Position numbers and translations under genes: made by a program | The notes under the pieces: model-generated | Told to the model about the DNA's origin: nothing | Database searches by the model: none | The model's input: the letters and a program-made list of their open reading frames with translations, nothing else | Sequence record: NC_014467.1 | Length of the DNA stretch: 64,000 nucleotides | Reading direction: 5' to 3' (one strand) | Source: Escherichia phage RB16 | Shown: positions 1-64,000 of the stretch, piece after piece | Numbering within the stretch: position 1 is the stretch's first letter | Layout of the letters: every line of letters begins with the position of its first letter

Positions 1-80
1 TTCCGGTCGGGTGTTCGTGTGGCTATAAACACATAGTCTCTCTGCGTGGCTTAGAGGCGTTTTTAAAGGTGGTTGGATAA

Positions 81-473
81 ATGGCTGTTAACCTTCGCTT
101 ACTATACAGCGATATCGATCCGAACCTTACGAAAGATTGGAATAAAGATGTTGCCGCCTCGAAAGGGGCGGCAGCAGTAAAGAACAGTCTGATCGGTATC
201 GTTACTACCCAGAAAGGCACACGTCCTTTCGATAGCAATTTTGGATGTGAGATCGGGGAACAGATATTCGAAAACATGAACCCGCTAACAGCGGAATCAG
301 TACGAACTTCGATTACCTCCGCAATACGAACCTACGAACCCCGCGTTTATAACCTTAATGTTGAAGTGATCCCGCAGTATGACGAAAACGCGATTACTGT
401 TACGATTTACTACAGCATCATTGATGAACCGGAAGAAGTAGAAAAAATCAAACTCCAGCTTTCATCCTCATAA
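81..473 (+). CDS. 25: baseplate wedge protein gp25 (gpW/gp25 family)
   Basis: 130-aa ORF; MAVNLRLLYSDIDP...KIKLQLSSS is near-colinear with T4 gp25 as I recall it; ATG at 81 with upstream GGTGG; followed by hairpin+T-run. Confidence 0.88.
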   Translation: MAVNLRLLYSDIDPNLTKDWNKDVAASKGAAAVKNSLIGIVTTQKGTRPFDSNFGCEIGEQIFENMNPLTAESVRTSITSAIRTYEPRVYNLNVEVIPQYDENAITVTIYYSIIDEPEEVEKIKLQLSSS

Positions 474-475
474 CA

Positions 476-498
476 AAAAGCCCCTTTCGGGGCTTTTC
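476..498. terminator. intrinsic terminator-like hairpin (AGCCCC-TTTC-GGGGCT + T-run), usable on both strands
   Basis: perfect 6-bp GC stem with T-run on plus strand directly after gp25 stop. Confidence 0.6.
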
Positions 499-996
499 TT
501 ATTCCATCACGATCCAGCCCATTAGCTGTTGATATCGCAATTCGAACGGGGTGATGAAAGAGCGGTTATTGATAACCTTCGTCCCGTTGTAGGACTTAAT
601 CACTTCCTCACCACGAAGCACATATTCGTATACTTCGTCCATAGTGTCGTAACGCACTTCTTCGACTTCGAAGCAGAAGTTGGAATACTCAATCATCCCA
701 ATCTTGTTCGCGTAACGGCGTTCGATACAACCCTGTTTTTCAACCAGAGTGATCGCAGTATCAATGAACTGCGCAAGTGCTTGCATGAAATTACCACATT
801 CGACTTCACGCCCCCCGCTTGAGATAGCCAGGTAAACGCGGCTCAATCCATCATTGCCGATGTAACCGATGCAATCACCACCAATGTTAACAGACCACAC
901 TTTGCCAATCGGCCCCATACCCATTCTGTTTTCACTGCGAGAAACACCTTTCAGTAACAGTGCCATGATGCCGCCGCGAACGTAATTCATTTTCAT
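499..996 (-). CDS. hypothetical protein (165 aa)
   Basis: ORF track; first gene of minus-strand array; no motif recognised. Confidence 0.5.
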   Translation of the reverse strand: MKMNYVRGGIMALLLKGVSRSENRMGMGPIGKVWSVNIGGDCIGYIGNDGLSRVYLAISSGGREVECGNFMQALAQFIDTAITLVEKQGCIERRYANKIGMIEYSNFCFEVEEVRYDTMDEVYEYVLRGEEVIKSYNGTKVINNRSFITPFELRYQQLMGWIVME

Positions 997-1006
997 GATA
1001 AGCCCC

Positions 1007-1237
1007 TTATTTTTTCAGGTTGATTAACCAAGACGGTTGGGTTTCTAAACTAACCTCTTTCCAAGCATATGCAACACTATAACCGGAATACGTCTGACAT
1101 ACAACAGCATTTTCATTTAAATATTTCACTTTGTGATCTGCCTCTTGTTCATTCAGGGCAGCACATACGATATTCTTTTCATACACTCCGCCGTTTGGCT
1201 GGATAATTGTTTCTTCAATCAGATAAACGCTGTTCAT
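1007..1237 (-). CDS. hypothetical protein (76 aa)
   Basis: ORF track; co-directional, stop/start abut neighbours. Confidence 0.4.
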   Translation of the reverse strand: MNSVYLIEETIIQPNGGVYEKNIVCAALNEQEADHKVKYLNENAVVCQTYSGYSVAYAWKEVSLETQPSWLINLKK

Positions 1238-1446
1238 GCTAATTCCTTCTCGATTGCTTCGATGATGTGGAGAACATAACCATTCAATCTTTCGGCTTGT
1301 TCAGCGGCTTCGATCATACCGTAACGAGGAACTTCTAAAACGTCGAAACCTTCGATCGGGTTGCTTTCGATATCAACGATGATATAGCTTTCACCGATTA
1401 CCGCACCTTTTCTCCAGTCTTTTACGAATTTCATTTTAGCGTTCAT
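1234..1446 (-). CDS. hypothetical protein (70 aa)
   Basis: ORF track; preceded by promoter cassette at 1485-1518 and SD. Confidence 0.45.
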   Translation of the reverse strand: MNAKMKFVKDWRKGAVIGESYIIVDIESNPIEGFDVLEVPRYGMIEAAEQAERLNGYVLHIIEAIEKELA

Positions 1447-1484
1447 TTTCTCGTTCCTTTTGTCTGTTCCGTTTCAACACCCCT

Positions 1485-1518
1485 AATATACAAAAACCCC
1501 TCGCGATATGCAAGGGGT
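1485..1518 (-). promoter_or_regulatory. terminator-hairpin/promoter cassette (-35 TTGCAT inside hairpin, 17-nt spacer, -10 TATATT)
   Basis: minus strand reads CCCCTTGCAT ATCGCGAGGGG TTTTTG TATATT; -10 rc of 1485-1490, -35 rc of 1508-1513. Confidence 0.5.
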
Positions 1519-1524
1519 TTTCGA

Positions 1525-2169
1525 TTAATTAAACTTATTGTACAGCATGAAGTTTACACCGATTGAACTTAGGGAGGTACAAGCTCGTTCCAGGTCGTCC
1601 GCTTCAATTTCGATAACGAATTTCGTTCGTATTAAAGCTGGCGCGACTTCTTCGACAGAAGGTGTAGTGACTTCTACGACAGGTTTATATACGTTCTTAT
1701 CATGATCAGGAACATCATCGAGATACTTCAACATTTGATTGATGTATCGTTTATCTGAGTATACAAACCGCTTCGCATTCGTCAGAAGAGAACGCATTTT
1801 AGAGCGGGTTGTAACTTTTGTACTTTCTTTGTATCCGCTACTTTCGGTGTTAAGAAAGTTTGGATTGCTATCCAGCATAATGATAGACGCTAGATTGTTT
1901 TTGTGGAAGTATCCCACGAGTTCATTACGAGACTGAGAGAAAACAAGCACATAAGCCTCTTCACCTACCAGATACATTTGTATATGTACTGGCGCTGTAA
2001 ACATTTTGTTTATGATTTTATGGAATCGAGTGTTTTCCGATAAACTGCGTTGTCTTGTATAACTTTTGAAAATGTTATCTTTGACAATGGTCGCCATCGT
2101 TTCGATGTGGTTTAGCGATTTCCCAAGTAACGGGTTCAGAAAAACTTCTTTTTTCGGTACATAAGCCAT
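1525..2169 (-). CDS. hypothetical protein (214 aa)
   Basis: ORF track; no motif recognised. Confidence 0.5.
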   Translation of the reverse strand: MAYVPKKEVFLNPLLGKSLNHIETMATIVKDNIFKSYTRQRSLSENTRFHKIINKMFTAPVHIQMYLVGEEAYVLVFSQSRNELVGYFHKNNLASIIMLDSNPNFLNTESSGYKESTKVTTRSKMRSLLTNAKRFVYSDKRYINQMLKYLDDVPDHDKNVYKPVVEVTTPSVEEVAPALIRTKFVIEIEADDLERACTSLSSIGVNFMLYNKFN

Positions 2170-2185
2170 ATTTCAAATTCTCTTT

Positions 2186-2476
2186 TTAGTGCATGAAAGA
2201 TTTAACGTACTTCAATATTTCTTCACGACATGTGTCAACGCTTGTGTTTTCGGCAATCATAGCATGACAAAGTATCTCACCGTCAAGCCAAAACGTCAGC
2301 ATGTATTGAATATCACGACCTTCTGTTGCTTCCTGATGATACTTGATTTTCGCGAAAGCAGTTTCGATACTTTCGGTTACTGTCAACATTTCGGAATCAC
2401 CATCTACAGCAGCCATTTCCCCAGCTTCTTCGCTGAATTCGCTTTCCAGTTCTTCCCAGTATACTATCGTTATCAT
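2186..2476 (-). CDS. hypothetical acidic protein (96 aa)
   Basis: ORF track. Confidence 0.45.
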   Translation of the reverse strand: MITIVYWEELESEFSEEAGEMAAVDGDSEMLTVTESIETAFAKIKYHQEATEGRDIQYMLTFWLDGEILCHAMIAENTSVDTCREEILKYVKSFMH

Positions 2477-2479
2477 TGA

Positions 2480-2620
2480 TTACCCCAAACATACTTTACA
2501 TTTGCATAAAGGGCATTCAGCCTCTTTGATGCGTAGACGTTTCGTTGTTGTCTTCTTCTCCGTATTGTGATCATATACATGAAGACAACGGAAGCAGATC
2601 ACCCAACGTTTATCCGTCAT
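2480..2620 (-). CDS. possible small Cys-rich protein (46 aa; CxxC...CPLCKCKVC)
   Basis: hand translation MTDKRWVICFRCLHVYDHNTEKKTTTKRLRIKEAECPLCKCKVCLG; below ORF-track size cutoff; overlaps next gene by 11 nt. Confidence 0.2.
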   Translation of the reverse strand: MTDKRWVICFRCLHVYDHNTEKKTTTKRLRIKEAECPLCKCKVCLG

Positions 2621-3077
2621 AACCGCCACCGCACTTAACCTCACCTTCAATGAACAGTTCGCGGTTGTCTCTCAAAAGATTGTATTTCTTTTCGAGTTCC
2701 GGCCCGAATGCGTCAGCGTCTTCATAATAGCTATAATTATAACAACCGCATTCATCATCCCATTCAGGTTCATCACCGCGTTCGTTGAAGTGTACGACTT
2801 TGAGATCGTCAACTCCAGACTCTTTCATTTTATCCCAGATATACCGGATGTCAACGCTATGGTAACTGAATGCTTCAAGGGTGATGTTATCACCATCGAT
2901 TTGAGGGATACCCCATTTAGGACGTTGGTCATCGGTGATGATATCAAGCAAAGATTCTACGTTTTCGTGTCCGTAAATCTTCGCGACCTCTTCCTCTTTA
3001 CCAGGACGAACAAGCCCGATCCCGATAATAAAGCTACTGCTTGAACTGTTACTTACAAAACCAGAACGGATCTTCAT
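2610..3077 (-). CDS. hypothetical protein, paralog family A (shared N-terminus MKIRSGFVSNSSSSSFI)
   Basis: first 17 aa identical to ORF 6488-7000, nucleotide differences synonymous; Cys motif ECGCYNYSYY. Confidence 0.55.
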   Translation of the reverse strand: MKIRSGFVSNSSSSSFIIGIGLVRPGKEEEVAKIYGHENVESLLDIITDDQRPKWGIPQIDGDNITLEAFSYHSVDIRYIWDKMKESGVDDLKVVHFNERGDEPEWDDECGCYNYSYYEDADAFGPELEKKYNLLRDNRELFIEGEVKCGGGYDG

Positions 3078-3265
3078 CGTCTTGCCTCATATTTCGCGTT
3101 CTCAGCGATTTTTTCTTGATAGATGTTATATGACATTACCAGAGGCGCAACCGCCACGATAAGCCCTATAAAGCACACAGAGAACTCACGTTTATTGAAA
3201 GCCAGGAACGCAATTGCGCTCCCGACCACGAACACACCCAGCGCTAATAAGAAGAATAACGTCAT
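3074..3265 (-). CDS. small membrane protein (63 aa, two hydrophobic segments)
   Basis: MTLFFLLALGVFVVGSAIAFLAF...GLIVAVAPLVM hydrophobic stretches. Confidence 0.45.
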   Translation of the reverse strand: MTLFFLLALGVFVVGSAIAFLAFNKREFSVCFIGLIVAVAPLVMSYNIYQEKIAENAKYEARR

Positions 3266-3879
3266 TTTGTGAGGGTGTCCATTTGTTTTGATTTTTCCAA
3301 CAGGGTTTTGATTACCGTATCCATCGCCTGTTCTGTATCACCATCATGATAGATGATCGCGGTTTGATGCAAACCTTTCACCAGACGATTGATAATGTAC
3401 GCCATTTCGGTCGGTAACAGTTTACCCGTTTTGTTGAATTTTTCAAACAGATTGAACAGTTCTTCGTTATTCCCTTTCTTACGGAAATTGAAGTTGTGCA
3501 TCCCAGACAGAAGACTATCCAGATACAGAACTGTTTTGTTATCAGAGCGGAGGTGTCCACCGATTTTGTAGTAGTTGCTGAAAACGTATGGTGCTTCACG
3601 AACATCATCGATGTCGAAACCAGCATCATCGATATTGCCTACGTGGGAGAAGAAATCCGCATCGTTATCGAACAGATTGATCGCGCCTTTCTTGTATGGG
3701 AATCCAGCCAGGTTAATGACTCCCTTTTCATACGCATCATCGTTATCAACGACAACGTATTCAGGAAGCATAGGGGCATATGGTTTGTTTTTGTCGTGGT
3801 TTTCGCGATACGCTAAAGGTTCAGCCAGATAGAGGATATCGCCTTGTTTGACTTCATCCCAAAAGATATTACGTGACAT
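3262..3879 (-). CDS. hypothetical protein (205 aa; start trimmed to MSRNIFWD to avoid overlap with upstream gene)
   Basis: ORF track 3262-4047 trimmed to the Met at 3879. Confidence 0.45.
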   Translation of the reverse strand: MSRNIFWDEVKQGDILYLAEPLAYRENHDKNKPYAPMLPEYVVVDNDDAYEKGVINLAGFPYKKGAINLFDNDADFFSHVGNIDDAGFDIDDVREAPYVFSNYYKIGGHLRSDNKTVLYLDSLLSGMHNFNFRKKGNNEELFNLFEKFNKTGKLLPTEMAYIINRLVKGLHQTAIIYHDGDTEQAMDTVIKTLLEKSKQMDTLTK

Positions 3880-3919
3880 ATTAAATTCCTCAACATGCCC
3901 CCTTTCGGGGGCTATATCA

Positions 3920-6139
3920 TTACAGTTTAACTTCTTTTTCTTCCAGGACGATTTCGCAATCGAATGTTGCACCTTCCCAGAACTTATGCGGGATAATGTC
4001 AGTCGCTTTAACCGATACTTTGGTTTCTTCAAAATCCATATCCGCAAACCAGGCGTGGCCTACAACGATACCGTACATTACACGGCTCAGGCGCTTGTTC
4101 AGTGCGCGTACTTCGTTGATGGTTGCCTTTGTTTCTTTATCAAGGTACTCGATTACCTTATCCTTGTCAAGCGCTGCGAGTTCAGCTTTAACAGCATCGT
4201 AAGCCCACAGGATGATCAGGTCGCCGTTGTTCAGTTTCTTCTTACCTTCGGCACGTTTCGCAACGGTTGCCGCTACAGCAGGAAGGGAGGAAACACCCTT
4301 GATTTTCAGATTCAGTTCTTTCGACATATAAACATCAGTCGAATCGGTACGGGTTACTTTCGGGGAGAATCCATAATCACGAATACCCTGTTCAGATAAC
4401 CATTCACCAGCGGCTTCACCGTATTTCTGTTTCAGACCTTCGGCATTACGTAAACCGATCGCGTCGTCACGGAAGAACTTCATCACCTTCTGGCGACCTT
4501 TCAGGATTTCCAGACGGATAGAGTCGTTTACATACTCTTTACCGGAGATCCCGCGAGTCATCGCACGGTTAACCAGAGGCAGACTTGTAAAGTCAACCAG
4601 AACCGACATACGGTCTTCACCGATTTTTGCCAGCGGCTTGATGGTCAAACCAGAAGCGCGGAGGTTTTTCAGTGTCGGAATATCAGTTTCCAGAGGCAGA
4701 ACTTTAACGTTTACGATACCGTCTTTAACGATGGTAAAGTTACGCACCTGCTTAGTTTCGATCTGTTCAGGCAGTCCCAGTTCTTTCTGTTTGCTTTCTG
4801 GGATAGTTACGTAACCTTGCAGATCCGTGTTAATGGAAATGTTAGGACGTGAACTGTTGCCGACCAGATGTTTAACCGATACTTTGGTTGTTGTCTGGGT
4901 AAATTTCGGTGTCCAGATTTCGTGCGTTACCATTTGTGCGGCTAATGCTTTGCGTTCTTCCGGTGTTTTCGCATTTGCGATCTGTTCTGACAGTTGATCC
5001 AGAGTATCATCTTCTTTCTGTACTGTCTGACGGCCTGTACGGTTGTACGCCCAGTGTTCAGAAGACAGGTCGATCACTGTGTCAGTTTCTGCCAGCAGTT
5101 CTAGAGCATCAACCAGAGTGAATGCGTTTTCGTCTGGAACCATGTTGTAATCAACACCTTCAATCAGACGTTTACCCGCATCAACTACCGCTTCCGCGAT
5201 CAGGTCTTTGGCGTTGGAATAATCCTGCTTAGTAAAGCAGTTATCGTAAGCCTTAATCAGACGAACGTCACCGACTTTTTTCAGCACTTTCCATGCCAGA
5301 TCAGGGTTCATGGTATGAAGTGCATGATACAGAACCACGTACAGAACCTGTTCACCTTCCATCGTAGCTGGATCAAATCCGTCGATATCGTTGATTGCGT
5401 TATCACCCAGCGCCCAGATGTTTTTGATATGCTCAGGAACCAGCACAACACCGTTTGCAGCGTTCAGGACATACACGCGCCCTTCGTCAATGTAGATCGC
5501 ATGGGTAGCATCACCTACTTTAACTTCAATACGCGCTGATGTTTGAGCGGTAATGATTTCAGCAAATGCTGGCTCGTATGCGTCGAAACCTTCAACGAAT
5601 TTATGCAATGCGTTGGTTGCTTCTGCCATTTTTTCCAGCAGAGGACGGTTAACATAGTAACCATATTCCAGGAACGCAATGCTGTTAAACGTCAGAGGGA
5701 GAACCGCACACGCTTTCAGGATGTCATCGGTACGCCAGCAGTTATCATAACCATCCGTCAGGAAGATCAGGCTGTTCAGGTTGCCGTTTTCGGATTGCAG
5801 GTCAGTTGCAATCTCAGCAGCCAGATTCAGAGGTTCGACGAAACCAGTACAACCAGTAGGTTTCAGATAACGGTCGATCGCGGTGCAGATATTGGTCAGA
5901 TCCGATACGTTGCTAACCTTCTCACCACGGAACACAGTACCGTAATCGCCTTTGCTGGAGAAGTACAGGATCGAAACAGTATCATCCTGTTTAACCAGGC
6001 TTGCCAGATTCGCTTTCAGGTGCTTACGAATTTTCGGCAATTCGCTGTACATTGAACCGGAAACGTCGCAAACGAAAACGTGGTTGGTCGGAGTCGGTTT
6101 AGATACTGCATTTTTGAATTCGATATTTGTAATTGACAT
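3920..6139 (-). CDS. von Willebrand factor A (vWA) domain protein, 739 aa
   Basis: N-terminal MIDAS motif VCDVSGSM (DxSxS) and downstream IFLTDGYDN; long C-terminal region of unknown fold. Confidence 0.7.
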   Translation of the reverse strand: MSITNIEFKNAVSKPTPTNHVFVCDVSGSMYSELPKIRKHLKANLASLVKQDDTVSILYFSSKGDYGTVFRGEKVSNVSDLTNICTAIDRYLKPTGCTGFVEPLNLAAEIATDLQSENGNLNSLIFLTDGYDNCWRTDDILKACAVLPLTFNSIAFLEYGYYVNRPLLEKMAEATNALHKFVEGFDAYEPAFAEIITAQTSARIEVKVGDATHAIYIDEGRVYVLNAANGVVLVPEHIKNIWALGDNAINDIDGFDPATMEGEQVLYVVLYHALHTMNPDLAWKVLKKVGDVRLIKAYDNCFTKQDYSNAKDLIAEAVVDAGKRLIEGVDYNMVPDENAFTLVDALELLAETDTVIDLSSEHWAYNRTGRQTVQKEDDTLDQLSEQIANAKTPEERKALAAQMVTHEIWTPKFTQTTTKVSVKHLVGNSSRPNISINTDLQGYVTIPESKQKELGLPEQIETKQVRNFTIVKDGIVNVKVLPLETDIPTLKNLRASGLTIKPLAKIGEDRMSVLVDFTSLPLVNRAMTRGISGKEYVNDSIRLEILKGRQKVMKFFRDDAIGLRNAEGLKQKYGEAAGEWLSEQGIRDYGFSPKVTRTDSTDVYMSKELNLKIKGVSSLPAVAATVAKRAEGKKKLNNGDLIILWAYDAVKAELAALDKDKVIEYLDKETKATINEVRALNKRLSRVMYGIVVGHAWFADMDFEETKVSVKATDIIPHKFWEGATFDCEIVLEEKEVKL

Positions 6140-6149
6140 TTAAATTTTC

Positions 6150-6488
6150 TCAGTATTTGGTTGTTTTATGTGCGTTTAAAATGCTTTGGATTTTTTCGGA
6201 AATCGTTTGCTGGTCTGGTTCACATCCCAACTTACCGCCAATCGCCTTATAAAAATCTTCAACAGAGTTTACGTTAAAATCCTGCATATTGAAACCTAAA
6301 GAGTACATGTGTGGATTTTTGAATTCGTAAACATCTACATCATACTCGTTAAGGTCGAAACGTTCAATATATTTCTTCAAAGAAAATAAATCGAACGGTA
6401 GCGGGAGGTGCTGTTCAATCGTTACAGGTTCCCCCAGCTTATGCGCTTTTAGCGTTGCCGCTTTCGTGTACATCATTTCTTCTTTCAT
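6150..6488 (-). CDS. hypothetical protein (112 aa)
   Basis: ORF track. Confidence 0.45.
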   Translation of the reverse strand: MKEEMMYTKAATLKAHKLGEPVTIEQHLPLPFDLFSLKKYIERFDLNEYDVDVYEFKNPHMYSLGFNMQDFNVNSVEDFYKAIGGKLGCEPDQQTISEKIQSILNAHKTTKY

Positions 6489-7000
6489 CAGTGGTGACTC
6501 TTTGATGTATGTTCAAGGTTGCGGAAAATGTTACCATGTTCCAGTTGGGTTCCAATCGGGCCGCACTCGTCAGAGTACGTAAACTCGTAGATAAACACGC
6601 CGTTTTGATTCCCGTACTTCGTGTTGTATTCTTCATACAGCCACATCTTGATCAGAGCGTCTTTCTCTTCGGTTTCTAAATCGTACCAATCCCGACCATC
6701 ATATGCAAGTGCAATTTGCGGATTTGAACGATAACGGGTTTCCGCGCTGTCTTCGGTTTCCCAATCATAGCGCTTATCATCGTAATACGATTCAAAACTA
6801 TTACCCATATGACCGCCTAAGTCACGGTGAACGTGTTGAACAACTTCTTCGGATGTCAGCGGGGGATTGTAGTAACCGCAATTAGGGGAACATTCACCCA
6901 TCATTTCACGAAGGTTGTTGATATCAGTCGGATCTTTCGGGAACCGGACGATGAAACTACTTGATGAACTATTGCTTACAAAACCAGAACGAATTTTCAT
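6488..7000 (-). CDS. hypothetical protein, paralog family A (shared N-terminus MKIRSGFVSNSSSSSFI)
   Basis: first 17 aa identical to ORF 2610-3077; Cys motif ECSPNCGYYN. Confidence 0.55.
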   Translation of the reverse strand: MKIRSGFVSNSSSSSFIVRFPKDPTDINNLREMMGECSPNCGYYNPPLTSEEVVQHVHRDLGGHMGNSFESYYDDKRYDWETEDSAETRYRSNPQIALAYDGRDWYDLETEEKDALIKMWLYEEYNTKYGNQNGVFIYEFTYSDECGPIGTQLEHGNIFRNLEHTSKSHH

Positions 7001-7242
7001 TTCAACGCCTCGAATTTGATTTCTTTCAGTGATTGTGTGTGATTATAACAAACCACTCCGCGATGTGTTTTCTTTCCGGTAAATCCGTCGAATATGGTGA
7101 CATAATAATGATAGCAACAATCATCAAGAGGATTGTTTCTGATATAGTCTAACACAACGTCTAACGATACGGTAGAGCATACACAGTCAGATTCATTGTC
7201 ACGACCATCATAGAAATCTTTTTCAATACTATAAATTTTCAC
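6997..7242 (-). CDS. hypothetical protein (81 aa)
   Basis: ORF track; ATGA-type overlap with neighbour. Confidence 0.4.
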   Translation of the reverse strand: MKIYSIEKDFYDGRDNESDCVCSTVSLDVVLDYIRNNPLDDCCYHYYVTIFDGFTGKKTHRGVVCYNHTQSLKEIKFEALK

Positions 7243-7481
7243 GATATTTTGCCTTTTCTTTCAGATTTGAGAACGATGTTACTGTAAGGATCCTTTGCTA
7301 CCAGTTCCCACAGGTCGCCAGGATGTTCCCCGCTACGGTAAACAGATGAACGAATGATTTCGTTAAACTTGATCAATGCTTCGTCGATGTCATCATAGCC
7401 ACGTTTCAGAGGCTTACGGTTGCGACGGATGAAGAACATTTCTTTGGTCTTCTCCCAGCGTTCAGAGTTTTTAACCTTCAT
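7239..7481 (-). CDS. hypothetical protein (80 aa)
   Basis: ORF track. Confidence 0.4.
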   Translation of the reverse strand: MKVKNSERWEKTKEMFFIRRNRKPLKRGYDDIDEALIKFNEIIRSSVYRSGEHPGDLWELVAKDPYSNIVLKSERKGKIS

Positions 7482-7770
7482 TGACCTGCCTCATGTTAGC
7501 CATGATTTCTTCAAAAGTCACGGGAATTTCTTTATACTGTTGTGATTCTTCATCCCATACATCGCGATACCCGTATGTTGAACTTTTTGCAATACGTTTT
7601 TCATTTTCCCAAACATCAATAGTAATGTTGTCACCAAGATAAGGAAAATTGTCAACTTTGTTTAAAGCGTCAATACAATTTTGTAACGATTCAGAAACAT
7701 GAACAATTTCAGTGAATTCATAATCGGCACTATAAGAAGAAACGTAAATCATAAAACCCGCACCCACCAA
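7471..7770 (-). CDS. hypothetical protein (99 aa)
   Basis: ORF track. Confidence 0.4.
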   Translation of the reverse strand: MVGAGFMIYVSSYSADYEFTEIVHVSESLQNCIDALNKVDNFPYLGDNITIDVWENEKRIAKSSTYGYRDVWDEESQQYKEIPVTFEEIMANMRQVNEG

Positions 7771-7940
7771 ATAAGGTCAGTAATTACGTCATAGATCATG
7801 AGTGGGAACACTGTAAGAATAATACCCATAACGAACACGGTTCCCCACAACCCCAAACTTTTACGAATAGATAACGCGTATCCAAAAACAACAATCATTC
7901 CTACTACTGCAATGATCAACATAATGATAGATGCAACCAT
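7749..7940 (-). CDS. small membrane protein (63 aa)
   Basis: two hydrophobic helices MVASIIMLIIAVVGMIVVFGYAL / LWGTVFVMGIILTVFPLMI. Confidence 0.4.
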   Translation of the reverse strand: MVASIIMLIIAVVGMIVVFGYALSIRKSLGLWGTVFVMGIILTVFPLMIYDVITDLIWWVRVL

Positions 7941-7955
7941 AATATAACCCTCACG

Positions 7956-7975
7956 AAAAGCCCCTTTCGGGGCTT
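7956..7975 (-). terminator. intrinsic terminator-like hairpin
   Basis: AGCCCC-GAAA-GGGGCT followed by TTTTCG on minus strand. Confidence 0.5.
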
Positions 7976-7981
7976 GATTAA

Positions 7982-8269
7982 TCAGTGTCCGAAGATGTGT
8001 TTAACAGACTCAGCGAAAGCGTAGAACACTGGATTGTTTTCTTTCAACATCGCTTCCGATTTCAGAAGGTAATCGCTTTTGAACTTAGTACCGAACAGGC
8101 AGTAAGAAAACGATTTGTCCCAGTAAAAGCAGTTATAACCACCATCAACAAATCTCACTTCAACCAACAAATAACCCACATCTTCCGGTTTGGTATTTGA
8201 ATAATCTTTCAGAAGGTTAGCACTTGCTACTTTGTATGCGTTACCAGCAACCAAATCGTTATAAGTCAT
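7982..8269 (-). CDS. hypothetical protein (95 aa)
   Basis: ORF track. Confidence 0.4.
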   Translation of the reverse strand: MTYNDLVAGNAYKVASANLLKDYSNTKPEDVGYLLVEVRFVDGGYNCFYWDKSFSYCLFGTKFKSDYLLKSEAMLKENNPVFYAFAESVKHIFGH

Positions 8270-8319
8270 GATGTGTTCCTTTTCAGTTTCGTTTCGATAA
8301 AGCTAAGGTATCACTGTTC

Positions 8320-8751
8320 TTACGAAGATGCAAACACTTTTTTGAAGAATTTTGTTTCCGGTCTTTCTTTGTATGGACGCATGGTCAATTCTTTACCATC
8401 CAACACAATTGGTTCTCCGTTCAGTTCGATCAGGATAAAGTTGCCTTTGCGATACTTCAACACACCCTGGCTTGCCGACCATTCATCATTATCCCAGTGG
8501 TTATAATGCCACTCAACAACGGTATCGATTGGTATTTCTGGTTGATTTCTCATAGCTTTCCTTCGTTCTGATGCTTCTTTCAATTGTCGTATTTGTGGGA
8601 TCAACTGTTGTGGTGGAACAGTATCTGCTTGTTTCAGTGCCTTTCGAGCTTGTTCAACAAACCATTCATATTTCGGACGGTGTTTAAGTTGTTCACGCAG
8701 TCGGGCATTCTCTTGTTCGGCAATACTTGCACGTTTTCTATAATCAGTCAT
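8320..8751 (-). CDS. hypothetical protein (about 144 aa; start trimmed to MTDYRKRAS)
   Basis: ORF track 8320-8814 trimmed to avoid overlap with 8759-9013. Confidence 0.4.
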   Translation of the reverse strand: MTDYRKRASIAEQENARLREQLKHRPKYEWFVEQARKALKQADTVPPQQLIPQIRQLKEASERRKAMRNQPEIPIDTVVEWHYNHWDNDEWSASQGVLKYRKGNFILIELNGEPIVLDGKELTMRPYKERPETKFFKKVFASS

Positions 8752-8758
8752 ATAAACC

Positions 8759-9013
8759 TCAAAAAATATGCGTAAGGTTTCCGGCGTTGTTCGGGTATTC
8801 CACGTAATCGCCACGGAATATGTTTAGATCGGAATCGAACTTAAATCCTTGACCCCTGACATCCTCATGACGGGAAATATAAGAACATCCGTACTTTTGT
8901 AGATCTTCCATGTACATTTCAGTGATGCGTTTTGCTTTGTCCATTCCCCGACCTTCAAATCGGGAACGGCGATAATGTTCCAGCAAAAACGCATATAACT
9001 TTTCGTATGTCAC
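8759..9013 (-). CDS. hypothetical protein (84 aa)
   Basis: ORF track. Confidence 0.4.
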   Translation of the reverse strand: MTYEKLYAFLLEHYRRSRFEGRGMDKAKRITEMYMEDLQKYGCSYISRHEDVRGQGFKFDSDLNIFRGDYVEYPNNAGNLTHIF

Positions 9014-9918
9014 AGAACTTTCCTTATCTGTTTGGCTATTGCCTCGATAACTGGCACGGAAACGGAGTTACCCGCTTGCTTGTATGCTTGTTTTTTACTC
9101 GATGGAATAATAAACGAATCTGGGAAGCCTTGCAAGCGAAAACATTCACGCGGGGTTAATCGTCGTGGGTTCTTCCCGTCCTGCAACACCAGACATTGAA
9201 CGCCGTCCTTGTAATATTGCGCGGTGATGGTTCCTGTGTGCGTAGAATCGGCTGTGACGGCCTGATAACCAAAGCCCTTACCGTTTGCCTTATTTCGTTC
9301 CTTACGCTCTCTAAAGCCTTTCCACGCGTTATCTGATAGAGTGTACGAATCATCAGCATCTTCGAGGATATCACCTACGCGCGTAGGGGTACGCGGGGGA
9401 ACCGGAAACGAAAAGAATACATCATCCAGGAAGCAGACAATGAACACGCGTTCACGTCGCTGGGGTAGTCCGAAATCTTTTGTATTCAGTCGCTGATAGA
9501 ATACGTTGTATCCTTCGGCCTCAAGAAGCCCGTAAATCGTTTTAAACGTCTTTCCCTTGTCATGGGTTAGCAATTCAGGCACGTTCTCAAAGAACAGCAC
9601 ACGGGGCTTTTTAGCGCGTATGATGCGGAGGATTTCAAAGAACACCGTACCGCGAGCATCATCAAATCCCAGTTTCAATCCGGCTTTACTGAATGCCTGA
9701 CACGGGAACCCAGCCAACAGGATATCGTGATCGGGTACTTTGTTTTCATCAATGGCAAACAGATCACCCTGTAGGTTATCGTCGCCCCAGTTTTCAATAT
9801 AGGTTTGCTGTGCGTGTTTGTCGATCTCAGACGTTAAAAGGCATTCGACCCCGCCGAATGCATTATCAAATCCAAATCGAACTCCACCAACGCCAGCGCA
9901 GAGGTCAATTATTTTCAT
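9010..9918 (-). CDS. DNA (cytosine-5)-methyltransferase, Dcm-like
   Basis: C5-MTase motifs in order: LCAGVGG (I), FPCQAFS (IV, catalytic Cys), ENV (VI), QRRERVF (VIII), GNSV (X). Confidence 0.85.
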   Translation of the reverse strand: MKIIDLCAGVGGVRFGFDNAFGGVECLLTSEIDKHAQQTYIENWGDDNLQGDLFAIDENKVPDHDILLAGFPCQAFSKAGLKLGFDDARGTVFFEILRIIRAKKPRVLFFENVPELLTHDKGKTFKTIYGLLEAEGYNVFYQRLNTKDFGLPQRRERVFIVCFLDDVFFSFPVPPRTPTRVGDILEDADDSYTLSDNAWKGFRERKERNKANGKGFGYQAVTADSTHTGTITAQYYKDGVQCLVLQDGKNPRRLTPRECFRLQGFPDSFIIPSSKKQAYKQAGNSVSVPVIEAIAKQIRKVL

Positions 9919-10178
9919 GCGTCGAAATCTATCTCGTCAATTTTGTAAGACTGTTCATCGATATCAGCCCACAGGGTGACTTTAACCGTTTTGCGGTCTT
10001 CGTACATGTCACGACCATCATAGCCGCCTACGTATTCGCTGTGCGTCTGTTCATCCACTTCCAAACGCAGACTATCGCGCATGATTTGGACAACAGCCTG
10101 TTCCATCGTAACAGAATCTGGGTGTTGTTCTGTGCCACCAACTCGAACATCTTTCAGGTGTAAAATAATATCAGACAT
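9915..10178 (-). CDS. hypothetical protein (87 aa)
   Basis: ORF track. Confidence 0.4.
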   Translation of the reverse strand: MSDIILHLKDVRVGGTEQHPDSVTMEQAVVQIMRDSLRLEVDEQTHSEYVGGYDGRDMYEDRKTVKVTLWADIDEQSYKIDEIDFDA

Positions 10179-10447
10179 CAGTTGCTACCCCACGTATAAA
10201 AATCAAATTTTTCGGTTTGCGCTTCTTCAACACGGATCACGTAATCACTGGTATCGTATTTGTCAGCGGTACGGAATTCAACCGAATACACACGAGCAAA
10301 CACAGCATAAAGCGCTTCGCGGATTTTCTCTGCGATCTCTTCATCGGTCTTATCGATATGCAACGTAAGCATATCGGAAACCACATCTTCAACGCGACGA
10401 ACATCACGCTTATCAATGTAACCAGTGTATAAATTTACTTCTTTCAT
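10178..10447 (-). CDS. hypothetical protein (89 aa)
   Basis: ORF track. Confidence 0.4.
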   Translation of the reverse strand: MKEVNLYTGYIDKRDVRRVEDVVSDMLTLHIDKTDEEIAEKIREALYAVFARVYSVEFRTADKYDTSDYVIRVEEAQTEKFDFYTWGSN

Positions 10448-11430
10448 TTGTAATACCTCATAACATGATCTTTGTACACGAGTTCAATGAAGTTATCCCA
10501 GAACTCGCGATCGACTTCTTTCGGATAGGTAGAGATTGCAGCCAGGCGTTCAACTTCACCCATCACTTCCTCCAGTTTTTCCTGTACTTCGGCAAACGGG
10601 ACATTACCAGCTTTAACCGATTTCAACAGGTCACTCTCAGGAAGAGGATAAACGATATCACCGTGCTTGTAAATCTGTACCAACTGCATACCGCCGCGCA
10701 ATGCGTGACTTAATGCTTTCCAATCGATCCCATTGTTGGCTTCTGCTTGTCGTGCGCGTTCGCCATATTCATCCCAGAGCTTATACACGGATTTCTTCAT
10801 TTCCGCTACGGTGATTGTGAACTGGAATTTACGACCCAGAACTTCGTAGAAATTCTGCATACCACCTTTTTCGCTATAATGCAAAATAGAACGACAGAAT
10901 TCATTGGTCGGTAGTTGGTCTTTGATGTCGCCAACTTTGGTATTAACCAACGATGAAGCGTTTTCATCGTAATGTGCATTATCGGTGTCTTGCAACACGT
11001 CATACACTTCACGCAATGCAGCCAGGCGTGAACCCTTAACGCCATATTTCGCGGCTTGCTTACGAACATAACCGAACAGACCAGTTAACTCCGTGGTGTA
11101 GAAACGCCAGCGGTTAGCGCGGATATACTGCCAGATTTCAGAGTTAGCGATCAGCTTGCTATCATCAGCATGAAGCATATCGAGCGCTACGGTATCACCA
11201 TCACACGCAAGGCTGATGAACTTAGGCAGACTATACAACTGACGGTCTACGTCATCAACGGTGTTTTTAGAGTTCTTATCGCCCGTGCTCGTGTCGATGG
11301 TCTTTGGGGCTTTACCCAGTAAGATATCGCGTGGATGCGGGAGAAAGATCCCTTTATAATCTTTGTCGCTTGTCGGGGTGTTCAGTCCGTACAAAAAACT
11401 TCCAAACACCATTTCAACTACGGTTTTCAT
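10444..11430 (-). CDS. nucleotidyltransferase-fold (Pol-beta superfamily) protein, about 328 aa
   Basis: N-terminal VEMVFGSFLYGLNTPTSDKDYKGIF fits hG[GS]x9-13DhD NTase signature; start placed at MKTVVEMVFGSF. Confidence 0.5.
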   Translation of the reverse strand: MKTVVEMVFGSFLYGLNTPTSDKDYKGIFLPHPRDILLGKAPKTIDTSTGDKNSKNTVDDVDRQLYSLPKFISLACDGDTVALDMLHADDSKLIANSEIWQYIRANRWRFYTTELTGLFGYVRKQAAKYGVKGSRLAALREVYDVLQDTDNAHYDENASSLVNTKVGDIKDQLPTNEFCRSILHYSEKGGMQNFYEVLGRKFQFTITVAEMKKSVYKLWDEYGERARQAEANNGIDWKALSHALRGGMQLVQIYKHGDIVYPLPESDLLKSVKAGNVPFAEVQEKLEEVMGEVERLAAISTYPKEVDREFWDNFIELVYKDHVMRYYK

Positions 11431-11947
11431 AAAATTCTCCAAATAATTCTTTCGCTTTCGCTTCGTATACTACACTAGCTTCTTCTGGCGTGGCAAACCT
11501 ACCCAAAAACATATCTTTGCGGTTATGTTTGATTTTAGCTATCCATTTATCACGAGCATTGTCGAAATAGACCCCCTTATAGCCAGATTTATTGGTTTTC
11601 GGAGTTTTTGCTTTCATCGTGTTCTGCTGTTGCGTTACTTCCTGTAGGTTATCTTTGCCATTACCGTTCCCGACCCCGCGTTTATGGTCAACGATAGCGG
11701 GAAGATACCCGTTAGCAACATAGAAAACAATTCGATGAACATAGTACGACTTGCCGTTATATCCTATTGCAGTGTATCCAAATGAATTCGTACTACCCGC
11801 AATACTTCCTACTGTAGCCCTACTACCCCTGTGAACTTTCCAATAACACAACCCTGTGTCAACATCAACCCGAAGAATTTCTAACAATGAATCTATTTCG
11901 CTGCGTTCATCTTCTAGCGTTCTTTTCCACCGTCCGTGGCATTTCAT
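11414..11947 (-). CDS. HNH homing endonuclease with AP2-type DNA-binding domain
   Basis: YVHRIVFYVANGYLP...VDHKRG...DNLQ (HNH_3-like) followed by SGYKGVYF...KWIAKI...LGRF...EEA (AP2-like). Confidence 0.7.
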   Translation of the reverse strand: MKCHGRWKRTLEDERSEIDSLLEILRVDVDTGLCYWKVHRGSRATVGSIAGSTNSFGYTAIGYNGKSYYVHRIVFYVANGYLPAIVDHKRGVGNGNGKDNLQEVTQQQNTMKAKTPKTNKSGYKGVYFDNARDKWIAKIKHNRKDMFLGRFATPEEASVVYEAKAKELFGEFYENRS

Positions 11948-12336
11948 TCTTCAATTCCCAAGATAGCAGCAATTGCTTTCAGGTTTTCGGTAGTGATTTC
12001 GGGAACATTCACAGTGTATGAATTACCGAACATAGGCTGAATTTTAGCACACAATTCTTTACGATACATCATTTCTTTATAATGTTCTTCACTGCGATAG
12101 ACAGTGTACCCCATCCATCCATCGGTTCGTCCAAATGTGCGGTCAATCTTTTCATTGGTGTACGATTTCGGATCGAAGGTTTCAGAAGTTGACGCATAGA
12201 TGTATTTTCTTGCTACTTTATGCACATACAGTGTGCGCGGTTTTCTGTTCTGTCTTGTATCAGAACGAATACCGCAATCATAAAGGGTATCGCCCACTTT
12301 CACATCAGATAAATTTCTCATTTCATTTTCCAACAC
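11944..12336 (-). CDS. hypothetical protein (130 aa)
   Basis: ORF track. Confidence 0.45.
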   Translation of the reverse strand: MLENEMRNLSDVKVGDTLYDCGIRSDTRQNRKPRTLYVHKVARKYIYASTSETFDPKSYTNEKIDRTFGRTDGWMGYTVYRSEEHYKEMMYRKELCAKIQPMFGNSYTVNVPEITTENLKAIAAILGIEE

Positions 12337-12569
12337 TTTTTCTTTTCACAATAAAACACAGGGAGTTTAGACAATACCGGAGTAATGACATTCTCACCAG
12401 TTTTCGTATTATGCACCAGTTCGATAGTAAGTGATTTACCCATCGCAGATTTGACAATATCCAGTTTCAGGATCTCACGATTACCCTTTGTATTGATTTC
12501 CGCAACATAATAATCATTACCGTTGATGTTAATAACATCACCCATCAAAACGCTTCTGGCATGTTTCAT
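12318..12569 (-). CDS. hypothetical protein (83 aa)
   Basis: ORF track. Confidence 0.4.
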   Translation of the reverse strand: MKHARSVLMGDVININGNDYYVAEINTKGNREILKLDIVKSAMGKSLTIELVHNTKTGENVITPVLSKLPVFYCEKKKCWKMK

Positions 12570-13141
12570 TTAAACGTCACCTTCGTATACAGCGAGGACA
12601 TCAAAGAACGGTCAACACCGTCAATAACAATCATACCCTGGTACGCGTCTTTGTCTTTGCGGGAGTACATACGACACAGCAGCGAACCATCTTTTGCGAT
12701 GTATTCAACCTGGTATGTGCGACGTTCTGTTTTCAGAATATCACCAATAGCAACCGGACGTTCTACCTTTTCCCGTTTGTTCAGTGAAAATGACAACACA
12801 TTATTTCCATCTACATCAACCGTTTTATCTTTTGCCGCACAATCACGGCTATCAATGCTATGGATGTTAACTGAATACACGCTATCAGAAAGCAGCCTAT
12901 GATCATCACCTGAACCAATTGTCGCGATGATGGTCGATCCAGTCGTGCTGCGATTGTCAGACACAAACACATACACAGTGAACGGTACACCGAGTTTAAT
13001 ATCTTTCGCAACAGATTGAACAGTGAACGGTTCTTTGAACCCGCGAGATAGTGAGTGATTAATAAAAACGCCATCACCAGGGATCAGAGCGCGACGAACA
13101 ATTTTGGTTTCTTCGGTTTTGATAAATGCAGTTTTGTTCAT
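12566..13141 (-). CDS. hypothetical protein (191 aa)
   Basis: ORF track. Confidence 0.45.
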   Translation of the reverse strand: MNKTAFIKTEETKIVRRALIPGDGVFINHSLSRGFKEPFTVQSVAKDIKLGVPFTVYVFVSDNRSTTGSTIIATIGSGDDHRLLSDSVYSVNIHSIDSRDCAAKDKTVDVDGNNVLSFSLNKREKVERPVAIGDILKTERRTYQVEYIAKDGSLLCRMYSRKDKDAYQGMIVIDGVDRSLMSSLYTKVTFK

Positions 13142-13410
13142 AATGATTTCCTCTCAAATTCTTCATCAGATTTCCAGTACACGTTAAAGTTACGGCAATC
13201 ATGATCAGAAGTCAATGTATATTTTTCACTTGTTTTTTCATCGGTGATAACCATCGTTTCATTTTCGATAGAGTCAACACCATACACAAACACTTTATCA
13301 CCGCGCGTATTCAGGAACGCGTCACCTTCTTCAATCAACTGCCAACAGTTCACTGGTAAACCGCCCGTGCTTATCGGACGGCTAACAAGACAGTAAGGGT
13401 GTTTAATCAT
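13138..13410 (-). CDS. hypothetical protein (90 aa)
   Basis: ORF track. Confidence 0.4.
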   Translation of the reverse strand: MIKHPYCLVSRPISTGGLPVNCWQLIEEGDAFLNTRGDKVFVYGVDSIENETMVITDEKTSEKYTLTSDHDCRNFNVYWKSDEEFERKSL

Positions 13411-13601
13411 TTAAATTCTTCCATTGCATAGGAAGTAAGATCTTTGAAATACCTTGCGGTGTTGCCTTCTGGGTTGTTTGTAATCTCCATCAGGATAACA
13501 GCACTATCAACTCCTGCTTTCTTAGCCATGAATGAAAGGGCTTCGGTAGCAATAATCGTTGCTTTCATAACATCAGCTTTAGAAACGTTGATTGTATTCA
13601 T
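13407..13601 (-). CDS. hypothetical protein (64 aa)
   Basis: ORF track; preceded by promoter cassette. Confidence 0.4.
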   Translation of the reverse strand: MNTINVSKADVMKATIIATEALSFMAKKAGVDSAVILMEITNNPEGNTARYFKDLTSYAMEEFK

Positions 13602-13637
13602 TTTTCTTCCTTTTCATTAATCACTTGGTATGTGTGT

Positions 13638-13675
13638 ATAATACAAAAGCCCTCACGAGAACGCAAGGGCTTTTT
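13638..13675 (-). promoter_or_regulatory. terminator-hairpin/promoter cassette (-35 TTGCGT in hairpin, 17-nt spacer, -10 TATTAT)
   Basis: minus strand AGCCCTTGCGTTCTCGTGAGGGCTTTTG TATTAT; terminates NatV transcript and can start the next. Confidence 0.5.
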
Positions 13676-13774
13676 ATTAAATTCCGTATAAATCTGGATT
13701 CACAATAACCGCACATAAAAGATCATCTATATGTGCGGCTTCTTGTTCTAAGGTTTGTTTAGATGAATGTGCTT

Positions 13775-14836
13775 TCAAGCAACCCCCGTAAAGGCGTTTA
13801 CTATCTGGAAATGATCATCGAAGAATTCCCCTTGTCGTTGTACGACCTCATGTAAGGGCATCCAGAACGCCTCTGCTGCATCGTCAGCGCCTCCCATAAT
13901 GCGGGGCAGACTTCCATCATTGTTAGGTTCTAACTTGATGTATTGCGCTACAGTCGGTTTTGAGAAGTGTACGGAACGCTTCGGATGATCAAACAACATC
14001 GAATTGCGAATTGAACCACGGATAACCTTTTCAGGAACCTTGATCCGAACCTCTTCGAGCAATTCACGGATCGCACAATCCAGGAATGTTTCGTTTGCGT
14101 TTTTGTGTCCACCTGGCAGGGCCAACGCGCCTTTACCCGGTGCAAACTTACGACGAATTACCAGAAGGTGATTGTTACACACAACCACGCTATCACCCGT
14201 ACAACAGTTTAACGCGTCGGGGTATGGGTACGCTTTGAACTTCTCCAGTTCATCTTCCCATTTCTCGAACTCGTAGTACAAGCGCCAGAACGTATCGGTC
14301 ATCATCCATCCGTTAAGAGAACCCACGACAGCAGCAGGAACATAACGGGCGATCTTCTCGTCCCATCCATTTTTATGTAAAAATATGGTTGGACGCAGGT
14401 CGGTAGCAGATAAATCTTTGCCGTCAACCTTAACCGGATCAACCGGAACATGAGTCCATCCGAACGCTTTAAGCCAGTACGAATCAGCATCTTTTTCGTA
14501 ACCGTAGATCGCGATGTTATCGCCTTTAGTTTCGTCGATTGCTGTACGAACAGAGGTTTTCCATTTTTCTTCATTGTAAAGGTAATCTGGAATCGGTTTG
14601 AATTGCACACGGGACACATCTTCATATTTGAACTCAGACAGTAACCAGCTTGTAATCATACGTTCCCGTTCGGTTGCTGTTAGCGGGTTTAAAACGTTAG
14701 GGTAAGCATAAGCGGAACCCAGGAGGATATAAACGGCCTTCGACTCTTCAAGTGCTTTACGCACCATTGCCGCATGACCATTATGGAAGGGTTGGAATCT
14801 GCCAATTACGACAGCTTTATCAAATTTGTATTTCAT
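13775..14836 (-). CDS. natV: bifunctional NMN adenylyltransferase / Nudix hydrolase (NatV-like)
   Basis: N-terminal GRFQPFHNGH (HxGH nucleotidyltransferase motif) and C-terminal Nudix box GGHKNANETFLDCAIRELLEEVRIKV; start set at MKYKFDKAVVIGRF. Confidence 0.8.
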   Translation of the reverse strand: MKYKFDKAVVIGRFQPFHNGHAAMVRKALEESKAVYILLGSAYAYPNVLNPLTATERERMITSWLLSEFKYEDVSRVQFKPIPDYLYNEEKWKTSVRTAIDETKGDNIAIYGYEKDADSYWLKAFGWTHVPVDPVKVDGKDLSATDLRPTIFLHKNGWDEKIARYVPAAVVGSLNGWMMTDTFWRLYYEFEKWEDELEKFKAYPYPDALNCCTGDSVVVCNNHLLVIRRKFAPGKGALALPGGHKNANETFLDCAIRELLEEVRIKVPEKVIRGSIRNSMLFDHPKRSVHFSKPTVAQYIKLEPNNDGSLPRIMGGADDAAEAFWMPLHEVVQRQGEFFDDHFQIVNAFTGVA

Positions 14837-14861
14837 AACGTGCTCCACGTTTAAAGGGTAA

Positions 14862-14960
14862 TCATAAAACAGACGCAATAATCAATACACCAAGCAAACC
14901 GCCAATAAAGCCGAAGAATAGCGAAATGAAGATAGATAAGATGATCTGTTTTATGTTCAT
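14862..14960 (-). CDS. possible single-pass membrane micropeptide (32 aa)
   Basis: hand translation MNIKQIILSIFISLFFGFIGGLLGVLIIASVL; lies between SPFH gene and natV. Confidence 0.25.
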   Translation of the reverse strand: MNIKQIILSIFISLFFGFIGGLLGVLIIASVL

Positions 14961-14985
14961 TATAGTATTCTCGTTTTAAGAATCA

Positions 14986-15006
14986 AGCCCCCAAGGAAAG
15001 GGGGCT
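14986..15006 (-). terminator. stem-loop after SPFH gene
   Basis: AGCCCCC-TTTCCTT-GGGGGCT. Confidence 0.4.
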
Positions 15007-15014
15007 TTAAAATC

Positions 15015-15941
15015 TTATTTACGAGAATCGAAAATCACTTTACCAGCGTAATCTGAACCCATGACAGTCTGAGGCACATCACCTTTATAACGGGTAGAGT
15101 AGTTCATCTGTACATCCAGTTCTTTCCAGCGGATCATTTCTGGTGTGATGGTACGTTGCAACACGGCGTTCGCTTCTGCTTCTTTCTTCGCTGCATACAG
15201 TTTAGCGTCTGCATCACGTTCGTTGGCGATCGCATCGTTTTCACGCGCCTGACGATTTGCTTCCGCTTGTTTTACCTGTTGCTGTGAAGTCTGTTCGACT
15301 TTTGCCAGTTCCGCACGAGCGGCGTTAACCTGTTCTTCACGAATTTTCGTGTTAGTTACCTGTTCCATGATAACATCCGGCAGGGTGATATCCTGCAAGA
15401 ATACCTGTTTCACGGTGTAACCGTAAGGACGCGCATACTCTTCGACTTCCTGTTGAATTGCGGTCTGCAACTGGTTCTGGATCTTAGCATCAAACAGATC
15501 CTGTGCTTTTGGAACCGATTTGCCGAACTCGCGAACGGTTGACAGCAGTTTTTCGGTTACATACTTATCCAGTGCCTGTTCCTGGTCTCCCGCGTTGATG
15601 CGGTTGATAGGCGCTTTGTTACCGTCAAATTGCAGCATAACGGTCATATCAACAGTGGATTTAAACTTATCCTGTGAAGGAACCTGCAATTTATCGAACT
15701 TCTTCGCAATGTCTTTCGTGCTGAAAGTATCGAAATCAGCCAGCGGGTTTACGATATGGAAACCAGGCAGTACAGGTTTCGGAGAAACCTTACCCATGAA
15801 GGTCTGAGTTTTGACCGTGCCGTCCTGTACTACTGTAAAGGAGTTCGGAACCAGCCACAGTGCGGCTACTACGCCCAGAGCGATCAGAGTGGTTTTCTTC
15901 GGGTTGTTCAGGATAGTATTCATATTCATAGTATGTCTCAT
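15015..15941 (-). CDS. SPFH/band-7 (stomatin/prohibitin-like) membrane protein
   Basis: N-terminal TM helix TLIALGVVAALWLV followed by PHB-like region and C-terminal Ala/Gln/Glu-rich coiled coil typical of band-7 proteins. Confidence 0.6.
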   Translation of the reverse strand: MRHTMNMNTILNNPKKTTLIALGVVAALWLVPNSFTVVQDGTVKTQTFMGKVSPKPVLPGFHIVNPLADFDTFSTKDIAKKFDKLQVPSQDKFKSTVDMTVMLQFDGNKAPINRINAGDQEQALDKYVTEKLLSTVREFGKSVPKAQDLFDAKIQNQLQTAIQQEVEEYARPYGYTVKQVFLQDITLPDVIMEQVTNTKIREEQVNAARAELAKVEQTSQQQVKQAEANRQARENDAIANERDADAKLYAAKKEAEANAVLQRTITPEMIRWKELDVQMNYSTRYKGDVPQTVMGSDYAGKVIFDSRK

Positions 15942-16003
15942 TTAAGTTTATGTTTCAATTCGATAGTTATTCTATCATCACCATTCAGCTTGTCAAATAC
16001 TTT

Positions 16004-16387
16004 TTAAGAAAGTTTTGTCAGCTTGTAAATCGTTTGATAGCACAAGCCTTTTATCTCGTCCATGATGTTCTTCAATGAACTATCAACTGCGTCGTAGATT
16101 TCTTCGGCTTCGGTGGCTATTTTACGGAGATACGCTACCGTGTCAAGCACATTTTCAACTTTTAATACGGGTTTGTACCTTCCGGTAATGCCTATATGGA
16201 TTTCGGTGAACTTATCGACCAGATCCTGCATATCTTCGTAAAACCCTTCATATGCTTTATGCTGTGAGTATGAACCAGTCGCGAAGTGTGCGCTGTGCAT
16301 ATACGTAACAGACATTAGGCAAGTGCCGATAAAGGCATCGATCTTACTTGTGGTATCGCGTTCTGTAATTTCGTTAAACGTCTGCAT
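16004..16387 (-). CDS. hypothetical protein (127 aa)
   Basis: ORF track. Confidence 0.45.
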   Translation of the reverse strand: MQTFNEITERDTTSKIDAFIGTCLMSVTYMHSAHFATGSYSQHKAYEGFYEDMQDLVDKFTEIHIGITGRYKPVLKVENVLDTVAYLRKIATEAEEIYDAVDSSLKNIMDEIKGLCYQTIYKLTKLS

Positions 16388-16397
16388 CTTTCATCCC

Positions 16398-16679
16398 TTA
16401 TGAACGATGAATAGAAGCGAATTCAGTTGCTACCCTAAGCCCTAAGCGTTTGCATTCAGGTTCAGATTTACACTGTTTCTGCTGCCATTTTCGTTCCATA
16501 TAATTATAGAAAAGTTCACTTGTATTTACGCTGGGAGGGATGGTGTCTAGATACACCTGTAGCGCTGCATTGATGTAGTAGTCGAATTCTTTCGGTACGA
16601 CTGAATCATCTGCGTGTGATGCTGGAGACAAGATTAACAAACCAAACATCAGCGCTTTGGATATGCGTTTAATGTTCAT
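16398..16679 (-). CDS. secreted/periplasmic small protein (signal peptide MNIKRISKALMFGLLILSPASHA)
   Basis: predicted cleavable signal peptide; start trimmed to Met preceding the hydrophobic core. Confidence 0.45.
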   Translation of the reverse strand: MNIKRISKALMFGLLILSPASHADDSVVPKEFDYYINAALQVYLDTIPPSVNTSELFYNYMERKWQQKQCKSEPECKRLGLRVATEFASIHRS

Positions 16680-16786
16680 AAGCAATTTCTCTACGTGCTT
16701 ACGGATCACCAATAGACCCGTTCCTGTATATATTTATAGCAAAAAAGGGGCAATAAACCCCTTATGTTAAATCAGTATAAAAATAA

Positions 16787-17179
16787 TCAGGTTATGTCAT
16801 ACCAGCATAAGCTACGCTCATATGCGCGGATCTTGTTGGCGTTTTCGATGTTTTCATCCCACCCAATTACACCAGCTTTCATCCGGCGCAATTCCTGACG
16901 CATCTTTTCACGAACTTTTGAATCTATGCGCTTCTTTGCAATTTCGAGCATAACGGAAATGTCACCATGTGCTTTGTTACCGTCGCGGTTCACGTTCTTA
17001 TCAAACCGGATATATGCGCAACCTGATTTGTGTTTCCAATTGGTTGTATACCAACGTAAACCATCAGGGCTTTCCCCGTGTTGTGCATAATACTGTGAAA
17101 ATGTTTTTGTCTCTTCGATCTGTTCGATAGAGGACTTATCACGGGCTGGAACATATTTGTTACGGTAAGTACGGCTCAT
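16787..17179 (-). CDS. hypothetical protein (130 aa)
   Basis: ORF track. Confidence 0.45.
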   Translation of the reverse strand: MSRTYRNKYVPARDKSSIEQIEETKTFSQYYAQHGESPDGLRWYTTNWKHKSGCAYIRFDKNVNRDGNKAHGDISVMLEIAKKRIDSKVREKMRQELRRMKAGVIGWDENIENANKIRAYERSLCWYDIT

Positions 17180-17209
17180 AATGACTCTCCTTTGTTGTCT
17201 GATTACACC

Positions 17210-17794
17210 TTAACAGTTCACACCGACTTTATCAAGCACTTTTTCATGATAATGTTTCCGGCATAACGAAACATATTTGTCTTCGGCTCCGATTTCGACT
17301 TGCGCCCCTTCTGTTACGAAGTTGCATTGTGCGTCGATACGGGCGACCGTAGTTGCTTTACGTCCACAGTGACACATTCCCCGCAGTTCGCGGATCTCGT
17401 CAGCCCATGCAAGCAACCAGTAAGAACCCTCGAACAGATTCAACTGAAAGTCGGTACGCAACCCGTAGCACATCACAGGAATTTCGAGTTCATCGACAAC
17501 ACGACACAGATCGAAAACGTTTTTCTTCGAGAGGAATTGCGCTTCATCAACGAAGATGCAAGAGATATTATTCTGGCGCTGGATATCCCAGAACAGATCC
17601 ATACTTGGTGCAATCAGTTCGCAATTTGCATTTAGCCCTACACGAGAAGAAACGGTGTGCGACGTGCGAGTGTCAAGCATAGGCTTGTAGATCACAACGT
17701 TCATACCGCGTTCTTTGTAGTTGTATGCGTCTGTTAACAGTCGCGCACTTTTACCAGCGTTCATTGATGCGTAGTGATAATACAGTTTAGCCAT
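17210..17794 (-). CDS. tk: thymidine kinase
   Basis: Walker A NAGKSARL, FVDEAQF, zinc-binding C-terminus CHCGRKA...SLCRKH; near-colinear with T4 Tk as I recall it. Confidence 0.9.
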   Translation of the reverse strand: MAKLYYHYASMNAGKSARLLTDAYNYKERGMNVVIYKPMLDTRTSHTVSSRVGLNANCELIAPSMDLFWDIQRQNNISCIFVDEAQFLSKKNVFDLCRVVDELEIPVMCYGLRTDFQLNLFEGSYWLLAWADEIRELRGMCHCGRKATTVARIDAQCNFVTEGAQVEIGAEDKYVSLCRKHYHEKVLDKVGVNC

Positions 17795-17999
17795 GTTTAG
17801 CCCGTTCCTCTGCTACCGCATCAAACACCGCGTCTTCAACTTCTTTTTCGACGAATGAAATGATTTCATCAACCATGCGATCGATGTATAATTGATTGAC
17901 ATTGCGCGAATCTGGATCATCTTCTGCTGCATAATCCTGGTAAAGTTCTCCCAGTTCTTTCAGCTTGTGCTTTAACACTTTTTCTTCTTGAACTCTCAT
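17787..17999 (-). CDS. hypothetical acidic protein (70 aa)
   Basis: ORF track. Confidence 0.4.
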   Translation of the reverse strand: MRVQEEKVLKHKLKELGELYQDYAAEDDPDSRNVNQLYIDRMVDEIISFVEKEVEDAVFDAVAEERAKHG

Positions 18000-18052
18000 T
18001 CTTTATTACCCATTTTATAGCCGATCCCAATGACCAGCCCCATCAAAATAAC

Positions 18053-18071
18053 CGCGCTTATCAAAAGCGCG
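18053..18071 (-). terminator. stem-loop CGCGCTT-ATCA-AAGCGCG
   Basis: 7-bp inverted repeat in intergenic gap. Confidence 0.35.
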
Positions 18072-18230
18072 AATTGTAGACCTATGCTCATTTAAATTGA
18101 TCGTCCCATAGTTGCCACGCTTCCAGTTCATCATTGTATTCAGGGAGTGAACGTTCCCCTGGTTTCTTGACGTAATACCAGATAATGATAGCAACGGCGA
18201 TAACAGTACCGTAAAAGATAATTAATCCCA

Positions 18231-18557
18231 TTAGTATAATCCTATTCCGGCGTTATATTCATCCACCAGATAGGTACGCAGTTTTTCGCAGCGTTCCTTA
18301 TTCGGTGCGCGGGTACAGAGTTTCATCATTGGTTCAGACTGCAAAAACTCACGCTGTTTAACCAGCTTCTGACGCTTATACAGGTGCGCATTTTCTTCGC
18401 CCCACACATAAGCCGCGTCGAGTTGTTCCGCGATCACCTGGTAACATACCGCAGTATCTTTAATGTCTCGATGGTCGCAGAGTTCAGACAGACGGTTGTC
18501 ATCAACAGCGAACACGGAACCAGAAACCAAAGTCAGCAACAGCGCAAGTTTTTTCAT
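18231..18557 (-). CDS. secreted small protein with 4 Cys (signal peptide MKKLALLLTLVSGSVFA)
   Basis: predicted signal peptide; periplasmic, possible superinfection-exclusion-type protein. Confidence 0.45.
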   Translation of the reverse strand: MKKLALLLTLVSGSVFAVDDNRLSELCDHRDIKDTAVCYQVIAEQLDAAYVWGEENAHLYKRQKLVKQREFLQSEPMMKLCTRAPNKERCEKLRTYLVDEYNAGIGLY

Positions 18558-18559
18558 TA

Positions 18560-18961
18560 TTACTCTCCCAGTACGTAAACAAAGCGGTCTTCGATTGAAT
18601 CGTTAACACATTCGTAAATTCCCCCAGCGCGTACAGCTTTACGAATGCCGGATTTTACGATTTCCATGATCTCTTTGTTGCTTCCCCATACATTCAAATT
18701 GAAGTATAGCGCACATTCGATTGGATAGTCTTCTACGTTGCGATACACATCATCACTTTCACATACAAACAGTATGCGCTTTTCTTCTCCATATTCGAAG
18801 TAAATGCTAAACGCGTTCATACTGTTTTTATCAACAGTGATTTGAGTGATTTTAACGTTCGGTTTGCTTTTGAGTTCAGCAAGAACACTCTGAATAATAG
18901 ATAACGCATTCAGTTTAATAAGTCCGCATTTTCCTACAATAACACGATGTGATGTACTCAT
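18560..18961 (-). CDS. hypothetical protein (133 aa)
   Basis: ORF track; preceded by promoter cassette. Confidence 0.45.
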   Translation of the reverse strand: MSTSHRVIVGKCGLIKLNALSIIQSVLAELKSKPNVKITQITVDKNSMNAFSIYFEYGEEKRILFVCESDDVYRNVEDYPIECALYFNLNVWGSNKEIMEIVKSGIRKAVRAGGIYECVNDSIEDRFVYVLGE

Positions 18962-18989
18962 AATTCAATCCTCAATAGTTGGTACACAC

Positions 18990-19024
18990 ATAATAAAAAA
19001 GCCCCTGCAAAAATGCAAGGGCTT
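18990..19024 (-). promoter_or_regulatory. terminator-hairpin/promoter cassette (-35 TTGCAT, 17-nt spacer, -10 TATTAT)
   Basis: minus strand GCCCTTGCATTTTTGCAGGGGC TTTTTT ATTATG. Confidence 0.45.
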
Positions 19025-19028
19025 TCGA

Positions 19029-19677
19029 TTAAATAATTTGCTTTTCTTCTAACAGTTTCGCGGTATGGTTAACCATGCGAGCATAATCACGGGCTTCTTT
19101 CTTCGTATACTTGAAGCCCGCGTTATAGCTTGCCAGCGCCTTTTTCAAGTCGCCTTTGTGGTAATCAAGCCAGTATTCCAGTTCATGAATGGCAAACTTA
19201 GAACCTCCCCGAAGGGATTCGAGCTTATTGATTACTACGCGTTTGGAATATGATTTATCCATCCGTGCGGAAGCACTGTTTACAGTGACTTGCCAACAGC
19301 CATAAGCATGATGACCTTTTTTGCCCTTTCCGGTGTTCTCACATGCGCGAGATTCGATCCAGGCGATAGCCGCTAAATGATATCCCAAACGTTTCGATTT
19401 TTCTTTTTTCAGCAGGTTTTGCAGTCGTTAGATCATAGTCGTTGCCAACTCTGAAAGCATACTCCAAAACCTTTTTCTGCTTTGGTGTAATTTCGTCCAA
19501 TTCCTTGACATATGCAGGGGCATTGGCTGGTGCTTTCTTGATCACTGTTGCCTGTTGAAGCGGAAGTGTTGACTGAACAGCAGGAAGTTTTTCGATGAAT
19601 TCTCCTAGCGGATCTGTCTTTGCGTGACCAGAAAAAGAGCATAAGAAAATGAAAGGTAGTATCCATTTGAATCTCAT
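19029..19677 (-). CDS. soluble lytic transglycosylase (SLT domain) split over two overlapping frames; frameshift or pseudogene
   Basis: ORF 19339-19677 gives signal peptide MRFKWILPFIFLCSFSGHA; ORF 19029-19388 gives catalytic LAAIAWIESR...AYNAG; overlap contains an A6/T6 run at 19404-19409. Confidence 0.5.
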
Positions 19678-20234
19678 GGGCTTTCCTTATTATAAAAAGT
19701 TCCAAAATTTAACAACGCTGATTTTTTATAAGCGTTGCTTGCTTCTTCAGGATCATCAAAAGATCCCAAGTAGGTTGCTTTACCATTAATGGTTATTTGA
19801 GCAATCCACTTTTCATTTATAGTATTCCAAGTAACACCGATAAAACCAGAAGTATTAGTTTTCATCATACTTTTCTTTTGCTGATTTTGAGTATTAGTCA
19901 CTTCTTGCAAGTTGTCAATACCATCACCAAAAGAAACACCTTTCTTATGATCAATCATAACAGGAAGAGTACCTGTAGATACATAATACACGATGCGGTG
20001 TCTTCTAAACTGCTTTCCTTTGAAGTTTATAACGGTATATCCATCTTTCCGCAAGGTTCCTGCAAAAGAACCAACTTTAATTTTTCGGTTAGTTGATTTT
20101 ATCCATACACACGTACCGGAAACAACGTCAACGCTGATATATTCAAGTAATTCATCAATCAGTTGTTTTTCTTCTGATAGTGTACGCTCTCCCCATCCAT
20201 AAGATTTAGTCATGTTTAATACCTTTTGTAACAA
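19674..20234 (-). CDS. HNH homing endonuclease with AP2-type domain (paralog of 11414-11947)
   Basis: FRRHRIVYYVSTGTLP...IDHKKG...DNLQ and SGFIGVTW...KWIAQI...LGSF...EEA. Confidence 0.7.
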   Translation of the reverse strand: MLQKVLNMTKSYGWGERTLSEEKQLIDELLEYISVDVVSGTCVWIKSTNRKIKVGSFAGTLRKDGYTVINFKGKQFRRHRIVYYVSTGTLPVMIDHKKGVSFGDGIDNLQEVTNTQNQQKKSMMKTNTSGFIGVTWNTINEKWIAQITINGKATYLGSFDDPEEASNAYKKSALLNFGTFYNKESP

Positions 20235-20272
20235 GAGAGGGCAATGATACCTTCACCTTATTATTTACGCAA

Positions 20273-20833
20273 CTAAAATTCTGGTTCTTCCGACTCACCC
20301 AGTTTATTGATGATGAATTCAGCAACGTTATAGTTTGAAATCGACTTATTGGGATCGTACAGGGAAACGAGTTCTTCGAAAGATACTTGTACGACTTTCT
20401 TAAAGTGGACACCCCAGTTAGTAAAAAAGATCTCACTATTATCGAAACAACAAACAGGACTGAATAAAGCGCGATACTTATATCCGCTATAACATTCCAG
20501 TCGGCTACTATGGTGTGCGTTACTGGTGATAAGGAAACGCCCCTGATGTGTTTCAACAACATAAAAGAAACCCAGACGTTCTTTATCATCAAATATACTG
20601 ACAAATTTACGATGTGATTCCTCGCGTTCAACACGGGTTTCAATGGCTTTCCATGTTGGTTCGTATTCAGGCCAATCGTGTTCGACAACAACAGCCTTTA
20701 ACGGTTCTTTACCATCACGGGAACGTTGACGTTCAACCCGTCGCGCAATAGCACGTAAACTCAGTTGATCTTCATATTTCAATTTGTCGAAATCAGACAT
20801 TTTGATCACAATATACTTTTGTTCGCGTTCCAT
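20273..20833 (-). CDS. hypothetical protein (186 aa)
   Basis: ORF track. Confidence 0.45.
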   Translation of the reverse strand: MEREQKYIVIKMSDFDKLKYEDQLSLRAIARRVERQRSRDGKEPLKAVVVEHDWPEYEPTWKAIETRVEREESHRKFVSIFDDKERLGFFYVVETHQGRFLITSNAHHSSRLECYSGYKYRALFSPVCCFDNSEIFFTNWGVHFKKVVQVSFEELVSLYDPNKSISNYNVAEFIINKLGESEEPEF

Positions 20834-21009
20834 TATTTCACCACGATTTTATTATGACAGATAGGACAGGTGATCATTCTGTAGGTATCACGACCACCAG
20901 TGTAATCAGTATGCGTTTCTTCGCGAACGTCAGTTGCCACGTAAGAAAGACGCGAATCACATTTACGACAATTTACTTCTTTCGGTTTCATTTCAACAAC
21001 TTGTACCAT
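20833..21009 (-). CDS. small zinc-ribbon protein (58 aa)
   Basis: hand translation MVQVVEMKPKEVNCRKCDSRLSYVATDVREETHTDYTGGRDTYRMITCPICHNKIVVK; CxxC...CxxC; stop overlaps next start (TAATG). Confidence 0.35.
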   Translation of the reverse strand: MVQVVEMKPKEVNCRKCDSRLSYVATDVREETHTDYTGGRDTYRMITCPICHNKIVVK

Positions 21010-21016
21010 AATAACC

Positions 21017-21214
21017 TCAGTTCAGATTTAAGTTGACTTTACTACCGCACTTAGGGCAGGTAATGAACTTCTTCACGATGTAGTCAGCAGGACTATAAAA
21101 CCCGTTGTAAATGGTTACTGTCTTGCTTTGAATGTCTTCCAGTTCGTATTCTAACCCAGTACGACAGGATTCGCAAACAGTAATTAATTTTGGCGAAACG
21201 ATAATTTTGATCAT
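21017..21214 (-). CDS. small zinc-ribbon protein (65 aa)
   Basis: MIKIIVSPKLITVCESC...ITCPKCGSKV; start trimmed from ORF 21017-21289. Confidence 0.4.
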   Translation of the reverse strand: MIKIIVSPKLITVCESCRTGLEYELEDIQSKTVTIYNGFYSPADYIVKKFITCPKCGSKVNLNLN

Positions 21215-21231
21215 GTATACCTCACGAAAAA

Positions 21232-21247
21232 AGGGGCCGAAGCCCCT
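21232..21247 (-). terminator. intrinsic terminator after phoH
   Basis: AGGGGC-TTCG-GCCCCT + TTTTTCG on minus strand. Confidence 0.55.
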
Positions 21248-21251
21248 TTGA

Positions 21252-22601
21252 TTAAAAGTTGTCTTCGACGAATGCTGCCAGGCGTCCACGATACACAGTA
21301 TTCAGGATTATGTGACTAGCATGGTCATATTCTTTAAGTTTTTCAACAGCATAGACAAAACCGTTGTTTACAGCAGTGTTTCGCGGGTTGTCAATCTGCT
21401 TAATATTCCCGCATAGTATCAGAAGTGTGTTCTCTCCGCAACGGGAAATAATGGATTTTATTTCATGGTTGCTCAAGTTTTGACATTCGTCAACAATCAG
21501 CACTGAACCTTTACCAGGATCTGGGTGTCCGATAGAACGCCCACGGAAGTAATACAGGCTGGGGAACTGTACAACACCTTTCTCTAACAGCCCTTCGACG
21601 TACTTATCAACTTCCGGTTGATCCTTAAACAGAATGTTCAGGCTTGTAATACATGGTTCAATAGACGGTCGTAATTTTTCGCCCAGTGTACCAGGTAAGA
21701 ACCCGATTTCTCCCGACAGCGGGCTATCCGATTTTACATACATCACATTGGCAAAATGACCCGCACTTACCAGGTGCATAGCACCAGCAACCGCCAGCAT
21801 TGTTTTACCGGAACCAGCCGCGCCCATAATGGTCACTGCATCAATGTTTTTATCCAGAATGGAATCAACGAAAGACGCTTGCAACGCATCGCGAGGTTGA
21901 ATGGTTTTCATCAGCTTGCGTTTCATCAGGTGTTCGTGTTTCAACGGCAACACTTCAAGCTGAAACTCTCCAGCATCCACCACACGCCCGACAACCTCAC
22001 CACCAGACAGAATGTATTGGTTAGGGTAGAAATCTACCTTATAGTCGGCAAACGACGCATAGCTAATCAATGCAATGTCACCATTGTACCCGACAACATC
22101 AACGATGTTCCAGAAGTCGGTCAGTTCAATATAACCGGAATACAGAACATCACTATCTTTCAGTGTGTCATCGCCCGTGTACTGTTCAACAGGGCAACCC
22201 TTAGACATTGCGATCAGCAGCATATTGATATCGCGGGTTACTAAGGTCGCTTTCTCCTGCAAACAGGTAGCGATAATGCGAGCATCTTGCTTATCAAGCG
22301 GGAACTCTTCACCACCGACATAATCGACGATACGCAGAGTAACGCTATCGGGTAAAGCTGGGTTTGTTTGACCCAACGAAACCCCAGTTTGGGTAATTGC
22401 TTCATACTTCTGTCCCAGGACAATTTTAGACAGAAGTCGGATCACTAAACGTGCTTCGCGGGAAGTGTGTTCCTTTGATTTCAGGTGATCCAGTTCTTCC
22501 ATTGTTGCAGCGGTAATGATGATCTCAGTACCAGGGGCAACATAAGAATAGATTGAATATGGGTTCGAGATTAAAACGTTGGTATCTAGAACATATTTCA
22601 T
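21252..22601 (-). CDS. phoH: PhoH-like ATPase with N-terminal PIN domain
   Basis: N-terminal VLDTNVLIS (PIN-like) and Walker A GAAGSGKT, Walker B LIVDECQN; start set at MKYVLDTNV. Confidence 0.8.
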   Translation of the reverse strand: MKYVLDTNVLISNPYSIYSYVAPGTEIIITAATMEELDHLKSKEHTSREARLVIRLLSKIVLGQKYEAITQTGVSLGQTNPALPDSVTLRIVDYVGGEEFPLDKQDARIIATCLQEKATLVTRDINMLLIAMSKGCPVEQYTGDDTLKDSDVLYSGYIELTDFWNIVDVVGYNGDIALISYASFADYKVDFYPNQYILSGGEVVGRVVDAGEFQLEVLPLKHEHLMKRKLMKTIQPRDALQASFVDSILDKNIDAVTIMGAAGSGKTMLAVAGAMHLVSAGHFANVMYVKSDSPLSGEIGFLPGTLGEKLRPSIEPCITSLNILFKDQPEVDKYVEGLLEKGVVQFPSLYYFRGRSIGHPDPGKGSVLIVDECQNLSNHEIKSIISRCGENTLLILCGNIKQIDNPRNTAVNNGFVYAVEKLKEYDHASHIILNTVYRGRLAAFVEDNF

Positions 22602-22655
22602 AGAAGTTTTCCTGTTAATTGCGAGGTACGCGGATTCGCACCCCGCGTAATGCAA

Positions 22656-23114
22656 TTACATACCCAAACGGATAATGTGAATGTATGGGAAAGGATGCAG
22701 GTTACTATTTCTCATGCAGATCATGAGTGTTTGAACCAGTTCCCAACGGTCATCAAATTTTGTGTTGCATTCATCAAAAATCAGGTTGATAGCCTGATGC
22801 TCGATACGTCTACCACGAAAGATTGTGGTTAAATCCTGTCTGCTAGACAGCAGCATCAGATTTTCACAGTCGGCTTCAAATCGTTGGGCTTCACCTACTG
22901 CAAGTTGCTTTGTCGGGGCAACATAGATGTTCAGTGTACCTTTCGACTGTCTGATAATTTCAAACGCCGCTTTCGTTTTACCAGATCGACGGCCCATATC
23001 AAGCGCCGTTTCAAACACTGCAACGCCCGTTGTATCTGCTTGTCCTTCCATTACGCGCATCAGGTGCATATTGCGCGATTGCTTAACAGCATCAACGTAA
23101 AATTTTGAAAACAT
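22656..23114 (-). CDS. small P-loop NTPase-like protein (152 aa)
   Basis: Walker A MGRRSGKT and Walker B-like LIFDEC. Confidence 0.45.
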   Translation of the reverse strand: MFSKFYVDAVKQSRNMHLMRVMEGQADTTGVAVFETALDMGRRSGKTKAAFEIIRQSKGTLNIYVAPTKQLAVGEAQRFEADCENLMLLSSRQDLTTIFRGRRIEHQAINLIFDECNTKFDDRWELVQTLMICMRNSNLHPFPYIHIIRLGM

Positions 23115-23123
23115 GTTATCGCC

Positions 23124-23519
23124 TTACGCAAGTTCAATATGCGGCGCGTCGATGAACTTAGTTTCAATAGGAAGACGCGGATCATTCTTCCAGTTGATAC
23201 CGAAACGCAGTTTCACGCCCAGTTCATCACCAGCTTTTTTCATTGCGTCAAGGACAGGCAACCACACTTTCGGGTTTTTCTGCCAACCTTCCGGCAGTAC
23301 ACTAGGATACAGATCCACAGCATCGCCAGTGATGTGCTTTGATGCCATTGTCTGAGATACACCCTGGCGCACGTATTCGCGCTGTTGCTCTACGGTACGC
23401 AGACCTTCACGTACACCGAAATCAACGGTTGAGAGTTCAAGAGCACGGGTTACAACCTTAACCAGTTCAGGCTTAACGCCTTTCAGGTTGTTCAGGCTTT
23501 TCTGACTAAATTTAAACAT
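23124..23519 (-). CDS. peptidase M15-type L-alanyl-D-glutamate endopeptidase (candidate endolysin)
   Basis: zinc-ligand signature SKHITGDAVD (SxHxxGxAxD) and C-terminal DAPHIE. Confidence 0.65.
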   Translation of the reverse strand: MFKFSQKSLNNLKGVKPELVKVVTRALELSTVDFGVREGLRTVEQQREYVRQGVSQTMASKHITGDAVDLYPSVLPEGWQKNPKVWLPVLDAMKKAGDELGVKLRFGINWKNDPRLPIETKFIDAPHIELA

Positions 23520-23585
23520 ACATACCTCTTTATGAAAATACCCTATGGGCTACACAGGGTATTTACGGTTTAAGAGGCGCAACAG

Positions 23586-24008
23586 TTACATTTCCCAGAG
23601 AGCATCATCCGCTCTACGGATGGTCCATTCTCTGTGCATTTTACGACTTTCTTCTCTGATTTCGAGAGGCAGATTATCGTTGTTGATTTGGTCAACATAT
23701 TCCCGTGCATCTTTTTCGCTAAGGAAAAAAGCATGGAAATTATAATGATTGCGCCCCAATACATTTCGATCCATCAATGAACATCGACTATGATTTTCCC
23801 AGTCATTGTAAATGGTAATACACTTAACAAACAACCCGATTCCACGATGATTATACGGGAATCCAGTGATGATATGTTTACGACCCATTTCTGCTTTAAC
23901 ACCAGTGATGCTAAACACTTCATACAGAATAGCACCAGGTTTAATGTCTTTCAGTTGAGCACGTTTTTCAAAAGCATTCATAATATACACCTCACAATTA
24001 GTTTTCAT
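23586..24008 (-). CDS. hypothetical protein (140 aa)
   Basis: ORF track. Confidence 0.45.
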   Translation of the reverse strand: MKTNCEVYIMNAFEKRAQLKDIKPGAILYEVFSITGVKAEMGRKHIITGFPYNHRGIGLFVKCITIYNDWENHSRCSLMDRNVLGRNHYNFHAFFLSEKDAREYVDQINNDNLPLEIREESRKMHREWTIRRADDALWEM

Positions 24009-24036
24009 ATACAGATTACCATAGTCAGGTTATCTG

Positions 24037-24357
24037 TCAACAGGGATTATCGTTTTTTGATGGAAAAGTTAACTGGAACAAACGGTCATGCAACGCGTCG
24101 ATACGTTCACACGCTTGCTTGAGTATCACTTTATCCCCCGCGCTGGTTGTCTCAATGCAGCCCAGTTCGTCCGCATCAATCGCGATCACATCATCAATCA
24201 GGGAAGCAAAAACGTTAACGTCAGGATGCGTCAGTTCCTTTATCTCCGCTTCCATTCCGTCATGCTGGGATAACAGTTCGATGATATCTCTTTGCAGATC
24301 TCCCTGGTACGGGAAACCTGTTTGAAGATGGTTGATTATTCTTTCTGCTTTGGTCAT
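24037..24357 (-). CDS. hypothetical protein (106 aa)
   Basis: ORF track. Confidence 0.4.
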   Translation of the reverse strand: MTKAERIINHLQTGFPYQGDLQRDIIELLSQHDGMEAEIKELTHPDVNVFASLIDDVIAIDADELGCIETTSAGDKVILKQACERIDALHDRLFQLTFPSKNDNPC

Positions 24358-24370
24358 ATTTCACCTACAA

Positions 24371-24390
24371 AAAAGCCCCTTTCGGGGCTT
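24371..24390 (-). terminator. intrinsic terminator
   Basis: AGCCCC-GAAA-GGGGCT + TTTTTTG on minus strand. Confidence 0.55.
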
Positions 24391-24395
24391 CTGGA

Positions 24396-24659
24396 TTAAA
24401 GTTCACAGCAACGGCACACACCGTAATTGCTGAAAGGTTCTTCGCCGCTCAAATAAGCCCAGAAGTCGCAAGCCTGTTCAGCGGTTTCGAAGATTGCAGC
24501 CTCGTAGAAACCACGTTCTTCATTACCTGCTTCGTTGATATAAACCGGAGTCCAGAGGCTCGGTTTGAAGCAGTCAGAAACAACTACCCAACCATCTTTC
24601 GCTTTCATTGCTTCTTTATTCGCTTCAACCATTTCCAGAATTTCGTTCAGTAAGCTCAT
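24396..24659 (-). CDS. hypothetical protein (87 aa)
   Basis: ORF track; preceded by sigma70-like promoter. Confidence 0.45.
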   Translation of the reverse strand: MSLLNEILEMVEANKEAMKAKDGWVVVSDCFKPSLWTPVYINEAGNEERGFYEAAIFETAEQACDFWAYLSGEEPFSNYGVCRCCEL

Positions 24660-24699
24660 TTTGAATCCCCTTTAATCCGTTTCGTTGTCTACGAGAGAG

Positions 24700-24727
24700 A
24701 TATTATCATACTGGGGATTCATGTCAA
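24700..24727 (-). promoter_or_regulatory. sigma70-like promoter (TTGACA, 16-nt spacer, TAATAT)
   Basis: minus strand TTGACATGAATCCCCAGTATGATAATAT about 40 nt upstream of ATG at 24659. Confidence 0.5.
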
Positions 24728-24730
24728 CAC

Positions 24731-24994
24731 TTATTCGAAACGAATCGTGCTATTTTTGAAAAACATTCCAGAGCACACAGCACCAGCGATCGGTTTACCG
24801 TTTACGCCCGTAGCCGTAAATCCGGTTGCGTATGTATCCTTTTCAGAACAGGAAAACCAGCTATATCCTGTGAACTGAATATTCGAATACCCTTGCGCTT
24901 CCAGGATACGCTGTGCTTCTCGTTCGTCGGTACAGCTTGATTGCAATAGAACGAGAACCACAACCAGTAAGACACATCCAATAACTTTAAACAT
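24731..24994 (-). CDS. small lipoprotein-like/secreted protein (87 aa)
   Basis: hydrophobic N-terminus MFKVIGCVLLVVVLVLLQSSC with Cys after it. Confidence 0.4.
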   Translation of the reverse strand: MFKVIGCVLLVVVLVLLQSSCTDEREAQRILEAQGYSNIQFTGYSWFSCSEKDTYATGFTATGVNGKPIAGAVCSGMFFKNSTIRFE

Positions 24995-24996
24995 AA

Positions 24997-25473
24997 TTAC
25001 ACTCTTTTTAAGTTGGTTTTACTTGCTTGAACCCAGCTAACACCTAAAGAACCACAACGGAAACCGCTGATAGCACCGAGACATACAGTTGTATGACTGA
25101 AAGTGTTAGGTAAATCGACCTGGTTATCAGGAGAGATACCCAAATCATGTACGCTTACATCAGTTGCATACAGATAACCACCAGACACATACAGGGAATT
25201 GATCGAACCGAACGCGTCATTAGGCCATTTAAAACGGTATTTGTCGCCCCATAGCTCAACTTCATACACCTGATATTCATCGAACAGAGGATCGTTACCC
25301 TTCGTTGCTGTATAAAGAGCACTACGCCATTCATACAGCTTTGCTTCAATGTCACTAACATTGATTTCTTTACCAGCGCTTAAATCATCAAGCACTTGCT
25401 CAAGTTTGCGGATTGCTCCGCTTAATTCACAAGAAAGATTCATACAATACCCTCTTCTTTGAGCACTTCCCAA
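24997..25473 (-). CDS. hypothetical protein (158 aa)
   Basis: ORF track. Confidence 0.45.
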   Translation of the reverse strand: MGSAQRRGYCMNLSCELSGAIRKLEQVLDDLSAGKEINVSDIEAKLYEWRSALYTATKGNDPLFDEYQVYEVELWGDKYRFKWPNDAFGSINSLYVSGGYLYATDVSVHDLGISPDNQVDLPNTFSHTTVCLGAISGFRCGSLGVSWVQASKTNLKRV

Positions 25474-25799
25474 ATAAGTTTATCCAGGTGCATTAGGTTC
25501 CACATAACAGAGTCATACGAACCCAGCGAGCGGGAGTAAATTACACCCCATGAACGATATGCTTTTTGAAACTCTTCCGCGCTGTTTGTATCGCACGGCA
25601 TATCATCACCAGAAGCGATCAGCAGTTTAAACACCATCAGGCTGTTGAGCAGTTTTGAACTTGCGTCCTGTTCTCTCAGCTTAGACCAATACCGTTCGAT
25701 AATCGCTTTTGCTTTCGGTTCAGTAATACGCCCATTACTACAACGTTCACGATACACATACATCAGTTCATCGAGTATTTCTGTCATAACACACCCCAT
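25440..25799 (-). CDS. hypothetical protein (119 aa)
   Basis: ORF track. Confidence 0.4.
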   Translation of the reverse strand: MGCVMTEILDELMYVYRERCSNGRITEPKAKAIIERYWSKLREQDASSKLLNSLMVFKLLIASGDDMPCDTNSAEEFQKAYRSWGVIYSRSLGSYDSVMWNLMHLDKLIWEVLKEEGIV

Positions 25800-26110
25800 T
25801 TACTTTTGATTCTGTTGCATTCTTCCGCACACTCTTTTTCCGCAAGGATTTTACGAACAACCGCGTTTCTGATTTTCCAGAGATAATCAATCATCTGCAT
25901 ATCTTCGGGAGTGTGATAACCTTTCATATCGCATTCAAATACGATAGCATCGCGTTCTGACATTGCCATTATCGCGGTAGCCGAACAAATGGTCATCCCA
26001 CTATATTTTTCAATCAACGATTCCAGTGTACGCGTTTCTGCCGGAATGTCAATAGTTATCGGAACAGGACGGATTCTTGTAGTCGAATCGTCGAAGGATT
26101 GATAAATCAT
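25784..26110 (-). CDS. hypothetical protein (108 aa)
   Basis: ORF track. Confidence 0.4.
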   Translation of the reverse strand: MIYQSFDDSTTRIRPVPITIDIPAETRTLESLIEKYSGMTICSATAIMAMSERDAIVFECDMKGYHTPEDMQMIDYLWKIRNAVVRKILAEKECAEECNRIKSKWGVL

Positions 26111-26406
26111 ATCATCTTACCATATTTGAGAGTATTCATATAACCGATGATGTATTCAACAACAGCATCGCGTTCTTCTTCACATTCATATCCAGCCCAC
26201 GTTATCGACTGATTATGTGCTAAATGAAACTTAATCGCAGGTTTCCATGTTTTGTTAAGACAAGGAATTTTAGCATCAGTCTCAATCCATGAAACGTGCT
26301 CTACGTTAACAGGATAGTTAATACATTCCACCTCTGCATTACTATTGTATACAAAATGGTCTGCATATAAACGTTTATACGATTTAATTTCTGGTACAAT
26401 AATCAT
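26107..26406 (-). CDS. hypothetical protein (99 aa)
   Basis: ORF track. Confidence 0.4.
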   Translation of the reverse strand: MIIVPEIKSYKRLYADHFVYNSNAEVECINYPVNVEHVSWIETDAKIPCLNKTWKPAIKFHLAHNQSITWAGYECEEERDAVVEYIIGYMNTLKYGKMI

Positions 26407-27557
26407 TTTAACTCCACTGCATAAACATCGGTTTCAGTGGCTTTGTGTACGCGCATATCTTTACCGCATACTGCATAAGCCGGACAGTTACGACAACCGT
26501 TATGATCCTTATTACCGATCAGTTCATTACGGAACTGTTTGGTTTTCGGATGTTCCCAGATATCCTTAATGAAATCGTTCGCTTCCAGGACGTTCAAGCC
26601 TTCTTCCCAACCACCTTCAACCCAGCGTTCGGTAAACGAACAAGGGAAGAACTCGCCTTTCTCGTTGATGTACGAGCTAAACATGGTTGCTTCACAATCT
26701 TCGGCATACTGTTTGTACTGTTCGAAGTTTGGGTGTCCTTCCATCGCTTCAACGAAAGCGGGGGCTGAACAGCTATCGAAACCAAATCCTACACCAGAAT
26801 CAAGGCAATATTCAACAAGTTTTTTGTATTGTTCGCGGGTAACAGTATCCCAGTTCTTACCGCGTCCCTTTTGTTTCAGCCCCAGGAACACAATCGCATT
26901 GACTTGTTTCAGTCGCGGATCATTGCGCACAGCATCAACAACGTTAAACGCATCATCATAGGTTTTAGAGCTAACCATGAAGTGAAGGTTAATTTGCTGT
27001 TGTCCTGCTTCTGCCAGGTTCGCTACCGAGTCGAAAGCGACATCGAAGCCAGCATGTTTATAAACCGATACCGCAACAGCCCCAGCAACAGCCGCTAAAC
27101 GCGCTGCAACGTCTTTTGATACATCGGCAATGGTAAGGTTCGGCACAATGCCTTTAGAACGCGCATAGGCCATCATATCGAACATATCAGGGTTTGTTTG
27201 TCCCTGTGCATCAGCACCGAGGGCGCATTGAGTCAACCAGGGCATTTTATCAATGATAGATTTGAATGATTCCAGATCCATATTGTAGCCGTTAGGGTTG
27301 TTGGACTTGTAACAGAAACCGCACAGCTTACCAGCGGGGCCATTACATTTCGTGGTGATCTCGATATCGAGAATTTCAGGGAAAGGCGCGTATGTCGGAT
27401 CGCTTGCAAAGGTTGTACCCCAACGAGAGAATTCGCCAGTGTCAACATTGAAATTGTAGTTGTACCACTTAGAGCGAGCAAAGCGCATATTACCCTGCTG
27501 GTAAATCATCAGCGAAGGGGCTTTCATTACAGTTTGTGCGCGGTCAATAATATCCAT
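26403..27557 (-). CDS. putative Fe-S / radical-SAM-like enzyme with atypical Cys cluster (about 384 aa)
   Basis: LDIEITTKCNGPAGKLCGFCY (Cx7Cx2C preceded by TxxCN as in radical SAM cores) plus C-terminal CRNCPAYAVCG cluster; start set at MDIIDRAQ. Confidence 0.4.
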   Translation of the reverse strand: MDIIDRAQTVMKAPSLMIYQQGNMRFARSKWYNYNFNVDTGEFSRWGTTFASDPTYAPFPEILDIEITTKCNGPAGKLCGFCYKSNNPNGYNMDLESFKSIIDKMPWLTQCALGADAQGQTNPDMFDMMAYARSKGIVPNLTIADVSKDVAARLAAVAGAVAVSVYKHAGFDVAFDSVANLAEAGQQQINLHFMVSSKTYDDAFNVVDAVRNDPRLKQVNAIVFLGLKQKGRGKNWDTVTREQYKKLVEYCLDSGVGFGFDSCSAPAFVEAMEGHPNFEQYKQYAEDCEATMFSSYINEKGEFFPCSFTERWVEGGWEEGLNVLEANDFIKDIWEHPKTKQFRNELIGNKDHNGCRNCPAYAVCGKDMRVHKATETDVYAVELK

Positions 27558-27567
27558 GATATAGTTC

Positions 27568-27774
27568 TCAAAATTTAACGTGGGATTGGAAAACAGCACG
27601 AGCAAGGTTTTCGCTATCGAACGGGATTGATGTTCCCTGGTCTTTGCTGTCAATGTTAACGCGCCAGAACTCACTAGACCCGTTTTTGGTGGAGTAATGC
27701 ATCAGCGTTACCGTCTTATTCTTTTCCAGGAAGATGCGTTTATCAATCTCTGTTTTTATTTCGTGCTGCATCAT
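27568..27774 (-). CDS. hypothetical protein (68 aa)
   Basis: ORF track. Confidence 0.4.
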   Translation of the reverse strand: MMQHEIKTEIDKRIFLEKNKTVTLMHYSTKNGSSEFWRVNIDSKDQGTSIPFDSENLARAVFQSHVKF

Positions 27775-28049
27775 TTTACACTCCGTTTCAGTTTACGTTC
27801 GTCAGCCAGTTCTTTTTTGTACAGTTTAATGTACTTCCCGTTAAGGATGCGAAGCTGTTGGAAAACTTTGTTGCATAAAGCACGTTTCGCTTTGTATTCC
27901 GGCGTATTGCGGATTGATTCGATCGTCATACCCATTTCATTTTTAGGGTAAGCGCTCAATTCCCTGCCGATCTCCCTGTGCCAGTTGCTTAACTGGTCAC
28001 GCTTTGCTTTGTACTCTTCAAAAGTTAACATAACAATCTCCGGTTTCAT
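27771..28049 (-). CDS. hypothetical basic protein (92 aa)
   Basis: ORF track. Confidence 0.4.
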   Translation of the reverse strand: MKPEIVMLTFEEYKAKRDQLSNWHREIGRELSAYPKNEMGMTIESIRNTPEYKAKRALCNKVFQQLRILNGKYIKLYKKELADERKLKRSVK

Positions 28050-28096
28050 TTCTATGGGTGTAAGATAACATCATCCCACACCCAGCGCAAGCGATT

Positions 28097-28297
28097 TTAT
28101 TTTCCGTAAAGAACACAATATTCTTTATATTTTTCACGGGCTTTTTCTTCATTACTAAAGGAAACTCCCATTCCAAAATCAGAACCTTCGAACGTAACAT
28201 CCCACGATTCACACCCATCTTCCGAATAATAGGAAAGTGTTATTTTACGATCTTCAAGAACAAGTTGTTCAACAACAATATCAATTTCAGTAGTCAT
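28097..28297 (-). CDS. hypothetical protein (66 aa)
   Basis: ORF track. Confidence 0.4.
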   Translation of the reverse strand: MTTEIDIVVEQLVLEDRKITLSYYSEDGCESWDVTFEGSDFGMGVSFSNEEKAREKYKEYCVLYGK

Positions 28298-28440
28298 AGT
28301 TCATTTCCATAATCTTTTGCTGCATCTTCGGGGGTTGCGTCCAGTCGATAAAGCTCAACGGCTAACGGACTGGGTTTAATTTCGCGGTTCAGGATCTCAC
28401 TGATACCGCGAAGGAATTCGATATAAGGACGGAATCTCAT
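28294..28440 (-). CDS. possible small protein (48 aa)
   Basis: hand translation MRFRPYIEFLRGISEILNREIKPSPLAVELYRLDATPEDAAKDYGNEL; ATGA coupling to next gene. Confidence 0.25.
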   Translation of the reverse strand: MRFRPYIEFLRGISEILNREIKPSPLAVELYRLDATPEDAAKDYGNEL

Positions 28441-28688
28441 TTGATACGTACCGCGTTAAAAGCCTGGTTGCGCAGTTCATAAGCCTGTTCAAGCTGTTCA
28501 GTAGTGAACAGAGGACTATCGGTGTTAGTGGTGAAACTGCAAATGGTTTTGTTGTCGGCGTTTACTTCTTCAACAACGATTTCGTAACCCCAGATCCCGC
28601 TATACTCACATTTCACGTTCCGGTACTTGATGTAAACTGCTGCAACATCTTCTTTTTTGTAGTTCCGGCTTTTGTAGATGATTTCCAT
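28437..28688 (-). CDS. hypothetical protein (83 aa)
   Basis: ORF track; conserved leader motif upstream. Confidence 0.45.
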   Translation of the reverse strand: MEIIYKSRNYKKEDVAAVYIKYRNVKCEYSGIWGYEIVVEEVNADNKTICSFTTNTDSPLFTTEQLEQAYELRNQAFNAVRIK

Positions 28689-28742
28689 GATATCCTCCTT
28701 CGTTTCGATGTGTGTACAATAACAGATCAGGGTTATCGAGTT

Positions 28743-28916
28743 TTAGCAATTCGTGCTAATTACAGAAGCATTTCCATTTTTAAGCGAACGTTCCAGGGAT
28801 TCGGCGGTAACAGTGAATTCAGGGAACCACTGACCGATATTGTTTGACCACCACCAGACATTTACGCCGTCAGTTTTGAATTTGATGTTCAGGTAGTTAC
28901 TGAAAATGTGTTTCAT
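28743..28916 (-). CDS. hypothetical protein (57 aa; start trimmed)
   Basis: ORF 28743-29012 trimmed at MKHIFSNY to avoid overlap. Confidence 0.35.
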   Translation of the reverse strand: MKHIFSNYLNIKFKTDGVNVWWWSNNIGQWFPEFTVTAESLERSLKNGNASVISTNC

Positions 28917-28926
28917 GTTATTCCCC

Positions 28927-29205
28927 TTATGCCATTTTCTTAGCGATTTTCCACGCGGCTTTGAACTCAGGAACATCTTCAATCTCAACCCAGAAACCAG
29001 ATCCGAAACCATCGTTGTAGCAAGGACAACCGTCGCAGTAGTTTTCCCAGGTCATCACTTCACCACCAACAGAAGCACCAGTTTCCATCGCACGTAATGC
29101 ATCTTCAACCTTTTCCAGTTTTTCGGCGTTGTCGTCGTAAATGATGAAATACCATTTGCCGTTGTATTCGTTACCCAGTTTGATTGCTTCGCGAACAAGT
29201 TTCAT
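28927..29205 (-). CDS. hypothetical Cys-containing protein (92 aa)
   Basis: CDGCPCYNDG motif; start set at MKLVREAIK. Confidence 0.4.
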   Translation of the reverse strand: MKLVREAIKLGNEYNGKWYFIIYDDNAEKLEKVEDALRAMETGASVGGEVMTWENYCDGCPCYNDGFGSGFWVEIEDVPEFKAAWKIAKKMA

Positions 29206-29243
29206 GATGATTTCCTTTTTGTCTGTTTCGTTTCGATGTGTGT

Positions 29244-29272
29244 AATATAACAAAACCACTCACCATAGGCAA
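29244..29272 (-). promoter_or_regulatory. promoter cassette (-35 TTGCCT, 17-nt spacer, -10 TATATT) plus conserved leader
   Basis: minus strand TTGCCTATGGTGAGTGGTTTTGT TATATT ACACACATCGAAACGAAAC. Confidence 0.45.
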
Positions 29273-29298
29273 GGGGTTTCTTTAACAAAAAGTGCTAT

Positions 29299-29901
29299 TT
29301 AATAGTATCCCGGATCTTTGAAGTGTGCTTTCACATATCGCAGAATTTCATGAAGCATCTGAGTTTGCTCATGTCCACGTTGTGAAGCCATATCGATCAT
29401 GACGCGAGTCATTTCGACGTTCTCCAGGCTCGCTATACGCTGTTTTAAGGCTTCGTTTTCCTTTTCCAACTCAACCATACGGTTGTATGCGTTGACTCGC
29501 TCCAGAGGCATATCAGGGCGCTCTTTGAGGACACGGGCGCGGGAAACTTCACATTCATGGTTTGCTTTCCAGTGATCACGTTCACCAGCAAGTTTATCGT
29601 TCTCCTGATGTAGACGCACAATCTCTTTAAGGAGGCGTTCAGTGGTATCAGGATCAAACGAAACCATATACTGCATCAACGATTCCAGCCACATATTCTC
29701 TTGAACTGACTGCACCGCTTTAGGCCCGATAATGGTAAACGCGCGTTTCTTCATGTTGCTACCGCAACCGTAGTTAACGTTACCCGTAATCGAACCTGGT
29801 TGATTCGTACCATCCCACTTGTCACCGATAACAGGTTTTACTTGCTGAATAGCACGATTCAGCATTTCGAATTCTTCATCTAAAATCATTTCATATCCCA
29901 T
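29299..29901 (-). CDS. hypothetical coiled-coil protein (200 aa)
   Basis: long heptad-rich stretch ...LKEIVRLHQENDKLAGERDHWKANHE...LEKENEALKQRIASLE. Confidence 0.45.
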   Translation of the reverse strand: MGYEMILDEEFEMLNRAIQQVKPVIGDKWDGTNQPGSITGNVNYGCGSNMKKRAFTIIGPKAVQSVQENMWLESLMQYMVSFDPDTTERLLKEIVRLHQENDKLAGERDHWKANHECEVSRARVLKERPDMPLERVNAYNRMVELEKENEALKQRIASLENVEMTRVMIDMASQRGHEQTQMLHEILRYVKAHFKDPGYY

Positions 29902-30290
29902 AATTCATATTGTGAGCGAAGGATAGCGTAAAGGCTACCGATATGGATTGTGTCTACCGGACACTGGAAAAGATCCCCGCGCATCATGTTAAACTCGATA
30001 TCGTTACGTTCAACATAGTTACCGATCATTGATGTCCAACCCATCACCAGGTTGTAACCATCTTCTGATAACCCATAAGCCAGCCTAACCATGATACAAC
30101 GCTTATCAGCCAGTTCTACGCGCATATGGGTACTGGTATGAGTGACCTTGTTCGGGAATCTGCGAAACATTTTAGTAAGGAGTTTGGCGGTTTCAATATT
30201 GAACGCCAGTTCTTGATCCTTACTGGTCTGGTTATCATGACGACGATCCAGATATTTCTTCATTTTCGGATTCAGATTCACATGTTGCAT
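29886..30290 (-). CDS. hypothetical protein (134 aa)
   Basis: ORF track. Confidence 0.45.
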   Translation of the reverse strand: MQHVNLNPKMKKYLDRRHDNQTSKDQELAFNIETAKLLTKMFRRFPNKVTHTSTHMRVELADKRCIMVRLAYGLSEDGYNLVMGWTSMIGNYVERNDIEFNMMRGDLFQCPVDTIHIGSLYAILRSQYELWDMK

Positions 30291-30472
30291 AATATATCCC
30301 TCACAGGTTTATAACGTTCTTTTCCAGTGCCGTTGCATGAACTGCATTTTGGCGATCCGTAGTTATCATATCGCCCAGACCCATTACATGCAACACATTT
30401 CCGTAATTTACAGCCATACACGAACCGATTATTACATGCGGTTCGTGCTGCCTTGCGCTCATGGAAGTTCAT
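30278..30472 (-). CDS. small zinc-finger protein (CxxCxGxG repeats)
   Basis: CVACNGSG and CSSCNGTG repeats; ATGA overlap with next gene. Confidence 0.4.
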   Translation of the reverse strand: MNFHERKAARTACNNRFVYGCKLRKCVACNGSGRYDNYGSPKCSSCNGTGKERYKPVRDILCNM

Positions 30473-30672
30473 ACTTTGTTGTACACCTGAACAACCCACA
30501 TTTCGATATTTGGTGAGTAAGTAACGTTCACCATCGGCATAGTGCGGTATTTGTAAGCGGCTTTGTACGCGTCAAGTTCAGTCGGAACACAGAAAGAGAA
30601 ACCGTCGTCATAACGTTCTGCGTTAGAAACTTCACAACCAACTACAGCAGCAATATTTTTGTTCATGTTCAT
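30469..30672 (-). CDS. hypothetical protein (67 aa)
   Basis: ORF track; preceded by promoter cassette. Confidence 0.45.
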   Translation of the reverse strand: MNMNKNIAAVVGCEVSNAERYDDGFSFCVPTELDAYKAAYKYRTMPMVNVTYSPNIEMWVVQVYNKV

Positions 30673-30708
30673 GATGTTTTCCTTTCTGTGTTTCGTTTCG
30701 ATGTGTGT

Positions 30709-30745
30709 AATATAACAAAGCCCTTACAGTAATACAAGGGCTTTT
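30709..30745 (-). promoter_or_regulatory. terminator-hairpin/promoter cassette (-35 TTGTAT, 17-nt spacer, -10 TATATT)
   Basis: minus strand AAAAAGCCCTTGTATTACTGTAAGGGCTTTG TTATATT ACACACATCGAAACGAAAC. Confidence 0.5.
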
Positions 30746-30750
30746 TCAAT

Positions 30751-31059
30751 TTATTCGAATTTTTTTGGCAACTGGTCTACAAGTGTTTGAGTTTGATGAA
30801 GTTCTTCACTCAATTTATCACGATATTGAACCAGTTCGCGGGTTCGTGATGCGGAATAGCTAATGATTTTATCCGCGTTAGCCATGTAACCGTAACCAGC
30901 ACACGCGATTTCCAGTTTTGCGTTATCGCCGTTAGGTACGCGGATATGAGCATACGCCAGCAAGTTTTTAACCGCTTGTAACAGTTCATGATCTTCTTTA
31001 CCGATGATAAACTGGTTTGGTTCTACTGAATCAACATTCAGTTCTTCGTCTTTGTTCAT
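30751..31059 (-). CDS. hypothetical protein (102 aa)
   Basis: ORF track. Confidence 0.45.
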   Translation of the reverse strand: MNKDEELNVDSVEPNQFIIGKEDHELLQAVKNLLAYAHIRVPNGDNAKLEIACAGYGYMANADKIISYSASRTRELVQYRDKLSEELHQTQTLVDQLPKKFE

Positions 31060-31589
31060 TTTGCAGCCTTATACATTTCAATTACGCGTTTCATGTGCTC
31101 TTGTGATTGAGGCACACCAGCGAAATTCAATTTAATGAAGAATTCAAGACGATCCTTTTTATTACATTCATCCAACCCCAGGGCAGGTAATGACAGGTTT
31201 TCAAAGGCGCGTTGTTCGTGTCGCTGCATATCGTCCCAGAACAGACGGGAACCATCCGACATAGGAATCCCTATCTCACCTTCATAAACTTTGATAATCG
31301 TCGTCAGGCGTTGCTTGCCGTCGATTACTTCGACCCAGTGAGATTCGTTAAACTCGCTATCAACAGCGATCGCGATAATACCGCAAGGGAAACCCGTGAT
31401 CAACGTGGTCAGGAATTCATCTTGTTCTTTCTGCGTCCACACATAGGGGCGCTGATATGATGGATTCAGATCCAGATCCTTATTTTTCCACCAGTGGATA
31501 TAACTTCCAACCATGATCGCATGTTCACGACTTCTGAAAGTTATCCGTTCACGAATTCGGTTACGGGCTGGGATATCATCTTTAGACAT
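31056..31589 (-). CDS. DUF262 / ParB-like nuclease-domain protein
   Basis: PSYQRPYVW...VIDGKQRLTT matches the YQRxxxW / DGQQR signature of the ParB/Srx-fold DUF262 domain. Confidence 0.5.
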   Translation of the reverse strand: MSKDDIPARNRIRERITFRSREHAIMVGSYIHWWKNKDLDLNPSYQRPYVWTQKEQDEFLTTLITGFPCGIIAIAVDSEFNESHWVEVIDGKQRLTTIIKVYEGEIGIPMSDGSRLFWDDMQRHEQRAFENLSLPALGLDECNKKDRLEFFIKLNFAGVPQSQEHMKRVIEMYKAAK

Positions 31590-31911
31590 TATGGATCACC
31601 CACAGCAATAAACAAGAATTGATAACCGCGAAAGTGGTACAAATTGCAGCAAAAACACGCGCATTATGAACATCAGTTTTCAGTTCTGCGATCTCTTGAT
31701 CCTTTTCGCTTTCGAATTCGTCGCGGGTTCCGTAATAGCCAGGATCAGCAGGGGTAGAGATACGCACCGCATCTTTTTCTACAATAGTCGCATAACCATT
31801 GTTTACATTTGTTGCACCGTACCAATCACCACGGTCATTGTTAATGATCAGGTGTTGCCCCTTTTCATTGTGCTTTGCTTCACCAGTGACAACTACACGT
31901 TTACCGTTCAT
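31582..31911 (-). CDS. hypothetical protein with C-terminal TM helix (109 aa)
   Basis: C-terminal VFAAICTTFAVINSCLLLWVI. Confidence 0.4.
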   Translation of the reverse strand: MNGKRVVVTGEAKHNEKGQHLIINNDRGDWYGATNVNNGYATIVEKDAVRISTPADPGYYGTRDEFESEKDQEIAELKTDVHNARVFAAICTTFAVINSCLLLWVIHNV

Positions 31912-31914
31912 AAT

Positions 31915-32175
31915 TTATTCCTTCACATGTTGTAACAGGAAGTCTAACAGATTTCCTTCCGCTTGCATAGCATAAACTTTATTAAGTTTTGCGATGTTTT
32001 GAAAATCAGAGGTTTCTGGGTATTCCCAATTACCATCATCAGAAACAATAGCACCCACTGATAAACCAGTTTCGGGGTTGCGAGTCAACGCCAGCCCCAG
32101 CGGGTGCAATATTTCTTTGTTGATTTTCCAGATCAGCCCCATATCGGACAGGGTGTTGAAATCAACAATTTTCAT
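31915..32175 (-). CDS. hypothetical protein (about 86 aa)
   Basis: ORF 31915-32262 trimmed to MKIVDFNT. Confidence 0.4.
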   Translation of the reverse strand: MKIVDFNTLSDMGLIWKINKEILHPLGLALTRNPETGLSVGAIVSDDGNWEYPETSDFQNIAKLNKVYAMQAEGNLLDFLLQHVKE

Positions 32176-32176
32176 G

Positions 32177-32563
32177 TTATGCCTTTGGGACAACACCGAA
32201 TGCCAGAAGACCCATACGATGATCGTTATCTGCCTCTTCACGGAAGAAATAGTATTGTTCATCGGAAATATCGATTACGGTGATACCCTCTTTCAGATAC
32301 GGCAACAGATATAACGGGATCAGCATCAAATCAGATTCACTGCTCCATTTACGGAAACCCAGATTTTCCATTTCTTCCCGCGTCAAATCATTAGGATCTA
32401 CCGGAAAGAAATTAGGCGATTTCATCAGGCGACCAGGAAGGTCACGAATATTGCTGATTGCGAATTCCGTTCCCCATGAAGTGTATTCAATAGGTTCGGC
32501 GGCACGGGTTGCGGTAGCAACGAGAATCATTTGGCACAGTTGAAAAGTATTTGGATTGCTCAT
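32177..32563 (-). CDS. hypothetical protein (128 aa)
   Basis: ORF track. Confidence 0.45.
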   Translation of the reverse strand: MSNPNTFQLCQMILVATATRAAEPIEYTSWGTEFAISNIRDLPGRLMKSPNFFPVDPNDLTREEMENLGFRKWSSESDLMLIPLYLLPYLKEGITVIDISDEQYYFFREEADNDHRMGLLAFGVVPKA

Positions 32564-32973
32564 GATATAGATCCCACAAGTTTAGTCAGAAGGTGTCCCA
32601 TAGTCTTACGCGCATGATCGCGGATCTGGCTATACGGAACATATTTGAAGTCATCCATTTCAGTAATGGTTCGACCGTTTTTAACGAAGGTTGAAGCGCA
32701 AACACATTTTTCTGCTTCGGGGTAATTATTACCCACATATACGAATAACACAAGCTCTTTTTTACTCGTATAATCAATCAGACCCAGGCTCAACAGTTCG
32801 TGTTGTTCAACTACAACGCCCGTTTCCTCGAAGCATTCACGGATAGCAGCATTGATCGGGGATTCGCCTTTTTCGATATGCCCCTTTGGGATGTCCCAAT
32901 GAGGCGTTTCGGTTGCGTGACCCATTAAAACGCTGCCGTTATTCAGAAAGAGAATACCAGCAGACCGTTCCAT
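32560..32973 (-). CDS. nudE: Nudix hydrolase (NudE-like)
   Basis: Nudix box GHIEKGESPINAAIRECFEETGV (Gx5Ex7REUxEExGU). Confidence 0.8.
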   Translation of the reverse strand: MERSAGILFLNNGSVLMGHATETPHWDIPKGHIEKGESPINAAIRECFEETGVVVEQHELLSLGLIDYTSKKELVLFVYVGNNYPEAEKCVCASTFVKNGRTITEMDDFKYVPYSQIRDHARKTMGHLLTKLVGSIS

Positions 32974-33212
32974 TACTGTGCTCCGAACTTGCGATCGTAT
33001 GCTGCCAGCGCTTTATCTGCTGCATCAACAGCCTGTGTGTGCTTGTTGTTTGAACGCTCAGTAAACACTTCGCGGTAAATCGCAGTCCAGAGATTGCGGC
33101 GGGTATGTTCACTTTCTTCGTTGACACGAGAAGCCGCAAAAGCATTATGCTCTTTGATTAGTTGCGCCAGTTGCACATCATGATTGTTTTGTTGAATAGC
33201 TGTAGAAGTCAT
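32973..33212 (-). CDS. hypothetical protein (79 aa)
   Basis: ORF track. Confidence 0.4.
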   Translation of the reverse strand: MTSTAIQQNNHDVQLAQLIKEHNAFAASRVNEESEHTRRNLWTAIYREVFTERSNNKHTQAVDAADKALAAYDRKFGAQ

Positions 33213-33475
33213 AATTCACCTATTTCTTTCAGTTCAGTTTTCAGTTTTTCGAGAGTTGATTGGTACTGAATGCCGTTTTCTGGGTTTGGCAGACGGGCAT
33301 AATACAGCGTACCAGTTTTGTTTATGTCGGACAACACCTCTTGATCGAGGGTAGCCGGATCAATACCGAAAGCCATTTTAAACATGGTTTCCGCGTCTGG
33401 GGCGAATCCGTGAGAGAATGCAAACCCCAGCTTTTTATCAAACTGCATCAGGGATACTTTATTCACTTTTTCCAT
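33209..33475 (-). CDS. hypothetical protein (start uncertain)
   Basis: ORF 33209-33595 trimmed; several candidate starts. Confidence 0.35.
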   Translation of the reverse strand: MEKVNKVSLMQFDKKLGFAFSHGFAPDAETMFKMAFGIDPATLDQEVLSDINKTGTLYYARLPNPENGIQYQSTLEKLKTELKEIGEL

Positions 33476-33761
33476 AATGTTCTTCGTAGTCATCGCATTC
33501 AGGGAGATAAGTTTCGCAGAACATGCACAGCGTGAAGAAAGTAGGCTGGCGAATCCCGATATTATCAGGTAAGTACATCCAGAACGTGTTAGCAAACACG
33601 ATGAACGTTTTCAGGTTTTCAACGGTTACGGTACTGACACCATCATAACCGGATTGAGCAATTGCGCGTTCCAGGGGAACGGGGTATTGTTCGCAGTAAT
33701 CGACGTAATGATCGCTTGTTACAAGCGCATTAGCCGCCTTTACGAGATCGATAATTTTCAT
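33459..33761 (-). CDS. hypothetical protein (100 aa)
   Basis: ORF track. Confidence 0.4.
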   Translation of the reverse strand: MKIIDLVKAANALVTSDHYVDYCEQYPVPLERAIAQSGYDGVSTVTVENLKTFIVFANTFWMYLPDNIGIRQPTFFTLCMFCETYLPECDDYEEHYGKSE

Positions 33762-34096
33762 GCTTTTACATATTCCACTTTAACAGGTTTGGCGATAAGG
33801 TGATCTTTGGTGTAACCTTGTCCGTCGCAAACATCACAAACGATTTTGAAATCTTCCATTTGGTCGACCCATCCAGAATCAGGCAATCCAGAAGGGTACG
33901 TGTTGAAGGTTTTAACACTGTATCCTTTCCCATCACACTTAGGGCATTTATACGGGTATTTCGATTTGATCGCACTATACAATTGACCCAGTGTGGTCGA
34001 ATGATCAAAGTGTATAACAAATGCTTCAATGTCAGCAATACGCAGTTCGTTTGGCTTGATCACAGTAAACACATTTGAAGGTATGTTTGAGCGCAT
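33758..34096 (-). CDS. small zinc-finger protein (CPKCDGKGY ... CDVCDGQGY)
   Basis: two CxxCxGxG motifs; start trimmed to MRSNIPSN. Confidence 0.4.
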   Translation of the reverse strand: MRSNIPSNVFTVIKPNELRIADIEAFVIHFDHSTTLGQLYSAIKSKYPYKCPKCDGKGYSVKTFNTYPSGLPDSGWVDQMEDFKIVCDVCDGQGYTKDHLIAKPVKVEYVKA

Positions 34097-34106
34097 AATA
34101 TATTTC

Positions 34107-34247
34107 TCACTTAAAGAATTTTTTGATGAAAGAGAGGAACAATCCACCACCGAACATGATCCAGTATCCCGCGCCGTCACCGTGAAACAGGACGTAAACC
34201 GCGACACCATAACAAAAGATTTCTGCAATATTCAGTAAGTTTCTCAT
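34107..34247 (-). CDS. possible small membrane protein (46 aa)
   Basis: hand translation MRNLLNIAEIFCYGVAVYVLFHGDGAGYWIMFGGGLFLSFIKKFFK. Confidence 0.25.
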   Translation of the reverse strand: MRNLLNIAEIFCYGVAVYVLFHGDGAGYWIMFGGGLFLSFIKKFFK

Positions 34248-34336
34248 AACTCCCTCCTTTGTCTACACCAGGTATTTTACCAGAAAATAGACTACTGTCA
34301 ACAACAAAGTTTTATCAACCCACTTATCACCAGTCA

Positions 34337-34477
34337 TCAGTAGTCACCCATAGGTTGAGAAGAAGCAACGCTCAATACGCGGAAAGAACATTTGTTCCAT
34401 TCACAATATGCTTTCGCACAGTGAACACTACCTTTCATCACAAACCCGTTTGAGAACACCAACCAGTAAAGTTTCAT
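34337..34477 (-). CDS. small Cys-containing protein (46 aa)
   Basis: MKLYWLVFSNGFVMKGSVHCAKAYCEWNKC...; start follows promoter cassette and SD AGGAGG. Confidence 0.35.
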   Translation of the reverse strand: MKLYWLVFSNGFVMKGSVHCAKAYCEWNKCSFRVLSVASSQPMGDY

Positions 34478-34504
34478 GATTACCTCCTTTGTTTCGACAC
34501 CCCT

Positions 34505-34545
34505 AATATAACAAAAGCCCTTGCACGAATGCAAGGGCTTTTTCA
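34505..34545 (-). promoter_or_regulatory. terminator-hairpin/promoter cassette (-35 TTGCAT in 9-bp stem, 18-nt spacer, -10 TATATT)
   Basis: minus strand AAAAAGCCCTTGCATTCGTGCAAGGGCTTTTGT TATATT. Confidence 0.5.
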
Positions 34546-34712
34546 AATATTTTTCAACATGCGTAGTTGAGGTGGACAATCTGGAGAAGCAATCAAACAA
34601 TCCAGGCGAGACATAACGCGACGGTATCCGTCATACTCAAACTTGATTTTAGGCGGTACGTAGTTCACGTTAATTGCGTTGCGCGTGTTAATGTTCGCTT
34701 CGTACTCAGGGA

Positions 34713-35234
34713 TCACGAACTCTCGCCGCGATGTTCGATGTGCTCCGTGATATCCTCAACAGTCTTATCAAGGTCCAGAGATTCAGCATCTTCCTTGATA
34801 ATAGTCAAATCTACAGGCAGTGTCAACAGTCTTTTCACTCCGCTGATATCTTCGATACGAGAATCATACGCAAGGGTAACATGCGGTTTGTAGTTGTCAA
34901 AATCGTAAGTCGCTCCGGCATCCATCGCATCATTGAAACGGCTATGCAGATAATCAGACTCCAGAACACCGACGATAGTGTTACCGTATTTTGTGTCCCA
35001 CTTCTCTACGTCAACCAGTCGGGCAGGTTCAGAGATACCAGAGGCAGGGAACAAATCAACCGTCTTACGGCTATACACAATCGTTGTATGAAGTTTTTCA
35101 GCAGACACCGGATTCTCTACACCCAGAAGTTTTTGCACTTGTGCAAGCGCTTCACAGGAAGCCTGATCGAACTTCGCACACATATAGATCCCCGAATCAA
35201 CTACGGGTTTCGCAACTTCAATAAAACTTTTCAT
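34713..35234 (-). CDS. acb1: 2H phosphoesterase, Acb1/57B-like (anti-CBASS cyclic-oligonucleotide phosphodiesterase candidate)
   Basis: two HxT motifs (KLHTTIVYS and KPHVTLAYD) about 80 aa apart; sits in the T4 57B position next to 57A-1-3. Confidence 0.65.
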   Translation of the reverse strand: MKSFIEVAKPVVDSGIYMCAKFDQASCEALAQVQKLLGVENPVSAEKLHTTIVYSRKTVDLFPASGISEPARLVDVEKWDTKYGNTIVGVLESDYLHSRFNDAMDAGATYDFDNYKPHVTLAYDSRIEDISGVKRLLTLPVDLTIIKEDAESLDLDKTVEDITEHIEHRGESS

Positions 35235-35252
35235 GTGTACTCCAAATGAAAA

Positions 35253-35268
35253 AGGGGCCGAAGCCCCT
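35253..35268 (-). terminator. intrinsic terminator
   Basis: AGGGGC-TTCG-GCCCCT + TTTTT on minus strand. Confidence 0.5.
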
Positions 35269-35288
35269 AGTGGTTAAACGCCTAAGCG

Positions 35289-35549
35289 TTAAGCATCTTT
35301 TGTTTCTGCGTCATCGGTTTCATCGGCTTCCGGCAGAAGTGCTTTGATAGCACCCAGCAGAGCATCAGGGGTTACACCCTGGGAACCGTCGATTTCCAGC
35401 AGACCGCAAATTTGACCGACGAGTTGGCGATGGCTTTGCAGTTCCTGATCTTTACCCTGAATGATTTCATTCAGATCGAATACACGGGCTTTCAGGATCA
35501 GTACATCGTTTTGCAGTTGCTGGGTTTGGTTTTGGGTTTGTTCAGTCAT
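35289..35549 (-). CDS. 57A: tail fibre assembly chaperone gp57A
   Basis: 86-aa coiled-coil protein with acidic C-terminus, resembling T4 gp57A as I recall it; synteny. Confidence 0.7.
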   Translation of the reverse strand: MTEQTQNQTQQLQNDVLILKARVFDLNEIIQGKDQELQSHRQLVGQICGLLEIDGSQGVTPDALLGAIKALLPEADETDDAETKDA

Positions 35550-35560
35550 TGTTTACACTC

Positions 35561-36220
35561 TTAAAAGTTAAATACATTCAGTACGTTAGTTTTCAATTCA
35601 CCAAGCGTACCATTATTTAGGATGATAATATCAGTGGGTTGCGGTTTCAAGCCTTTCTCAGTTGAATGACTATCATCTTCCCCCGTATCACGTTCGATGA
35701 ATACAAATTTAGTCCCGAACTTGCTCAGGTATTTATATTCATGTTTTTGTCGAACGTCTGTAATGATAAAGTGATCTTTATCGGATTTCAAGATTTTCTT
35801 CAATACAATGTCAGTCCATACAGAATCGTTCTCATTGCAAACGATGTCAGTACCGAAAACCTGCATCAAACGGCGTATTGTCCAGGGATGTTTGTTTGTT
35901 TGGCAAATTTCATACGCGATGATATCAGCATTATTAAGCCAGTACCCGCGTTTAGTCAACGATTCAATGCCATTAGCAAACACCATACGCGCACATTCGT
36001 TAGACATCAACAGGGGTGCTTCCCGATCCCCTGAATAGAATGGGTTTGTTTTAGAGAGTTCTCGCAGATAGCGATTCCCTGATGCAGACATTCCATTTCT
36101 CAGGATACTCTTTATTTCATCAGCAAGCGCGATTGCTTCAACGTTCTGATAGTTATCCAAAACGAATTGAGAAACGGTGTCTTTACCTGTTCTCTTTTTT
36201 CCGCAAATACCATAAATCAT
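35561..36220 (-). CDS. 1: deoxynucleoside monophosphate kinase gp1
   Basis: P-loop GKKRTGKDT at N-terminus; T4 gene 1 synteny. Confidence 0.85.
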   Translation of the reverse strand: MIYGICGKKRTGKDTVSQFVLDNYQNVEAIALADEIKSILRNGMSASGNRYLRELSKTNPFYSGDREAPLLMSNECARMVFANGIESLTKRGYWLNNADIIAYEICQTNKHPWTIRRLMQVFGTDIVCNENDSVWTDIVLKKILKSDKDHFIITDVRQKHEYKYLSKFGTKFVFIERDTGEDDSHSTEKGLKPQPTDIIILNNGTLGELKTNVLNVFNF

Positions 36221-36756
36221 GATTCTTTTTTCCGTGGAGTCGGCACGAGTACCTTTCCGTCTATCTCAATTTCCATATGTGCGAAGTTGAACATAGCCAT
36301 ACAGGAAACGGCTTCATCCGAGTCATTAGTGTACATAAGCTCAAGCTCTCCCAGGTTGGAGGGCCAAGCACCATAAAAGCGAAATGTCGCCACAGTTTTT
36401 GATTGCGAGTTATCCAGGATGTGTAAAGCCATTGCCTGTTGTGGTTCACTCCATCGAATTGAATCGAAGGTGTTAAAATCACAGGTTCCAAGCATCCACA
36501 GGTAAACACCCAGATACGAACGCAATTCTTCATCAACAGCAAAACGGATAGTCAACGGATCGAACTCCATTGCAGATCCAGGGATTTTCCCACGGATCAT
36601 AGGGTTCAATGGTACTTCCGTAATTGGAATGTTGACAGAAGGTAGTGTAACACCCTGAATTTGTAGTTTCAACCCTTTCATATAATCATTATCAGGAATA
36701 TCTAACATAAAGTTAGTTGGTGAAATCTGGTTCAGGATCATAGCAGTAGTGTTCAT
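36217..36756 (-). CDS. 3: tail completion / sheath stabiliser protein gp3
   Basis: 179 aa, position and size match T4 gp3; late-promoter-like box upstream. Confidence 0.7.
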   Translation of the reverse strand: MNTTAMILNQISPTNFMLDIPDNDYMKGLKLQIQGVTLPSVNIPITEVPLNPMIRGKIPGSAMEFDPLTIRFAVDEELRSYLGVYLWMLGTCDFNTFDSIRWSEPQQAMALHILDNSQSKTVATFRFYGAWPSNLGELELMYTNDSDEAVSCMAMFNFAHMEIEIDGKVLVPTPRKKES

Positions 36757-36777
36757 TAATGATCTCCATTTTGTAGA

Positions 36778-36785
36778 TATTTATG
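36778..36785 (-). promoter_or_regulatory. late-promoter-like box CATAAATA
   Basis: minus strand CATAAATA 22 nt upstream of gp3 ATG (T4 late consensus TATAAATA). Confidence 0.4.
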
Positions 36786-36790
36786 TAGAC

Positions 36791-36958
36791 CGTGAGCGAA
36801 GCGAACACACGAACGAAGTGAGTGTTTTTTAACTCAACTACATAATTATATATTTATATTTTATATATAGAGAAAAATGTAGTTTTTGGTATAGTTTTTA
36901 ACCAACTGTAAACTATCCGTCTTCGCTTCGCTTGACGGAACTCGCTTCGCTCGTGATC
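36791..36958. repeat. inverted repeat (GAGCGAAGCGA / TCGCTTCGCTC) flanking an approximately 100-nt AT-rich core
   Basis: 11-bp arms at 36794-36804 and 36941-36951 plus additional CGAAG/CTTCG matches; central A+T tract TATATATTTATATTTTATATATAG. Confidence 0.6.
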
Positions 36959-36970
36959 TTGAAAAACTAT

Positions 36971-36999
36971 TTGACCCTTTCAATAAATAGGTATATCAT
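36971..36999 (+). promoter_or_regulatory. possible early (TTGACC...TATCAT) and late-like (AATAAATA) promoter elements upstream of the CTS-protein gene
   Basis: TTGACC at 36971-36976; AATAAATA at 36982-36989; ATG at 37028. Confidence 0.35.
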
Positions 37000-37027
37000 A
37001 CCTATACTTTCAAAAGAGATTGAAAAC

Positions 37028-37813
37028 ATGAAATCATTCAAAGAACTACTGTCTGAATCTGTTCAGACCAAAAAATTTGCTAAAACTGTTGATCTGGTTG
37101 ACCGTGGTAATGCTTCAAAAGGTCAGATCGGTTTCCTGCACTTTGCACACGGTGCTGATTACGATGTGTATGCGCCGGACTCTCACGATCTCGCCTACTT
37201 CGGTAAAGGTGTTGTTCGCCTGAAAGGTAAAACCACTGGTAAAACTCAGGCTGCATATGTTGACTGGGCGAAAGGTACGGTTTCTTTCTATAGCGGCGAT
37301 CCGGCAGATGACCTGAAATTCGACAAGCCAGCGAAATTCAAAGGCGCTTCCCTGTACAAAGAAGCCGAAGAAAATCTGGATCTGTATAATCAGTTAGCGG
37401 AAGACTTCGAAATTGATGTACCGATGGATGAAGCACTGGTGAAAGGTAAGGTGTACAAGCTCCCAAGCAACGATATGCGCTTGCTGTATACCGGACGTAC
37501 CAAAAACAAGCCTACAGGTGAATACGCTGTGTTTACGGTTGTAGATGCCTCCGGTAAGCCTCGTCTGGTATCGGGTAAACGATTTACCCAGGAATACAAA
37601 GGCGATATGCTGTCTAAACTGGTTCTCGCTGAATCGGAAGATCTGAACGAGGCCGCTAAAGGCATTCGCGAAAAAGTTATTGCGGTGTTGGTGAAGCGCG
37701 GGTTTAACGAAAAAGATGCAGAAAAGATGGTTGATAAAAACCTAAAAGATGCGATGAAAGTTCGCCCTGGTGCAACTCCAGGAAAACTAGCGGAAATCGT
37801 GAGCACCTTGTAA
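37028..37813 (+). CDS. internal head protein-like, with T4-type capsid targeting sequence
   Basis: N-terminus MKSFKELLSE parallels T4 IP CTS MKTYQEFIAE with LxE protease site; Lys-rich 261-aa protein; start reset from ORF-track 36932. Confidence 0.55.
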   Translation: MKSFKELLSESVQTKKFAKTVDLVDRGNASKGQIGFLHFAHGADYDVYAPDSHDLAYFGKGVVRLKGKTTGKTQAAYVDWAKGTVSFYSGDPADDLKFDKPAKFKGASLYKEAEENLDLYNQLAEDFEIDVPMDEALVKGKVYKLPSNDMRLLYTGRTKNKPTGEYAVFTVVDASGKPRLVSGKRFTQEYKGDMLSKLVLAESEDLNEAAKGIREKVIAVLVKRGFNEKDAEKMVDKNLKDAMKVRPGATPGKLAEIVSTL

Positions 37814-37818
37814 AAATA

Positions 37819-37849
37819 AAGCCCCTTCCTTTCGGTTGGGGCTTTTTTT
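37819..37849. terminator. bidirectional intrinsic terminator
   Basis: AGCCCC-TTCCTTTCGGTT-GGGGCT + T7; between convergent genes. Confidence 0.65.
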
Positions 37850-38702
37850 AATATCGGTTCCAAACTTTTTTCGCGCTGTATGGTTTTCCTTTCGACTGGA
37901 AAGCCTGTGTAGGCAACCAAACTGCTTTCGCCCAGTCTTTTGGGGCTATCTCTGCAAGAGGTGATCGCAGGTGCGCAGGTAAGTATGCTTTGATCATTTG
38001 ATCTGCACCGCGCATCCCTTTCACGTTGTTCCAGTTGATTTTCAATCTGGTTTTGTTTGAAAGGCGATCTGTTGATCCGTATCCACGTTTCAAAAGTTCT
38101 TCTAAAAACTCTTGACGGGCTTTAGGTGGCGCATAGTGCAAGTTCAAACCGTACAGAACTAAATTACCCGCTTTAGAACGTCCTGAACCCAGGAAGATGA
38201 TTAGCGGGAACCGATCCCAGTATGGTAGGGTATCTTTGTATTTCGCGTCATACACGAACGTATACAATCGCCCTGTTGCTGGTTTCGCTACCCTGTGCGT
38301 TTTGATGCTGGTTTTGATGAAGTCACCAAACCAATCGGTTGAATCCTTTTGACGTTTCGCAGCAGAAACACCCACTGTAATTTTCCGTAAACTATTTCGG
38401 AAGTCGTTGATGATGTCAACTGTATGTTTTTTGCGATAGTCATTGCGTTTTCGTCGGGCTTCGGTTTCTGCTGTACGTCGCGAGATTTCATCATCAATCT
38501 GCTGTTTATAGCGGTGCATAGACTTTGTGAACGTTGCGTATGCAATCCCGTTTTCGTCCGCGAATTTTTTGGCTGTCATGCCTTTTAATTTTGCGCGTCT
38601 GAATTTAACACCCAGTTCAACCCATTCACCAAGTTTTCGCTTCGGTGGCGGTTTCGGCTTATCTTCTTCTGCGATGATCTCAAACTCAAATATAAAACTC
38701 AT
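37848..38702 (-). CDS. 2: DNA end protector protein gp2
   Basis: 284 aa basic protein in T4 gene 2 position between 3 and 4. Confidence 0.7.
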   Translation of the reverse strand: MSFIFEFEIIAEEDKPKPPPKRKLGEWVELGVKFRRAKLKGMTAKKFADENGIAYATFTKSMHRYKQQIDDEISRRTAETEARRKRNDYRKKHTVDIINDFRNSLRKITVGVSAAKRQKDSTDWFGDFIKTSIKTHRVAKPATGRLYTFVYDAKYKDTLPYWDRFPLIIFLGSGRSKAGNLVLYGLNLHYAPPKARQEFLEELLKRGYGSTDRLSNKTRLKINWNNVKGMRGADQMIKAYLPAHLRSPLAEIAPKDWAKAVWLPTQAFQSKGKPYSAKKVWNRY

Positions 38703-39388
38703 AATTCCCTCCGTTTACACTTATCACCATGCCAACGTTTAAACATACCCGGCCTGAAACTATTACCGCAGTATTGGCATTCCATTTTCTCTATATTTGA
38801 AACTGCTTCCCTTATGCGTATCTTTTGTTCTTCTGTTCGGGGTTTCCCCTTTCTAGCATCTGCTGATTTTTTTACTGCATCAGGGGGCATAGTTTTTCCT
38901 GAACATGAGATAGAAATTTTTTGTTTATGTTCTTCTGATAGAGATCTCCCTACCTTAGCGTTTCTCATCTTTTCTATAGACTGTTCGTTGAATAGCCCTG
39001 GTCGAGTTTTACCTTTCAATGGATTGACCCACCCATCTTTCATTTTGCGAGATTTACCTATTTTTGCTTTACTCATTTTCTCTCGCGTTTCGCTGGATGC
39101 TGTTGTGTATGATACCCCACCCTCCCCACCAATTTTTAAATTGTATGTGTGTTCCGATAGCACGAACTCGCGATTGACAAGTTCCTTTTCTTTATCATAC
39201 ATTTCAGAAGGGGTGTCAAACACATACAATATACTTTTTGTGAAGTTGTGTATGCCATATTTGGTTTGTGCTTTCAATAAAAGTTTACCAGACCCCATAT
39301 ACGAATCATTCACATCTGTGGTTGCATGTGCGCCGATATAAATTTTATCGTTGATATTGTTTTTAATCTGATAGACTAAATATTTCAT
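38699..39388 (-). CDS. GIY-YIG homing endonuclease (Seg-like)
   Basis: MKYLVYQIKNNINDKIYIGAH (GIY...YIG), conserved R/E/N downstream, NUMOD3-like EKMSKAKIGK / EKMRNAKVGR repeats; inserted between genes 2 and 4. Confidence 0.75.
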   Translation of the reverse strand: MKYLVYQIKNNINDKIYIGAHATTDVNDSYMGSGKLLLKAQTKYGIHNFTKSILYVFDTPSEMYDKEKELVNREFVLSEHTYNLKIGGEGGVSYTTASSETREKMSKAKIGKSRKMKDGWVNPLKGKTRPGLFNEQSIEKMRNAKVGRSLSEEHKQKISISCSGKTMPPDAVKKSADARKGKPRTEEQKIRIREAVSNIEKMECQYCGNSFRPGMFKRWHGDKCKRREL

Positions 39389-39858
39389 TTCTCGTACCCT
39401 TTCCATCCAAAAACACGTTTGAGGGTGTCTTCGGTTATGATCTTGAACTCCCATCCTTTTGCTTTACATGCAGCATTGGCGGCTTTCCATTTGTCTATAT
39501 TTATGGAGTAAACATAGAGAGCATCAACAAATTTCTTTTTGTTGTGAACGTTGTTGTTCGCTGGCTTAGGTGGGGGCAATGTTTCTTTCATCGGTTTGAC
39601 TTCCCATAGGTAGGTCACACCGTTATCCATCTCAACATAAAAATCCATGAAGTAACGCCGTCTTTTACCGTCTGCGTTGCTGAAATAAGGTATCACAACC
39701 TCTTCACTGTTCCAGCGTTTCACATGCGGATTCCTGTCAAGCCAGTTCATTATATATTTTTCCCAGCTTGACCGATACGTTATCTTTCGAGGATCGCCTT
39801 TATATTTTGTTATGTTCTGGGGCATAAAAGACCCCTTGTACGTCTGTCTTCCAGCCAT
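39385..39858 (-). CDS. 4: head completion protein gp4
   Basis: 157 aa, T4 gene 4 position. Confidence 0.7.
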   Translation of the reverse strand: MAGRQTYKGSFMPQNITKYKGDPRKITYRSSWEKYIMNWLDRNPHVKRWNSEEVVIPYFSNADGKRRRYFMDFYVEMDNGVTYLWEVKPMKETLPPPKPANNNVHNKKKFVDALYVYSINIDKWKAANAACKAKGWEFKIITEDTLKRVFGWKGYEK

Positions 39859-39902
39859 TATAGATCCTAAATATAGTAAACATTAGATAGGGGAAATTAC
39901 AA

Positions 39903-40457
39903 ATGTTATTCTCGTTCTTTCCACCAGTTGATTACAAAGGCACACCGACTACTGATATTTTTCGGGATTATCGTTTTTACTTTAATCGCGTTATCAGAAA
40001 TTATAAGCCACGTACTTATCAACTGACCGGATCACTAAGACCCGAACAATTAGCTGAAACGCTATACGGAAACCAACAATATTATTGGGTTATCCTGATG
40101 CTCAATGATAACTATGACCCGTTTTACGGATGGATTACAGATCAGGAAACCGCTTATCAATGCGCGGTGCAGCGTTATTCAAAAGTAGGTGGTGAACAGG
40201 TTCTTTATCATATGGATGGGAAAAACAACCGATATTACAATCTGGTTGAAGATCCTAACAACCCTGGTCATTGGTATGACAAAGGTGATAAAGATATGCG
40301 GTATTTGCAATATCAAGGAACATTAGTCCCTATTGATATTTATGAAGATGCAGTGTTGAAAAATGAATCAATGCGAACCATCAAAATTATTAACCCTTCG
40401 GATATTCAATCGTTTGTAAGCGATTATATCAAGGAAATGGAAAAGGCGAATCTATGA
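39903..40457 (+). CDS. 53: baseplate wedge protein gp53
   Basis: MLFSFFPPVDY...NDNYDPFYGWIT...WYDKGDK near-colinear with T4 gp53 as I recall it. Confidence 0.9.
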   Translation: MLFSFFPPVDYKGTPTTDIFRDYRFYFNRVIRNYKPRTYQLTGSLRPEQLAETLYGNQQYYWVILMLNDNYDPFYGWITDQETAYQCAVQRYSKVGGEQVLYHMDGKNNRYYNLVEDPNNPGHWYDKGDKDMRYLQYQGTLVPIDIYEDAVLKNESMRTIKIINPSDIQSFVSDYIKEMEKANL

Positions 40458-42220
40458 AATTCGGTGGAAATATGCATTCCCCTTTCTTTGAGGGGGTGGT
40501 CGAAAACGTTGATGATCCTCGTCTACTGGGGCGTGTTCAGGTGCGTGTATTTGGTGAGCATCCGGCACAGAAACAAAAATCTGAAACTATCGGTATTCCG
40601 GTTGAGGAATTGCCGTGGATGATGCCTATTCAGGATATTCGCAGCGCCGCTATTTCCGGTGTTGGTTTTTCTCCGACTGGTATTACGCGCGGTAGTTTCG
40701 TTATCGGTTACTGGCGCGATAAATGGCACCAGGACGGCGTTATACTGGGAACCTTTGCTGGTGAGTACCGAGAGAAACCGGACACCCAGAAAGGCTTCTG
40801 TGACCCGTTTGGTGAGTATCCTCGTTATGTAGGTAACGATGTCAACGTACTGGCTCGCGGTGGTGCAGAAGGACGCGGTTCTTCAAGCGTGATTATTCGT
40901 GATGCTAACAGTTCGTTAGCTGTCAATCCAGATGATCGCCCACTTGATGAGATTCCAGAAGATAACCGACCTGATACTGGTGGGTTTACGATAGAAAAAA
41001 TGATCCGTGGTGATGAAGGTATTAGATTGACGTGGTATTATGATGTTAAAGGTTATACCATCGGGATCGGACACTTTTTCTTAACCGCACCACAAGGAAC
41101 AGACCCAGCAGTTGTTAACGCGGCGTTATCTAGACAAATTGGCAGAACGGTTACTGGTGTTCCTGGATCAATCACTGCTGATGAAGCGAGTGTTTTATTT
41201 CAGCAGGATTTAGCTAAAGTTCATAACGATATTCAGAATAATAGCAAAGTTCGGGAAGTGTATGTGACGTTAAACCGTCCTCGTCAAATGGCTATTGAAA
41301 ATATGTGCTTCCAAATGGGCGTTGGCGGTGTCGCCAAATTTACTAATGCTCTGGCTGCTATGAAGCGTCAGGACTGGAAAACCGCTTACAACGAACTGCG
41401 AAACTCTACATGGGCTAACCAGACGCCAGGACGTTCTTCACGCGTATCTAAAATCGTGCTGACGGGCAACCTTGAATCATACGGTGTTCAGGTTCCAGAT
41501 CCAGAAGGACGTTCATTGAGTGCTGCTTATAATGCGGTGGTTCTGCAAACAAGCAACCCAGAAGATCCTTTTGTTCCTGGTGATACCCGCGTAATGTTCG
41601 AGGAACCTAAATCGGCATACGCTGCTGAATATCCATACAACATGGTATTCGAATCCCGTTCTGGACACATTCAGGAATTCGACGACACCCCAGGCTTTGA
41701 GCGTTACAACCGCGTTCACCCAGCAGGATCATACGAAGAAATTCGTCCTGATGGAACCCGTGTTGTTAAAATCGTTGGTGATGATTATCTGATTGTTCAA
41801 CAGGGAAGAAAGGTAAACATCAAAGGTAATTTACAAGTAGTGATCGAAGGTGATGCGTTCATTTACAATATGGGTAACGTTCAACAGACTGTCGATGGAA
41901 ACGTAACTGAGTTCGTGCGCGGTAACGTAAACCAGACTGTCGAGGGTGAATATGTTGGGCGTATCAAAGGTAACGCAGAATTAACCGTCGAAAAAGATGC
42001 TACTGTAAACGTGGATCAGAATTTAATGGCTAACGTTAAACAGAATGCAACTGTTAACGTAACCGAAGATGCAACTGTTACCGCAAAAAATGCGATGATG
42101 GATATTGAACAAGACTTCGATTTAAACGCGAACAATATCACAATGGTTGCCCGACAAAATACACTAATCGATTCCGGTTCTCTGACTAAGATTACTGGCG
42201 GGACAGTCCAGGTAGGTTAA
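40454..42220 (+). CDS. 5: baseplate hub / tail-associated lysozyme gp5
   Basis: OB-fold N-terminus, lysozyme domain GYTIGIGHFF, C-terminal beta-helix VxGxxxxxV repeats; high similarity to T4 gp5 as I recall it. Confidence 0.95.
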   Translation: MKFGGNMHSPFFEGVVENVDDPRLLGRVQVRVFGEHPAQKQKSETIGIPVEELPWMMPIQDIRSAAISGVGFSPTGITRGSFVIGYWRDKWHQDGVILGTFAGEYREKPDTQKGFCDPFGEYPRYVGNDVNVLARGGAEGRGSSSVIIRDANSSLAVNPDDRPLDEIPEDNRPDTGGFTIEKMIRGDEGIRLTWYYDVKGYTIGIGHFFLTAPQGTDPAVVNAALSRQIGRTVTGVPGSITADEASVLFQQDLAKVHNDIQNNSKVREVYVTLNRPRQMAIENMCFQMGVGGVAKFTNALAAMKRQDWKTAYNELRNSTWANQTPGRSSRVSKIVLTGNLESYGVQVPDPEGRSLSAAYNAVVLQTSNPEDPFVPGDTRVMFEEPKSAYAAEYPYNMVFESRSGHIQEFDDTPGFERYNRVHPAGSYEEIRPDGTRVVKIVGDDYLIVQQGRKVNIKGNLQVVIEGDAFIYNMGNVQQTVDGNVTEFVRGNVNQTVEGEYVGRIKGNAELTVEKDATVNVDQNLMANVKQNATVNVTEDATVTAKNAMMDIEQDFDLNANNITMVARQNTLIDSGSLTKITGGTVQVG

Positions 42221-42222
42221 TC

Positions 42223-44295
42223 ATGATCATGGATTATGAATCCATCATTGATGGAATTATGCAAGATTTTCAGCATCCATGTGATGCTGAAATACCTGCT
42301 GGATCGTACAGACGTATTATCTGGCAGGGACATACAGAAGACTACCCCGCTGTCGGGGTAGAATGGGATACTGAAATAATTCCGATCGGGGCGCATCTTT
42401 ACACACAATCCCCTTTCGGACAGAAAAGCGATCCGCTTCCGGTAGTTAACTCCCCTGGAACCGATCCAGGAACTGGGGAAGCAACTGGGATTCTTGTAGA
42501 AAAGATAGGTTATTATTTCGCCACACAACAGGAGATTGATGACTATATCACTTCTATCGGGGCAACAAAACTAACTGGTAATGATTGGTACGGCGCGGAT
42601 CTGACAAAAGCAAACCTGTATAAAAACCCTGGGGAACTCGCGATGTATAAGGTCGAGAACTCTGGAGGTTATTTGCTTACTTCTGGCCCACGTTGCGATC
42701 AACGCATCAGACAGGCATATAATGAGGACACAGGCGCGTTTACAAGCATTGATTACTATTGGAATGGTAATCGTATTGCCTACATGAAACACGACGACAC
42801 AGGGGCGCACAATTGCAAATACGTGGGTATGGTGGTTAACACCAACGCCGACACAAGCATTCCCCCTGTACCTCCGGCTATGCCGTCAATTTACGGGGCA
42901 TTGCCTAGCGAAATTTCAATGATGCGCTCCGGTTTGGGTTGTCTTCCTGCAACGGTAGGTTTTGCGTACACGAATATCAGTGATGCAATGCTATCCGCAT
43001 GGAACGAAACGCGCAAGTCGTTTAAGCTCGTGTTTGATATGCTTACGGGTATCACTAAAACGGGTTCCGGTGGTATCTCCACGATGTACGATGGTTTGTC
43101 TATCGCAATGGAGGAAATCACAGCAGGTGCTCTTGCGTTGTCACAGCAAGCATGGCAAGCCGCAATTAAGGTGTTCAAAGATATTATGTCTTCTGCGTTA
43201 AACATCGTAGGTGGTGCGTGGAACATGATAAAGAGTTTTTTACCGACTGTTACGATTCTGGGTGTTTCAATAAACATCTATGATTTGATTTTTGGTGATA
43301 ACTCAGTACAGACACTGAAAGATTCATTCCAAGCGATCATTGATGCTGGTACAGAAACCTATGAGAACGTCATAAACGCAATATACAGCGCTATAGGCAG
43401 TGCATACAATTATACCGTTGAATATGTCAAGGCTGGCGCTCGCGACCTCGTGGATGCTTGCAGTACGCTTTTTGACTGGTGTATTACCATGTTTCAGAAT
43501 GGTTGTGTTGCTCTGGTGGATCTGTACGGACGAATAATGCAAATCTGGGCTATGCCTCCAACGGTTCCAAACCCTTTATGGGCTGCTGTTCTGGCTATCC
43601 GTAACATTATGATGCAAATCAAACCGCTTGATGTGATCCTGGGTGGAAACTTCCCTGGGTTTACGGCAATGGATTTGTACCAAATGGCACAGGAGAAGGT
43701 GAAAGAGTTTATCGATCAGTCGTATGCGCAAATACGCGTGTATTATGATCAGGTTAAGGATCTGTATAACACACTGACTACACAGACACAAGAAAGGGAT
43801 GCGATTAAACGCAAGTTCGATCAATACCTAAACTGGATGTGGGAACCTGTAAAGGAAGCAACGACTGCTGCTTATCAGGCTGCACTTGATGCCGCTAACG
43901 CTGCTGTGAATGCGACTAAGGCCGCATATGAGGGAATCAAAGCACAGATTGCTAATCTGCAAAATGGGATGAAAGACACCTACAGCATGGCAATGGCTGA
44001 ACTCAAGAAACTGCCTGTAATGGCTCAGATTAACCAGTTCTTAGGTTACTGTGGGGTTGCATTCGATGACCTGTTAAAAACGTATGAGAACGCGCTGACG
44101 GGCGCACAATCGCTATATAAAAACTTTGTTGACAGTTCCCGCTCGTTTAAGGACACATGCAAGGTGATTTATAACCAGATTTGTACGCTTGCTCTAAGTA
44201 AGGTAACTCAATACGTAAACAAATTATTGTCATTAATCGGACTCGCGATCACATTCGGTTCAATTAGTGTTTGCGTCCCTATGGTTCAATACTAA
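42223..44295 (+). CDS. large hypothetical protein (690 aa) in the gp5-gp6 interval
   Basis: uninterrupted 2073-nt ORF starting 2 nt after gp5 stop; Pro-rich linker PPVPPAMPS; long Ala/Ile/Leu-rich C-terminal region; hydrophobic C-terminus. Confidence 0.7.
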   Translation: MIMDYESIIDGIMQDFQHPCDAEIPAGSYRRIIWQGHTEDYPAVGVEWDTEIIPIGAHLYTQSPFGQKSDPLPVVNSPGTDPGTGEATGILVEKIGYYFATQQEIDDYITSIGATKLTGNDWYGADLTKANLYKNPGELAMYKVENSGGYLLTSGPRCDQRIRQAYNEDTGAFTSIDYYWNGNRIAYMKHDDTGAHNCKYVGMVVNTNADTSIPPVPPAMPSIYGALPSEISMMRSGLGCLPATVGFAYTNISDAMLSAWNETRKSFKLVFDMLTGITKTGSGGISTMYDGLSIAMEEITAGALALSQQAWQAAIKVFKDIMSSALNIVGGAWNMIKSFLPTVTILGVSINIYDLIFGDNSVQTLKDSFQAIIDAGTETYENVINAIYSAIGSAYNYTVEYVKAGARDLVDACSTLFDWCITMFQNGCVALVDLYGRIMQIWAMPPTVPNPLWAAVLAIRNIMMQIKPLDVILGGNFPGFTAMDLYQMAQEKVKEFIDQSYAQIRVYYDQVKDLYNTLTTQTQERDAIKRKFDQYLNWMWEPVKEATTAAYQAALDAANAAVNATKAAYEGIKAQIANLQNGMKDTYSMAMAELKKLPVMAQINQFLGYCGVAFDDLLKTYENALTGAQSLYKNFVDSSRSFKDTCKVIYNQICTLALSKVTQYVNKLLSLIGLAITFGSISVCVPMVQY

Positions 44296-44318
44296 ATACC
44301 CGATAACGAGGGGTAATA

Positions 44319-44996
44319 ATGAATTACGATAGGATATATAAAGCTCTTATAGATAAGCGGAGGAAAACTCCGCTTAAAGACGGATATAAGGAACATCATC
44401 ACATCATTCCTAAATCTATGGGCGGTAGTGATGATTTTGATAATATGGTGTATTTGACAGCGAGAGAACATTTCGTTGCGCATCTTTTACTCGCTCGTAT
44501 ACATGGTGGTAAGATGTGGTTTGCTGTTGCTATGATGTGTGGGCGTGGATCAAGTAGCGCGAAAGGCGTTGTCCCTACTTCTCGAATATATGAGTTAGCC
44601 AAAAAACGGGTAGCCAATGAAAGAAGTATATTGTTTTCTGGGAAATTACATCCATTATACGGAAAGCCTTGTACAGAACAACGAAGAAAACGCATAGCTG
44701 AAGGACGTAAAGGGAAAACGCATACTCAGGAAACGAAACAGAAAATGTCTGAATCGAAGAAAGGATATAAACATACTCAGGAGACGAAACAGAAAATGTC
44801 TGAGTCACGGAAGAGACAAACACCTCCTACTCTGGGTAAAAAGTTACCTTCTCCATCAATCGAAAAAAGAAAGAAACTTAGTGAGGCTATTAAAAATCAG
44901 CCAATCATCAAATGTCCATATTGCGGGTTAGAAAGTAACAGCAAAGGAAATATGGTGAGGTTTCATTTCGACAACTGCAAATATAGGAAACCATGA
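44319..44996 (+). CDS. HNH homing endonuclease (Mob-like)
   Basis: HNH core EHHHIIPKSMGGSDDFDNMVYLTAREHFVAH; internal duplicated HTQETKQKMSES motif. Confidence 0.8.
   Translation: MNYDRIYKALIDKRRKTPLKDGYKEHHHIIPKSMGGSDDFDNMVYLTAREHFVAHLLLARIHGGKMWFAVAMMCGRGSSSAKGVVPTSRIYELAKKRVANERSILFSGKLHPLYGKPCTEQRRKRIAEGRKGKTHTQETKQKMSESKKGYKHTQETKQKMSESRKRQTPPTLGKKLPSPSIEKRKKLSEAIKNQPIIKCPYCGLESNSKGNMVRFHFDNCKYRKP
44721..44807 (+). repeat. 35-nt near-perfect tandem duplication inside HNH gene
   Basis: CATACTCAGGA(A/G)ACGAAACAGAAAATGTCTGA(A/G)TC at 44721-44755 and 44773-44807. Confidence 0.8.
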
Positions 44997-46909
44997 TGGC
45001 TACAACTCGTAAGCAAATTAATCAGATCCCCGATATCTTTGTCGGGGCTACTTTTGACGAAATCAAATCTGACTTAATCAACTGGCTCCGAGGTCAGGAC
45101 GAATTCAAGGATTATGATTTCTCCGGCTCGCGCATGAACGTACTTGTGGATCTGTTATCATACTGTACACTGTACATTCAGCAAATGAGTAACACCGCAC
45201 TGTTCGAATCGTTTATTCGTACCGCTGCATTGCGTAGTTCTGTTGTCCAACAGGCTCAGGATTTGGGCTATATGCCGGACTCCCGTACCGCTGCAAATAC
45301 TGCGATCCTGATCACTGCGAAGAACCCACTGAACCCGACATCGATCCGTATTCCACGCGGTACGAAATTCATTGGTACAGTGAAAGAAACAAACAGTTTC
45401 CCGTTCGTCGTATCCGATGACGTGGTGATTGTTCGTGATAAAGACAATAACTATGTTTCGATGTTGAACATCGTACAGGGGCGTTTAGTCCGTACCGAAG
45501 TCATCTTTGATGGTTCTACGATCCTGATTCGAGATCCTAACATCGACCGTAGTCAGGTTCGCGTTACTGTCAACGGCGCTCAATGGGATGACTGGACAAA
45601 CGAAAGTATCGTAAACGCAACGGGCGCATCAACAATTTTCTACATGCGTGAAACTGTGGATGGACATACCGAAGTTTACTTTGGTGAAGGTGAAACCAGC
45701 CAACAGGTCGCAGGTGGTGCTCTGACTGCGGATTACATCGGTGGCTTGAAACCTGCAAACGGTTCAACCGTTGTTATTGAATATATTTCAACCAACGGCG
45801 AAGAAGCAAACGGTGCTGAAAACTTTGTCTACGTGGATACGTTGACAAACATTAGCATTACGAATATTGTTGAGAACCCGACTGATTCAGCGGACTATGT
45901 AGGCGCTGATGGTGGTGGTGAACCGGAAGATATCGAACGTATTCGTGAACTCGCGCCTATTATGCGTGAGACACAGCGCCGTTGTGTTACTGCATCGGAT
46001 TATGAATCGTTCCTGTCTCACCGTTTCGGTTCTGTTATTCAGGCGGTTCAGTGCTTTACTGATAAAGAAAAACCTGGCTATGCGTTCATCGCTGTTAAAC
46101 CGAAATCAGGGTTGCGCTTAACCTCTGTTCAAAAAGAGGACATGCAAAACTATCTGGCGAAGTATAACCTGGCGACTATTACGCCGTCTATCCTTGACCC
46201 GAACTACCTGTATATTGTACAAAGCGTTAAAGTAACGTATGATATCAGTAAGTTGATCGAGTCTGAGGAATGGTTGCGTGGTCAAGTAATCAATGAAATT
46301 GACAGATACTACACAGATAACGTTGAAATTTTCAACAAATCTTTCAGTAAATCCAAGATGTTGACTTATGTTGATAACGCGGACGTGTCGATCATTGGTT
46401 CTTCTGCGACTATTCAGCTATTGCGTGAACTGGATAACTATTACAGCGCCCCGATGTCTGGTATTCACTTCTTAAACCAGGTGAAATCACGTTCTGTTGT
46501 TTCGAATGGGTTCAAGTACACAAATGCTGCTGGTGATTCGTATGATGTGCGCTATGCGTCAACAGATATGAACACCACGACCGGACTCGCGAAAATGGTT
46601 ATCGGGCCATTCAAAAACGGTGATATCGGTATCGCAGCCTATACAGGAAACGATTTTGATAAATATCCTGGAGTAACCGATCGTGATAAATATTACGAAG
46701 TCGGCTATGTGGAACATTTTAATGATTTCATTAGTTTCGATCTTGGTGTCCTGAACGTTCCATCCGAGCGATTCAGCGCTGCTTACATCGAACTGACTGG
46801 TACACCTCTGGAAGAGAACATTTTCACCCGTGATGGTTCTCTGATTGTATTTGAAAACGATCTACGTCCTCAATATACAACGTTGACGATGAATCCAATC
46901 AGTCAATAA
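44993..46909 (+). CDS. 6: baseplate wedge protein gp6
   Basis: near-colinear with T4 gp6 as I recall it (IFVGATFDEIK...TRDGSLIVFENDLRPQY...PISQ). Confidence 0.95.
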   Translation: MMATTRKQINQIPDIFVGATFDEIKSDLINWLRGQDEFKDYDFSGSRMNVLVDLLSYCTLYIQQMSNTALFESFIRTAALRSSVVQQAQDLGYMPDSRTAANTAILITAKNPLNPTSIRIPRGTKFIGTVKETNSFPFVVSDDVVIVRDKDNNYVSMLNIVQGRLVRTEVIFDGSTILIRDPNIDRSQVRVTVNGAQWDDWTNESIVNATGASTIFYMRETVDGHTEVYFGEGETSQQVAGGALTADYIGGLKPANGSTVVIEYISTNGEEANGAENFVYVDTLTNISITNIVENPTDSADYVGADGGGEPEDIERIRELAPIMRETQRRCVTASDYESFLSHRFGSVIQAVQCFTDKEKPGYAFIAVKPKSGLRLTSVQKEDMQNYLAKYNLATITPSILDPNYLYIVQSVKVTYDISKLIESEEWLRGQVINEIDRYYTDNVEIFNKSFSKSKMLTYVDNADVSIIGSSATIQLLRELDNYYSAPMSGIHFLNQVKSRSVVSNGFKYTNAAGDSYDVRYASTDMNTTTGLAKMVIGPFKNGDIGIAAYTGNDFDKYPGVTDRDKYYEVGYVEHFNDFISFDLGVLNVPSERFSAAYIELTGTPLEENIFTRDGSLIVFENDLRPQYTTLTMNPISQ

Positions 46910-46916
46910 TTTACAA

Positions 46917-46942
46917 CCCCTGTCATTTGGCAGGGGTTTTTT
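46917..46942 (+). terminator. intrinsic terminator between genes 6 and 7
   Basis: CCCCTG-TCATTTGG-CAGGGG + T6. Confidence 0.6.
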
Positions 46943-46989
46943 GTTTGCTAAATATGGGATATAAGTAAAACGCAAATTTGGAGAAACAT

Positions 46990-49900
46990 ATGATTAAAGC
47001 GCCGTCAATTACCAGTTTGCGCGTTGATAAACTGGCTGCTAACTTCGTTTATTTGAAGTGGGATAGCGTCGGCATGGATTTTTACTATGTCGTGGAAATG
47101 GCTGAAACTCGCGGTGCGGGTGGTGCTGTGATTCCAGATGCGGATCTAACATGGTTCCAGTTGGGCTATGCGTATGTGAACGAATGGTTCTCTACTGCTG
47201 TGCAACCGGATAGCTTTTACAAATTCCGTATTAAGGTTACACATCAGGGATTTGAACCGTCTGATTGGGTTTACAGTGATGAACTCTGGACATTCACCCT
47301 TAACGCCTACGCATATTCAACCATGCGCGAATTTACACCAAGTGACGCATTTATAAACGAAAAATTCGCAAAGAACAATCAGAATTACGTGAATTTTAAT
47401 ACAGATGTGGTAATGGCAGCGTTGATGAAAGAAGACTTTGTGTTTTCTCCACTGTACACTGACGTATCCCAGATTAGTGATAAGATTCTTACACAGGAAA
47501 ACTATCACGAGATCCAGGATCACATTGAACACGTTTGTAATGACATTAACAGAACTTTTCTGGTAGCGTCAAACGGTTTGTTATATCTGTTTGAACGTTT
47601 TCAGAACATGGCTAAGGTATCCAATGACAAGGGGCAAACATGGCATTACTACAAGGCGTTTAACGACCGCGTAGGAAACCCCGTATCGCGTTCTGTCGCG
47701 TACCAAAGCACAAACACAACATATGTACTGGGTTACGACCGGATCTTCTACGGGCGCACCTCAACGGATATTCGCTGGTCTGCTGACGATGTGCGATTCT
47801 CTGCTGACGATATCATCTTTGCAAAACTGGGGAACCAGACAGGGTTAGATTTTGATGTTGACTCATACAATACCTTTGCAAAACTTCCTGGTGATGTATC
47901 GAAATATGCAGAAGCAATGGCATGTTCCGACGATTGGCTTTATGTTGCAGCGAAAAACATAGTTCGTCGTATTGCTCTGAAACAAACACCGATCGACACC
48001 GATCCGAGTTCTCCAACTTTTGGGGAAAAGATTTTCGACGAAACAAGCTATACCATTGTTCCAGGCAATGATAAAATTGTTGTTAAGAAAATGGATGTGA
48101 TGGACAGCAAACTTTACGTGCTCGTTACAGGCGAAGTTAAAGTTGCTCTGCAAGATCCAACAAAACCGGAAAACGTAGTTCCTTCTGTTGATTCTGGTGT
48201 GTATCAGTGGCAAGAAGACACTAAAACCTTTGTGCGCCTGTATGGGAACACTGAGGAAGAACGTTTCTTCATTGAACATGAATACACCAATATGTCAACA
48301 AACGGAAAAGAAATTTATATTTCTGTTGCCAACTACAAATACCCAGGAACTTTGCCAGATCCTGAACTGCTGATAACTAATCCTGAATTGGTTGCTGCTG
48401 TTAAGTATGATTTGCGTCCTGGCTATACTGCTAGTCTGTCTATCAACTTTGCTACTATTCGAGCAAATATTGATGATCCGACCGTGTGGAAATTCGGCGC
48501 ACAGGAATACTACAACGAGGCAAATTATAGCTGGTTCTTCCGTGATTCTGTTCGTACATGGATCACGAATGATAACCGTCCGTTGGTTGTGTATCCGAAA
48601 ATTGTATATGAAATGGTAACTGATACCGCTGGACCTTCTTCTACGTTGCGCGTCAACAAAGAGGTGTGGGATCGTGGACATGTTACAATTTACATTAACA
48701 ACATTAAATTTACCGGATTTACCAAATACACTAACGGTGTGTTGTTGTATAAAAGTTCTGGTGAAATTATCGGGTTCTTTGAACTGAGTTACCGCGCTCG
48801 TGATAGCCTTACGATTTTCTGGAAACCAGATAACACATTACTGATTGCGGATCTTATTCAGCAGGAAAGGGAACAACCTTATGTACCGGATTTGTCGCCC
48901 GGTTTGATTGATCCTGATTTAAGCCATATGATTACTCGCTTTGCACCACAAAGCTATCTGGATCAGGAATATTTCGAGAAGTTTGGTGAATATTATTTGC
49001 AGTTCGTTTCGTTGGGTGAAAACACCTACTATAACAAATTGCTGAACCTTATCAGGAACAAATATCCACGCGAGAAGAACTGTGTTGAATATTTGTGGTC
49101 GGAAGTAAACCGACGCAATATCTATCTGGATAAAACGAAGCGTGATCAAGTTGTGCGATTCTTTGAATCCCGTGCGAGTGATTTTTACTCCACGAAAGGT
49201 ATCGAGGCAAGTTATAAATTCCTGTTCAAACTGCTGTACAACGAAGACGTATCCGTAGAAATCGAGAGTTCAAACACTCTGGAATATGATATACTGGTTT
49301 CTTCGACTAACATCAGTCAGGACATTGTAGGGCGCACGATTTATACACCAACAGCAAGAGCAAACGTGACATATATCGAACGTGATTATGAAGACGGGCA
49401 ATTGCGATGGTCTATGACTCTGCATAACGTGATCGGTAACTTCCTTGAAGGACAGGTTGTTAAGTCAGAAAAGACTAATTTCACGGGTAGTATTCTGCGT
49501 GGTGTTCGTGGTAAGCAAATGGCGAACAACTCGATCGACTATTTCAACCGTGGGCGTTCATACTACGTGATGAAAATCCGTTCAAACCTTCCGGCTTCTC
49601 GTTATAAAGATGACGTGTTGCGGTTTGTGCATCCGGTAGGTTTTGGCTTTATCGGGATCACTATGCTGACGGTGTTCATTAACTCCGGTTTGTCGATGAC
49701 CCATAGTGAAACAATCATTGATATCCTCCGAAACTATCGCTTTGATAGCGGATATCCTAAGTATTGGCCCGATCGTGTTGCACGTCTTGACGGTAACGGA
49801 AACCAGACATTTGACCTTGTAACAGGTGAAGCATTATATGAACCACACCCTAAAGCGGGGCAACCGTTCGATGTTCCACCACAATATGACATTGATGAAC

Positions 49901-50073
49901 AACCGTTAAACGGTGTTTTGCCGTCTGCGCGTCGATTCGATCAAAGTCCTCTGTTCGATAGTTCAGCGGTTAAATACTCTCAGTTCCGTAACTTAGTGGA
50001 AAAACGATTGAAAGACGATGCGGGTAATCCTCGTGATCCGAATCCACCGACTCAGAGAAAGGTAGGAAAATAA
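46990..50073 (+). CDS. 7: baseplate wedge protein gp7
   Basis: 1027 aa (T4 gp7 1032 aa), synteny; ATG at 46990 with GGAGA SD. Confidence 0.9.
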   Translation: MIKAPSITSLRVDKLAANFVYLKWDSVGMDFYYVVEMAETRGAGGAVIPDADLTWFQLGYAYVNEWFSTAVQPDSFYKFRIKVTHQGFEPSDWVYSDELWTFTLNAYAYSTMREFTPSDAFINEKFAKNNQNYVNFNTDVVMAALMKEDFVFSPLYTDVSQISDKILTQENYHEIQDHIEHVCNDINRTFLVASNGLLYLFERFQNMAKVSNDKGQTWHYYKAFNDRVGNPVSRSVAYQSTNTTYVLGYDRIFYGRTSTDIRWSADDVRFSADDIIFAKLGNQTGLDFDVDSYNTFAKLPGDVSKYAEAMACSDDWLYVAAKNIVRRIALKQTPIDTDPSSPTFGEKIFDETSYTIVPGNDKIVVKKMDVMDSKLYVLVTGEVKVALQDPTKPENVVPSVDSGVYQWQEDTKTFVRLYGNTEEERFFIEHEYTNMSTNGKEIYISVANYKYPGTLPDPELLITNPELVAAVKYDLRPGYTASLSINFATIRANIDDPTVWKFGAQEYYNEANYSWFFRDSVRTWITNDNRPLVVYPKIVYEMVTDTAGPSSTLRVNKEVWDRGHVTIYINNIKFTGFTKYTNGVLLYKSSGEIIGFFELSYRARDSLTIFWKPDNTLLIADLIQQEREQPYVPDLSPGLIDPDLSHMITRFAPQSYLDQEYFEKFGEYYLQFVSLGENTYYNKLLNLIRNKYPREKNCVEYLWSEVNRRNIYLDKTKRDQVVRFFESRASDFYSTKGIEASYKFLFKLLYNEDVSVEIESSNTLEYDILVSSTNISQDIVGRTIYTPTARANVTYIERDYEDGQLRWSMTLHNVIGNFLEGQVVKSEKTNFTGSILRGVRGKQMANNSIDYFNRGRSYYVMKIRSNLPASRYKDDVLRFVHPVGFGFIGITMLTVFINSGLSMTHSETIIDILRNYRFDSGYPKYWPDRVARLDGNGNQTFDLVTGEALYEPHPKAGQPFDVPPQYDIDEQPLNGVLPSARRFDQSPLFDSSAVKYSQFRNLVEKRLKDDAGNPRDPNPPTQRKVGK

Positions 50074-51065
50074 TGGCTCAACAAAACATCTACCGTGCGG
50101 TTGTAACAGGAAAATTCCGCACGGAAAACATGATGAACTTTCGTGATATGATCGGGGATGACCCCGATCACAACTCGATTTATATGTCAATAGGGAGAAC
50201 TGAACAATGGGCTGATAACGAATCAGATCCTGAATTCGCTCCCCCGTATCCAAACGATGATACAGATGGTATTGTTGATATGTGGACGCATATGATCGGG
50301 GCGACAAAAGTTCCTGGCGAAATGATTGATGCAATCGTTCCGCGTAAAGATTGGGGCGACACTCGCTATCCAAACCCTAAAATATTCTATGTGAATGATA
50401 TCGTGGTTGTCAACTCCGCACCTTACAACCGTACTGACTACGGGAAAGGATGGATGATTTACCGCGTTGTAGACGTTCCTGATATTGGTTCTTGTTCTAT
50501 TTCCAGTATCACAGGTAAAGTCGAATGTGTGCGCATTGGTGGTATCTGGACACCGACCCATGAATCTGTTGAACCTCCACGCGGAGAAGCAAACGGAATT
50601 GATATGGGCGACGGGTACAAGTGGGAATATCTTTATACGATCCCGCCTGATGTCGTTATCAACCGATGCACAAACGAACATATCGTTGTTCCGTTCCCTG
50701 ATGAACTGGAAGAAGATCCGGTACGCTGGGGTTATGACAACGTGATCAAATGGTATCCAGATATGTATGATCTGGTGTTCCGTATGAAAGTTCATTCAAT
50801 GCGATTCCGTGCGTATATGGATTCTCTATTTTTCCCACAAGCCTCGCTACCTGGCAACCGTGGATTCCGTCAAATCAGCGTGATTGTTAACCCGCTGTTG
50901 AAAAAGGCGCAACCAACAGACCCAGAAGTGAAAGCAACCGGACAATTCTATACAAAGGATCAATTCGAACTGGATTCTGGACAGATGATCTATATGGAAA
51001 ACAGACAACCGATTATTCGATCCCCAGATCAGACCGAAGAAGTCAGTATTATTTTCGAATTCTAA
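50073..51065 (+). CDS. 8: baseplate wedge protein gp8
   Basis: 330 aa; start overlaps gp7 stop (TAATG); T4 synteny. Confidence 0.85.
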   Translation: MAQQNIYRAVVTGKFRTENMMNFRDMIGDDPDHNSIYMSIGRTEQWADNESDPEFAPPYPNDDTDGIVDMWTHMIGATKVPGEMIDAIVPRKDWGDTRYPNPKIFYVNDIVVVNSAPYNRTDYGKGWMIYRVVDVPDIGSCSISSITGKVECVRIGGIWTPTHESVEPPRGEANGIDMGDGYKWEYLYTIPPDVVINRCTNEHIVVPFPDELEEDPVRWGYDNVIKWYPDMYDLVFRMKVHSMRFRAYMDSLFFPQASLPGNRGFRQISVIVNPLLKKAQPTDPEVKATGQFYTKDQFELDSGQMIYMENRQPIIRSPDQTEEVSIIFEF

Positions 51066-51075
51066 GGAAACCATA

Positions 51076-51939
51076 ATGGCATATCAAACAGGTAAAAAAT
51101 TAATTGACGTGGGGCAGATCGGCAACCCGTCAACTGGTGACCCGCTGTATGACGGCGGTGTTAAACTTAACGAAATCATCACCAACGTGTATAATGCGTT
51201 CGGTGATGTGCGTTTGCTGACTGCAAATGATGGTGTTGGTACAATGCTGCTTCATGCAACTGGATATTTCCAGAAGTTGCCAAGAACGTATTATTCAGCA
51301 AACCCGATCGAACTGGGTTCATTGCATGATATGGATACAGCAACAGGGCCAATTACGGTTGTTCTTCCGTCTGGTAAGGCTGGCGAAGGGTGCTATTTCA
51401 TAAATAGTAACGGTAGTATTTCTGTTGATCGTCCTGTTGTATTTCGTCCTCAAGTTGGCGATAACATCAAAGGGGTTCAGGATCAGCTTTATATCACTTC
51501 TCCTTACACCCAGATTAAATTATGGTGTGTGAAGAAAGAAGGTTCAGTAACCACATGGGATTATTCAGTCGAATCTATGTTCGGATCTAAAACAATGCCC
51601 GTGGATACTACCAAACTAATTTTGAAAGCATCACCGACCGCAATTCCTTTATTCGGTTACAGTGAATTCAGCGGGGCTAAGTTGCTCGTATATGCTGAAA
51701 ATATGACAGGTACAGTCAACAAAATGGCTGAACTTCTCCTGTCTGTGGATCGTATCGCAAGGGGCGTATATTCTACGGAATATGCTGTACTGAAAAATAG
51801 CGATGATGACATGTATTCACTTACTTTCACTGTCGGTGCTGGTGACATTGTATATGCAAACGTCCAATCGGTACTCGAAGATCGAATTAAGTTCTCGATT
51901 AAAGCGGTTGACACCATTAAATCAGGGATCGCAGCATGA
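51076..51939 (+). CDS. 9: baseplate wedge / long tail fibre attachment protein gp9
   Basis: 287 aa; T4 synteny. Confidence 0.85.
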   Translation: MAYQTGKKLIDVGQIGNPSTGDPLYDGGVKLNEIITNVYNAFGDVRLLTANDGVGTMLLHATGYFQKLPRTYYSANPIELGSLHDMDTATGPITVVLPSGKAGEGCYFINSNGSISVDRPVVFRPQVGDNIKGVQDQLYITSPYTQIKLWCVKKEGSVTTWDYSVESMFGSKTMPVDTTKLILKASPTAIPLFGYSEFSGAKLLVYAENMTGTVNKMAELLLSVDRIARGVYSTEYAVLKNSDDDMYSLTFTVGAGDIVYANVQSVLEDRIKFSIKAVDTIKSGIAA

Positions 51940-53753
51940 AACAAGAAATTATTATTGGTAACGTGGTTGATGATGGCGCTGGCGATTACTTACGCCGTGG
52001 TGGTCAGAAAACAAACGCTAACTTTACCGAACTATACGAAAAGCTGGGTGATGGGGAGATCCCACACCCAGCGGGTGCATGGAAAACACATTCAGCACCG
52101 ACTCTGAACCCGATTTTCGGTGATTCATGGGCGCTGAATACCAGCAACAACCGTATTACTGTAAACCTCCCTAAAGGCGGCGTAGGCGATTATAACAAGG
52201 TTATTCGTCTGCGTGACGTATGGAGTAAATGGGCTGTAAACAACGTCCGTATTGTTCCTGCAACTGGTGATACCATCAAAGGATCACCAACTTACAAAGA
52301 ACTGTACAAAGATTTCATGGATGTTGAGTTAGTTTATTGTGCGCCTGGTCGTTGGGAATATGTCGAAAACAAACAGGTTGACAAAATCACAACTTCCGAT
52401 CTGGCTACTGTAGCAAAAGAAACATATATTGCTACACAAGGACAGACAGATTTCCCGAATGTGTTTGGCCCTGGTAACTCGTACAACGTCCGTGCTCTGG
52501 AAGTTTACTATCGTGGTAACTTGCTGTACATCGACGACAAAAACGGATTTGTTGAAGCAAACAGCGATTATGGTTCACCTGGTACAAACCCTGGAGAATT
52601 GATTGACCTTGATGGTACTAACATACGCCTTAAACGTCCGTGTAACGCTGGAGACACGCTTCAATTCGTAACCTATATGGATGGTATAGCGACATGGCGA
52701 TCGACGTATGAGGCGCATACTATGCGCGTATACAACACGGGTGATACTGAACTGGTAAGCGTACCTGGTGAAATCTGGGTTGGCAACCTTGCAACCAAAA
52801 AAGAATTTACCACTGCTGAATTCGGGATCAGTTCTCGTGTATTGATTAATCCGAACTCTTTCGAACTGCTGTTGAACGGTCGCCAACTTGTTAAAGCAGG
52901 TGACGCGGATCTTCCTACATTCGTGTGTGAAGGGGCAGAAGGTTATGATGAAGATAGCTGTTTAGCTAACTCCGGTGCGTGGGTTCCTTCTGGACAGGAC
53001 TACAGTTTGATCTTTGTTGATTCCATTGTAACAGGTATCAAATTCAGTCAACCTCTTGAAAGTCGCGATGTTGTTACGATCCGTTGGTTCAATAACGATA
53101 TCGGAACTGTAATGGAATGGGAAGGTGTTGGCGGTATTAAAGAGCATACCGATAAAATCTATCTGAACAACGAAGAAGAGTTAACCCTAGTTGGACGGAT
53201 TGAATATACCGACTATAACAACCCGTCGCAGAAAACGATGCGTAAAATTACGGAACCTTTCAGCGGTCGATTGCTGGATCTGCAAGCGTTTTTTGATGTG
53301 ATTCATCCGATCGGGACGATCTACGAAAACGCGCATAACGACGCAAACCCAGGCGAATACATGGGCTTCGGTATCTGGAAACGGTACGCAGAAGGTCAAT
53401 TTATCGCTGGTTGGACAACTGATGCAGCAGATAGCGATTTTGGTTTAAACAACAACGATTTGGATGGTTCTGGACAGCCTACACACACAGCAGGTGGTTC
53501 TGGTGGTGAACGTGGTTATGAAATTCATCCGATCAACGTTCCACAAATTGAATCAACCGATAAAGTTCTGATTAAGGACGACAACGGGATCATTATCATT
53601 GGTGGCTGTCAGGTTGACCCAGATGCAACAGGGCCAGGATACACTAAATACCGTGAGGATGTATTGAAAGTAAATCAGGGTAACACTACCCCAGATAAAC
53701 TTAAAACGCTCCCTCCGTATATTACTGCACATCGCTGGATAAGGGTAGCATAA
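51936..53753 (+). CDS. 10: baseplate wedge protein gp10
   Basis: 605 aa; T4 synteny. Confidence 0.85.
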   Translation: MKQEIIIGNVVDDGAGDYLRRGGQKTNANFTELYEKLGDGEIPHPAGAWKTHSAPTLNPIFGDSWALNTSNNRITVNLPKGGVGDYNKVIRLRDVWSKWAVNNVRIVPATGDTIKGSPTYKELYKDFMDVELVYCAPGRWEYVENKQVDKITTSDLATVAKETYIATQGQTDFPNVFGPGNSYNVRALEVYYRGNLLYIDDKNGFVEANSDYGSPGTNPGELIDLDGTNIRLKRPCNAGDTLQFVTYMDGIATWRSTYEAHTMRVYNTGDTELVSVPGEIWVGNLATKKEFTTAEFGISSRVLINPNSFELLLNGRQLVKAGDADLPTFVCEGAEGYDEDSCLANSGAWVPSGQDYSLIFVDSIVTGIKFSQPLESRDVVTIRWFNNDIGTVMEWEGVGGIKEHTDKIYLNNEEELTLVGRIEYTDYNNPSQKTMRKITEPFSGRLLDLQAFFDVIHPIGTIYENAHNDANPGEYMGFGIWKRYAEGQFIAGWTTDAADSDFGLNNNDLDGSGQPTHTAGGSGGERGYEIHPINVPQIESTDKVLIKDDNGIIIIGGCQVDPDATGPGYTKYREDVLKVNQGNTTPDKLKTLPPYITAHRWIRVA

Positions 53754-54415
53754 TGACACAATTTATTTCAAAGACAAGGGAGGGGGCGAAAGTCCCTTCC
53801 CGTGAAGCAGACTTTTTGCAATATGAAATGGGTACTAAAGACCCTCTTATCGGTGGTAAACGTACTATCGGTGGTGCAAACGTCGATCAGCTTCGTAAAG
53901 GGGTAGATTATCCCAACGTGCAATCAGCAATCGATGACCTGTATACTCTGTCTCAACAGATCCCGATCAACGGGGTTATCATGATGACAGAAGACAGTCC
54001 TCCGACCGCTGTTCAGCAGGTAGAGACTATAACTTTTGATGGTACTGTACAAAACACAGATCCAGACCAGACAAAAGCAACAATTCATGTTTATGGATTC
54101 CCGTTCGTGTTCGATAACACAACGAACGCATCAACCGTATGCGAAACAGTCTACAACAAGTTTACTGAATTTGTCAATGACGAAAAATATTTCGATCTGG
54201 TAACTCGCAAGGGCTTGAACGGTGAAATTCTGGAAGTTCGGTTTATTGATTGTGTTCCGCATCCGGTAACAAATACTACTGAAAACGGAATATCTATGGT
54301 AGGAACAATCGATGTACAGGCACGATCTGGTTACGGTACGTGGTCGAAACTGGGTGAGGTGGATCTTGCTGTAACTCCGGCAGTTCCAATTTTCTACTTT
54401 AAACGTATTGCGTAA
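53753..54415 (+). CDS. 11: baseplate wedge / short tail fibre attachment protein gp11
   Basis: 220 aa; T4 synteny. Confidence 0.85.
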   Translation: MTQFISKTREGAKVPSREADFLQYEMGTKDPLIGGKRTIGGANVDQLRKGVDYPNVQSAIDDLYTLSQQIPINGVIMMTEDSPPTAVQQVETITFDGTVQNTDPDQTKATIHVYGFPFVFDNTTNASTVCETVYNKFTEFVNDEKYFDLVTRKGLNGEILEVRFIDCVPHPVTNTTENGISMVGTIDVQARSGYGTWSKLGEVDLAVTPAVPIFYFKRIA

Positions 54416-54424
54416 GGATAACCA

Positions 54425-55816
54425 ATGAGTAACAACACAATTAACCACGTAAGCGATGCGTCCGTTTACGTGACTTTTGATCCGGCAGGTACGCAATGGC
54501 CCTCGACTTTCGTCAACGTACAGCAAGCATTAGCCTCTATAGGCCCGTGGGCGCGTACTGATGTTGGTTTGCCTAACGCGGCTCCTGGTATGCGTGGTAT
54601 TGCTGCTATTGCTACCGAGGCGATGATTGACGCAGGGACAGACAACGAAACGATCGTTACTCCTGCATTGCTGGCATATCGTTTACAAAATCCTCATGCG
54701 TCACAAACCGTTTGGGGATATACCAAATACGCAACTGATGCGGAAGCGGTTGATGTCGCAAACGATCTGGTTTCATTAACTCCGCGTTCGATCAATGTGG
54801 TTTTCAATACCAGACACGCATCAGAAACCGTGTGGGGTTCTTCTAAACTGTCAACGACAGCACAGGCAACAGCGGGTACTGATGATACAACCTCAATGAC
54901 ACCATTGAAGGTAAAACAAGCAATCTCTGCTCTGGTTCCGGTACAATCCAACGCAACAGAAAGCGCGTTCGGTTTGGTTCAGTTGGCTACGGTTTCAGAA
55001 GTCCGCGCGGGTACTATTCGCGACGGTTTCGCAATTTCACCGTATACGTTTATTCGTCTGAATGCAACAGAAAGCGATCTGGGTATTGTTCGCCTAGCAA
55101 GTCAGGCAGAAGTAAACGCAGGAACTGATGATACCAAAGCCGTTACCCCGTTAAAACTGGCTAACCTTAAAGGCTCCGGTGGTTCTTTCGGTTTGGTTAA
55201 ATTATCAACAGAAGTAAACGCAGGGCTGGCTAACACTGCTCTTTCTGCGGGTGCTAACGTAGTACCGAGCAACCGTGACAGCGCTATCACTGGTGGTGCA
55301 TTGTATCAGGGTTCAGTTGCTGCTGCTAATAAATACCAGACACATAGCGATATCGAAGCATCGTTACCGATTGGCTGTATGATGATGGCTGCATTTAACT
55401 CCGATTACGGAAACCTGTGTATTGCCAACGGTCGCGGGATGTATACATACGAATACCCAGAACTGTTTGCACGTATAGGCTATACGTATGGCGGTAGTGG
55501 TAACATCTTTAATCTTCCTGATATGCGCGGCGTAGTTGCTCGCGGATTTGATGCGGGACGTGGTTTAGACCCAGGTCGTGGATTTGGTACATACCAGCAT
55601 CACGAAGTACAGTCTCATGAGCATCCATTGCAGATGATCTATCAGTCTGGTGGTAACTTACCATCATGGCAGTGTGTTTATGAACTGCGTACTGCTGAGA
55701 AGAATGACCAGAAATTATACTGGCCTGATCCATCACTCAGTAAAGCAATGGCTGTAGGCGGTAACGAAACGCGAATGAAGAACCTTGCGGTCAACTATGT
55801 AATTCGAGTACGATAA
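54425..55816 (+). CDS. 12: short tail fibre protein gp12
   Basis: N-terminus MSNNTINHVSDASVYVTFDP... parallels T4 gp12; repeated TDDT..MTPLK motifs. Confidence 0.9.
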   Translation: MSNNTINHVSDASVYVTFDPAGTQWPSTFVNVQQALASIGPWARTDVGLPNAAPGMRGIAAIATEAMIDAGTDNETIVTPALLAYRLQNPHASQTVWGYTKYATDAEAVDVANDLVSLTPRSINVVFNTRHASETVWGSSKLSTTAQATAGTDDTTSMTPLKVKQAISALVPVQSNATESAFGLVQLATVSEVRAGTIRDGFAISPYTFIRLNATESDLGIVRLASQAEVNAGTDDTKAVTPLKLANLKGSGGSFGLVKLSTEVNAGLANTALSAGANVVPSNRDSAITGGALYQGSVAAANKYQTHSDIEASLPIGCMMMAAFNSDYGNLCIANGRGMYTYEYPELFARIGYTYGGSGNIFNLPDMRGVVARGFDAGRGLDPGRGFGTYQHHEVQSHEHPLQMIYQSGGNLPSWQCVYELRTAEKNDQKLYWPDPSLSKAMAVGGNETRMKNLAVNYVIRVR

Positions 55817-55828
55817 AGGGGTTAATCC

Positions 55829-58117
55829 ATGATTTCAAAACTTAACCCGTTACCAAAGATCCCGTTTGTTGATGGTGTCCCTTCGGACACCACACAAACC
55901 CCGATCAACTGGATAATTAACGGCGAAACTCTCGATGGTGCTAAAACCAAAGTCACTAACGAGGGTTCTTTAAACAGGTGCGGTGTTCTGGTACAAAAGA
56001 ACGCGGTGCAATTAGAAACCAACACCATTACACAGACTGCAAAAATCAACGAAGTTATCGATCAGGTTAACCTCATTAGTGAAAACCTCGCGGCTATTTC
56101 TGATGAAAGCGTGATTGACAAACTGGATCAGGTTGTTGCTGATGTAGAAGTGTTGAAAGTTGATATGACTGCGGTTCAAGGTTCTACTGCAAGCAATACC
56201 CTGAAAATCCAGGATCTCGATAAAGAGATCGGGACGTGGGACGCTTCAACAGATCCTAAACACCGTACCATTCGAAAAGATATTATTTTCCTGAAAGGGG
56301 AAATGGGTGCGTACCCTGGGTTTAACGAAAACGGCGACGTAGATCCGACATCAACGGGTTCCGGCATGAAATACAAAATCATGACGAACGCGCAAGCGAT
56401 TTCGATTCATGAAGGACGTATTACGCGCCTTGAAGATGATTGGGCTAACTCAGACGTAGGTCATTTAACTGATGAAGTAACCGATCTGCGTAACGAAATG
56501 GGGCCAAAACATTTAGCGACGTTTGAATCTGTATATGTTCGTCTAAACATTATCGGTACTGAGATCACTGGTATCAATTCCGAACTAACCAGCATCAACC
56601 AATATATCGGTCGTACTGGCACGGGTGGAACTGGTAGTATTTCTGCGCGTATGACTACAGCAGAATCGAATATCGCAACCCTGCAAACACAGATGAATGA
56701 TTCTGCTACTGGTGTATTACCTCGCGTAATTTCTTTGGAAAATGCTGTCGGTAACTCTCAGATCCCTGGTAGTATTCGTTACGACATCAGCGCAATCAAA
56801 CGTGACATCGGTGATATCAACATGATCGTCGGTGAATCAAGCGATGATGGTCTTCGTGGGGAAATGGCTCAGGTTATGACCGATATCGGTACTGATTCAC
56901 AGCCTACGAGCATCAAAGGCCGTTTGCTGAACGTTGAGAACACCCAACGTGACGATCACCAGAAACTGATTGACGTTGAATCTGTTGTTGGTAATACTTC
57001 AAGTGGACTCGTTGCGGCTAATATCGCGATGGGTAAAGCTGTTTACGGTGATGCAACGAGTTCTGATCCATTCCTGAAAGACGGTATTCAGAAAACAGCG
57101 CGTGACAGTAAAGCGGCTATCGGTGTAAACACAACCGGATCGGAAACAGGGATCTATAAACTGATTTCAGATTTGACTGCTCGTGTTGCTGCACTTGAAA
57201 GCGGTACTGGTGGCGAACTTGAACAACGTGTTTCTGATTTGGAAACCAATAAAGCATCGCATCAGGACGTTGCAAACGCATTGGTTCCGTATATTACCGA
57301 AGCGGAAGCAGATGTTAAGTACGAACCGAAGAAAATTCCGTTATCGTTTACGCAAAACCTTGTTAGGCGTGGCGATTATATCGAAGGTGATGACATTTCT
57401 TTCATGGTTACGGTAACAGGTGGTAAACTGCCTTATGTCTACCAGTGGAAGAAAGGAACCGCTGATGTAGGTACTAACGCATCGAGCATTCTGATCCAAA
57501 GCATTACCTCTGCCGACGCTGGCGTGTATAAAGTTGTTGTTACCGATGCAGACAACACCGTAATTACTTCTGACGAAGTGACGGTTGCTGTTTATCCGGT
57601 TCCTCAGTTTGATACTAACCTGGCTGACAAATCGGTGGTTGACGGTGATCCTCTGACTCTGGAAGTTGTATACAGCGGTGGTAAACCTCCGTACACTTAC
57701 GAATGGTTCAAAGATAACTCTGTTATCTCTGGGGAAACATCAGCAACATTTACCAAATCTGCTGTTACAAGCGCTGATGCTGGTGAATACTATGTTTCTG
57801 TAACTGACGCAATGAACAACCAAAACGATTCAGTGAAAGCAACCGTGACTGTAACACCTCGTCCGGCTCTTGCATTCACTACGGATCTGAGTGCTACTAA
57901 ATCATACAGCACAGGTGCTAACATGGATCTTGCTGTTGTCGTGACTGGTGGTAAAACACCATATACGTATAAATGGTTTAAAGACACTGCGGAAATTTCC
58001 GGTCAGACAGGCGCAAGCCTTACCACTGTAGCAGAAGATGGGGTGTATAAAGTCGAAGTGACGGATGCACTAACGACTAAAATAACATCAACTGAATGCA
58101 CGGTAACTGTGGCATAA
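55829..58117 (+). CDS. wac: fibritin (whisker/neck fibre, wac) with three C-terminal Ig-like repeats
   Basis: N-terminal LPKIPFVDGVP and coiled-coil segments as in T4 fibritin; C-terminus has three about 90-aa repeats. Confidence 0.85.
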   Translation: MISKLNPLPKIPFVDGVPSDTTQTPINWIINGETLDGAKTKVTNEGSLNRCGVLVQKNAVQLETNTITQTAKINEVIDQVNLISENLAAISDESVIDKLDQVVADVEVLKVDMTAVQGSTASNTLKIQDLDKEIGTWDASTDPKHRTIRKDIIFLKGEMGAYPGFNENGDVDPTSTGSGMKYKIMTNAQAISIHEGRITRLEDDWANSDVGHLTDEVTDLRNEMGPKHLATFESVYVRLNIIGTEITGINSELTSINQYIGRTGTGGTGSISARMTTAESNIATLQTQMNDSATGVLPRVISLENAVGNSQIPGSIRYDISAIKRDIGDINMIVGESSDDGLRGEMAQVMTDIGTDSQPTSIKGRLLNVENTQRDDHQKLIDVESVVGNTSSGLVAANIAMGKAVYGDATSSDPFLKDGIQKTARDSKAAIGVNTTGSETGIYKLISDLTARVAALESGTGGELEQRVSDLETNKASHQDVANALVPYITEAEADVKYEPKKIPLSFTQNLVRRGDYIEGDDISFMVTVTGGKLPYVYQWKKGTADVGTNASSILIQSITSADAGVYKVVVTDADNTVITSDEVTVAVYPVPQFDTNLADKSVVDGDPLTLEVVYSGGKPPYTYEWFKDNSVISGETSATFTKSAVTSADAGEYYVSVTDAMNNQNDSVKATVTVTPRPALAFTTDLSATKSYSTGANMDLAVVVTGGKTPYTYKWFKDTAEISGQTGASLTTVAEDGVYKVEVTDALTTKITSTECTVTVA

Positions 58118-58123
58118 TTTAAC

Positions 58124-58143
58124 AAGGGGCGCAAGCCCCTTTT
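58124..58143 (+). terminator. intrinsic terminator after wac
   Basis: AGGGGC-GCAA-GCCCCT + TTT. Confidence 0.6.
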
Positions 58144-58152
58144 GAGGATCAT

Positions 58153-59076
58153 ATGATTACGAACAATCCTGAACAATTGAAGGATGAAATTCTTCGTCGT
58201 CTGGGCGCACCAATCATCAAAATCGAAATCACACAAGACCAGATTTACGATTGCATTCAACGCGCACTGGATCTGTATGCGGAATATCACTACAACGGAA
58301 CAAACAAAAGTTACATTATCCTTACGTTAGGCGAAGACAACCCGCGAAACGTATTTGATTTGAGTAAAGAACATATTTTCGCGGTTACAAAAGTATTGCG
58401 TACAAATATCGGTTCATTGGTTTCTATGGACGGTACAGCGGTTTATCCGTGGTTTACTGATTTCCTGATGGGGCTTACTGGTGGTTCTCTGGGCGGTCGC
58501 TGTGCATCAAGCGTGTACGGTATGAATGCATATGGCGCGGATCTGGGGTATTTTACACAGATGATGTCATATCAACGTTCAATGCAAGAGTTGCTGGCTC
58601 CATTACCTGATTACTGGTACAACGACGACACTGGTCAGTTTTGTGTATGGGGTAAAGTCAACAACGGTGATATTATTGTCATTGAAGTGATGGTAAGATC
58701 CTTTGTCGATGTTCCTAGTGCCGTAGGAAGCGTTGCAGGATACGCTACAGCGGGTTCTAACGCAGTAGAAGACCAATCCATAGCCGACATCTACGATAAC
58801 CCGTATAACGCGGTTGTGGGCGGTGTACGAGCGGGACAGGGTACAACTGTTACTGGTGGAACCTCTGCATATAACAACCGTTGGGTAAAAGACTACTCAA
58901 CCGCGCTGGTAAAAGAAATCAACGGGCAAATTCTGGCTAAGTTTCAGGGTATGCAATTGCCTGGTGGTGTTGCTCCAGATGGAACACGACTGATTCAGGA
59001 AGCGGAAACCAAATTACAAGGATTGCGCGACGAACTGATTTCTATGTCTGACGCAGTTCCTATTATTATGGTGTAG
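58153..59076 (+). CDS. 13: neck protein gp13
   Basis: 307 aa; T4 synteny. Confidence 0.85.
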   Translation: MITNNPEQLKDEILRRLGAPIIKIEITQDQIYDCIQRALDLYAEYHYNGTNKSYIILTLGEDNPRNVFDLSKEHIFAVTKVLRTNIGSLVSMDGTAVYPWFTDFLMGLTGGSLGGRCASSVYGMNAYGADLGYFTQMMSYQRSMQELLAPLPDYWYNDDTGQFCVWGKVNNGDIIVIEVMVRSFVDVPSAVGSVAGYATAGSNAVEDQSIADIYDNPYNAVVGGVRAGQGTTVTGGTSAYNNRWVKDYSTALVKEINGQILAKFQGMQLPGGVAPDGTRLIQEAETKLQGLRDELISMSDAVPIIMV

Positions 59077-59084
59077 GGGGAATA

Positions 59085-59831
59085 ATGCAAAACTGGGATG
59101 AAAGTTTATTCGCTCAGTTGTCAACGGGGGAGGGAGTCGATCGCAACTTAAAGGATCAAGTCACTAACCCGTATGTAAACTGGTACAAATATAACCCAAC
59201 ACAACAGCTACATGATTCACTTACAGCAGAATCAATCCAGATGAAATCACCTGATATGTATTATGTCAGACGTGAATTTGTGAATATAGATAAAATTCTG
59301 GGTGAAGACCGAGAGTCTAAATTCACGAAATCGTGGAAGATCGCTGCATATATTGAATCATATGCTAACTATGAAGGACAGCGGGACTTCTTTAGAAAAT
59401 TCGGGTTGAGTTCTAACGACGAAATGACGCTGGTACTAAATCCGCGTTTATTTGCACATCAAACTGATGGTGGTATTCCGGTGCTGGGGGATTTGGTTTA
59501 TTTCCCAATGGATAACAGCTTGTTTGAAATTACATGGGTGGAAGCAGATCCGTTCTATCAGTTCGGTGATCGTCCTCAACGTAAAATCAACCTGGCTAAA
59601 TTCATCTACACGGGCGAAGAATTGGCTCCTGAATTGCAGCGAAACGAAGGAATCCATATCGAACCTGATGCAGAACTGGATCTTGAACCTATTCGAAATC
59701 TTGACGGGCTGGCAGATATTAACATTGAACAGTACGAAGAAGACAAAGAATTTGAAAGAGAAGGTGACGAGTTTATCGAATCTTTTGATGTTGTCAACGG
59801 TCGCGGTTCTCCGTTTGCAAGTCTACCATAA
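59085..59831 (+). CDS. 14: neck protein gp14
   Basis: 248 aa; T4 synteny. Confidence 0.85.
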   Translation: MQNWDESLFAQLSTGEGVDRNLKDQVTNPYVNWYKYNPTQQLHDSLTAESIQMKSPDMYYVRREFVNIDKILGEDRESKFTKSWKIAAYIESYANYEGQRDFFRKFGLSSNDEMTLVLNPRLFAHQTDGGIPVLGDLVYFPMDNSLFEITWVEADPFYQFGDRPQRKINLAKFIYTGEELAPELQRNEGIHIEPDAELDLEPIRNLDGLADINIEQYEEDKEFEREGDEFIESFDVVNGRGSPFASLP

Positions 59832-59835
59832 ATAA
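59828..59835 (+). promoter_or_regulatory. late-promoter-like box CATAAATAA
   Basis: ATAAATAA overlapping gp14 stop, upstream of hairpin pair. Confidence 0.35.
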
Positions 59836-59842
59836 GTTAAAT

Positions 59843-59880
59843 GGGTATAGGCGGAAGTCTATACCCTCTTCAAAGAGGGG
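59843..59880 (+). promoter_or_regulatory. two alternative hairpins, the second sequestering the SD of the downstream T5orf172-like gene
   Basis: GGGTATAG-GCGGAAGT-CTATACCC (59843-59866) and CCCTCTT-CAA-AGAGGG (59864-59880); SD AGAGGGG lies in the 3' arm. Confidence 0.5.
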
Positions 59881-59888
59881 TTTATGAT

Positions 59889-60614
59889 ATGGTTGCAAAA
59901 ATCTCTATAGAACAACGAGAACATCAATTAAAAGAACGTTGTGCGGAATTAGAACTATCTTTTGATGGATGGGTAGACCAATCAGCGATCACAAAATATT
60001 CAAAGTTTTATGTTGTTTGCAGTAAAGGACATAGAACAGAAAAACAGATCAAACCATTTGTCAACAAAAGTCGTCCAAACGGATGTTATTTGTGTTCTCC
60101 TAAGATGAAAATATCAAAGGAAAACAGAATCGAGGAAATCAAAACTCTTGCAGATTCAATTGGATATACATTCATAGATTTCGTTGGGGTGTATAAAGAT
60201 GCTCACACAAAAATATCAATGGTTTGCGATAAAGGCCATAATTGGGATGTAAGTATAGTTGCTTTTCTCAATCAAGGTCATCGCTGTAAAAAATGCGCAA
60301 CGTCTGGGTTCAATACGAACAAACCAGCATACGTATACGTACAATCACTATCTGGAAAATTTCTGAAATTTGGGATAACCAACAGAACACCAAAGAAAAG
60401 AATGTGTGCGCAATCAAATAAATCCGTTTATAAACACGAACTGGTTTATCAAAAATTATTCGATAAAGGTATTGATGCAATGAGTATTGAACAGAAGATC
60501 AAACAATCTCTTGTTTGTGGCGTAGTTGATAAATCAGATATGATGGATGGATATACAGAAACAACAGATATATCCAATTACGATAAACTGTTGAATATTA
60601 TAGAAGGAGTATAA
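59889..60614 (+). CDS. T5orf172/GIY-YIG-like domain protein with duplicated zinc-finger modules (free-standing homing-endonuclease-like)
   Basis: two CxKGH...CxxC modules then YVYVQSLSGKFLKFGITNRTPKKR (T5orf172-type GxxKxGxT...R); inserted between genes 14 and 15. Confidence 0.5.
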   Translation: MVAKISIEQREHQLKERCAELELSFDGWVDQSAITKYSKFYVVCSKGHRTEKQIKPFVNKSRPNGCYLCSPKMKISKENRIEEIKTLADSIGYTFIDFVGVYKDAHTKISMVCDKGHNWDVSIVAFLNQGHRCKKCATSGFNTNKPAYVYVQSLSGKFLKFGITNRTPKKRMCAQSNKSVYKHELVYQKLFDKGIDAMSIEQKIKQSLVCGVVDKSDMMDGYTETTDISNYDKLLNIIEGV

Positions 60615-60616
60615 AA

Positions 60617-61434
60617 TTGTTTGGATACTGGTATAATAGTTCGCTGCGTAACTACATTGTTCTTATGGGACAATTGTTTAACCATGTTCAGGTTAAAAGA
60701 GTACGCGGCGATCAAGAAAAATTTATTAAGGTTCCAATTACCTACGCATCGAAAGAGAAATTTCTTGCTTCCATGAATAAACTCAACTATGCGTATAGTC
60801 AGGAAAACGTAGCAAAGACGGAAACCATTTTACCGCGAATGAACCTATCACTGGTCGATCTGCAATATAACGCAATTCGTAAAACCAGCATAGCGGTCAA
60901 CCAAAAAATGACGCAATTGCAATCACCCCGCAAGACGATCACACAGTTTAACCCTGTGCCTTATCGTTTAATTTTTGAACTGGGTGTGTATACGCGATAT
61001 GAAGACGACATGTTTCAGATCGCAGAACAGATTTTACCGTATTTTCAACCACATTTCAACTGCAAGATTACCGAACTGCATAAGAACGAAATCACAGTTG
61101 ACCGAGACATCAAAATCAGTCTCCAGTCGGTTGCACCAGATACAACGTTTGAGGGCGAAGCATCACAGCGCCGACATGTTGAATGGTCTTTCATGTTCGA
61201 ATTGCAGGGTTATCTGTACCCGCCTGTTACTGACGTTAAGGGCGAAATCAGAACAGTATACACGGATTTCTTTGCCAATATGAACCCATTGGATAAAGAT
61301 AACTTTGAATCCGTTGATAGTCAAGCCGATCCGGTAGATCTGCCTTTGCAGGATTACACGGGCGAAGAATATATTCAGACGTATTCGCACGATAAGCCGA
61401 TCCCGTCTGGTGATGAACCTCCTAAGCCGAGGGA

Positions 61435-61438
<4 letters not shown>
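60617..61438 (+). CDS. 15: tail sheath stabiliser / connector protein gp15
   Basis: MFGYWYNSSLRNY... parallels T4 gp15 MFGYFYNSSFRRY...; apparent TTG start at 60617 after AGGAGT. Confidence 0.9.
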
Positions 61439-63781
<2,343 letters not shown>

Positions 63782-63796
63782 AGAGGAAATTCTATA

Positions 63797-64000
63797 ATGG
63801 CTTTACAATCTCCAGGTATTGAAACAAAAGAAACATCGGTACAATCTACCGTTGTTCGAAATTCAACTGGTCGCGCTGCCATTGTTGGTAAATTTTCATG
63901 GGGGCCAGCTTATCAGATCCGTCAGATTTCTAACGAAGTCGAACTGGTAAACTATTTTGGTTCCCCAGACAACCTAACCGCTGATTATTTCATGAGTGCT
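63797..64000 (+). CDS. 18: tail sheath protein gp18 (5' partial, runs off window)
   Basis: MALQSPGIETKETSVQSTVV... parallels T4 gp18 N-terminus. Confidence 0.9.
   Translation, partial: MALQSPGIETKETSVQSTVVRNSTGRAAIVGKFSWGPAYQIRQISNEVELVNYFGSPDNLTADYFMSA

Follow-up and report, generated by a model that had tools for sequence, protein, structure and literature searches.

A probable wac gene of Escherichia phage RB16 encodes a neck fibritin with three predicted Ig-like domains in place of the foldon

Introduction

T4 fibritin (gpwac; 2BSG, 3J2O, and 1AA0-type foldon constructs), encoded between genes 12 and 13, ends in a foldon of 27-30 aa, a beta-hairpin propeller (...DGEWVxLSTFL) that serves as trimerisation nucleus, and its C-terminal end touches the long tail fibre near the knee, aids fibre attachment, and keeps the fibres “up” (PMC3797505, PMC9569957). 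The foldon defines the T-even subtype, not fibritins generally; folding through this small domain is reported to be restricted to the T4 and JS98 fibritins (PMC3797505). According to the review of Letarov and Krisch (2013; PMC3797505), which cites Letarov et al. (2005), the fibritin of phage RB43 carries three Ig-like domains, and fibritins, that of RB43 included, are trimeric. The same review reports that folding and trimerisation of RB43 fibritin depend on the enlarged C-terminal domain of the protein and that KP15 fibritin has one Ig-like domain, and it had already proposed an accessory adhesin role for the Ig domains of fibritins. The Ig-tipped architecture of the RB43-type whisker is therefore already known, having been published for RB43 in 2005. 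The present analysis of phage RB16 goes modestly beyond that review in describing a series of relatives with zero to five modules of shuffled types and purifying selection on the modules (dN/dS ~0.1).

Results

Identity and position of the gene

The window, that is, the whole stretch of 64,000 nucleotides of record NC_014467.1 that was analysed, contains an open reading frame (Table 1) that is very probably the wac gene of an RB43-type (Pseudotevenvirus) phage of the T4 family, with three Ig-like domains in the place of the foldon. Its identity as a fibritin follows from homology to T4 Wac, a match of the protein to PHROG 1056 “fibritin neck whisker” (E 2.6e-184), gp12-wac-gp13 synteny, and 99.7% identity to RB43 Wac. 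The gene order gp10-gp11-gp12-wac-gp13-gp14 in the window is that of T4 and RB43, and wac lies where a fibritin gene is expected, between gene 12 (short tail fibre, with a Collar domain in gp12) and gene 13 (neck). A ribosome binding site, AAAGGGG, is located 8 nt upstream of the ATG.

At the DNA level, the gene was 99.2-99.7% identical to the wac genes of RB43, CfP1, Miller, Xman, and IME-CF2, and the full-length gene was found in 55 independent phage records and many metagenome contigs. RB16 Wac and RB43 Wac (YP_239189 / AAP04365) share gene position, three Ig modules, and 760 of 762 residues, the differences being the two substitutions I241T and R513G. The window as a whole is only ~96% identical to RB43, CfP1, and Miller, and the endonuclease gene that it has between gene 14 and gene 15 is a different one.

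Table 1. Features of the wac locus of phage RB16 (positions in the window)
Feature	Position	Strand	Basis
wac CDS (fibritin, neck whisker); ATG start, 762 aa + stop	55829..58117	+	ORF list
Putative N-terminal neck-attachment domain, aa 1-60	55829..56008	+	Conservation, alignment to T4 fibritin
Segmented alpha-helical coiled-coil shaft, aa 61-486	56009..57286	+	phmmer, AlphaFold2, heptads, Pfam
Junction motif PYITEAEADVKY, aa 487-498	57287..57322	+	At the place of the T4 foldon
Predicted Ig-like domain 1, type “B”, aa 503-590	57335..57598	+	Repeat HMM envelope 503-590, Pfam, AlphaFold2
Predicted Ig-like domain 2, type “C”, aa 591-679	57599..57865	+	Pfam, AlphaFold2
Predicted Ig-like domain 3, type “A”, aa 680-762, C-terminus ...CTVTVA	57866..58114	+	Repeat identity, AlphaFold2
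Putative stem-loop AAGGGGC-GCAA-GCCCCTT plus TT	58124..58143	+	Between wac stop and gene 13 RBS/start (58153)

N-terminal domain and shaft

The N-terminal domain was the best-conserved part of the protein (67-100% identical among 40 homologues) and aligned to residues 6-64 of T4 fibritin as well as to the N-terminal fibritin fragments 1OX3 and 2IBL (E 2e-7); by analogy, we infer that it binds the neck. T4 fibritin aligned with aa 8-407 in BLASTP (33% identity, E 2e-51) and, as 2BSG/3J2O, with aa 9-456 in phmmer (E 8.8e-47). An initial annotation of this DNA, made from sequence alone, had the N-terminal 480 aa tracking T4 fibritin; the homology is real, and the extent was slightly generous, since the alignment stops by aa 456. 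Within the shaft, aa 61-456 could be aligned to T4 and aa 457-486 constitute an additional coiled-coil segment absent from T4; aa 457-505 as a whole showed no T4 likeness. The shaft comprised ~19 helices separated by loops in the AlphaFold2 model, with hydrophobic residues clustered at heptad a/d positions (e.g., 5/5 against 0/11 elsewhere), and the Pfam family Fibritin_C matched aa 373-489 (E 5e-23). The two fibritins are thus alike in N-terminus and coiled coil over ~400-450 aa, whereas beyond these T4 fibritin has the foldon and RB16 Wac has the extra coiled coil, the junction motif, and an Ig-like region of ~260 aa.

Ig-like domains

Domain and structure predictions support three tandem I-set Ig-like domains at aa ~503-762. 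The whole protein scored 73.4 for Pfam Ig_3 (cutoff, 30; E 2.2e-20, three stretches), 49.5 for I-set (cutoff, 23.7), and 50.4 for Ig_2 (cutoff, 27). When the domains were searched alone, domain 1 matched I-set (26.5 bits; cutoff, 23.7) and domain 2 matched Ig_3, Ig_2, and I-set (38.4, 33.7, and 31.2 bits, each over its cutoff); domain 3 stayed under the Pfam cutoff (Ig_3, 19.7 bits) and shared 48-49% identity with domains 1 and 2. The AlphaFold2 models, which are monomer predictions, had a mean pLDDT of 87.5, with values of >90 in the Ig parts and three beta-sandwiches: strands were placed at aa 506-589 in domain 1 (pLDDT 84-95) and at aa 593-676 in domain 2 (pLDDT >95), and domain 3 also formed a beta-sandwich (pLDDT 93-97). 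The best PDB match of the Ig string in Foldseek was titin I67-I69 (E 2e-17), RB49 Hoc (3SHS) giving E 2e-15, and the probability was 1.00 for titin, NCAM, DCC, and RB49 Hoc. The domain prediction that the initial annotation had proposed as a check therefore yielded an Ig fold, and its view of the repeats as Ig-like agrees with Pfam, AlphaFold2, and Foldseek alike. Of the two families it had suggested, I-set and Big, the first was borne out, and no Big-family Pfam match was present in the protein.

The three repeats were 37-49% identical to each other in amino acid sequence. One motif occurs in them as GGKLPYVYQWKK from aa 531, GGKPPYTYEWFK from aa 617, and GGKTPYTYKWFK from aa 707, and a second motif follows as ADAGVYKVVVTDA at aa 562 and ADAGEYYVSVTDA at aa 649; the third copy reads EDGVYKVEVTDA at aa 736. 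The consensus given earlier for these three repeats holds except for its ADAG, from which the third copy deviates, and the repeat region measures ~260 aa rather than the ~280 aa first estimated. Short Pro-rich linkers (YPVPQF and TPRPALAF) join the domains. A DNA-level repeat search in wac returned only families of 14-23 nt at chance level. Because the repeats are undetectable in DNA, they are old, diverged modules, and a recent tandem duplication was ruled out by the same result together with the low amino acid identity.

Foldon and junction

At the point where T4 fibritin continues into its foldon, RB16 Wac has the junction motif, which, judged by sequence, may be a vestige of the first half of the foldon. 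The best local alignment with the foldon covered 8 residues at aa 488-495 (YITEAEAD versus YIPEAPRD in T4) and was not significant, since 70% of shuffles equalled or beat its score. The motif DGxW[VIL], representing the Trp beta-hairpin of the foldon, was absent in 120/120 homologues, the hairpin was not seen in the AlphaFold2 models, and the junction segment of 95 aa (aa 428-522), searched by sequence against the PDB at E<=10, gave zero matches and hence no solved relative. Retention of the foldon, left undecided in the initial annotation, is settled by the alignment, the PDB search, and the models: the T4 foldon is not retained. The Fibritin_C profile (T4 aa 373-482, foldon included) was matched end-to-end at aa 373-489, and a profile-level trace of the foldon region might persist in that match. 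Of 13 inspected homologues, most had a motif related to that of the junction, Y[IY]T[EK].E.D.K[YF].

Comparison with Hoc and other Ig-bearing proteins

In sequence comparisons with PDB entries, Hoc-like decoration proteins of Felixounavirus (Bas63 Hex-Dec, 9NCF, E 1.8e-40; Sf14 gp20, 9C2D, E 7.7e-29) and T5 pb10 (5LXK, E 6e-14) matched the Ig part far better than T4 and RB49 Hoc did (E 8e-3 and 7e-5, respectively). PHROG “Hoc-like” profiles matched aa 491-677, and all matches to Hoc and Hoc-like proteins were confined to the Ig region. Hoc and Hoc-like proteins (RB49 3SHS, T4 5VF3, 9NCF, 9C2D, and 5LXK) are, like the RB16 region, virion-exposed strings of I-set domains that vary in number among relatives. 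They have a dedicated capsid-binding domain, for which the ESRNG motif has been defined in Hoc (PMC10385173), whereas neither this domain nor the motif was present in RB16 Wac, in which the Ig string would sit on a trimeric neck fibre. On these sequence criteria, RB16 Wac is Hoc-like in its Ig string and yet is no Hoc. The likeness to the titin I-band (2RIK/2RJM, I67-I69), a eukaryotic muscle protein, extends to I-set topology and short linkers and is at the level of fold only (19% identity). PDB 9OCC chain A, labelled “Putative neck whiskers protein gp24,” was considered as a solved whisker analogue and rejected, because the accompanying paper shows it to be the tail tube protein of a siphophage, Sf11.

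Variation and origin of the Ig modules

Relatives in the wac slot carried 0, 1, 2, 3, 4, or 5 Ig modules, with the types shuffled. The fibritin of Slopekvirus (KP15/KP27/Miro) resembles RB16 Wac in N-terminus, shaft, junction motif, and type of Ig module (51% overall identity) and has a single module, of type “H,” where RB16 Wac has three. At the lower end of the series, P0050 is a complete Ig-less homologue of 493 aa with normal gp12-wac-gp13 synteny, in which the related junction motif lies 5 residues from the C-terminus. The Ig part was less conserved than the shaft, diverging faster, and both were under purifying selection (dN/dS of 0.10-0.12 for the Ig modules versus 0.06-0.10 for the shaft). 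The same type of Ig module was found in head-decoration and tail-tube proteins of >1000 phage records. Together, these observations support the Ig part of wac as accessory and exchangeable.

An HMM built from the repeats found nothing outside wac in a six-frame translation of the 64-kb window. An origin of the Ig modules from the phage's own hoc, by recent copying within the genome, found no support: with tblastn (E<=1e-8), the one full-genome Pseudotevenvirus record listed, leE, was matched at a single place, wac itself.

Discussion

By analogy with T4 and with the biochemistry of RB43, RB16 Wac would form a parallel trimer that is anchored by its N-terminus at the gp13/gp14 neck and makes the collar/whisker fibres. 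With T4 stoichiometry (12 trimers), each fibre tip would carry three Ig arms, so that some 108 Ig domains would surround the neck, and the arms would lengthen the fibre by up to ~12 nm. Tentatively, and at somewhat less than even probability, we suggest that the arms behave as do those of Hoc and other phage decoration proteins, that they would touch surfaces rich in carbohydrate, for example the host envelope or mucus, weakly and reversibly, and that they would thereby keep the virion near the host until the long tail fibres engage. Reversible contacts of this kind would leave the number and type of modules free to differ between phages.

A stronger form of this proposal, possible though doubtful, is that the tip of the whisker works as a tunable adhesin of the cassette type. 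Recombination between RB43-type phages would add, remove, and reorder Ig modules of at least a dozen types, with 0 to 5 in each chain, and the string would set which glycans of the host surface or of mucus are held by the neck fibres, making the whisker, next to the tail fibres, a second organelle that determines host or niche. Such a cassette would also imply that trimerisation proceeds via the junction motif Y(I/Y)T(E/K)xExDxK(Y/F) and not via the Ig domains, since the natural Ig-less form ends 5 residues past the motif. The RB43-type whisker is in any case a tidy example of Ig modules moving between head decoration, tail tube, and neck fibre proteins, and the zero-to-five series with shuffled order offers a natural set of variants for the function of virion-surface Ig domains in adsorption rate, mucus adherence, and tail-fibre retraction.

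Alternatively, the Ig arms might replace the foldon in gripping the long tail fibres, the role of T4 fibritin as an assembly aid and as a retraction device that senses the environment being kept through a different interface. The contact of the T4 C-terminal end with the long tail fibre (PMC3797505, PMC9569957) speaks for such docking, the conservation of N-terminus and shaft with T4 means that the fibre direction is probably the same, and purifying selection on the modules fits any specific partner. Docking nevertheless seems unlikely in view of the module series, in which 0 to 5 modules occur in shuffled order among phages with shafts up to 81-87% identical (56-58% in P0050 and P0041, relatives with 0 and 5 modules, respectively). 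Such changes alter fibre length by as much as ~20 nm and exchange the end domain, and a fixed docking site on the tail fibre would not easily accommodate them. The same Ig type is also found, in unrelated phages, on the capsid and the tail tube.

The Ig region could also be mainly structural, a C-terminal nucleus for folding or registration or a protease-resistant cap standing in for the foldon, with no ligand. Because the C-terminal domain is reported to be needed for folding and trimerisation of RB43 fibritin (PMC3797505), the region may be structural as well as, or instead of, adhesive, and the limitation of foldon-driven folding to T4 and JS98 agrees with this. A mainly structural role is nonetheless improbable, more so than docking: P0050 is complete without Ig domains, which are thus not obligatory in the lineage; in Hoc and titin, domains of this kind are monomeric beads, with no obvious trimer interface; and one module would be enough for capping, yet two to five are maintained. 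Finally, an artefactual joining of wac to an adjacent Hoc-like gene during sequencing or assembly, a reading prompted by the C-terminal “Hoc-like” PHROG match, can be dismissed given the independent records and metagenome contigs with the full-length gene, the lack of internal stops, the low dN/dS over the junction and Ig region, and the absence of the Hoc capsid-binding domain and its motif.

Flanking elements

Around the gene, a sigma-70/terminator scan of 55.5-58.4 kb gave hits at chance level, and no exact T4 late-promoter motif (TATAAATA) occurred on the + strand from 48 to 62 kb. The stem-loop downstream of wac, passed over by the terminator scan because it has 4 T only, is a putative element with a predicted RNA fold of -14 kcal/mol (z = -3.5 against shuffles).

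Architecture of RB16 Wac

The neck whisker protein fibritin (Wac) of RB16 consists of a fibritin N-terminus, a coiled-coil shaft, and three C-terminal Ig-like modules, without the foldon, the small C-terminal trimerization domain of T4 fibritin. The reading frame proposed for it proved sound, with an ATG start, 762 codons followed by TAA, and an AAAGGGG ribosome-binding site 5' of the ORF. Likeness to T4 Wac was found by BLASTP for aa 8-407 (33% identity; E, 2e-51) and by phmmer for aa 9-456, which paired with T4 aa 7-454 (E, 8.8e-47), and the protein matched PHROG 1056, “fibritin neck whisker” (E, 2.6e-184). Conservation among 40 homologues was highest in the first 60 residues, which also matched solved N-terminal fibritin fragments. 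The full-length AlphaFold2 monomer contained about nineteen loop-separated helices at aa 50-484, with strongly hydrophobic residues at heptad a/d positions within helices (e.g., 5/5 versus 0/11 elsewhere); this region is a segmented coiled coil, as in T4 fibritin. The low overall confidence of this model (mean pLDDT, 67) is expected for a single chain of a trimeric fiber. A small beta-hairpin was also modeled in the shaft with low confidence (strands aa 161-165 and 171-178; segment GAYPGFNENGDVDPTSTGSGMKY; pLDDT, ~58), and the surrounding aa 160-182 are conserved in the family, with many invariant residues.

The Ig-like repeats of the initial annotation were upheld by Pfam, structural modeling, and Foldseek. 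Copies of GGKxPYxYxW begin at aa 531, 617, and 707, and those of (A)D(A)GxYxVxVTDA begin at aa 562, 649, and 736, the third of the latter being EDGVYKVEVTDA. An HMM derived from these repeats placed the modules at aa 503-590, 591-677, and 680-762 and, across the window's six-frame translation, had no further match. Pfam reported Ig_3 (E, 2e-20; three stretches), Ig_2, and I-set in the whole protein, all above gathering scores; as single modules, 1 and 2 passed I-set, and 3 was subthreshold. The AlphaFold2 model of aa 440-762, built on a 17-sequence alignment (mean pLDDT, 87.5), showed three beta-sandwiches (aa 506-589, 593-676, and 682-761; block pLDDT mostly 91 to 98) joined by short Pro-rich linkers. 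Foldseek ranked the three-domain titin fragment I67-I69 first in the PDB (E, 2e-17) and also matched RB49 Hoc (3SHS; three Ig-like domains; E, 2e-15). Pairwise identity among the modules is 37 to 49%, and no repeat was detectable in wac at the DNA level; the modules are old and diverged.

Absence of a T4-type foldon

The initial annotation had left retention of the foldon undecided. The shaft alignable with T4 stops at aa ~456 and is followed by an extra helical segment, ELEQRVSDLETNKASHQDVANAL, a junction motif, PYITEAEADVKY (aa 487-498), and the first Ig strand, IPLSFTQNL. When the 30-aa foldon was aligned locally with the whole protein, its best placement fell at the topologically equivalent spot and paired YITEAEAD with YIPEAPRD. 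Shuffled foldons attained the score of this alignment (23) in 70% of cases when the whole protein was the target and in 11% when the target was only aa 456-520. The Trp-containing hairpin DGxW[VIL] occurred in none of 120 homologues, a PDB search with aa 428-522 gave no match at E ≤ 10, and neither AlphaFold2 model had a hairpin at the foldon position. Pfam Fibritin_C, which includes the foldon because it spans T4 aa 373-482, was matched end to end at aa 373-489 (E, 5e-23), a profile-level trace that is a caveat to the loss of the foldon. We conclude that RB16 Wac has not kept the T4-type foldon, of which no more than a remnant of the first, extended half survives, in agreement with the report that folding via a small foldon is confined to the fibritins of T4 and JS98 (PMC3797505).

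Module variation among relatives

A protein-collection search found 290 homologues, and the lengths of the best 120 stepped with Ig module number: 493 aa (no module), 571 to 587 aa (one), 663 to 679 aa (two), 759 to 770 aa (three), 851 to 853 aa (four), and 941 aa (five). The 0-, 4-, and 5-module forms were complete genes in the gp12-wac-gp13 slot on contigs of 31 to 154 kb. When modules were taken singly from 22 representative homologues and clustered at ~55% identity, at least 14 types emerged, with architectures including BCA (RB16), BCAD, BCDA, BEA, BEAD, BC, BE, AD, A, KLAFA, GD, G, and H; modules have therefore been gained, lost, and reordered. Relatives with shafts 83 to 87% identical to that of RB16 shared only 58 to 75% identity in module 1 and 46 to 76% in module 2. 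The uneven dS along wac (0.39 in the shaft versus 1.8 in module 1 against GuL6; 0.82 in the shaft versus 0.20 in module 3 against Lw1) indicates a mosaic history, and dN/dS was 0.10 to 0.12 in the Ig region and 0.06 to 0.10 in the shaft; the modules are kept by selection. The Ig-less form terminates in DYYTKVESDAKFQPKAV, 5 residues past the junction motif, suggesting that this motif, not the Ig string, completes the fiber.

Two single-Ig homologues of 571 aa (P0038 and P0043) retain only the type of RB16 module 3 and lack ~15 residues, or about two heptads, around ALESGTGGELEQRVSDLE relative to RB16 aa 455-472. These losses are consistent with deletions in which repeated LE heptads, and likewise Ig modules, recombined with one another.

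Related modules in other virion proteins and possible function

The nearest solved protein by sequence was Bas63 Hex-Dec (9NCF_S; E, 1.8e-40), which decorates the capsid, is Hoc-like, and has four Ig-like domains, followed by the Sf14 “tail protein” (9C2D_S; E, 7.7e-29) and the T5 decoration protein (5LXK; E, 6e-14); the sequence matches to Hoc of T4 and of RB49 were much weaker. The Hoc capsid-binding signature was absent from RB16 Wac. By tblastn, RB16-type modules were present in 1,075 phage records, in genes annotated as head decoration, tail tube/major tail, or “tail fibre.” Chain A of 9OCC, “Putative neck whiskers protein gp24,” is in fact the Shigella siphophage Sf11 tail tube protein, which carries an Ig-like domain at its C-terminus, and was rejected as a whisker. 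The same misleading label is carried by T5-like phage genes matching these modules.

By analogy with T4 and the cited biochemistry, Wac would form a parallel trimer with its N-terminus bound to the neck and three Ig arms at the end of each fiber. The T4 neck reportedly carries twelve fibritin trimers, a figure attributed to Fokine et al. in 2013. The arms may bind carbohydrate-rich surfaces weakly and reversibly, the likeliest though still tentative reading, in line with proposals for Hoc and phage Ig-like domains generally; Letarov and Krisch proposed such binding specifically for RB43 fibritin (PMC3797505). That modules vary freely in number and order is more in keeping with an accessory role in surface contact than with fixed docking. 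A less likely alternative is that the arms take over the foldon's grip on the long tail fiber. Still less probable is a mainly folding or stabilizing role: the enlarged C-terminal domain is described as necessary for folding (PMC3797505), which lends this role some support, but the natural Ig-less variant argues against it.

RB43 Wac differs from RB16 Wac at 2 of 762 positions, and the RB43 architecture was published in 2005 (Letarov et al., as cited in PMC3797505); the finding was therefore already known. Beyond PMC3797505, which discusses an adhesin-like role for RB43 fibritin, our additions are incremental: the 0- to 5-module series with shuffled types, the selection figures, and the explicit foldon negative.

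Gene context

Gene order around wac is the same as in T4 and RB43.

Features in and around RB16 wac
Feature	Position	Strand	Description
gp10-sized ORF	51936-53753		605 aa
gp11-sized ORF	53753-54415		220 aa
gp12	54425-55816		463 aa; phage tail Collar domain
wac	55829-58117	+	762 aa; between gp12 and gp13
Predicted shaft beta-hairpin	56309-56362		wac aa 161-178
Stem-loop	58124-58143	+	AAGGGGC-GCAA-GCCCCTT, then TT
gp13-corresponding ORF	58153-59076		
gp14-corresponding ORF	59085-59831		
257-aa ORF	59841-60614	+	between genes 14 and 15
gp15-corresponding ORF	60617-61438		

The wac DNA was 99.2 to 99.7% identical to that of Citrobacter phages Xman, CfP1, Miller, and IME-CF2 and Escherichia phage RB43. 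With ~96% DNA identity to RB43-group phages over 19 kb, this near identity places the phage in the RB43 group of Pseudotevenvirus. A stable GNRA stem-loop (folding energy, -14 kcal/mol; z = -3.5) lies within the 35 nt that separate the stop codon of wac from the start of gene 13 and may be a partial terminator or an mRNA-stabilizing hairpin; a consensus terminator scan did not call it, since its T run comprises just 4 T. The exact T4 late-promoter motif TATAAATA was absent from the + strand at 48000-62000 (14 kb of late structural genes), where late promoters may differ from the consensus of T4 or be located farther upstream.

The 257-aa ORF (GC, 34 to 36% versus ~44% around it) contains two Pfam CapR-homology (zinc-ribbon-like) stretches (E, 6.5e-18), and its relatives are annotated as “endonuclease” or “GIY-YIG nuclease family.” The gene 14-gene 15 junction appears to be a site for homing endonucleases that is filled differently in different phages. 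The ORF is 97 to 98% identical in Cronobacter phages leE, Cronuts, and JC03, Klebsiella phi1_146010, and E. coli phage Lw1, whose wac genes are only 80 to 87% identical to that of RB16, whereas RB43 has an unrelated 204-aa mobE at the junction, though its wac is 99.5% identical.

What the first reader, a model, noticed from the sequence alone, without database searches (positions are those of the whole stretch)
59828..60614. T5orf172-like gene inserted between neck gene 14 and gene 15, with its ribosome-binding site buried in a hairpin
The insert encodes two CxKGH...CxxC modules followed by a GIY-YIG-related T5orf172-type motif (LSGKFLKFGITNRTPKKR). Upstream, two mutually exclusive stem-loops (59843-59866, 59864-59880) overlap a late-promoter-like CATAAATAA box, and the second sequesters the SD AGAGGGG. 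This is the classic T4 arrangement for homing-endonuclease-type genes translated only from late transcripts that start inside the hairpin.
Basis: partly seen in the sequence, partly recalled or inferred. Interest (0 to 1): 0.48.

Follow-up and report, generated by a model that had tools for sequence, protein, structure and literature searches.

The report
Mobile endonuclease gene between phage genes 14/15
This is a selfish, mobile nuclease gene of an already described phage type, recently copied between related T4-like phages into the gap between two structural genes; the special 'hidden ribosome-binding site' control proposed for it is not supported.

Summary
The window is an RB43-like T4-type phage (Pseudotevenvirus; 97% identical to phage Lw1). 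The ORF at 59889-60614 (241 aa) is real. It has two CapR-type zinc-finger modules (Pfam E 5e-18) and a C-terminal domain with a GIY-YIG fold and motifs. That domain misses Pfam T5orf172/MUG113, but many of its relatives hit them weakly.

It behaves as a free-standing homing endonuclease gene. Many relatives have an empty 14/15 junction. Others carry an unrelated MobE-type HNH gene, or deleted remnants of one, at the same site. The insert is 99-100% identical between phages whose flanking genes are only 86-91% identical, and the identical tract runs about 95 nt into gene 15.

The regulatory reading fails:
- Hairpin 1 belongs to the phage backbone and is present in empty sites.
- The CATAAATA box lies upstream of both stems, so a late transcript would contain them.
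- Hairpin 2 is out-competed in silico (pair probability 0.04 or less).
- Predicted ribosome-site accessibility is ordinary, and diverged copies lack the hairpin.

Verdict: an ordinary new member of a known kind, and a clean example of two endonuclease families competing for one site. Interest is low to moderate.

The parts
59827..59834 (+). CATAAATA late-promoter-like box. It contains the gene 14 stop codon TAA (59829-59831) and is backbone, not insert.
   Evidence: TAAATA is kept at this spot in all relatives, including empty sites and the diverged contigs L013 and L014. CATAAATA also sits where RB43 has a predicted TATAAATA late promoter upstream of gene 3 (window 36785-36778 minus strand). 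Nolan et al. predicted no late promoter at this junction in RB43.
59843..59866 (+). Hairpin 1: GGGTATAGGC-GGAA-GTCTATACCC, a 10-bp stem with a GNRA loop. It is a backbone RNA structure between the box and the gene 15 leader.
   Evidence: Energy -15.3 kcal/mol, pair probability 0.99. Present in empty-site GAP161. Three stem substitutions in relatives all give G-U wobbles on the + strand RNA, and the loop stays GNRA.
59864..59879 (+). Potential hairpin 2 (CCCTCT-TCAA-AGAGGG), whose right arm is the SD. It shares CCC with hairpin 1.
   Evidence: Energy -7.8 to -9.1 kcal/mol in isolation, but pair probability 0.04 or less when hairpin 1 is present. The palindrome CCTCTTC(G/A)AAGAGG occurs in both endonuclease types on GAP161-like backbones. 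It is absent in RB43, L013 and L014.
59867..60604 (+). Inserted cassette, relative to the empty GAP161 allele. It replaces about 12 nt (aacaacccatac) of the native gene 15 leader.
   Evidence: Junction comparison. Boundaries are ambiguous by a few nt.
59884..59910 (+). Out-of-frame ATG followed by 8 codons (MIWLQKSL*). This ATG is the start codon of the MobE-type gene in relatives and is retained in the shared leader.
   Evidence: The leader is identical up to ...TTTATGATAT in MobE-type and CapR-type cassettes.
59889..60614 (+). Endonuclease gene, 241 aa plus stop.
59907..60302 (+). Two CapR-type zinc-finger modules (about aa 7-70 and 77-138), ligand pattern C-x3-H ... C-x2-C. Presumed DNA-binding region.
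   Evidence: Pfam PF21817, E 5.2e-18, two stretches. The AF2 model shows a repeated helix plus three strands plus helix. CapR cysteines are needed for DNA binding in PMC8096241.
60309..60611 (+). C-terminal GIY-YIG-fold domain of T5orf172/MUG113-like type (aa 141-241). Presumed nuclease.
60605..60609 (+). Gene 15 Shine-Dalgarno AGGAG. It is the native AGGAA of the empty allele, now lying inside the last codons of the endonuclease gene.
   Evidence: alignment.
60617..61438 (+). Gene 15 (tail sheath stabiliser). It starts with TTG here, ATG in empty alleles, and ATT at the same position in MobE-type phages.
60617..60710 (+). Tract of gene 15 that travels with the cassette. It is 100% identical to JC03 and leE, then identity falls to 84-88%. 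Presumed co-conversion tract.
   Evidence: sliding identity.
60652..60685 (+). Cluster of about 12 mostly synonymous differences (plus Ala to Gln) between endonuclease-linked and empty gene 15 alleles. Candidate target and immunity patch.
   Evidence: The assignment as a target is inference only.

Best explanation
The feature is a free-standing homing endonuclease gene. It sits in the 5' untranslated leader of gene 15 of an RB43-like T4-type phage.

The protein has two N-terminal CapR-type zinc-finger modules, which presumably read a DNA target. Its C-terminal domain belongs to the T5orf172/MUG113-like branch of the GIY-YIG nucleases and presumably cuts.

Inferred mechanism, by analogy with characterised T4 seg/mob genes and ICP1 T5orf172 genes: in a mixed infection the enzyme cuts the endonuclease-free allele near the 5' end of gene 15. 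Repair from the endonuclease-carrying genome then copies the cassette together with about 95 nt of gene 15.

The cassette has no promoter of its own. It lies just downstream of a backbone late-promoter-like box and a stable backbone hairpin. It is co-oriented with the late genes and ends 2 nt before the gene 15 start, leaving gene 15's native ribosome-binding site intact inside its last codons.

Its 5' leader (SD plus first ATG) is the same as that of the unrelated MobE-type HNH gene that occupies this site in other relatives. One cassette therefore probably replaced the other by recombination through the shared leader and gene 15.

Shown: domain content, fold, insertion polymorphism, discordant identity, the co-travelling flank and the shared leader. 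Inferred: nuclease activity, the target, homing, and late expression. The upstream hairpins are not a T4-style late-transcript switch.
For: Identity of the locus:
- The flanks are gp14 (PF11649, E 8.5e-86) and gp15 (PF16724, E 1.7e-97).
- The region is 97.4% identical to phage Lw1, where the gene is annotated 'endonuclease'.

Domains:
- CapR x2 in Pfam and PHROG 681 'endonuclease', E 1.5e-62.
- AF2 model pLDDT 86, with beta-beta-alpha-beta-alpha topology at aa 147-207.
- Foldseek against viral models finds full-length matches to proteins named CapR homology, homing endonuclease, GIY-YIG and T5 Orf172.
- The spacing Y150-x10-F161-x9-R171 equals I-TevI Y6-x10-Y17-x9-R27 (my recollection of the I-TevI sequence).
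- Y150, K160, G162, R171, E201 and E224 are invariant across 97 relatives.
- The C-terminal profile finds 2826 cluster representatives. Of 97 proteins scanned (the window protein plus 96 relatives), 33 hit MUG113, 11 hit T5orf172 and 72 hit CapR.

Mobility:
- Empty junctions exist.
- A MobE-type gene with a NUMOD3 motif occupies the same site in RB43, Miller, HMGUkp1 and others.
- Deleted MobE remnants are present in Fraggle_ER53 and phi1_146002.
- The cassette is 99.2-100% identical in nucleotides while gp13, gp14 and gp15 are 86-91% identical.
- The identity break lies about 95 nt into gene 15.
- 73%-identical copies occupy the same site in two diverged contigs.
- The architecture and behaviour match published T5orf172 homing endonuclease genes (PMC10448857, PMC8096241).
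Against: - The protein itself gives no Pfam T5orf172, MUG113 or GIY-YIG hit at E up to 1, and no NCBIfam hit.
- The MUG113 hits in the ten relatives checked individually are all below Pfam's curated cut-off.
- The second Tyr of the GIY-YIG motif is Phe here.
- No cleavage, target site or homing has been demonstrated. A domesticated DNA-binding role, as for PLE CapR, is not excluded.
- Near-identity of the cassette could also arise from ordinary recombination without endonuclease action.
Confidence: 0.8

Rival explanations
1. Translation of the endonuclease is blocked on read-through RNA because hairpin 2 buries the SD. It is released only on late transcripts that start inside the structure, as for T4 I-TevI, segB and Aeh1 mobE.
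For: - The right arm of hairpin 2 is the SD.
- A late-promoter-like CATAAATA lies 39 nt upstream of the SD, and CATAAATA replaces TATAAATA at the orthologous gene 3 promoter.
- In this window only, TIR opening energy falls from 11.6 kcal/mol (read-through) to 6.2 kcal/mol (start at 59841).
- The paradigm is real for other T-even endonuclease genes (PMC2988022).
Against: - The predicted start, about 59840-59841, is upstream of both stems, so late RNA keeps them.
- Hairpin 2 pair probability is 0.04 or less because hairpin 1 (-15.3 kcal/mol) takes the shared CCC.
- The SD core stays paired, with codons 4-6, in both transcript forms.
- The relief is absent in Lw1 and small in JC03 and leE.
- The opening energy is unexceptional among 18 late genes.
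- No hairpin 2 exists in RB43, L013 or L014.
- The neighbouring genes on this strand are late genes, so there is no obvious early read-through to silence.
Confidence: 0.07
2. The leader throttles endonuclease translation constitutively rather than by timing. Ribosomes bind the SD and mostly start at the ancestral MobE ATG (59884, 5 nt from GAGG). They translate an 8-codon out-of-frame peptide across the true start (59889). Weak local pairing of the SD (hairpin 2 or codons 4-6) lowers output further.
For: - ATG 59884 is the annotated start of the MobE-type genes, with the same leader.
- It is out of frame here and stops at 59908-59910.
- SD pairing with 59899-59906 has probability 0.86-0.97.
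- Low expression is typical of homing endonucleases (PMC2988022).
Against: - This rests on sequence only.
- The diverged copies L013 and L014 have a single start (GTG or ATG) and no upstream ATG, so it is not a family feature.
- The opening energy of about 6 kcal/mol is low.
Confidence: 0.3
3. The protein is a domesticated DNA-binding regulator or exclusion factor, like the satellite protein CapR, and not a mobile nuclease. The gene spreads only by ordinary recombination.
For: - CapR itself is a repressor derived from such endonucleases (PMC8096241).
- There is no Pfam nuclease hit for this protein.
- The gene is retained at 73% identity at the same site in diverged phages.
Against: - The complete C-terminal GIY-YIG-fold domain is kept, with invariant Tyr, Arg and Glu across thousands of relatives. 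CapR lacks that domain.
- The presence/absence pattern and the 99-100% vs 86-91% identity contrast, with a flank tract, are the signature of homing.
Confidence: 0.1

Closest known systems
T5orf172-family homing endonuclease genes with repeated CapR/DUF723/DUF4379 zinc-finger domains (Vibrio phage ICP1 gp165, gp174 etc.; Barth et al. 2023, PMC10448857; Netter et al. 2021, PMC8096241)
   Same: - N-terminal repeated CapR-type zinc fingers plus a C-terminal GIY-YIG-superfamily domain.
- Located next to essential structural genes.
- Sits at a boundary of sequence identity between related phages.
   Different: - The C-terminal domain of this protein does not reach Pfam T5orf172 or MUG113. It belongs to a large sister group (2826 cluster representatives) that those models catch only partly.
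- The zinc ligands are C-x3-H...C-x2-C rather than CxxC...CxC.
- The host is a T4-type coliphage lineage.
Phage T5 gene T5.141 and RB49ORF238c/239c-like 'endonuclease' genes; PHROG 681
   Same: 36% identity over 98% of the length, with the same CapR x2 architecture. T5.141 is inserted between the tail assembly chaperone and tape measure genes.
   Different: Different insertion site and phage family. None has been characterised experimentally, to my knowledge.
T4 free-standing seg (GIY-YIG) and mob (HNH) endonuclease genes, including the RB43 'mobE' at this very site
   Same: A promoter-less cassette in an intergenic region, co-oriented with its neighbours, with presence/absence polymorphism and co-conversion of the flank (PMC2988022).
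   Different: The DNA-binding modules differ (CapR zinc fingers rather than NUMOD/HTH), and the nuclease domain is C-terminal rather than N-terminal as in the seg proteins.
Hairpin control of I-TevI, segB and Aeh1 mobE, and the seg43(25) arrangement in Aeromonas phage 25
   Same: A stable hairpin lies just upstream of the endonuclease RBS and near a late-promoter-like box. [quoted passage not shown]
   Different: The promoter box is upstream of the whole structure, not inside it. The stable hairpin belongs to the backbone and is present without any endonuclease gene.

Membership tests
GIY-YIG nuclease superfamily | Core fold: three-stranded sheet flanked by helices (beta-beta-alpha-beta-alpha) | tested here: met
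GIY-YIG nuclease superfamily | Conserved Tyr (GIY), Tyr/Gly (YIG), Arg and catalytic Glu at canonical spacing | tested here: met
   Y150, K160-F161-G162, R171 and E201 are invariant in 15 and 97 homologues, except F161, which is invariant only among the 15 close homologues. The spacing equals I-TevI Y6/Y17/R27 (I-TevI numbering from memory). The second Tyr is Phe. Correspondence of E201 to E75 is inferred from its position in the helix after strand 3.
Pfam T5orf172 (PF10544) / MUG113 (PF13455) | Match to the family HMM | tested here: not met
   No hit at E up to 1 for this protein. Among the 97 proteins scanned (the window protein plus 96 relatives whose C-terminal domain matches the profile at E 1e-22 or better), 33 hit MUG113 (best 5.6e-6) and 11 hit T5orf172 (best 7.1e-5). 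The hits inspected lie on the C-terminal domain and are below the curated cut-off. It works like, and is related to, T5orf172, but is not a member by the Pfam model.
CapR homology domain (PF21817) | HMM match above the curated cut-off, with four zinc ligands per module | tested here: met
   65.4 bits against a cut-off of 24.2, two stretches. Ligands are CSKGH...CYLC and CDKGH...CKKC. Zinc and DNA binding were not tested.
Free-standing homing endonuclease gene | Presence/absence polymorphism at one precise site among close relatives | tested here: met
   Same junction empty in GAP161, CfP1, IME-CF2 and others. It is occupied in the window and in seven other phages: Lw1, JC03, leE, Cronuts, phi1_146010, phi1_146015 and UPEC03.
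Free-standing homing endonuclease gene | Cassette much more similar than its flanks, with a co-converted flank | tested here: met
   99.2-100% vs 86-91% identity. A 100% tract extends to about 60710 and then falls to 84-88%.
Free-standing homing endonuclease gene | Site-specific cleavage of the empty allele and super-Mendelian inheritance | not testable with these tools
   Needs enzyme assays and phage crosses.
T4-type late-transcript translational switch (I-TevI, segB, Aeh1 mobE) | Late promoter placed so that late RNA lacks the 5' arm of the RBS-sequestering hairpin | tested here: not met
   The box at 59827-59834 predicts a start near 59840-59841, which is 23 nt or more upstream of the left arm (59864). 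No motif lies inside 59843-59880.
T4-type late-transcript translational switch (I-TevI, segB, Aeh1 mobE) | Very stable structure sequestering the RBS, conserved among copies | tested here: not met
   Hairpin 2 probability 0.04 or less. Opening energy is 6-12 kcal/mol, within the range of other late genes. The hairpin is absent in RB43, L013 and L014. There are no stem substitutions, so covariation gives no information.

The most novel reading that the evidence does not exclude
The shared leader (palindrome CCTCTTC-R-AAGAGG, SD and ATG) is a portable expression adaptor. It lets unrelated endonuclease families (HNH MobE-type and CapR/GIY-YIG-type) swap as cassettes at one site. The retained ancestral ATG now acts as an overlapping upstream ORF that throttles the newcomer. 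The TTG or ATT start codon and the 60652-60685 patch of gene 15 are immunity alleles left by successive invasions.
Probability: 0.15. Interest if true: 0.45.

Novelty: new member of a known kind. Interest (0 to 1): 0.27.

Why it matters
This family of zinc-finger plus T5orf172-like endonuclease genes is abundant in phages. The protein hits 813 phage records, and the nuclease-domain profile finds 2826 cluster representatives. Almost none of the family has been studied outside Vibrio phage ICP1.

This locus offers cultured, closely related coliphage, Cronobacter and Klebsiella phages in all four states: empty, CapR-type, MobE-type and decayed MobE. Homing, competition between endonuclease families and target immunity could therefore be tested directly.

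For annotation, the C-terminal domain is a GIY-YIG-fold nuclease that Pfam misses. The neighbouring gene 15 starts at TTG here and probably at ATT in MobE-type phages, where several records truncate it by 16 codons.

Tried and rejected
- NCBIfam: no hit for the protein.
- A profile of the C-terminal domain against PDB sequences: no hit at E up to 10.
- Foldseek against afdb50: library not available.
- Rfam on 59700-60000: only a chance-level snoRNA match, E 0.55.
- Exact TATAAATA: absent from the + strand of the whole window. I therefore derived the local late-promoter forms from RB43's published predictions ([T/A]ATAAATA) and from orthologous sites (CATAAATA, CTAAATA). The published list has no late promoter at the RB43 14/15 junction.
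- Hairpin 2 as an intrinsic terminator: the scan flags it. I rejected this because hairpin 1 pre-empts it and the essential gene 15 lies downstream with no promoter-like motif inside the cassette.
- ATG 59841 as the start (257 aa, as annotated in phi1_146010): rejected. It has no SD, lies in hairpin 1, and the homologues start at MVAK.
- A long-range pairing of CAUAAAU with GUUUAUG as a switch: it is specific to this window and not conserved.
Full report
**What the window is.** The 59000-61500 region is 97.4% identical to Escherichia phage Lw1 and 89-93% identical to other RB43-like T4-type phages (genus Pseudotevenvirus) of Cronobacter, Klebsiella, Enterobacter and Citrobacter. The neighbours are wac, gp13, gp14 (59085-59831; PF11649, E 8.5e-86), the ORF in question, gp15 (60617-61438; PF16724, E 1.7e-97), gp16 and gp17.

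**Check of the observation.**
- The ORF is real. The in-frame ATG at 59889 gives 241 aa. Lw1, JC03 and leE annotate this start, and 73%-identical homologues begin MVAK/MVAR.
- The quoted motifs are present.
- Hairpin 1 (59843-59866) is a 10-bp stem with a GGAA tetraloop, -15.3 kcal/mol.
- Hairpin 2 is 6 bp with a 4-nt loop (59864-59879), -7.8 to -9.1 kcal/mol in isolation. Its right arm is the Shine-Dalgarno sequence (SD) AGAGGG, and it shares CCC with hairpin 1.
- The CATAAATA box is at 59827-59834 and includes the gp14 stop codon. It lies 8 nt upstream of hairpin 1 and does not overlap the stems.
- The motif is not enriched in the window.

**What belongs to the insert.**
- The insert-free phage GAP161 reads ...CCATAAATAcgttatatGGGTATAGGCGGAAGTCTATACCCaacaacccatacAGGAAAATAAAATG(gp15). 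The box and hairpin 1 are therefore backbone sequence.
- The cassette is about 59867-60604. It replaces about 12 nt of the native gene 15 leader.
- The endonuclease ORF runs into the native gene 15 SD (AGGAA in the empty allele, AGGAG here) and stops 2 nt before the gene 15 start.
- Three stem substitutions of hairpin 1 in relatives all give G-U wobbles on the + strand RNA, and the loop stays GNRA. This suggests a conserved RNA structure of the gene 15 leader. That is few events, so it is only suggestive.

**The protein: zinc-finger modules.** Pfam finds two CapR homology domains (E 5.2e-18). It gives no T5orf172, MUG113 or GIY-YIG hit at E up to 1. NCBIfam finds nothing. PHROG 681 'endonuclease' matches at 1.5e-62. 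CapR is a satellite-encoded repressor whose zinc-finger domain is shared with the N-termini of T5orf172 homing endonucleases of phage ICP1, and its cysteines are needed for DNA binding (PMC8096241). Repeated CapR, DUF723 or DUF4379 fingers upstream of a T5orf172 domain are the common architecture of that family (PMC10448857).

**The protein: C-terminal domain.**
- The AF2 model (pLDDT 86) has beta-beta-alpha-beta-alpha topology at aa 147-207.
- Foldseek against viral models gives full-length matches to proteins named CapR homology, homing endonuclease, GIY-YIG and T5 Orf172.
- Y150, K160, G162, R171, E201, G221 and E224 are invariant in 97 homologues.
- The spacing Y150-x10-F161-x9-R171 equals that of I-TevI Y6/Y17/R27. 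The I-TevI numbering is from memory.
- A profile of this domain finds 2826 cluster representatives at E 0.001 or better.
- Of 97 proteins scanned (the window protein plus 96 relatives), 72 carry CapR, 33 hit MUG113 (best 5.6e-6) and 11 hit T5orf172 (best 7.1e-5). The MUG113 hits inspected lie on the C-terminal domain.

The domain is nevertheless a sister group that the Pfam models catch only partly.

**Evidence that the gene is mobile.**
1. Many relatives have an empty junction.
2. RB43, Miller, HMGUkp1, Taquito and others carry an unrelated gene at the same site. It is annotated MobE-like homing endonuclease and has a NUMOD3 motif.
3. Fraggle_ER53 and phi1_146002 carry internally deleted remnants of that gene.
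4. The cassette is 99.2-100% identical in nucleotides among the window, Lw1, JC03, leE and phi1_146010, while gp13, gp14 and gp15 are 86-91% identical.
5. Against JC03 and leE, the 100% tract runs from about 59885 to about 60710, which is about 95 nt into gene 15. Identity then drops to 84-88%. On the left it drops at the leader.
6. Within that tract, 60652-60685 differs from empty alleles at about 12 mostly synonymous positions plus Ala to Gln.
7. Copies at 73% amino-acid identity sit at the same gp14/gp15 site in two diverged contigs.
8. MobE-type relatives also abut gene 15 in Acinetobacter phages.

This is the pattern described for free-standing homing endonucleases and for nuclease genes at boundaries of genetic exchange (PMC2988022; PMC10448857). 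Cleavage, the target and homing itself are inferred, not shown.

**The shared leader.**
- On GAP161-like backbones, both endonuclease types have the same leader, CCCTCTTC(G/A)AAGAGG(AT/GG)TTTATGATAT.
- The MobE-type ORF starts at the first ATG.
- In the CapR-type cassette that ATG (59884) is out of frame and opens an 8-codon ORF. The real start is the overlapping ATG at 59889.
- The diverged CapR-type copies have a different leader and a single start.
- The simplest reading is that one cassette replaced the other through the leader on the left and gene 15 on the right.
- The gene 15 start is ATG in empty alleles and in L013 and L014, TTG in the window's clade, and ATT at the same position in MobE-type phages.

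**The regulatory claim.** In the T4 paradigm, the late promoter sits so that late RNA lacks the 5' arm of a very stable RBS-sequestering hairpin (PMC2988022). This locus does not fit:
- With TATAAATA at -13 to -6 (PMC1524935), the box predicts a start near 59840-59841. That is upstream of both stems.
- In an 80-nt local transcript, hairpin 1 forms with probability 0.99. The SD instead pairs weakly with codons 4-6, at probability 0.86-0.97.
- The opening energy of the translation initiation region (-17 to +13) is 11.6 kcal/mol on read-through RNA. That is 6th of 18 late genes, range 6.4-17.2, and gp13 and gp14 are higher.
- A transcript starting at 59841 gives 6.2 kcal/mol. This relief comes from a long-range pairing of CAUAAAU with GUUUAUG. 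It is absent in Lw1 (6.3 vs 6.1) and small in JC03 and leE (7.7-7.9 vs 6.1).
- RB43, L013 and L014 have a backbone hairpin followed by an unsequestered SD. This resembles seg43(25) of Aeromonas phage 25.
- The genes upstream on this strand are all late genes, so there is no obvious early read-through to silence.

**Whether the box is a promoter.** This remains open. RB43's published predicted late promoters read [T/A]ATAAATA, and none was predicted at this junction. However, CATAAATA and CTAAATA occur in the window at sites orthologous to RB43 predictions. TAAATA is also kept at the gp14 stop in every relative, including the diverged ones.

**Verdict.** The gene call and the insertion are supported. 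The translational-switch interpretation is not. The element is a new, uncharacterised member of a described kind. Relatives are already annotated 'endonuclease' or 'putative GIY-YIG nuclease family protein'. Its main value is as a tidy natural system in which two endonuclease families alternate at one site.

Noticed in passing
window 44319-44996 (+): A second endonuclease gene (225 aa; NUMOD3 E 3e-15, HNH E 2.7e-5). It lies between the RB43 ORF205w homologue and gene 6, just downstream of a CTAAATA box at 44292. RB43 has only an 84-nt spacer there, with a predicted TATAAATA late promoter. The placement (late-gene leader, co-oriented) matches the 14/15 cassette.
   Followed up: partly
window 60617; L002 about 3022; L004 about 3003: Gene 15 starts with TTG here and apparently with ATT in MobE-type phages, where the MobE stop codon TAG is in frame one codon upstream. 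The first 16 codons stay conserved, yet several records annotate a truncated gene 15 from the downstream ATG.
   Followed up: partly
L009 2385-2558; L010 2385-2692: Klebsiella phages Fraggle_ER53 and phi1_146002 carry internally deleted remnants of the MobE-type gene at the same site. They keep the endonuclease-linked gene 15 patch. This looks like decay after invasion.
   Followed up: partly
window 39867, 44292, 46948 (+); 36785-36778 (-): Exact TATAAATA is absent from the + strand of the whole window, including the late-gene block. Sites orthologous to RB43's predicted late promoters read CTAAATA or CATAAATA instead. The late-promoter consensus of this phage may be looser than T4's.
   Followed up: partly
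window 57300-58117 (+), C-terminus of wac: The 762-aa whisker (fibritin) protein ends in three tandem repeats of about 90 aa, with motifs GGK(L/P)PY(V/T)Y(Q/E/K)W(K/F)K...SA(D/E)AG(V/E)Y. These look like Ig-like domains. GAP161 and JC03 have a shorter wac (2040 vs 2289 nt).
   Followed up: no
L012 2501-3253 (phage T5 gene T5.141): A 36%-identical homologue with the same CapR x2 architecture sits between the tail assembly chaperone and tape measure genes of T5, preceded by an annotated terminator. It is another structural-gene junction occupied by this family.
   Followed up: partly

What the first reader, a model, noticed from the sequence alone, without database searches (positions are those of the whole stretch)
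60617..60619. Gene 15 apparently initiates at TTG
The reading frame encoding MFGYWYNSS... (matching the T4 gp15 N-terminus) begins at a TTG preceded by AGGAGT at appropriate spacing; no in-frame ATG is available upstream.
Basis: seen in the sequence. Interest (0 to 1): 0.2.

Follow-up and report, generated by a model that had tools for sequence, protein, structure and literature searches.

The report
Gene 15 starts at TTG
The tail-terminator gene (gene 15) of this T4-like phage does begin with the rarer start codon TTG; the TTG came from a one-base insertion into an ancestral ATG, sits two bases after a mobile endonuclease gene, travels with that gene between phages, and is already annotated in public relatives.

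Summary
Confirmed and ordinary. TTG lies at 60617-60619. AAGGAG (60604-60609) sits 7 nt upstream, an in-frame TAA lies 11 codons upstream (60584-60586), and no ATG or GTG lies between. The product aligns with T4 gp15 from residue 1.

The window is a Pseudotevenvirus (RB43/Lw1 group). The same TTG occurs in seven independently sequenced isolates and one metagenomic contig, so it is not a sequencing error. Lw1, leE and Cronuts already annotate it as the start. One record carrying the same TTG (phi1_146010) calls the internal ATG at codon 17 instead, probably wrongly.

The TTG is derived. Relatives with nothing between genes 14 and 15 have ...AGGAAAATAAAATG. Two divergent phages with a 73%-identical copy of the upstream endonuclease gene (59889-60614) have ...GAAGGAATATAAAATG. 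The window clade has ...GAAGGAGTATAAAATTG, which is +1 T plus an A-to-G change that lengthens the Shine-Dalgarno match.

The endonuclease gene plus the first ~105 nt of gene 15 form one near-identical block inside otherwise diverged flanks, which is a co-conversion signature. A second, unrelated mobE-like gene at the same site is linked to an ATT at the gene-15 start.

Whether the weak start codons are tolerated passengers or adaptive is unresolved.

The parts
59085..59831 (+). Gene 14 (neck protein, head closure).
   Evidence: Pfam T4_neck-protein at 8.5e-86. Annotated as gp14 in Lw1, GAP161 and RB43.
59828..59834 (+). ATAAATA motif overlapping the gene 14 stop codon. It may be a T4-type late promoter for the transcript that carries the endonuclease gene and gene 15. 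This is an inference.
   Evidence: A (T/A)TAAATA motif sits at the same place after gene 14 in distant T4-like loci L013, L014, L017 and L019. The motif is not enriched in the window overall.
59843..59866 (+). Conserved RNA hairpin GGGTATAGGCGGAAGTCTATACCC downstream of gene 14. It marks the left edge of the insertion site.
   Evidence: Folding gives z = -2.7 to -3.5. The hairpin is present in relatives with and without the endonuclease gene and is unique in the window.
59867..59880 (+). Small hairpin overlapping the endonuclease gene's own Shine-Dalgarno sequence (GAGGGG, 59875-59880). The leader is shared with the mobE-type cassette.
   Evidence: Sequestering the ribosome-binding site in a hairpin is a known way of limiting translation of phage homing endonucleases (PMC3014915, PMC2988022).
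59889..60614 (+). Free-standing endonuclease gene of 241 aa: two CapR-type zinc-ribbon repeats plus a C-terminal GIY-YIG-like nuclease domain. Its last codons contain the gene-15 Shine-Dalgarno sequence. Its TAA stop is at 60612-60614.
60604..60609 (+). Shine-Dalgarno sequence AAGGAG for gene 15, 7 nt before the TTG.
   Evidence: Divergent phages with the same endonuclease gene have AAGGAA here.
60617..60619 (+). TTG initiation codon of gene 15.
60617..61438 (+). Gene 15 (tail sheath stabilizer / tail terminator, 273 aa).
   Evidence: Pfam T4-gp15_tss at 1.7e-97. PDB 3j2m/4hud at 8e-85 over residues 1-272.
60617..60722 (+). The first ~105 nt of gene 15 are identical to those of leE and phi1_146010 (one difference from Cronuts, at 60625), while the rest of gene 15 differs at 10-20 sites per 100 nt. 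This is the co-conversion tract carried with the endonuclease gene.
   Evidence: The first difference from leE is at 60723.
60665..60667 (+). Internal in-frame ATG (codon 17). Some automatic annotations use it as the start; it is probably not the start.
   Evidence: No Shine-Dalgarno match was found for it. Codon 17 is Leu in L014-L016, L018 and L030. Annotated as the start in phi1_146010, YI837, Taquito and Fraggle.

Best explanation
Gene 15 is translated from UUG 60617, read as initiator methionine by fMet-tRNA. Initiation is helped by a 6-nt Shine-Dalgarno match (AAGGAG) 7 nt upstream in an unstructured region.

The UUG is a derived allele. An ancestral ...AAGGAATATAAAATG gained one T (AAAATG to AAAATTG), and an A-to-G change lengthened the Shine-Dalgarno match. 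Both changes lie in the last 15 nt of a free-standing GIY-YIG-like endonuclease gene cassette inserted between genes 14 and 15.

Because the start codon is 2 nt from the end of that mobile gene, it lies inside the block that is copied together with the gene when it spreads between co-infecting phages. The UUG allele is therefore inherited with the endonuclease gene.

The weaker codon is probably tolerated for three reasons (inference). gp15 is needed only as one hexamer per virion. The Shine-Dalgarno match is strong. Ribosomes finishing the endonuclease ORF 2 nt upstream may add some re-initiation.

Shown here: the codon, its conservation, its derived polarity, and its linkage to the mosaic block. 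Inferred: the efficiency of initiation, the tolerance, the hitch-hiking, and any coupling.
For: - Anatomy and homology.
- Identical TTG in Lw1, UPEC03, leE, JC03, Cronuts, phi1_146010 and phi1_146015, and in a Logan contig whose endonuclease is only 93% identical.
- ATG at the homologous position in relatives without the endonuclease gene, including GAP161, Margaery, the L009 contig (174,436 bp) and T4-like loci.
- ATG in two divergent phages that carry a 73%-identical copy of the endonuclease gene at the same site (L030, L031). This gives the polarity ATG to TTG by a +1 T insertion.
- 14 synonymous versus 1 amino-acid codon variants in codons 2-16 of non-ATG alleles.
- No stable RNA structure over the initiation region (z = -0.12 and -0.79).
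- Window versus leE, Cronuts and phi1_146010: 0-2 differences per 100 nt from 59900 to 60722, against 4-9 in gene 14 and 10-20 beyond 60723. leE is GAP161-like beyond about nt 105 of gene 15.
- UUG initiates at 10-100% of AUG in E. coli reporters (bioRxiv 10.1101/063800).
- gp15 forms a hexamer, and its R11 contacts gp14 (PMC12929629).
- Free-standing homing endonuclease genes spread with co-conversion of flanking sequence (PMC2988022).
Against: - There is no direct protein evidence, such as an N-terminal peptide or a toeprint, for this phage or its relatives.
- The hitch-hiking idea rests on a single inferred mutation event and one clearly resolved mosaic boundary.
- Purifying selection on codons 2-16 could partly reflect frequent recombination with ATG-type phages.
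- A GTG start occurs in another T4-like lineage without an endonuclease gene (L018), so non-ATG starts of gene 15 do not need a mobile gene.
Confidence: 0.85

Rival explanations
1. gp15 starts at the internal ATG (codon 17, 60665), giving a 257-aa protein. The TTG and the 16 codons after it would be untranslated leader.
For: Automatic annotations of phi1_146010, YI837, Taquito and Fraggle_ER53 call this start. RB43 is annotated from even further downstream.
Against: - No Shine-Dalgarno match was found for this ATG.
- Codons 2-16 are under purifying selection: 14 synonymous versus 1 amino-acid variant.
- The 16 residues are among the best conserved with T4 gp15 and include R11, a gp14 contact.
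- Codon 17 is Leu in several orthologues.
- A well-spaced strong Shine-Dalgarno match precedes the TTG.
Confidence: 0.05
2. The TTG is an artefact, either a sequencing or assembly error (an extra T) or a defective gene in this isolate.
For: The allele differs from the ancestral ATG by one inserted T next to another T. That is the kind of error homopolymer-sensitive platforms make, and Lw1 was sequenced by 454 (PMC3861415).
Against: - The same sequence appears in seven isolates from different laboratories, countries and hosts, and in one independent run assembly.
- All of these are plaque-forming phages.
- The reading frame downstream is intact and conserved.
Confidence: 0.01
3. The weak start codon is functional rather than a passenger. 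One version: gene 15 translation depends on ribosomes terminating at the endonuclease stop codon 2 nt upstream (termination-reinitiation), which ties expression of an essential gene to the mobile gene or sets a low gp15 dose. Another version: the change at the ATG protects the carrier genome from cleavage by its own endonuclease.
For: - Stop and start are 2 nt apart here. They are 3 nt apart in the independent mobE/ATT allele and 1 nt apart in the ancestral ATG form.
- Two different endonuclease genes at this site are each linked to a non-ATG start (TTG, ATT), while nearly all relatives lacking them have ATG.
- In Fraggle_ER53 the decayed mobE keeps an in-frame mini-ORF ending at the same TAG.
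- Stop/start proximity is taken as a hint of translational coupling for T4 mobE (PMC2988022).
Against: - Gene 15 has its own strong Shine-Dalgarno match, so coupling is not required.
- The endonuclease gene's own ribosome-binding site lies in a hairpin, which suggests few ribosomes arrive from upstream.
- phi1_146002 keeps the ATT although the mobE frame is destroyed.
- Divergent phages carry this endonuclease gene with a normal ATG, so neither immunity nor coupling needs the TTG.
- Only two independent events support the association, and a GTG start exists without any endonuclease gene (L018).
Confidence: 0.12

Closest known systems
Annotated gp15 of Escherichia phage Lw1 (YP_008060728.1, Lw1_gp207) and of Cronobacter phages leE and Cronuts
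   Same: Same gene, same TTG start, same upstream endonuclease gene. The region is 97.9% identical to Lw1 and 93.8-93.9% to leE and Cronuts.
   Different: The window is not identical to any record in the phage collection. Differences near the start are synonymous.
T4 gene 15 (tail terminator / sheath stabilizer; PDB 4hud, 3j2m)
   Same: Orthologous protein aligned from residue 1 to 272, in the same position between gene 14 and gene 16.
   Different: In T4-like loci L019-L021, gene 15 starts with ATG after AGGAG, and nothing lies between genes 14 and 15.
Free-standing homing endonuclease genes of T-even phages (seg and mob genes; replacement of mobC/mobE by segH/hef)
   Same: - The gene is intergenic between conserved essential genes.
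- Its distribution among close relatives is patchy.
- Two unrelated endonuclease genes occupy the same site in different phages.
- A sharply bounded near-identical block extends into the flanking gene, as for co-conversion.
- A hairpin covers the endonuclease gene's ribosome-binding site (PMC2988022).
   Different: - Nuclease activity and cleavage site are untested.
- Here the cassette supplies the ribosome-binding site and abuts the start codon of the downstream essential gene.
Bacterial genes with near-cognate start codons (about 3% UUG in E. coli; AUU in infC and pcnB)
   Same: A UUG with a good Shine-Dalgarno match used as the start, as for about 3% of E. coli genes (10.1101/063800).
   Different: No autoregulatory role is known or suggested, unlike infC. 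The related ATT allele in RB43-type phages would be far rarer if it is really used.

Membership tests
UUG-initiated protein-coding gene | An in-frame UUG at the position homologous to the initiator Met of orthologues. | tested here: met
   orthologues have ATG exactly here, and the alignment with T4 gp15 starts at residue 1.
UUG-initiated protein-coding gene | A Shine-Dalgarno sequence 5-9 nt upstream, with no in-frame ATG or GTG between the preceding stop and the UUG. | tested here: met
   AAGGAG at 60604-60609 with a 7-nt spacer. TAA at 60584-60586. The ten codons between contain no start codon.
UUG-initiated protein-coding gene | The codons between the UUG and the next ATG evolve as coding sequence. 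| tested here: met
   14 synonymous versus 1 amino-acid codon variants in codons 2-16 across ten TTG or ATT alleles.
UUG-initiated protein-coding gene | The protein N-terminus is observed as (f)Met encoded by the UUG. | not testable with these tools
   No proteomic or toeprint data were available or found.
T4 gp15 tail sheath stabilizer (Pfam PF16724) | A significant match to the family profile and to solved gp15, in the gene order 13-14-15-16-17. | tested here: met
   1.7e-97 over residues 4-258. PDB 3j2m at 8e-85. Neighbouring gp14, gp16 and gp17 confirmed.
Free-standing homing endonuclease gene | Encodes a nuclease domain of a homing-endonuclease class (GIY-YIG, HNH, and so on). | tested here: inconclusive
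Free-standing homing endonuclease gene | Lies between conserved genes and is present or absent among close relatives. | tested here: met
   Present in 7 public isolates out of 61 matching records (duplicates included). Absent in GAP161, Margaery and many others. Replaced by a mobE-like gene in about 13.
Free-standing homing endonuclease gene | Flanking sequence is co-converted with the gene, giving a mosaic block. | tested here: met
   A near-identical block from 59900 to 60722 inside diverged flanks. leE is GAP161-like beyond about nt 105 of gene 15.
Free-standing homing endonuclease gene | The enzyme cleaves the allele that lacks the gene, and the gene is over-inherited in mixed infection. 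| not testable with these tools
   Needs enzyme assays and phage crosses.
Translationally coupled gene pair (termination-reinitiation) | The upstream stop lies within a few nucleotides of the downstream start. | tested here: met
   TAA at 60612-60614 and TTG at 60617.
Translationally coupled gene pair (termination-reinitiation) | Downstream translation depends on upstream translation, with no independent ribosome entry. | not testable with these tools
   An accessible strong Shine-Dalgarno match argues that independent entry is possible. Dependence needs reporter experiments.

The most novel reading that the evidence does not exclude
Occupation of the gene 14/15 junction by selfish endonuclease genes repeatedly degrades the start codon of the essential gene 15. 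ATG became TTG next to the GIY-YIG-like gene and ATT next to the mobE-like gene. These weak-start alleles persist and spread because they sit inside the block copied during homing. That would be a natural case of a mobile gene dragging a sub-optimal, possibly compensated, translation signal of an essential host gene through a phage population. Alternatively, the weak codon makes gene 15 expression depend on the mobile gene.
Probability: 0.25. Interest if true: 0.45.

Novelty: already known. Interest (0 to 1): 0.2.

Why it matters
- **Annotation:** public records of the same allele disagree. The protein is given as 273 aa from TTG in Lw1, leE and Cronuts, and as 257 aa from an internal ATG in phi1_146010. 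The related ATT allele is truncated in RB43 (246 aa), YI837, Taquito and Fraggle. The evidence here supports the full-length protein.
- **Biology:** the locus is a compact example of how a mobile endonuclease gene cassette can carry the ribosome-binding site and abut the start codon of the essential gene downstream, so a change in that start codon spreads with the cassette.
- **Scale:** by itself a UUG start is routine, at about 3% of E. coli genes.

Tried and rejected
- **Public collection scans:** exact-pattern scans of IMG/VR and JGI metagenome contigs for the junction with or without the extra T (GAAGGARTATAAAATN{0,1}GTTYGG) returned only Lw1 plus unrelated phages that share the motif by chance. 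They gave no further TTG alleles and no ATG revertants.
- **RNA structure:** none was found that might hide or present the TTG.
- **Late promoter:** TATAAATA has no copy near the gene, and the relaxed ATAAATA is not enriched in the window. The promoter assignment stays an inference.
- **Promoter and terminator scan:** nothing decisive.
- **Endonuclease family:** sequence searches against PDB and NCBIfam found nothing.
- **Literature:** the T4 genome review (PMC150520) is not held. The Lw1 genome paper does not mention the start codon.
- **ATA 60611 as the start:** rejected, because it lies only 1 nt after the Shine-Dalgarno match.
- **Endonuclease-gp15 fusion by frameshift:** rejected. The two ORFs are in different frames, gene 15's frame has a stop at 60584, and ancestral forms have an independent ATG.
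- **TTG created by the insertion junction itself:** rejected after finding carriers of the endonuclease gene that have ATG.

Full report
**What is at the coordinates**

The window reads ...ATAGAAGGAGTATAAAATTGTTTGGATACTGG around the site.

- TTG occupies 60617-60619 and opens a 273-codon ORF ending at 61438.
- AAGGAG (60604-60609) lies 7 nt upstream.
- Reading the same frame backwards gives ten sense codons with no ATG, GTG or TTG, then TAA at 60584-60586.
- The next in-frame ATG is codon 17 (60665), and no Shine-Dalgarno match was found for it.
- The product matches Pfam T4-gp15_tss at 1.7e-97.
- It aligns with solved T4 gp15 from residue 1: MFGYWYNSSLRNY versus MFGYFYNSSFRRY.

**Identity of the phage and the neighbourhood**

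The region is 97.9% identical to Escherichia phage Lw1 and about 94% to Cronobacter phages leE, Cronuts and JC03 and to Klebsiella phages phi1_146010 and phi1_146015. All are Pseudotevenvirus of the RB43 group.

The gene order is 13, 14, an extra ORF, 15, 16, 17. The extra ORF is best read as 59889-60614 (241 aa), as in the Lw1 annotation.

- It has two CapR-type zinc-ribbon repeats and belongs to PHROG 681 'endonuclease'.
- It has few homologues. These share an invariant Y, KFGITN, R and GYTET pattern.

**Is the TTG real?**

Seven public isolates carry the same ...AAGGAGTATAAAATTGTTTGG: Lw1, UPEC03, leE, JC03, Cronuts, phi1_146010 and phi1_146015. They come from different laboratories and hosts.

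A Logan assembly (ERR12726225) whose endonuclease is only 93% identical carries it too. A sequencing error is therefore excluded.

**Is the TTG the start?**

- Orthologues have ATG at exactly this position.
- Among ten alleles with a non-ATG codon here, codons 2-16 show 14 synonymous codon variants and one conservative Y/F change.
- Codon 17 is Leu in several orthologues.
- The initiation region is unstructured.
- In T4, R11 of gp15 forms a salt bridge with gp14 (PMC12929629). A Met17 start would delete it.

Public annotation disagrees. Lw1, leE and Cronuts call the TTG and give 273 aa. phi1_146010, which has the same sequence, is called from codon 17 and given 257 aa.

**Origin of the TTG**

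| Group | Sequence at the gene-15 start |
|---|---|
| Nothing between genes 14 and 15 (GAP161, Margaery, the L009 contig of 174,436 bp, others) | hairpin-AACAACCCATACAGGAAAATAAA-ATG |
| Two divergent metagenomic phages with a 73%-identical endonuclease gene at the same site (L030, L031) | ...GAAGGAATATAAA-ATG, with the endonuclease stop 1 nt before the ATG |
| Window clade | ...GAAGGAGTATAAAA-TTG |

The window clade therefore differs from the divergent carriers by one added T (AAAATG to AAAATTG) and one A-to-G change. The A-to-G change turns AAGGAA into AAGGAG and the last endonuclease residue from Ile into Val.

The TTG is thus a secondary mutation in one lineage of the cassette. It is not a by-product of the insertion itself.

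**Linkage to a mobile block**

Against leE, Cronuts and phi1_146010, the window shows the following differences:

| Region | Differences per 100 nt |
|---|---|
| 59900-60722 | 0-2 |
| Gene 14 | 4-9 |
| Gene 15 beyond 60723 | 10-20 |

leE is window-like for the first ~105 nt of gene 15 and GAP161-like after that. This is the pattern expected when a free-standing homing endonuclease gene moves with co-conversion of flanking sequence (PMC2988022). The TTG, 2 nt from the endonuclease stop, lies inside the block.

**A second allele at the same site (outside the window)**

A mobE-like HNH/NUMOD3 endonuclease gene, or deletion remnants of it, occupies the same site in these phages:

- RB43, YI837 and Taquito;
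- HMGUkp1, PF-CE2 and Dev_CS701;
- KLB21, KLB25, KKP_3664, CYPEBC003 and EC-F2;
- Fraggle_ER53 and phi1_146002;
- one metagenomic phage (L011).

Every one of these that was read directly (RB43, YI837, Taquito, Fraggle_ER53, phi1_146002 and L011) has GGGGGATTAG-AAA-ATT-TTTGG, that is, ATT where others have ATG. The remaining records match the same junction at 93-100% identity but were not read base by base.

GenBank truncates gp15 in these records. RB43 is annotated from codon 29, and the Pharokka-style records from codon 17.

Both cassettes share the leader TCTTCRAAGAGGATTTTATGATAT. Taquito and leE have the same gene 15 apart from the start codon. Together these suggest that one endonuclease gene replaced the other in place.

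**Mechanism**

*Shown:* a UUG with a strong, well-spaced Shine-Dalgarno match; translation of the following codons; the derived polarity; linkage to the mobile block.

*Inferred:*

- UUG works at 10-100% of AUG in E. coli reporters (10.1101/063800).
- gp15 is needed only as a hexamer (PMC12929629), so a weaker start is probably tolerated.
- The A-to-G change in the Shine-Dalgarno match may compensate.
- The allele may persist because it is copied with the endonuclease gene.

A functional role is possible. It could be coupling to the endonuclease ORF that ends 2 nt upstream, dose setting, or self-immunity. It is not favoured, for four reasons:

- Carriers with a normal ATG exist.
- Gene 15 has its own accessible Shine-Dalgarno match.
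- The endonuclease gene's ribosome-binding site sits in a hairpin.
- phi1_146002 keeps the ATT although the mobE frame is destroyed.

A GTG start in a lineage without an endonuclease gene (L018) shows that gene 15 tolerates non-ATG starts in general.

**Verdict**

The finding is correct, ordinary and already annotated in close relatives. The added value is:

- evidence for the full-length start where public records disagree;
- the one-base origin of the TTG;
- its linkage to a mobile endonuclease gene.

Interest is low to modest.

Noticed in passing
L006/L045 (RB43, NC_007023 125877-125885), L004 1297-1305 (YI837), L027, L028, L029, L011: Phages with a mobE-like HNH/NUMOD3 endonuclease gene between genes 14 and 15 have ATT at the gene-15 start position (TAG AAA ATT TTT GGA). 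The ATT is in the same frame as mobE and 3 nt after its stop. GenBank records truncate gp15 there (RB43 246 aa; others 257 aa). Codons 2-16 are still conserved, so AUU, a very rare start, may be used.
   Followed up: partly
window 59841-59891; L004 640-700: The GIY-YIG-like and mobE-like cassettes share the same left junction and leader (TCTTCRAAGAGGATTTTATGATAT) just after a conserved hairpin. Taquito (mobE) and leE (GIY-like) have identical gene-15 sequences apart from the start codon. This points to replacement of one endonuclease gene by the other in place.
   Followed up: partly
window 59841-59888: The mechanical ORF list, and the phi1_146010 annotation, start the endonuclease ORF at ATG 59841, which lies inside the conserved intergenic hairpin. 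The likelier start is ATG 59889, preceded by GAGGGG. That gives 241 aa, as in Lw1.
   Followed up: yes
L028 285-458 (Fraggle_ER53); L029 285-523 (phi1_146002): These are decayed mobE remnants. Fraggle keeps an in-frame 57-aa mini-ORF that still ends at the TAG next to the ATT. phi1_146002 is frameshifted, leaving only a 24-aa ORF that ends there.
   Followed up: partly
L004 1272-1287, L006, L011 (last ~30 nt of mobE): A small hairpin (CTGGAC-NN-GTCCAG) just before the GGGGGA Shine-Dalgarno sequence keeps its stem while its loop varies. In L011 it is replaced by a different stem (GCTGCT...AGCAGC). Its predicted stability is not significant.
   Followed up: no
L018 2001 (IMGVR_UViG_3300045988_066415): A more distant T4-like phage starts gene 15 with GTG after AGGAG. 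It has a terminator-like hairpin upstream and no endonuclease gene.
   Followed up: no
window 61435-61443: Gene 16 has two candidate ATGs. One is at 61435, overlapping the gene-15 stop as ATGA. The other is at 61441, the start used in the Lw1 annotation.
   Followed up: no
L030 2493-2503: In the divergent metagenomic phage L030, the endonuclease gene itself appears to start with GTG (GTG GTA GCA AAA).
   Followed up: no
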